A stretch of DNA of 11,710 bases, taken from contig JBEGVZ010000055.1 in NCBI GenBank assembly GCA_041178085.1, positions 1 through 11,710 on the forward strand. The letters are read 5' to 3'. Each line of letters opens with the position of its first letter. Within the stretch, counting starts at the first letter, position 1. Position numbers and translations under genes: made by a program. Source of the stretch: Pseudomonadota bacterium (GTDB lineage Bacteria > Bdellovibrionota_B > Oligoflexia > Oligoflexales > RGVZ01). Below are positions 1-11,710 of the stretch, piece after piece. Under the pieces are notes generated by a model. It was not told the origin of the DNA, made no database searches, and saw nothing but the letters and a program-made list of their open reading frames with translations.

Positions 1-44
1 GGGCCTGCGTGGTCCAAAGTCGGTTTCCTTGGCGAAGAGGGCAT
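1..44 (-). CDS. Possible 5' end of a divergent gene running off the left edge (MPSSPRKPTLDHAG...)
   Basis: Minus-strand ATG at 44-42, preceded by purine-rich AAGAAGAGAA. The frame is open to the window edge but too short to identify. Confidence 0.25.
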   Translation of the reverse strand, partial: MPSSPRKPTLDHAG

Positions 45-121
45 TTCTCTTCTTGAACTATGCCCACGGATCCACCATTAAGGCACGGACGGCATTTGGC
101 GTCAATGCGGCAAAAACAGGC

Positions 122-1828
122 ATGGGACAGGATTCAATGACTCCCGGGCAGACCGGAACAAGCATCGCCCACGGGGAAACCATCCATACGGATCACCTGG
201 TCATCGGGACCGGGATCGCCGGGCTCATGCTTGCTTTGAAACTTGCCCGGCATGGACGCGTTCTGGTCATTGCCAAGGGTTCCCTGGAAGACAACAACAC
301 CTGGATGGCCCAGGGTGGCATCGCCTCGGTTCTGGACAACGCAGATTCCTTCGAAAACCACGTACGGGATACGATCGCGGCAGGTGCTGGCCTTTGTCAC
401 CCGCCCGTGGTCCGCATGGTCGTCGAGAACGGCCCGCGCCTTATCCGCGAGCTGATCGATATCGGAGTCCGCTTCACGCGGACGGGCGACGAACCCGGTT
501 CGAACTATCATCTGACCCGTGAAGGCGGACATTCCCACCGGCGCGTCATCCACGCCGACGACCTCACCGGCAAGGAAGTTTTGAGTGCGTTGATCCGGGC
601 AGCCAAGGAGCAGCCTTCGATACGCATCCTCGAGCACCAGATGGCTGTGGACTTGGTGACGAGCAACAAATTTGGTCCCCAGGACCGTCGTGCCGGTTTC
701 GCGGCCCCAGAGTGCTTTGGGGCCTACGTGATGGACCGGGCGACGCGTGCGGTTTACCTGGTACAGAGCCCGCGGACTTATTTATGCACGGGTGGGCATG
801 GCAAGGCCTACCTTTATACTTCGAACCCGGACAGCGCGACTGGTGATGGCCTGGCCATGGCCTGGCGTGCCGGCTGCCGGATTGCGAACCTTGAATTCAT
901 GCAGTTCCACCCGACGTGCCTTTTTCACCCGCGGGCCAAGACTTTTCTGATATCCGAGGCGGTCCGGGGTGAGGGTGGAGTGCTCCGGGACCAGCAGGGT
1001 CGCTCGTTCATGGAGGCCTGGCACCCGATGGGGTCGCTCGCACCGCGTGACGTCGTCTCCCGTGCGATCGACGCCGAGTTGAAGAAAAGTGGTGCCTCCA
1101 ACGTGTTTCTAGATATCAGGCACCTTGGCGAGGAAAAACTGCGCCGCCTGTTCCCAAACATCTACCAGACCTGCCTTCAGTTCGGGATCGACATGGCGCG
1201 GGACATGATCCCGGTGGTGCCTGCGGCTCATTACAGTTGCGGTGGAGTTGCCGTGGACGACTCCGGGCGCACGGGCATTAGCGGTCTTTACGCCCTGGGT
1301 GAAGTCGCCTGTTCAGGGCTTCACGGAGCCAATCGCCTGGCTTCGAACAGCCTGCTCGAAGCCCTTGTTTACGCGGACCGTGTCGCTTCCGATGTGACGT
1401 CCGATTTGTGCGGAGATATCTCATCGGGTGCTGCAAGTGTCGCCAAGGTCGAGGCACAGGAACACGCCATTCCCGCCTGGGACAAGGGGAGTGCGGTGCC
1501 GCCGGACGAGCTGGTTGTACTTTCGCACAACTGGGACGAGATCCGTCGCTTGATGTGGCACTACGTGGGGATCGTCCGCAGCGAAAAAAGATTGAAGCGG
1601 GCCCTGAGCCGGATTGCGGCCATCAGGGCGGAGCTCGACGAATACTACTGGAACTACGAATTGACGGAGCAGCTGCTCGAAGTCCGCAACCTGGCCCTTG
1701 TGGCATGGCTGACAGTCCGGTGCGCCATGGCGCGCAAGGAATCTCGCGGCATCCATTTCACCATAGACCATCCCCGGCCGGACGAACGCCTGGCTGGCCG
1801 CGACACCATCATGGTGTCGGCGACTTGA
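122..1828 (+). CDS. nadB: L-aspartate oxidase (FAD-dependent, de novo NAD biosynthesis)
   Basis: FAD motif VIGTGIAG, plus MAQGGIA, TREGGHSHRRVIH, EFMQFHPT, LISEAVRGEG, LAPRDVVSRAI, AHYSCGGV, GLHGANRLASNSLLE and ESRGIHF. The start is probably ATG 122 or ATG 137 (CAGGA upstream) rather than TTG 29. Confidence 0.96.
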   Translation: MGQDSMTPGQTGTSIAHGETIHTDHLVIGTGIAGLMLALKLARHGRVLVIAKGSLEDNNTWMAQGGIASVLDNADSFENHVRDTIAAGAGLCHPPVVRMVVENGPRLIRELIDIGVRFTRTGDEPGSNYHLTREGGHSHRRVIHADDLTGKEVLSALIRAAKEQPSIRILEHQMAVDLVTSNKFGPQDRRAGFAAPECFGAYVMDRATRAVYLVQSPRTYLCTGGHGKAYLYTSNPDSATGDGLAMAWRAGCRIANLEFMQFHPTCLFHPRAKTFLISEAVRGEGGVLRDQQGRSFMEAWHPMGSLAPRDVVSRAIDAELKKSGASNVFLDIRHLGEEKLRRLFPNIYQTCLQFGIDMARDMIPVVPAAHYSCGGVAVDDSGRTGISGLYALGEVACSGLHGANRLASNSLLEALVYADRVASDVTSDLCGDISSGAASVAKVEAQEHAIPAWDKGSAVPPDELVVLSHNWDEIRRLMWHYVGIVRSEKRLKRALSRIAAIRAELDEYYWNYELTEQLLEVRNLALVAWLTVRCAMARKESRGIHFTIDHPRPDERLAGRDTIMVSAT

Positions 1829-2324
1829 CCCCGGTTGCAGATCCTTCCGGGATCGCCAGCGGATTTTCTTCGGCACTTGCCGCAAGCGTTCGGATATTTG
1901 GCATGGCAGCAATCTGTTCCGGAATGAACAGACGCACGGTTTCAAAGACCAGTGCCACCATGTCGACTCCGGTTTCACCCTCGTTGTCGACGACGATGTT
2001 CTGGCCGTCCATGAAGGCCCGGCGCATGCCTACCGTGAATTCGTTGCCATCCTTTTTCACCTTGATCGGAACGGCGGACGAAACGACTTCGAAGCCTTTC
2101 GCCTCCAACTCCCGCAGGATATTCGCCTTGGCAAACCGGTCGCACTTGACGGCAGTCTGGACGCGCGCCTTTTCACAATCCGGACAGCGGCGGCCAGCCC
2201 AGCGCTGGTGCTTGTGATCGATAAAGACTTTGGAGCCGTCCTTGAGCTTGGCTCCGCTCCAGACGCGAACTTTTTCCTGTTCACAATATGCGCAAATCTT
2301 GAGGGCGGGTTCATTACTGGTCAT
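1809..2324 (-). CDS. Hypothetical 171-aa protein: N-terminal CxxC...CxxC zinc ribbon plus a PD-(D/E)XK-like C-terminal domain lacking catalytic residues
   Basis: Strong SD GGAGGTG (2337-2331) just upstream of ATG 2324. CAYC and CPDC motifs. The 3' end overlaps the nadB 3' end by 20 nt. Fold assignment is by eye. Confidence 0.8.
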   Translation of the reverse strand: MTSNEPALKICAYCEQEKVRVWSGAKLKDGSKVFIDHKHQRWAGRRCPDCEKARVQTAVKCDRFAKANILRELEAKGFEVVSSAVPIKVKKDGNEFTVGMRRAFMDGQNIVVDNEGETGVDMVALVFETVRLFIPEQIAAMPNIRTLAASAEENPLAIPEGSATGVKSPTP

Positions 2325-2349
2325 TTCCTTCACCTCCCTGTGCCGGACG

Positions 2350-2378
2350 GAACCGATTCATGATCGGGTTCTAGTATA
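2350..2378. promoter_or_regulatory. Divergent intergenic region: imperfect palindrome GAACCGATTCATGATCGGGTTC and a minus-strand -10-like TATACT (2378-2373)
   Basis: Near-dyad symmetry centred on TCATGA. TATACT lies about 50 nt upstream of the ATG at 2324. No good -35. Confidence 0.35.
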
Positions 2379-2393
2379 CAAGGAAACGCGCGG

Positions 2394-3407
2394 ATGGGGT
2401 ATATTCTTGTCATGGTTGAGTTTTTGAGAAGAATTTTTTCCGGAAGCAAGAATTACAACGTTGGGCGCCTCGTCGACCGCCGCGTTTGTGATGGTCGCCC
2501 TTTTGGCGAAATCGGGGCACCTCAGTTCGACATCATCTGTGATATCGACAAGACCTACCTTGAAACAGAATTCGAAACGGTGGCGGACCTTGCGCGCACC
2601 GCCCTCGAAGACGCCGGTGACAAAGTCACGGTCGCCGGAGCCAGTGACGTCCTGATGGCGGCAAGGTGGGCTGCAGCCAGCCCATCCCCGAATGGGCTCC
2701 ATTTTGTTTCCTCGTCCCCGCCCCAACTGCGGCGCAAGCTGGAGACGAAACTCGCCCTGGACGGGCTGGACTGGACCAGCGACACCTTCAAGAACCAGGC
2801 TTATAACATTCGCAAGCGACGGCTCGGTTTTCTTCGTCATCACGTGGCCTATAAATCCCTGGCCATCCTTAATGTGGTCAACGCACGTGGTGCCGGGGGG
2901 CGTTACATCATGATTGGCGATAACGCCGAGTCAGACCCGGTGGTCTATGCCGGGGTGGCACGTCTGGTGAAGGGGGTGATTGATCCCACACAGTTCCGCG
3001 CCCATCTGGTGGATGCCGGGGTGCAGGCCGAGGAGCTCGGGCAGATCGATGCGGTGGCGGAGAAAGCCTGTGGCTCAGGTGAAGTTGCTGGAATATTCAT
3101 TCGCAAGGTGCCCGGTCCAAGGGGCCTGCGTCCACTGATCCAGTTGCCCGGCACCTGGCCGCAGATCCATGTGTTTCGCAATTTCTTTGAAGTGGCCCTG
3201 GGCCTGCTCGATGCCAAGGTGTTGCCACCTTCAGCCAAGCTGATGGTGGACTTGGCCGGGGCGTTGCACAACGCCTCATTCATTCCGGTTTTGGACTTGG
3301 CCGGATTGCTCGAGAAGCATGGCGGGACGGCAGAAGTTCCCGGGGTGGCAGCCGCCTGTCGCGACGCAGCCCTTTTGTTGCGCGCGAAAATTCCCGCCAG
3401 CGTCTGA
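2394..3407 (+). CDS. HAD-superfamily phosphatase, App1/DUF2183 (phosphatidate phosphatase APP1 catalytic domain)-like
   Basis: Motif I ICDIDKTY (DxDxT, 2541-2555), motif II HFVSSSP, conserved Lys region (AYKS), motif IV MIGDNAESDP (GDNAESD at 2916-2936). Start is ATG 2394 (AAGGA upstream) or ATG 2412. Confidence 0.8.
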   Translation: MGYILVMVEFLRRIFSGSKNYNVGRLVDRRVCDGRPFGEIGAPQFDIICDIDKTYLETEFETVADLARTALEDAGDKVTVAGASDVLMAARWAAASPSPNGLHFVSSSPPQLRRKLETKLALDGLDWTSDTFKNQAYNIRKRRLGFLRHHVAYKSLAILNVVNARGAGGRYIMIGDNAESDPVVYAGVARLVKGVIDPTQFRAHLVDAGVQAEELGQIDAVAEKACGSGEVAGIFIRKVPGPRGLRPLIQLPGTWPQIHVFRNFFEVALGLLDAKVLPPSAKLMVDLAGALHNASFIPVLDLAGLLEKHGGTAEVPGVAAACRDAALLLRAKIPASV

Positions 3408-3424
3408 GCCTGTTCAACTGATGA

Positions 3425-4180
3425 TCACGAGGGATTCTGCGGCACGATTGCCGGGTATTCCACTTTCAGGTCGACACCGCTGATTTGCCGGCTCAAGGAA
3501 GTGTGCACAAGGAATGCCGCCATCGATGCGGCAGCTGCTGCAGGAAGCCCGGCTGCGTGGATGTTGGAAATGCAGTTCCTTTGCGCATCGGTTTTGCCTC
3601 GTCCCGGACCCCACGTGAAGTAAACGCTCAACGACTCTGCCGTGGCCAGGCCTGGGCGCTCGCCGATCAAAACGAGAACCGATTTTGCCTGCAGCGTTTC
3701 TCCGATTTCATCACCAAGTGCAACCCGCGCGTGACGTGCGAGGACAACCTCGTTCACGCGCAAGCCCTTGTCTGCAAGGTTCCTGATGAACGGCAGGCAG
3801 AAGCCGGTTGCGTTCCGGTGCACAGCGTTCGCAGAAAGTCCGTCCGCGACGACCAGTGTGCAATCCCCGGGAGGAGCCTTGCTCGATGCGCGCAGGGTTG
3901 CCACCGAGTTGCTGGAAAGCCTGCGTCCCAGATCTGGATTGAGCAGAAACTCCTGCTTGTCGCGACAATTGGATTCCACTTCAAAAACATGTACCCCGGA
4001 CTGGACCAGGTTCGCCGCAATATCGCGGAAGTCGACATCCAGCCAGACGGCGTCCCGCGCCCGGGAGTGGGCCAGGCGGAAGTCCAGCAATTCCCTGGTC
4101 GGAACAGAATGACCAGCGCGACCCAGTGCGATCCGGGCATGGGTCAGTTTACGCAGGTCTTCCCACGGATCGTGTTTCAC
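3425..4180 (-). CDS. eutC: Ethanolamine ammonia-lyase light (beta) chain
   Basis: DPWEDLRKLTHARIALGRAG, LAHSRARDAV, PDLGRRL, VADGLSA, RVALGDEIGE, LIGERPGL, DAQRNCISNI. GTG start overlaps the eutB TGA (GTGA at 4180-4177). Confidence 0.96.
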   Translation of the reverse strand: MKHDPWEDLRKLTHARIALGRAGHSVPTRELLDFRLAHSRARDAVWLDVDFRDIAANLVQSGVHVFEVESNCRDKQEFLLNPDLGRRLSSNSVATLRASSKAPPGDCTLVVADGLSANAVHRNATGFCLPFIRNLADKGLRVNEVVLARHARVALGDEIGETLQAKSVLVLIGERPGLATAESLSVYFTWGPGRGKTDAQRNCISNIHAAGLPAAAAASMAAFLVHTSLSRQISGVDLKVEYPAIVPQNPS

Positions 4181-5592
4181 GCTTGCCCCTTCGGCAGCAA
4201 GTTGTGCGCGGCTTGCATGAGCCGCGAACGCGAAGCGGCGGGCAGCAGGCGTCCGCTGTCGTCGTGGACTCCCATCTTGATCAGCCAGGCTTCGAACTCC
4301 GGCGCCGCGCGCAAGTTGAGCGCACGCCGCACGTACTGGGCATCGTGAAACGAGGTCGACTGGTAATTGAGCATGATGTCATCCGCGCCTGGCACGCCCA
4401 TGAAGTAATTGCAGCCGGCGACTGCCAGCAAAGTCAGGAGTGTATCCATGTCGTCCTGATCTGCCTGGGCATGGTTGGTGTAACAAACGTCGCACCCCAT
4501 CGGCAGGCGCAGCATCTTTCCGCAGAAATGATCCTCAAGTCCTGCCCGGATGATTTGCTTGCCATCGAACAGGTATTCCGGGCCAATGAAGCCAACAACC
4601 GTGTTTACAAGAAAGGGATCGAACAGACGGGCCAGGCCATAGGCCCGCGCTTCGAGAGTTTGTTGGTCCAATGCTTGTCGGCCTGCGCCATCTTGACGGA
4701 AATGAGCCCCAGCCGACAGGCATGAGCCCTGTCCCGTTTCGAAGTACATGACTTGTGGGCCGCCTCGCCTCAACGCCAAGGCAGCATCCTGTGCCTCCCG
4801 CAGCAGCGAGATCGTCACCCCGAAGCTCTTGTTTGCAGCCTCTGTTCCGGCGATCGACTGGAAAACCAGGTCCACCGGTGCGCCCTGGGCGATCGCCTCG
4901 ATCTGGTTGGTGACATGACCAAGGACGCAGGACTGGGTCGGCACTCCGAGGCCGTCAATGATCCGGGACAGCAAGTGTTGCAACTCAATCATCCTTGCAA
5001 CGCTGTCCGTCGCCGGGTTGATGCCGATCACCGCATCGCCGCAGCCATACATCAATCCGTCGATCGTGGATGCCGTGATGCCGGCCGGGTCGTCGGTGGG
5101 GTGGTTGGGTTGCAGCCGGATTGCCAGATGTCCCTTCCCGCCAACGGTGCAGCGGAAGCGTGTCTGCACACAGGCCTTCGCAGCTACGGCGATCAGATCC
5201 TGGTTGCGCATGATCTTGGCGGCCGCGGCGACCATTTCCGGCAACAGGCCGGGTGCGATTGCCGCAAGGGCCGCATCGTCCGTCTGGTGCTCCAGAAGGA
5301 ACTCGCGAAAGCCGCCCACATCAAGATGGGCAATTTTCTGGAAGGCAGACTGATCCCAGGCGTCGCAGATGGCGCGGGTTACTTCATCGGATTCGTATGG
5401 AACAAGTGGGTTGTCGGCAAATTCCTTGAGGGGCGTCCCGGCCAGGCAGATTTGTGCAGCCACACGTTCCTCTTCCGAGGCGGCTGCCACCCCGGCAAGA
5501 ACGTCGCCTGACCTGTGCGGCGTGGCTTTGGCCATGATTTCGGCCAGGTTCCTGAACCGCCAGGTTTTGTTGCCAATGATGGTCGATCTCAC
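4177..5592 (-). CDS. eutB: Ethanolamine ammonia-lyase heavy (alpha) chain, AdoCbl-dependent
   Basis: AKATPHRSGDVLAGVAA, RLQPNHPTDD, GDAVIGINPA, DLVFQSIAGTE, MYFETGQGS, NTVVGFIGPEY, GLEDHFCGK, CYTNH, DDIMLNYQSTSFHD. GTG start overlaps the flagellin TGA (GTGA at 5592-5589). Confidence 0.97.
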   Translation of the reverse strand: MRSTIIGNKTWRFRNLAEIMAKATPHRSGDVLAGVAAASEEERVAAQICLAGTPLKEFADNPLVPYESDEVTRAICDAWDQSAFQKIAHLDVGGFREFLLEHQTDDAALAAIAPGLLPEMVAAAAKIMRNQDLIAVAAKACVQTRFRCTVGGKGHLAIRLQPNHPTDDPAGITASTIDGLMYGCGDAVIGINPATDSVARMIELQHLLSRIIDGLGVPTQSCVLGHVTNQIEAIAQGAPVDLVFQSIAGTEAANKSFGVTISLLREAQDAALALRRGGPQVMYFETGQGSCLSAGAHFRQDGAGRQALDQQTLEARAYGLARLFDPFLVNTVVGFIGPEYLFDGKQIIRAGLEDHFCGKMLRLPMGCDVCYTNHAQADQDDMDTLLTLLAVAGCNYFMGVPGADDIMLNYQSTSFHDAQYVRRALNLRAAPEFEAWLIKMGVHDDSGRLLPAASRSRLMQAAHNLLPKGQA

Positions 5593-6518
5593 CCCATGAT
5601 TCCCAGCAAATTGGTCGTCAGGAGTGAACTTACGTTGCCCTGGGCAAGAAGGGAAGTGGCTGCGTGGAGCAGGATCTTGGTCCGGGCGTAGTTTGAGGCT
5701 TCCTTGGCGAAATCAGTGTCTGCGATGTTGGATTTCGCAGCGGCAAGGTTTTCCTGATACACGTCGGTGAAGTCCATGGCACGCTGCATGCGCTGCTGTA
5801 ACGCGCCAAAAACCGAGCGCTGCTCAGTCAGGCGCGCCAAAGCTTCATCAAAAACTGTGGAATAGGTGGAATCTTGCGGAATCAGGATGTCGGCTACGTC
5901 CGAGACTGAAATTCCGTCATCGTCCGTCCCGATCAGCAGCTCCCTTGCGCTGTTGATGCCGAGGCCCTCGGTCGTTGCCAGGACGTTCTTGAATCCCTCG
6001 AAGGTGATCGTGTTGACATCTTCTCCCGCCAGACCGTCTTCCCCGGGTACGGGGTCACCCAGGCGGAAAACCAGGTTTTCAGGTGCGGTTGGATCACTGC
6101 CATTCAGCAGCGGAATGCCATTGTAAGTGGTCGTCGTTGCGATGCGGTTGATTTCGTCGTGCAGAGCCTCGTACTCGATGAACAAGTAACGACGGTCCCG
6201 GTCCGTGATGGTTGTGTTGGTGGCTGCGACGCCGATTTCCTTCATCCGCAGGACGATGTTATTGACTTCATTGAATGCGGACTCCGCCGTCTGCAGCATG
6301 CTGGAAGCATCGCTGACCTGCCTTTTTGCCGCCATCAAGCCCCTGATCTTGAACTCAAGGGATTCCGAAATGGCACGCTCGGAGGGACGGGGGTCTTGTT
6401 TGGTGAAGACAGTTCCCGACGAAAGCTTCTCGAGGGCGTCCTGGTTGGCCTCCTGGGCCTTCCTCAGGTACCGCTCGAGGGTCATCGAATTGGATTTGTC
6501 ACCGACATTGACGCCCAT
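5589..6518 (-). CDS. Flagellin-family protein (divergent, short variable domain)
   Basis: Flagellin_N features: LEKLSSG, SMLQTAESAFNEVNNIVLRMKEI, EINRIATTTTYNGIPLLNG. Flagellin_C features: RSVFGALQQRM, ENLAAAKSNIADTDFAKEASNYARTKIL, LLAQGN. SD-like CAGGA upstream of ATG 6518. Confidence 0.92.
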   Translation of the reverse strand: MGVNVGDKSNSMTLERYLRKAQEANQDALEKLSSGTVFTKQDPRPSERAISESLEFKIRGLMAAKRQVSDASSMLQTAESAFNEVNNIVLRMKEIGVAATNTTITDRDRRYLFIEYEALHDEINRIATTTTYNGIPLLNGSDPTAPENLVFRLGDPVPGEDGLAGEDVNTITFEGFKNVLATTEGLGINSARELLIGTDDDGISVSDVADILIPQDSTYSTVFDEALARLTEQRSVFGALQQRMQRAMDFTDVYQENLAAAKSNIADTDFAKEASNYARTKILLHAATSLLAQGNVSSLLTTNLLGIMG

Positions 6519-6530
6519 AACCTGTCCTGT

Positions 6531-8375
6531 TCACTGTACGGGGAATTCCACCTGCGGTAATTTGGCCTCCGGGGCCTCTCGTTCAATTGCAGGGGACGGT
6601 CCTTTGCTCATTTTCGCACTTTCTTCCATTGCAAGCACCCTGAGCGCAAACTCATCGATCATATGAACTTTTTGCTGAACGCTGATACGCACGGAATTGG
6701 CCAGTGCGCGGCGTGCGGCTCCGTCCTCTTTCCGGACCAGGCCGCGGGTCAGGCTGACCAACCCTTCGGTCTTGACGGCGGCAGCACTGGTTGCATGTTG
6801 CAGGCGCTGGCTGTTTCCGGCTGCGTTGCTGGCCAGGATGCGAAGTTCTTGCACATTTGCATGGGTGCGGGTCGCGTTTTGGTTGATCATCTCGCCGGTG
6901 ACACTGAGATGTGCCGCTTCGGTCGCAATCCGCTGGCTGGCCTTGATCGTGTTGGCCATGGCGGCCTGGATTTCGCGGGCGACAGCCCCCTGGTCAAATT
7001 GCGGTGAGCCTGTGGTCGTTGTCCTGTGCACCGACTCCAGTCTTTGGATCATGTTCAATGCGGCAAAGCGAACTTCCCCGGTGGTCTGGGCCATCGTCCC
7101 CGCCATCTTTGCGAGCGAGACGTTGTAGCCCGCAAGTCTTTCCGCCGTCTTTTGCAGATGTTGCTCGCGGGCCTGGTATTCGTCGAGGGTCCTCGATGTT
7201 GTGCCGGCTGCACGTTCGATCGCAAGGGCAAGCCCTGACGCCATGTCACGGGCGGCGGCAAGAATGGTCGATGCTTCCGTAAGGTTTGCCGCTTCTTCAT
7301 CGAGCAAGTGTGGAACCCTAGCGGACCCTGGCCCGTTGATGCTATCGGCCGTGGCCGCGAAGTTGAGGTTCACCTGAAGGAGCTTCACGATTTCGGCCAG
7401 CGAATCGAGCAAGCCCCGCAACGCAGTTGCCTTGCCATCGAGCGCAGAGATTATCTCAATGCACGAGGCGGATGGGTTAGTGCTGACAGCAGTGGGGAGG
7501 GTTGCAGAGAACGCCTCAACACCGGACTGTCCGAACCCGGTTGCATTGGCCGAGGTCCGGAATGCAAGCAGTGTTTTCTCCAACTCAGCGACCAGCAATT
7601 TAAGTTCCGTCGCGACATCGATGGCGTTCTTGGATGCTCTCTCGTGGTTGCTCGAAGCGGCCAGCTGGATCGCTTGCAGCGTGCCGGCTGCCTGGGTGAG
7701 CGCCTGCGCTTCACCGGTGATCGTTGCCAGATCCCTGGCATGCATGGCGATGTGCTCACTCTGGAAGCGGGCTTGTGCCTCAAGCGCAGCCAGTTTCTCC
7801 CGGTATCCAGCGATTTCTTCGATGGTCTGTTGGGCTTCTTTCTGCAGCGAATCGATCTGGGCCAGAGCGGAAGCCTGGGCCTCGGTGATCCGGCGCAGCC
7901 TGCCTTGTTCAGCACCTGGTTCACCACTGTCGGTACTGTAGGCGTTGGCAAGCTTGCCTGTAATGTCCGCGATGTCTGTGGCTTGCTGGCGGATCGAACT
8001 TGCGACGGATCCGATGGACGTCTTTCGCTTCCTTCCTTGTGTGACGCTGCCTGAATAGGGGTTTTCGAAGTCGAGTTCGAAAAGCGCCATCGAAGCTTCT
8101 CCCGCAACTTCGTCAGCGCCGGGGCCAACTTGTTTGCGCAAGAAAGTCATTGTGGTCAGGATCGAGACAAGACCCAGCGCACAGACAATCTGCAGCCAGT
8201 CGCCGGCGTTGGCCGGTCCCTTTCCGGACAGGTCGTGAGCAATCACGATCGCCAGCAGGATGGACATCACAAGCGCAACAACCAACCACGCCCCCATCGC
8301 GCCCGAGCTGGATCGCGCCGGGTGTGACAGGGCTTCGTCGTGCGCTTCGTTGTGATGTGCCTTGCTGTTCGCCAC
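6531..8375 (-). CDS. Two-TM membrane protein with a long Ala/Gln-rich coiled coil; degenerate methyl-accepting chemotaxis protein (MCP)-like
   Basis: GGAGG (8384-8380) before GTG 8375. Hydrophobic segments AWLVVALVMSILLAIVIA and WLQIVCALGLVSILTTMTFL flank a very short loop. Segment 7400-7269 aligns by eye with the MCP hairpin-tip motif. Confidence 0.75.
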   Translation of the reverse strand: MANSKAHHNEAHDEALSHPARSSSGAMGAWLVVALVMSILLAIVIAHDLSGKGPANAGDWLQIVCALGLVSILTTMTFLRKQVGPGADEVAGEASMALFELDFENPYSGSVTQGRKRKTSIGSVASSIRQQATDIADITGKLANAYSTDSGEPGAEQGRLRRITEAQASALAQIDSLQKEAQQTIEEIAGYREKLAALEAQARFQSEHIAMHARDLATITGEAQALTQAAGTLQAIQLAASSNHERASKNAIDVATELKLLVAELEKTLLAFRTSANATGFGQSGVEAFSATLPTAVSTNPSASCIEIISALDGKATALRGLLDSLAEIVKLLQVNLNFAATADSINGPGSARVPHLLDEEAANLTEASTILAAARDMASGLALAIERAAGTTSRTLDEYQAREQHLQKTAERLAGYNVSLAKMAGTMAQTTGEVRFAALNMIQRLESVHRTTTTGSPQFDQGAVAREIQAAMANTIKASQRIATEAAHLSVTGEMINQNATRTHANVQELRILASNAAGNSQRLQHATSAAAVKTEGLVSLTRGLVRKEDGAARRALANSVRISVQQKVHMIDEFALRVLAMEESAKMSKGPSPAIEREAPEAKLPQVEFPVQ

Positions 8376-8421
8376 GAGACCTCCACGCCCCTGCCGTTCG
8401 CAGGCAGGGAGCACGAAAGGT

Positions 8422-8448
8422 ATATCGGTGGACTTGGCTTGAGATTGA
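8422..8448 (-). promoter_or_regulatory. Putative sigma28 (FliA) promoter TCAA-N15-ACCGATAT
   Basis: Minus strand reads TCAA tctcaagccaagtcc ACCGATAT, versus consensus TAAA-N15-GCCGATAA. Spacer is exactly 15 nt with the CCGATA core. It is intergenic, upstream of MCP-like and flagellin genes. Confidence 0.7.
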
Positions 8449-8461
8449 CTGTGAGGGTATC

Positions 8462-8486
8462 CCGGGCGGCGTTGTGATGCGCCCGG
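8462..8486. other. GC-rich hairpin CCGGGCG-N11-CGCCCGG downstream of the M23 gene (possible weak terminator or RNA-stabilising stem)
   Basis: 7-bp perfect GC stem about 20 nt after the M23 stop. No U-tract. Confidence 0.35.
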
Positions 8487-8506
8487 AAGTTGCGGAACTC
8501 AATGCA

Positions 8507-9595
8507 TCATTGACTAGAATTTGTTTTTTCAGCAACAGTCCATTGCACGGTTCCCTCGGCCGTATTGCCGGCAAAGTCGCGTGCGATGATACGGGCTTCG
8601 TGCCGCCCCGGCTTGTCAGGGAACCGCCTGCGACCGTCCTTGACAAAGCCGATATCGATGGTCAGGCGGCGGCAAGTGTAATTGCCGCAGGTCATGTCGG
8701 GAACGAATAGCTCTTCAACGTGTCGTTCCGGCGTGGTTGGATCGGGTAGTGTCTGAAAGTCCCACACCACTTCCGGGGTTCCACCGTCGATCGCCACTTC
8801 CACGCGATGTGGGGGAACTACATATTTGTCGTGCAGGATCAAATCGTGAATCGTTGCGTGGATGGAGTAGTCACCTTCCACTGGGCGGTCTCCCCAGTCC
8901 CGACCACCCTTGAGCACTCCGCTGGCGATGATCGCAGGTGCCGAGTTGTCGTTCAGTTCATCCAGGAACATGAAGGGACTCAGGTAACTTGCGCCGGTCC
9001 CCAAGACGTTGAGGTGCACGTGGTCGTATCGTTCGCCGAACGATGAAACGCTCCAGCGGTAGATTTCGCCGATGGTGGTTCCAGGCGCAATTTTGGCACC
9101 GCTGCGCCAGGCATTCCAGATCGCCGAAGGAATCGATTCCTTTTCCACGTGATGGTATTGCCAGAGGTATCCTTCATCATCCAGCACGGCGACTTCCCAG
9201 TAGGCGGGATTGCCGGGCATGTAATTCTCGATGTTGACGACTTTGCCGCCTGCTGATGCTACGACGGGAGTTCCCGCATCACCCCGGATATCCAGTCCGT
9301 GATGAAAATAGGGTTCTCCACCGTAATACTGATACGAGGCGTTCGTGTGCCCGATTGACAGCAGGGGGAACGGCCAAGGGTGTCGTTGTGTGGAAGTCGC
9401 GTCAGATCCGGGGGTGCCGGGGATTTTGCCTGCAGGCAGATGGGCAAACTTCAGGATCCTTTGGCGTTCCAGAACAGGGTCCATGCAGCCGGCATTGGTT
9501 TCCGCCGCCGTATTTGCAGCGAATAACGGAGTTGCCGTTGTAAGGATTACAAAGAGGTTTGCGGCAAAGGCTACGGAGATTCTGGAAAGTCCCAT
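8507..9595 (-). CDS. Secreted M23-family (LytM-like) zinc metallopeptidase with a C-terminal beta-rich domain
   Basis: Signal peptide (..TATPLFA|AN). HxxxD motif YFHHGLDI, GTPVVASAGGKV, YHHV, HxH motif DHVHL. C-terminal ARDFAGN is typical of Ig-like domain ends. GGAGG lies 8 nt before the ATG. Confidence 0.9.
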   Translation of the reverse strand: MGLSRISVAFAANLFVILTTATPLFAANTAAETNAGCMDPVLERQRILKFAHLPAGKIPGTPGSDATSTQRHPWPFPLLSIGHTNASYQYYGGEPYFHHGLDIRGDAGTPVVASAGGKVVNIENYMPGNPAYWEVAVLDDEGYLWQYHHVEKESIPSAIWNAWRSGAKIAPGTTIGEIYRWSVSSFGERYDHVHLNVLGTGASYLSPFMFLDELNDNSAPAIIASGVLKGGRDWGDRPVEGDYSIHATIHDLILHDKYVVPPHRVEVAIDGGTPEVVWDFQTLPDPTTPERHVEELFVPDMTCGNYTCRRLTIDIGFVKDGRRRFPDKPGRHEARIIARDFAGNTAEGTVQWTVAEKTNSSQ

Positions 9596-9707
9596 GAAAG
9601 TGGCCTCCCTGGTCGATGGCGGCAGTCATTCCCTTGACTGGCCAGCCAATGCTAACACTTTTGCCCGGAAATGGGTTAGGAGGAGCGCTCTTTTGAAGGA
9701 GGTTCCC

Positions 9708-10148
9708 ATGAGAAGAATCGTCATTTTGCTGGCCGCCCTGTTTGTCACGTCTCCTGTGCTTGCCGATGGGGTTTATGAAACCGAGGCCATGAGGCAAATT
9801 GCCCGCAAGGCCGCCGTGATCGAGTCGCTCGAGGTTTCCCCAACCCTTGGCGGGATCAATCCGGATGCCTTTGCCTATGTGATCAAGGGTTTGGTTCAGA
9901 CGGGCACCAATCGTTGTGATGCCGGTGGCAGGAAGATCGAAATCCGGACGAAAATCGCGGGTCAGGACCTGCTGGTATATGCCACGGTGACCAAGGCGCC
10001 CCAGGAAGACACGCGCGTTTGCACGATGGAATACGATCCCGTCATGGCTTCATTCGAATTTACCGTCCGTGGTTACCGCTCCAAGGTGGATCAAATGGTG
10101 ATCGTGAACGTCGATCGGGAAAGAAGCTACGAGGGTGTCCAGCCGTAA
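9708..10148 (+). CDS. Secreted hypothetical protein (146 aa) with two Cys and a Kazal/SSI-like CTMEYDPV loop
   Basis: AAGGAGG (9696-9702) before ATG 9708. Signal peptide MRRIVILLAALFVTSPVLA. The ORF-track start at 9345 overlaps the M23 gene and is not credible. Confidence 0.85.
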   Translation: MRRIVILLAALFVTSPVLADGVYETEAMRQIARKAAVIESLEVSPTLGGINPDAFAYVIKGLVQTGTNRCDAGGRKIEIRTKIAGQDLLVYATVTKAPQEDTRVCTMEYDPVMASFEFTVRGYRSKVDQMVIVNVDRERSYEGVQP

Positions 10149-10181
10149 CGGTTAGTCAGGCTGGTTTCTGGCACTCGTTTG

Positions 10182-10244
10182 TTGATATTGCTAGGTTTTT
10201 TTATAAAATCTTTATGCTTGATTTTATAAAAGTAATGATATAAA
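10182..10244 (+). promoter_or_regulatory. AT-rich sigma70-like promoter candidates: TTGATA-N16-TAAAAT (10182-10209) and extended -10 TGaTATAAA (10236-10244)
   Basis: Sharp AT-rich island upstream of the lipoprotein gene with near-consensus hexamers. Confidence 0.5.
10199..10231. repeat. Perfect 12-bp inverted repeat TTTTATAAAATC-N9-GATTTTATAAAA (candidate operator)
   Basis: Arms 10199-10210 and 10220-10231 are exact reverse complements. Each arm contains the self-palindrome TTTTATAAAA. Confidence 0.75.
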
Positions 10245-10327
10245 ACATATTCTATGTCTGGTGGGTCAGTAATATCTGGCCCGGCGCGGTTGTCCTGCCG
10301 CTGATCCACCACCACATAGAGGCTCTG

Positions 10328-10633
10328 ATGAATTCCAAGTATCTGATTTTAGCTACCTTTTTGCTGGCATCCTGTGGCAGCGAGCCAAAAAAGGGCAGCA
10401 GCTCACCGCCTCCGTCCAAGCCGAAACCAACTCCAACTTCGACCCCGGAGCCGCCAATGACTCCGCAGGTTTCGACGCCAGCAGTGGTTCCGCCGCCGCC
10501 GCCGCAATATGCACCGCCGGCACCGCAAGGCGGTCCCCAAGTGGACCAGACGGAATGCCCGAACGGCCCAGTTAGACGCTGGCTCTACAATGTGTTCCAC
10601 AAGGAAGATTGTCCGCCACTCGCTAACGAATGA
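10328..10633 (+). CDS. Small proline-rich lipoprotein with a C-terminal Cys-x17-Cys loop
   Basis: Lipoprotein signal MNSKYLILATFLLAS|C (lipobox LASC). GAGG SD at 10319-10322. Pro/Ser/Thr-rich linker. Followed by an intrinsic terminator. Confidence 0.85.
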   Translation: MNSKYLILATFLLASCGSEPKKGSSSPPPSKPKPTPTSTPEPPMTPQVSTPAVVPPPPPQYAPPAPQGGPQVDQTECPNGPVRRWLYNVFHKEDCPPLANE

Positions 10634-10657
10634 GCGGAGACTAACCTGCGCAAAACC

Positions 10658-10692
10658 GGACCCGGAATCCCAGAGATTCCGGGTCCTTTTTT
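10658..10692 (+). terminator. Rho-independent terminator
   Basis: 12-bp perfect stem GGACCCGGAATC / GATTCCGGGTCC, 5-nt loop, followed by TTTTTT, 24 nt after the lipoprotein stop. Confidence 0.92.
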
Positions 10693-10729
10693 CGCTATGA
10701 CTTCAGCTTCAGGCTGAAGGGGTGTTGGA

Positions 10730-11611
10730 TTGAAGGCAGTGCGTTTCAAACGTGTGAACGTAGAGATCAGCAACATCTGCAACTTGAAGTGTTCCTTCTG
10801 CCCTGCGGTGGAGCGCGACAAGCAGGTGATGGATGCTGGGCGTTTCGACCATGTCATCCGCCAACTGGCGCCGATGACGGAAGAGGTGGTCCTGCACCTG
10901 CTGGGAGAACCGCTTGGCCATCCTGAATTCGCCAAAATACTCGATGCCTGTGACGCGGCCGGTGTACCCGCAAACATCGTCACCAATGGCGTCTTGATGA
11001 CCGGGGATCGCCCGGCCCAGCTGTTGCGTCCGGTAGTCCGCCAGGTAAGTTTTTCGCTACACAGTTTTGAAGAGAATTTTCGTGATACAGACCCGGCCCC
11101 ATATCTTCAGCGGCTGAAGAAATTCATCGACCGTGCCCTCGATGATCGTCCCGACTTGTACATCAACCTGCGTTTGTGGGATCTGGATGGCCCTGGCGCG
11201 GGGGATTCCGGGCACAACATACGCATGCGTGACCTGGTGGCCAGGACCTGGGAATTTGACTGGGCAGAGGTACGCGTCGACTTGCGGCGCCGCAAAAACT
11301 GGCGCATCAGAGGCAGGCTTTACCTTCATTTTGACACGCGTTTTGAATGGCCAGACATGACCTCACCGGTGCGCAGTGACAAGGGTTTCTGCCATGGGCT
11401 CAGCGGCCATTTCGGTATTCATGCCGATGGCACGGTGGTGCCATGTTGTCTGGACCACAAAGCAGACATGCCGCTGGGCAATGCATTCACAACACCGGTA
11501 TCAGAGATCCTTGCCCAGCCCAGGGCTACTGCCATTCGCGAGGGCTTTGCACGGGGAGAGCTGGTGGAAGATTTGTGCAAGCGATGCACATTCATCAGCC
11601 GTTTCGAGTAG
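10730..11611 (+). CDS. Radical SAM protein with a C-terminal SPASM/twitch-type Fe-S domain, function unknown
   Basis: CNLKCSFC (CxxxCxxC), LGEP, IVTNG, SFSLH. C-terminal FCHGL..GIHADGTVVPCCLD..LGN..LCKRC. TTG start with AAGGGGTG SD. Confidence 0.93.
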   Translation: MKAVRFKRVNVEISNICNLKCSFCPAVERDKQVMDAGRFDHVIRQLAPMTEEVVLHLLGEPLGHPEFAKILDACDAAGVPANIVTNGVLMTGDRPAQLLRPVVRQVSFSLHSFEENFRDTDPAPYLQRLKKFIDRALDDRPDLYINLRLWDLDGPGAGDSGHNIRMRDLVARTWEFDWAEVRVDLRRRKNWRIRGRLYLHFDTRFEWPDMTSPVRSDKGFCHGLSGHFGIHADGTVVPCCLDHKADMPLGNAFTTPVSEILAQPRATAIREGFARGELVEDLCKRCTFISRFE

Positions 11612-11617
11612 CCGTCG

Positions 11618-11710
11618 TCAAGGGTGCCACCTGCGGCGGTAATCCTTCATCCAGGGCGAAGCATCCCCGCCTGGACCTGTGCGGTAAAAAATTTCCTCCC
11701 GCAAAGGTGC
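11618..11710 (-). CDS. Probable 3' end of a convergent gene entering from the right edge (...APLREEIFYRTGPGGDASPWMKDYRRRWHP*)
   Basis: Minus-strand frame is open from the window edge to TGA at 11620-11618, 6 nt from the radical SAM stop. Unidentifiable. Confidence 0.4.
   Translation of the reverse strand, partial: APLREEIFYRTGPGGDASPWMKDYRRRWHP

Follow-up and report, generated by a model that had tools for sequence, protein, structure and literature searches.

The window analyzed here, the whole stretch of 11,710 nucleotides, derives from an uncultured aquatic member of the Oligoflexales, a relative of Bdellovibrio. Four co-oriented genes lie on its minus strand, and their open reading frames (6531-8414, 5589-6518, 4177-5592 and 3425-4180) were found again in the sequence with the junctions that an initial annotation had claimed, namely a gap of 12 nt between the first and second genes and GTGA overlaps at 5592-5589 and 4180-4177 between the remaining ones. 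The first gene encodes a tip-less chemoreceptor-like membrane protein of 614 aa (6531..8375), its likely start being the GTG at 8375 that follows a GGAGG sequence at 8384-8380. The second (5589..6518) encodes a divergent flagellin with the Pfam domains Flagellin_N and Flagellin_C, followed by eutB (4177..5592) and eutC (3425..4180), encoding the large and small subunits of ethanolamine ammonia-lyase (NF011649 and NF003971, both above cut-off). At the head of the run lies a sigma28/FliA-type promoter candidate, TCAA-N15-ACCGATAT (8422..8448, minus strand). Further upstream is a co-oriented M23 peptidase gene (8507..9595, minus strand; PF01551), which ends 58 nt above the -35 box and holds the same position in all four genus relatives with upstream DNA. 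On the opposite side, a convergent gene (2394..3407, plus strand; PF09949 above cut-off) encodes an APP1-like phosphatidate phosphatase; as this gene directly follows the flagellin gene in five of six genus relatives, its position shows where the eutBC insertion ends on that side.

The sigma28-type head proposed in the initial annotation was corroborated by comparison with relatives. The TCAA-N15 motif has a single match in the window, which is also the top-scoring site (14.6 bits) for a sigma28 matrix trained on regions of 41 other genomes. Taken alone the motif is weak, since 24 of 200 shuffled sequences had at least one match, and the support comes from conservation: equivalent sites were found in the four genus relatives tested, the site is kept in place in five of five held-out genus regions, boxes of the TAAA-N15/16-CCGATA type are positionally conserved in relatives, and the genome carries fliA above cut-off (C119:77795-78469). 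Transcription is predicted to start near 8414, the distance to +1 being taken from promoters measured in Bdellovibrio. None of the upstream regions of the six other flagellin genes reaches 12 bits (best 10.0), so the matrix is an incomplete description of FliA sites in this genome. In the accessible portions of the Bdellovibrio bacteriovorus attack-phase study (PMC3627812), 92 of 140 attack-phase promoters carry a FliA motif, and a similar promoter type (TTAAG-N16-CCGATA) precedes MCP and flagellin genes as well as many non-flagellar genes; that regulon was established from mapped start sites, whereas here the motif is what was read, and in a different order of bacteria.

The flagellin was found to deserve the label of divergent that it had received, as this seventh flagellin of the genome shares 31-36% identity with its six paralogues, compared to 42-58% among those paralogues. 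In 75 of the 95 order genomes a single-copy orthologue is present, as judged by exactly one match at E<=1e-60, and at 48 of 67 orthologous flagellin loci the gene directly upstream encodes either an MCP (44 loci) or its tip-less form (4 loci). The succession of sigma28 site, chemoreceptor and divergent flagellin is thus an old layer, found across the order, and the layout usually seen in relatives runs from a sigma28-like site through an MCP gene and the divergent flagellin gene to the convergent APP1 gene and includes no eut genes. The flagellin-homologous proteins of Vibrio, as described in the part of PMC6692518 that was available, offer a parallel in being encoded by a flagellin-like gene additional to a closely related set, but no orthology is claimed.

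The first gene had been annotated as a pseudo-chemoreceptor, a label that agrees with the canonical MCP found at this position in 44 loci. Its product resembles the MCPs (PF00015) encoded before this flagellin in other Oligoflexales in gene position, promoter, similar length and the presence of two N-terminal TM helices (residues 27-45 and 61-79) and, according to a low-confidence structure model, perhaps in a helical hairpin with the turn at the same place; those MCPs have an AARAG signalling tip, which this protein lacks. The PF00015 signalling hairpin is absent from it and from all four genus orthologues, and no Pfam match of any kind was obtained. In the structure model, which is of low confidence (pLDDT 55), the turn falls at residues 347-354, where orthologous MCPs carry the tip; a fold search with this model ranked chemoreceptors second to fourth, but with TM values of only 0.13-0.25, and Atlas feature matches, mostly to MCP families, stayed below 0.9 throughout. 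Every attempt to prove by sequence that the first gene encodes an MCP failed: an HMM of 42 orthologous MCPs gave it 3.8 bits and its reverse 12.6, hhalign yielded 1.7% and 8.3%, and among 1.84 billion representatives there were seven matches, each at E<=1e-30, and no weaker ones that would point to distant relatives. The best-conserved parts are residues 101-200 and 501-614 and not the tip. The gene has probably arisen by decay of the MCP gene that holds this position across the order. The genus is also without the order-wide CheA, and a kinase-less relic alone remains at that CheA locus. Because the signalling tip is lost and the likely partner CheA is reduced to this relic, the receptor would be unable to signal like a normal chemoreceptor; nothing in the analysis suggests that it is connected to ethanolamine.

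EutBC splits ethanolamine into ammonia and acetaldehyde, using adenosylcobalamin. Both subunits encoded here are full-length and adjacent, with NCBIfam scores of 674.7 for EutB (cut-off 554) and 299.3 for EutC (cut-off 230). Residues 2-453 of EutB align to solved EutB chains and residues 4-238 of EutC match solved EutC chains, and the EutB motifs RLQPNHP, YFETGQGS, NTVVGFIGPEY and GCDVCYTNH, which we take to contain active-site residues, match the solved chain. The genome has a PduO-type adenosyltransferase and 12 aldehyde dehydrogenase matches, and neither the microcompartment shell (PF00936) nor EutA (PF06277) was found in it (96% complete). No eat permease gene lies beside eutBC and none in the genome exceeds the cut-off; the highest-scoring candidate, which reaches 85 of 381.75 bits and lies on another contig, is a generic amino-acid permease that stayed at the old eut locus. 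A PLP enzyme near that locus was considered as an ethanolamine-supplying sphingosine-phosphate lyase and rejected, its best solved matches being group II amino-acid decarboxylases. As neither a microcompartment nor EutA or Eat was found, nitrogen in the form of ammonia would be the likely gain from the predicted EutBC activity. The short eut locus (eat-eutB-eutC) of Klebsiella pneumoniae, Pseudomonas aeruginosa and Acinetobacter baumannii likewise has eutB-eutC without microcompartment genes and, in the sections of PMC11101070 that could be consulted, chiefly serves nitrogen use in Klebsiella. Unlike the loci described there, the one studied here has no eat gene over cut-off and no adjoining regulator gene, no strict sigma54 site was found in it, and its eutBC pair is without an upstream region of its own, being attached to a flagellin gene.

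The distribution of this arrangement is narrow. We surveyed 95 genomes of the order, and 21 others carry both the flagellin and eut, among them the six remaining members of the genus; in none of these 21 do the two share a contig, many relatives being fragmented assemblies. No eutA, eutB or eutC was found in the available DNA, at most 5 kb on either side, around the 67 flagellin loci, nor any eut gene in the 11 metagenome loci inspected (of 19), so that a conserved eut-flagellin gene order was found neither in genomes of the order nor in metagenome loci. Beyond a 99%-identical strain, the sole other carrier of the layout is a relative of about 90% identity.

The EutB tree places this sequence with those of its own genus, joining it to genomes G004 and G006 with support of 97/97 and 97/95. 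In G002 and G004, eutB follows msrA, and in the genome studied here msrA is followed, in the middle of a contig (C91:3706/3714), by an unrelated convergent gene. The GC3 values of eutB (0.72) and eutC (0.66) are similar to those of their neighbours and, together with the tree, rule out a recent import from a distant taxon. From the tree and the gene order we infer that the genus's own eutBC pair would have left the msrA site and entered the flagellin-APP1 junction, an insertion that would predate the split of this species from its ~90%-identical relative. In other lineages the slot after the flagellin gene holds unrelated genes, such as a di-haem gene (G001), a CNNM gene (G022) or pgsA (G035), and across 11 genomes of the family separate-gene eutBC occupies six different neighbourhoods. 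Judging from these sequences, eutBC is most likely a recent layer that changed place inside the genome and came to rest in a slot where unrelated passengers are found elsewhere. A search for a strain with an empty insertion site gave one candidate, which was discarded: run X6 showed a coverage gap at 90% likeness, and at 85% a diverged contig spans the junction.

Given the overlapping stop and start codons and the lack of promoter space, ribosomes ending the flagellin would restart on eutB and then on eutC, a coupling by which EutBC would be made whenever FliA fires; co-transcription of eutBC from the sigma28-type promoter is accordingly predicted and, on the sequence, likely. Our preferred reading, to which we assign a probability of roughly 55%, is that an intact eutBC pair, probably relocated within the genome and overlapping the flagellin stop codon, is predicted to be co-transcribed from the sigma28 site, with the role of a tolerated passenger more likely than that of a selected part of motility. 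All 18 of the eutB differences listed against the ~90%-identical relative are synonymous, in keeping with a gene that still works, and the survival of the layout over about 10% nucleotide divergence can be explained by selection for the new control no less than by tolerance. On the other hand, both eutC differences listed for run X2 alter the residue, and the terminal branch of EutB is 0.22 compared to about 0.10 in its sisters, changes that may reflect relaxed constraint.

The initial annotation had gone further, proposing that ethanolamine catabolism was wired into the motile-phase regulon for a purpose and linking it to predation. A selective account of this kind, in which FliA is a broad regulator of the swimming or hunting phase and eutBC was brought under it so that motile cells obtain nitrogen from ethanolamine set free from membrane lipid, by insertion here and by gain of sigma28 sites at eut loci elsewhere, is possible but in our judgment doubtful. 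About one tenth of the run heads in the genome (118/1,239, many before lipoprotein-like genes) have a site of at least 12 bits, a pattern that recalls the FliA motifs of Bdellovibrio attack-phase promoters; such sites precede eut genes in G005 (17.0 bits) and G012 (15.5), both strong, and in G011 (13.8), G069 (12.3) and G014 (12.0); the layout was retained, with synonymous eutB changes, in the ~90%-identical relative; and the adjoining gene is phosphatidate phosphatase-like. However, that neighbour is older than eutBC and lies on the opposite strand, and 20 of the 25 other eut loci have no site, and one of these is the msrA locus, probably ancestral for the genus, where the top score is 7.0 bits (G002). 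These 25 loci include four at contig edges and omit G068 and G081, in which no eutB ORF was found. The excess over the background of this genome (5/25 compared to 9.5% of its run heads) is not significant (p 0.08, with kin not independent); other run heads in the same eut loci have a site in 6/121 cases, and G011 and G014 have near-identical EutB yet carry their sites in different places. The near-uniqueness of the layout and its lack in all 21 other genomes with both genes argue against a purposeful connection, and a layout of such restricted occurrence is largely what the initial annotation itself had named as a refutation. The predatory link has no direct support, as the word ethanolamine is absent from the three supplementary files of PMC3627812 that could be searched, whose tables hold no such entry. 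A more elaborate joint version, in which FliA acts across the Oligoflexales as a hunting-phase switch that has repeatedly captured eutBC for prey-lipid nitrogen, through attachment to a flagellin operon here and through new sigma28 sites in other lineages, and in which the host operon of this genus (tip-less chemoreceptor, kinase-less CheA relic and orphan flagellin) has been repurposed as a non-signalling module, seems unlikely to us.

It is quite improbable that eutBC depends mostly on a promoter concealed inside the coding region of the flagellin, or on transcription continuing from the M23 gene, with FliA in a minor role. The distance of 2.8 kb from the sigma28 site to eutB favours such an arrangement, as does the co-oriented M23 gene, which is followed by a hairpin with no U-tract (z -1.34), so that read-through from further upstream could occur; moreover, short eut loci elsewhere are under their own sigma54 control (PMC11101070, as far as its accessible text goes), and a loose sigma54-like match lies at 6120. 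That match was the only one in 700 nt above eutB, where no strict sigma54 site was found; the best sigma28 score in the 350 nt above eutB was 2.7 bits, and the scan for strict sigma70 sites above the gene found none, although a sigma70-type promoter inside the flagellin gene would escape these scans. The insertion retained no upstream DNA of its own, and no terminator-like match was detected on the minus strand between 8448 and the eutB start. The absence of internal terminators claimed by the initial annotation holds for the junctions, but weak minus-strand matches lie within eutB (4511-4491) and at the 3' end of eutC (3535-3515). Finally, an assembly chimera at 5590 or 3420, suggested by the window being one short metagenome contig and by the absence of the layout from the 130 remaining genomes of the class (junction pattern matching, which detects only near-identical DNA), can be dismissed, as both flanks agree with the gene order of relatives and contigs from other studies bridge both ends: independent contigs from the 99%-identical strain and the ~90%-identical relative cross the flagellin-eutB junction (run X2, a single contig over 4162-8356 with 43 differences; run X6, a single contig over 4797-5943 with 118 differences in 1,147 letters), and the eutC/APP1 end is bridged in X2 (3226-3606), X13 (3207-3453) and X6 (3375-3619, with 33 letters on the short side).

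If the predicted co-transcription is true, this locus would be a dated example of how the relocation of genes brings a metabolic enzyme into the regulon of a flagellar sigma factor, and sister genomes allow both the vacated site and the layout before the insertion to be seen. In a literature search that mostly excluded subscription journals, we found no description of eutBC under sigma28 control or of this module. The importance of the link is below that first hoped for, because it is limited to a small clade and appears accidental. More general are the order-wide MCP-flagellin module and a natural experiment in chemotaxis decay, the combined loss of the receptor tip and of CheA being a sturdier side result of the analysis: genomes in which no partner CheA was found either lack the receptor gene altogether (10 genomes) or, as in this genus, retain it in tip-less form.

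Calling of open reading frames on contig C55 (11,710 bases, all of it taken up by the window, in a 3.0-Mb assembly of 96% completeness) bore out the initial annotation of four minus-strand ORFs joined by a 12-nt gap and two GTGA overlaps. EutB and EutC scored above the NCBIfam cut-offs and matched solved chains along their length, and the flagellin carried both Pfam domains; the first gene gave no match in the Pfam search. Each of the four genes belongs to a known family or is a likely relic of one. The first gene probably starts at a GTG at 8375 preceded by GGAGG, and its 614-residue form is also present in the protein collection. The promoter-like motif TCAA-N15-ACCGATAT at 8448-8422 is the sole match of its kind in the window, although shuffling gave a match in 24 of 200 trials. 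The four-gene combination occurs in a small clade only, and no described counterpart was found in the parts of the literature searched.

An assembly chimera at 5590, raised in the initial annotation, was excluded with 7 different runs out of the 20 listed, the possible source run not being among the 7. A single contig from run X2 extends across 4162-8356 with 43 differences, accompanied by a second across 3226-3606, and an X13 contig bridges the eutC/APP1 end. The X6 contig (4797-5943), with 118 differences per 1,147 letters, belongs to a relative about 90% identical that shares the flagellin-eutB junction; no bridge over 5590 was present among the pieces listed for X7, X8, X10 and X12. All 18 readable eutB differences in X6 were synonymous (40 of 205 rows read), and synonymous to non-synonymous counts in X2 were 23:5 for the first gene, 5:1 for flagellin, 3:1 for eutB and 0:2 for eutC (40 of 118 listed rows).

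The front half of the unit is old. The divergent flagellin is a distinct single-copy orthologue: at a threshold of E<=1e-60, 75 of the 95 genomes of the order yield exactly one match. It is 31-36% identical to the six other flagellins of the genome, which share 42-58% among themselves. Among the best 67 of 80 loci (2 escaped mapping by the script, and contig edges truncate several), a canonical MCP lies directly upstream of the flagellin in 44 and the tip-less form in 4, and the commonest downstream gene encodes an APP1-like phosphatase. A matrix was started from the sigma28 consensus and then tuned with 41 regions upstream of MCP genes, which average 14.1 bits versus 6.7 for shuffles, a circular comparison. 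In a non-circular, held-out test, five regions of the genus scored 12.0-14.9 bits, values reached by 0-1 of 100 shuffles. Against the matrix, none of the upstream regions of the six other flagellins reaches 12 bits. A fliA gene above cut-off is present in the genome, where 118 of 1,239 run heads carry a sigma28-like site of at least 12 bits, many before lipoprotein-like signal-peptide genes, a pattern suggesting that FliA controls a wide regulon, as it does in Bdellovibrio. Of 140 mapped attack-phase promoters in that organism, 92 have a FliA motif, which the motif of the Oligoflexales loci resembles (PMC3627812).

The hairpin motif, invariant across 9 aligned canonical orthologues, is missing from the first gene and from its four genus orthologues. 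The family of this gene is small, with 7 of 1.84 billion representatives, sequence tests do not establish common descent with MCPs, and fold and atlas matches lean weakly towards MCP. From its position, promoter, length, two transmembrane helices and a low-confidence model with a turn at 347-354 (canonical tips lie at about 343-357), we favour a decayed MCP. The distribution of CheA, profiled at 64 Oligoflexales loci matched to genomes by coordinates (9 left out for contig edges or unclear calls), adds weight to this reading: the order-wide CheA, defined by at least 50% identity to the G008 copy, occurs in 36 of 41 canonical-MCP genomes, in 0 of 10 with another gene upstream of the flagellin and in 0 of 7 genomes of the genus, these genomes being incomplete and related. 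At the locus of the full CheA in G008, the genome holds on contig C64 (9686-10978; minus strand of locus L199, 1687-2979) a 431-residue ORF with a CheW-like domain only; a domain search gave no Hpt, dimerisation or ATPase match. This relic resembles the end of the order-wide CheA, and 5 of 6 genus relatives carry an orthologue of it. The relative G003 keeps the tip-less protein, and neither canonical MCP nor CheA was found there. Persistence of the tip-less receptor and the CheA relic is older than, and independent of, the arrival of eutBC.

That arrival belongs to a recent layer. eutB is present in 26 of the 95 genomes, and the synteny search that the initial annotation had proposed did not recover the link in other genomes: no eut gene lies up to 5 kb on either side in the 67 flagellin loci (three end on the contig without a further downstream gene), and none of 21 other genomes with both genes has them on one contig. 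Directly after the flagellin, 5 of 6 genus relatives carry APP1 and the sixth, G001, a di-haem gene; elsewhere the slot is occupied by other co-oriented genes, such as CNNM or pgsA. EutB of the window groups with those of G004 and G006 (support 97/97 and 97/95 in two trees) inside a genus clade (95/94 and 94/91). In G002 and G004 an amino-acid permease gene belongs to the same run as msrA and the eutB that follows it; in the window's genome that permease and msrA lie on C91, where the next gene, mid-contig, is unrelated and convergent. From the grouping and this eutB-less site we infer that eutBC moved within the genome. The separate-gene pair sits in 6 gene neighbourhoods across 11 genomes of the family. 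A second, distant type, in which eutA precedes a eutB-eutC fusion gene of about 740 residues with roughly 40% identity to the window EutB, occurs in five genomes of the family, four in the genus (L074-L078: G001, G002, G003, G005, G012); it was not found in the window's genome, where its G001/G002 neighbours adjoin each other on C6. In G002 and G004 a group II PLP-dependent decarboxylase gene is separated from the former eutBC location by a few genes (L067:7846-9372; in the window's genome, C114:1814-3265); a serine decarboxylase would yield ethanolamine, but nothing found indicates that activity.

The preferred reading of the combination is that an enzyme pair that moves between loci captured a promoter. 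eutB retained no upstream DNA of its own. Within the 350 nt above it no sigma28 site scores more than 2.7 bits, a site of 8.9 bits at 5956 falls inside the shuffle range, no strict sigma54 site was found, and a sigma70-type scan gave no minus-strand match. The simplest way of expressing eutBC would be transcription from the 8448 site, perhaps with read-through from the M23 gene, with translational coupling carrying expression into the pair. The chemistry of ethanolamine ammonia-lyase is established. A PduO-type adenosyltransferase is encoded in the genome, which also gives 12 matches to aldehyde dehydrogenase; searches for EutA, for shell proteins, for a CobA/BtuR adenosyltransferase and for an Eat above its cut-off found none. 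The shell-less short eut locus of Klebsiella is described as serving chiefly nitrogen use under NtrC-RpoN control (PMC11101070).

We consider it somewhat probable (roughly 55%) that eutBC is merely tolerated under the sigma28 site as a passenger. The initial annotation had ethanolamine catabolism wired into the motile-phase regulon; the sigma28-type head is conserved in the genus, but selection for such control appears rather unlikely. If it mattered, other eut loci should carry sigma28 sites, and sites of at least 12 bits are present at 5 of 25 (G005 17.0, G012 15.5, G011 13.8, G069 12.3, G014 12.0), against 9.5% of run heads genome-wide and 6 of the 121 remaining run heads at those loci. Versus the genome background p is 0.08, with related genomes not being independent and several genes scored in some runs, and the msrA eut locus of the genus has no such site; we regard the pattern as suggestive and inconclusive.

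Around the unit, nadB (L-aspartate oxidase, above cut-offs) occupies 29-1828 on the plus strand, and the first 121 bases of C55 recur on C71. A conserved protein with two N-terminal CxxC pairs and no Pfam match (1809-2333, minus) has nadB on one side and APP1 on the other in many relatives. The APP1-like phosphatidate phosphatase gene (2394-3407, plus; DIDKT motif), the usual neighbour of the orthologous flagellin, is convergent with it or runs in the same direction, depending on the lineage, and is often near a CDP-alcohol phosphatidyltransferase gene in relatives. On the plus strand, a 12.2-bit sigma28-like site (10066-10117, start 10091) stands about 240 nt above a small proline-rich lipoprotein-like gene (10328-10633), which a strong terminator-like hairpin (10658-10686, plus; 12 pairs and a T-run) separates from a radical SAM/SPASM gene.
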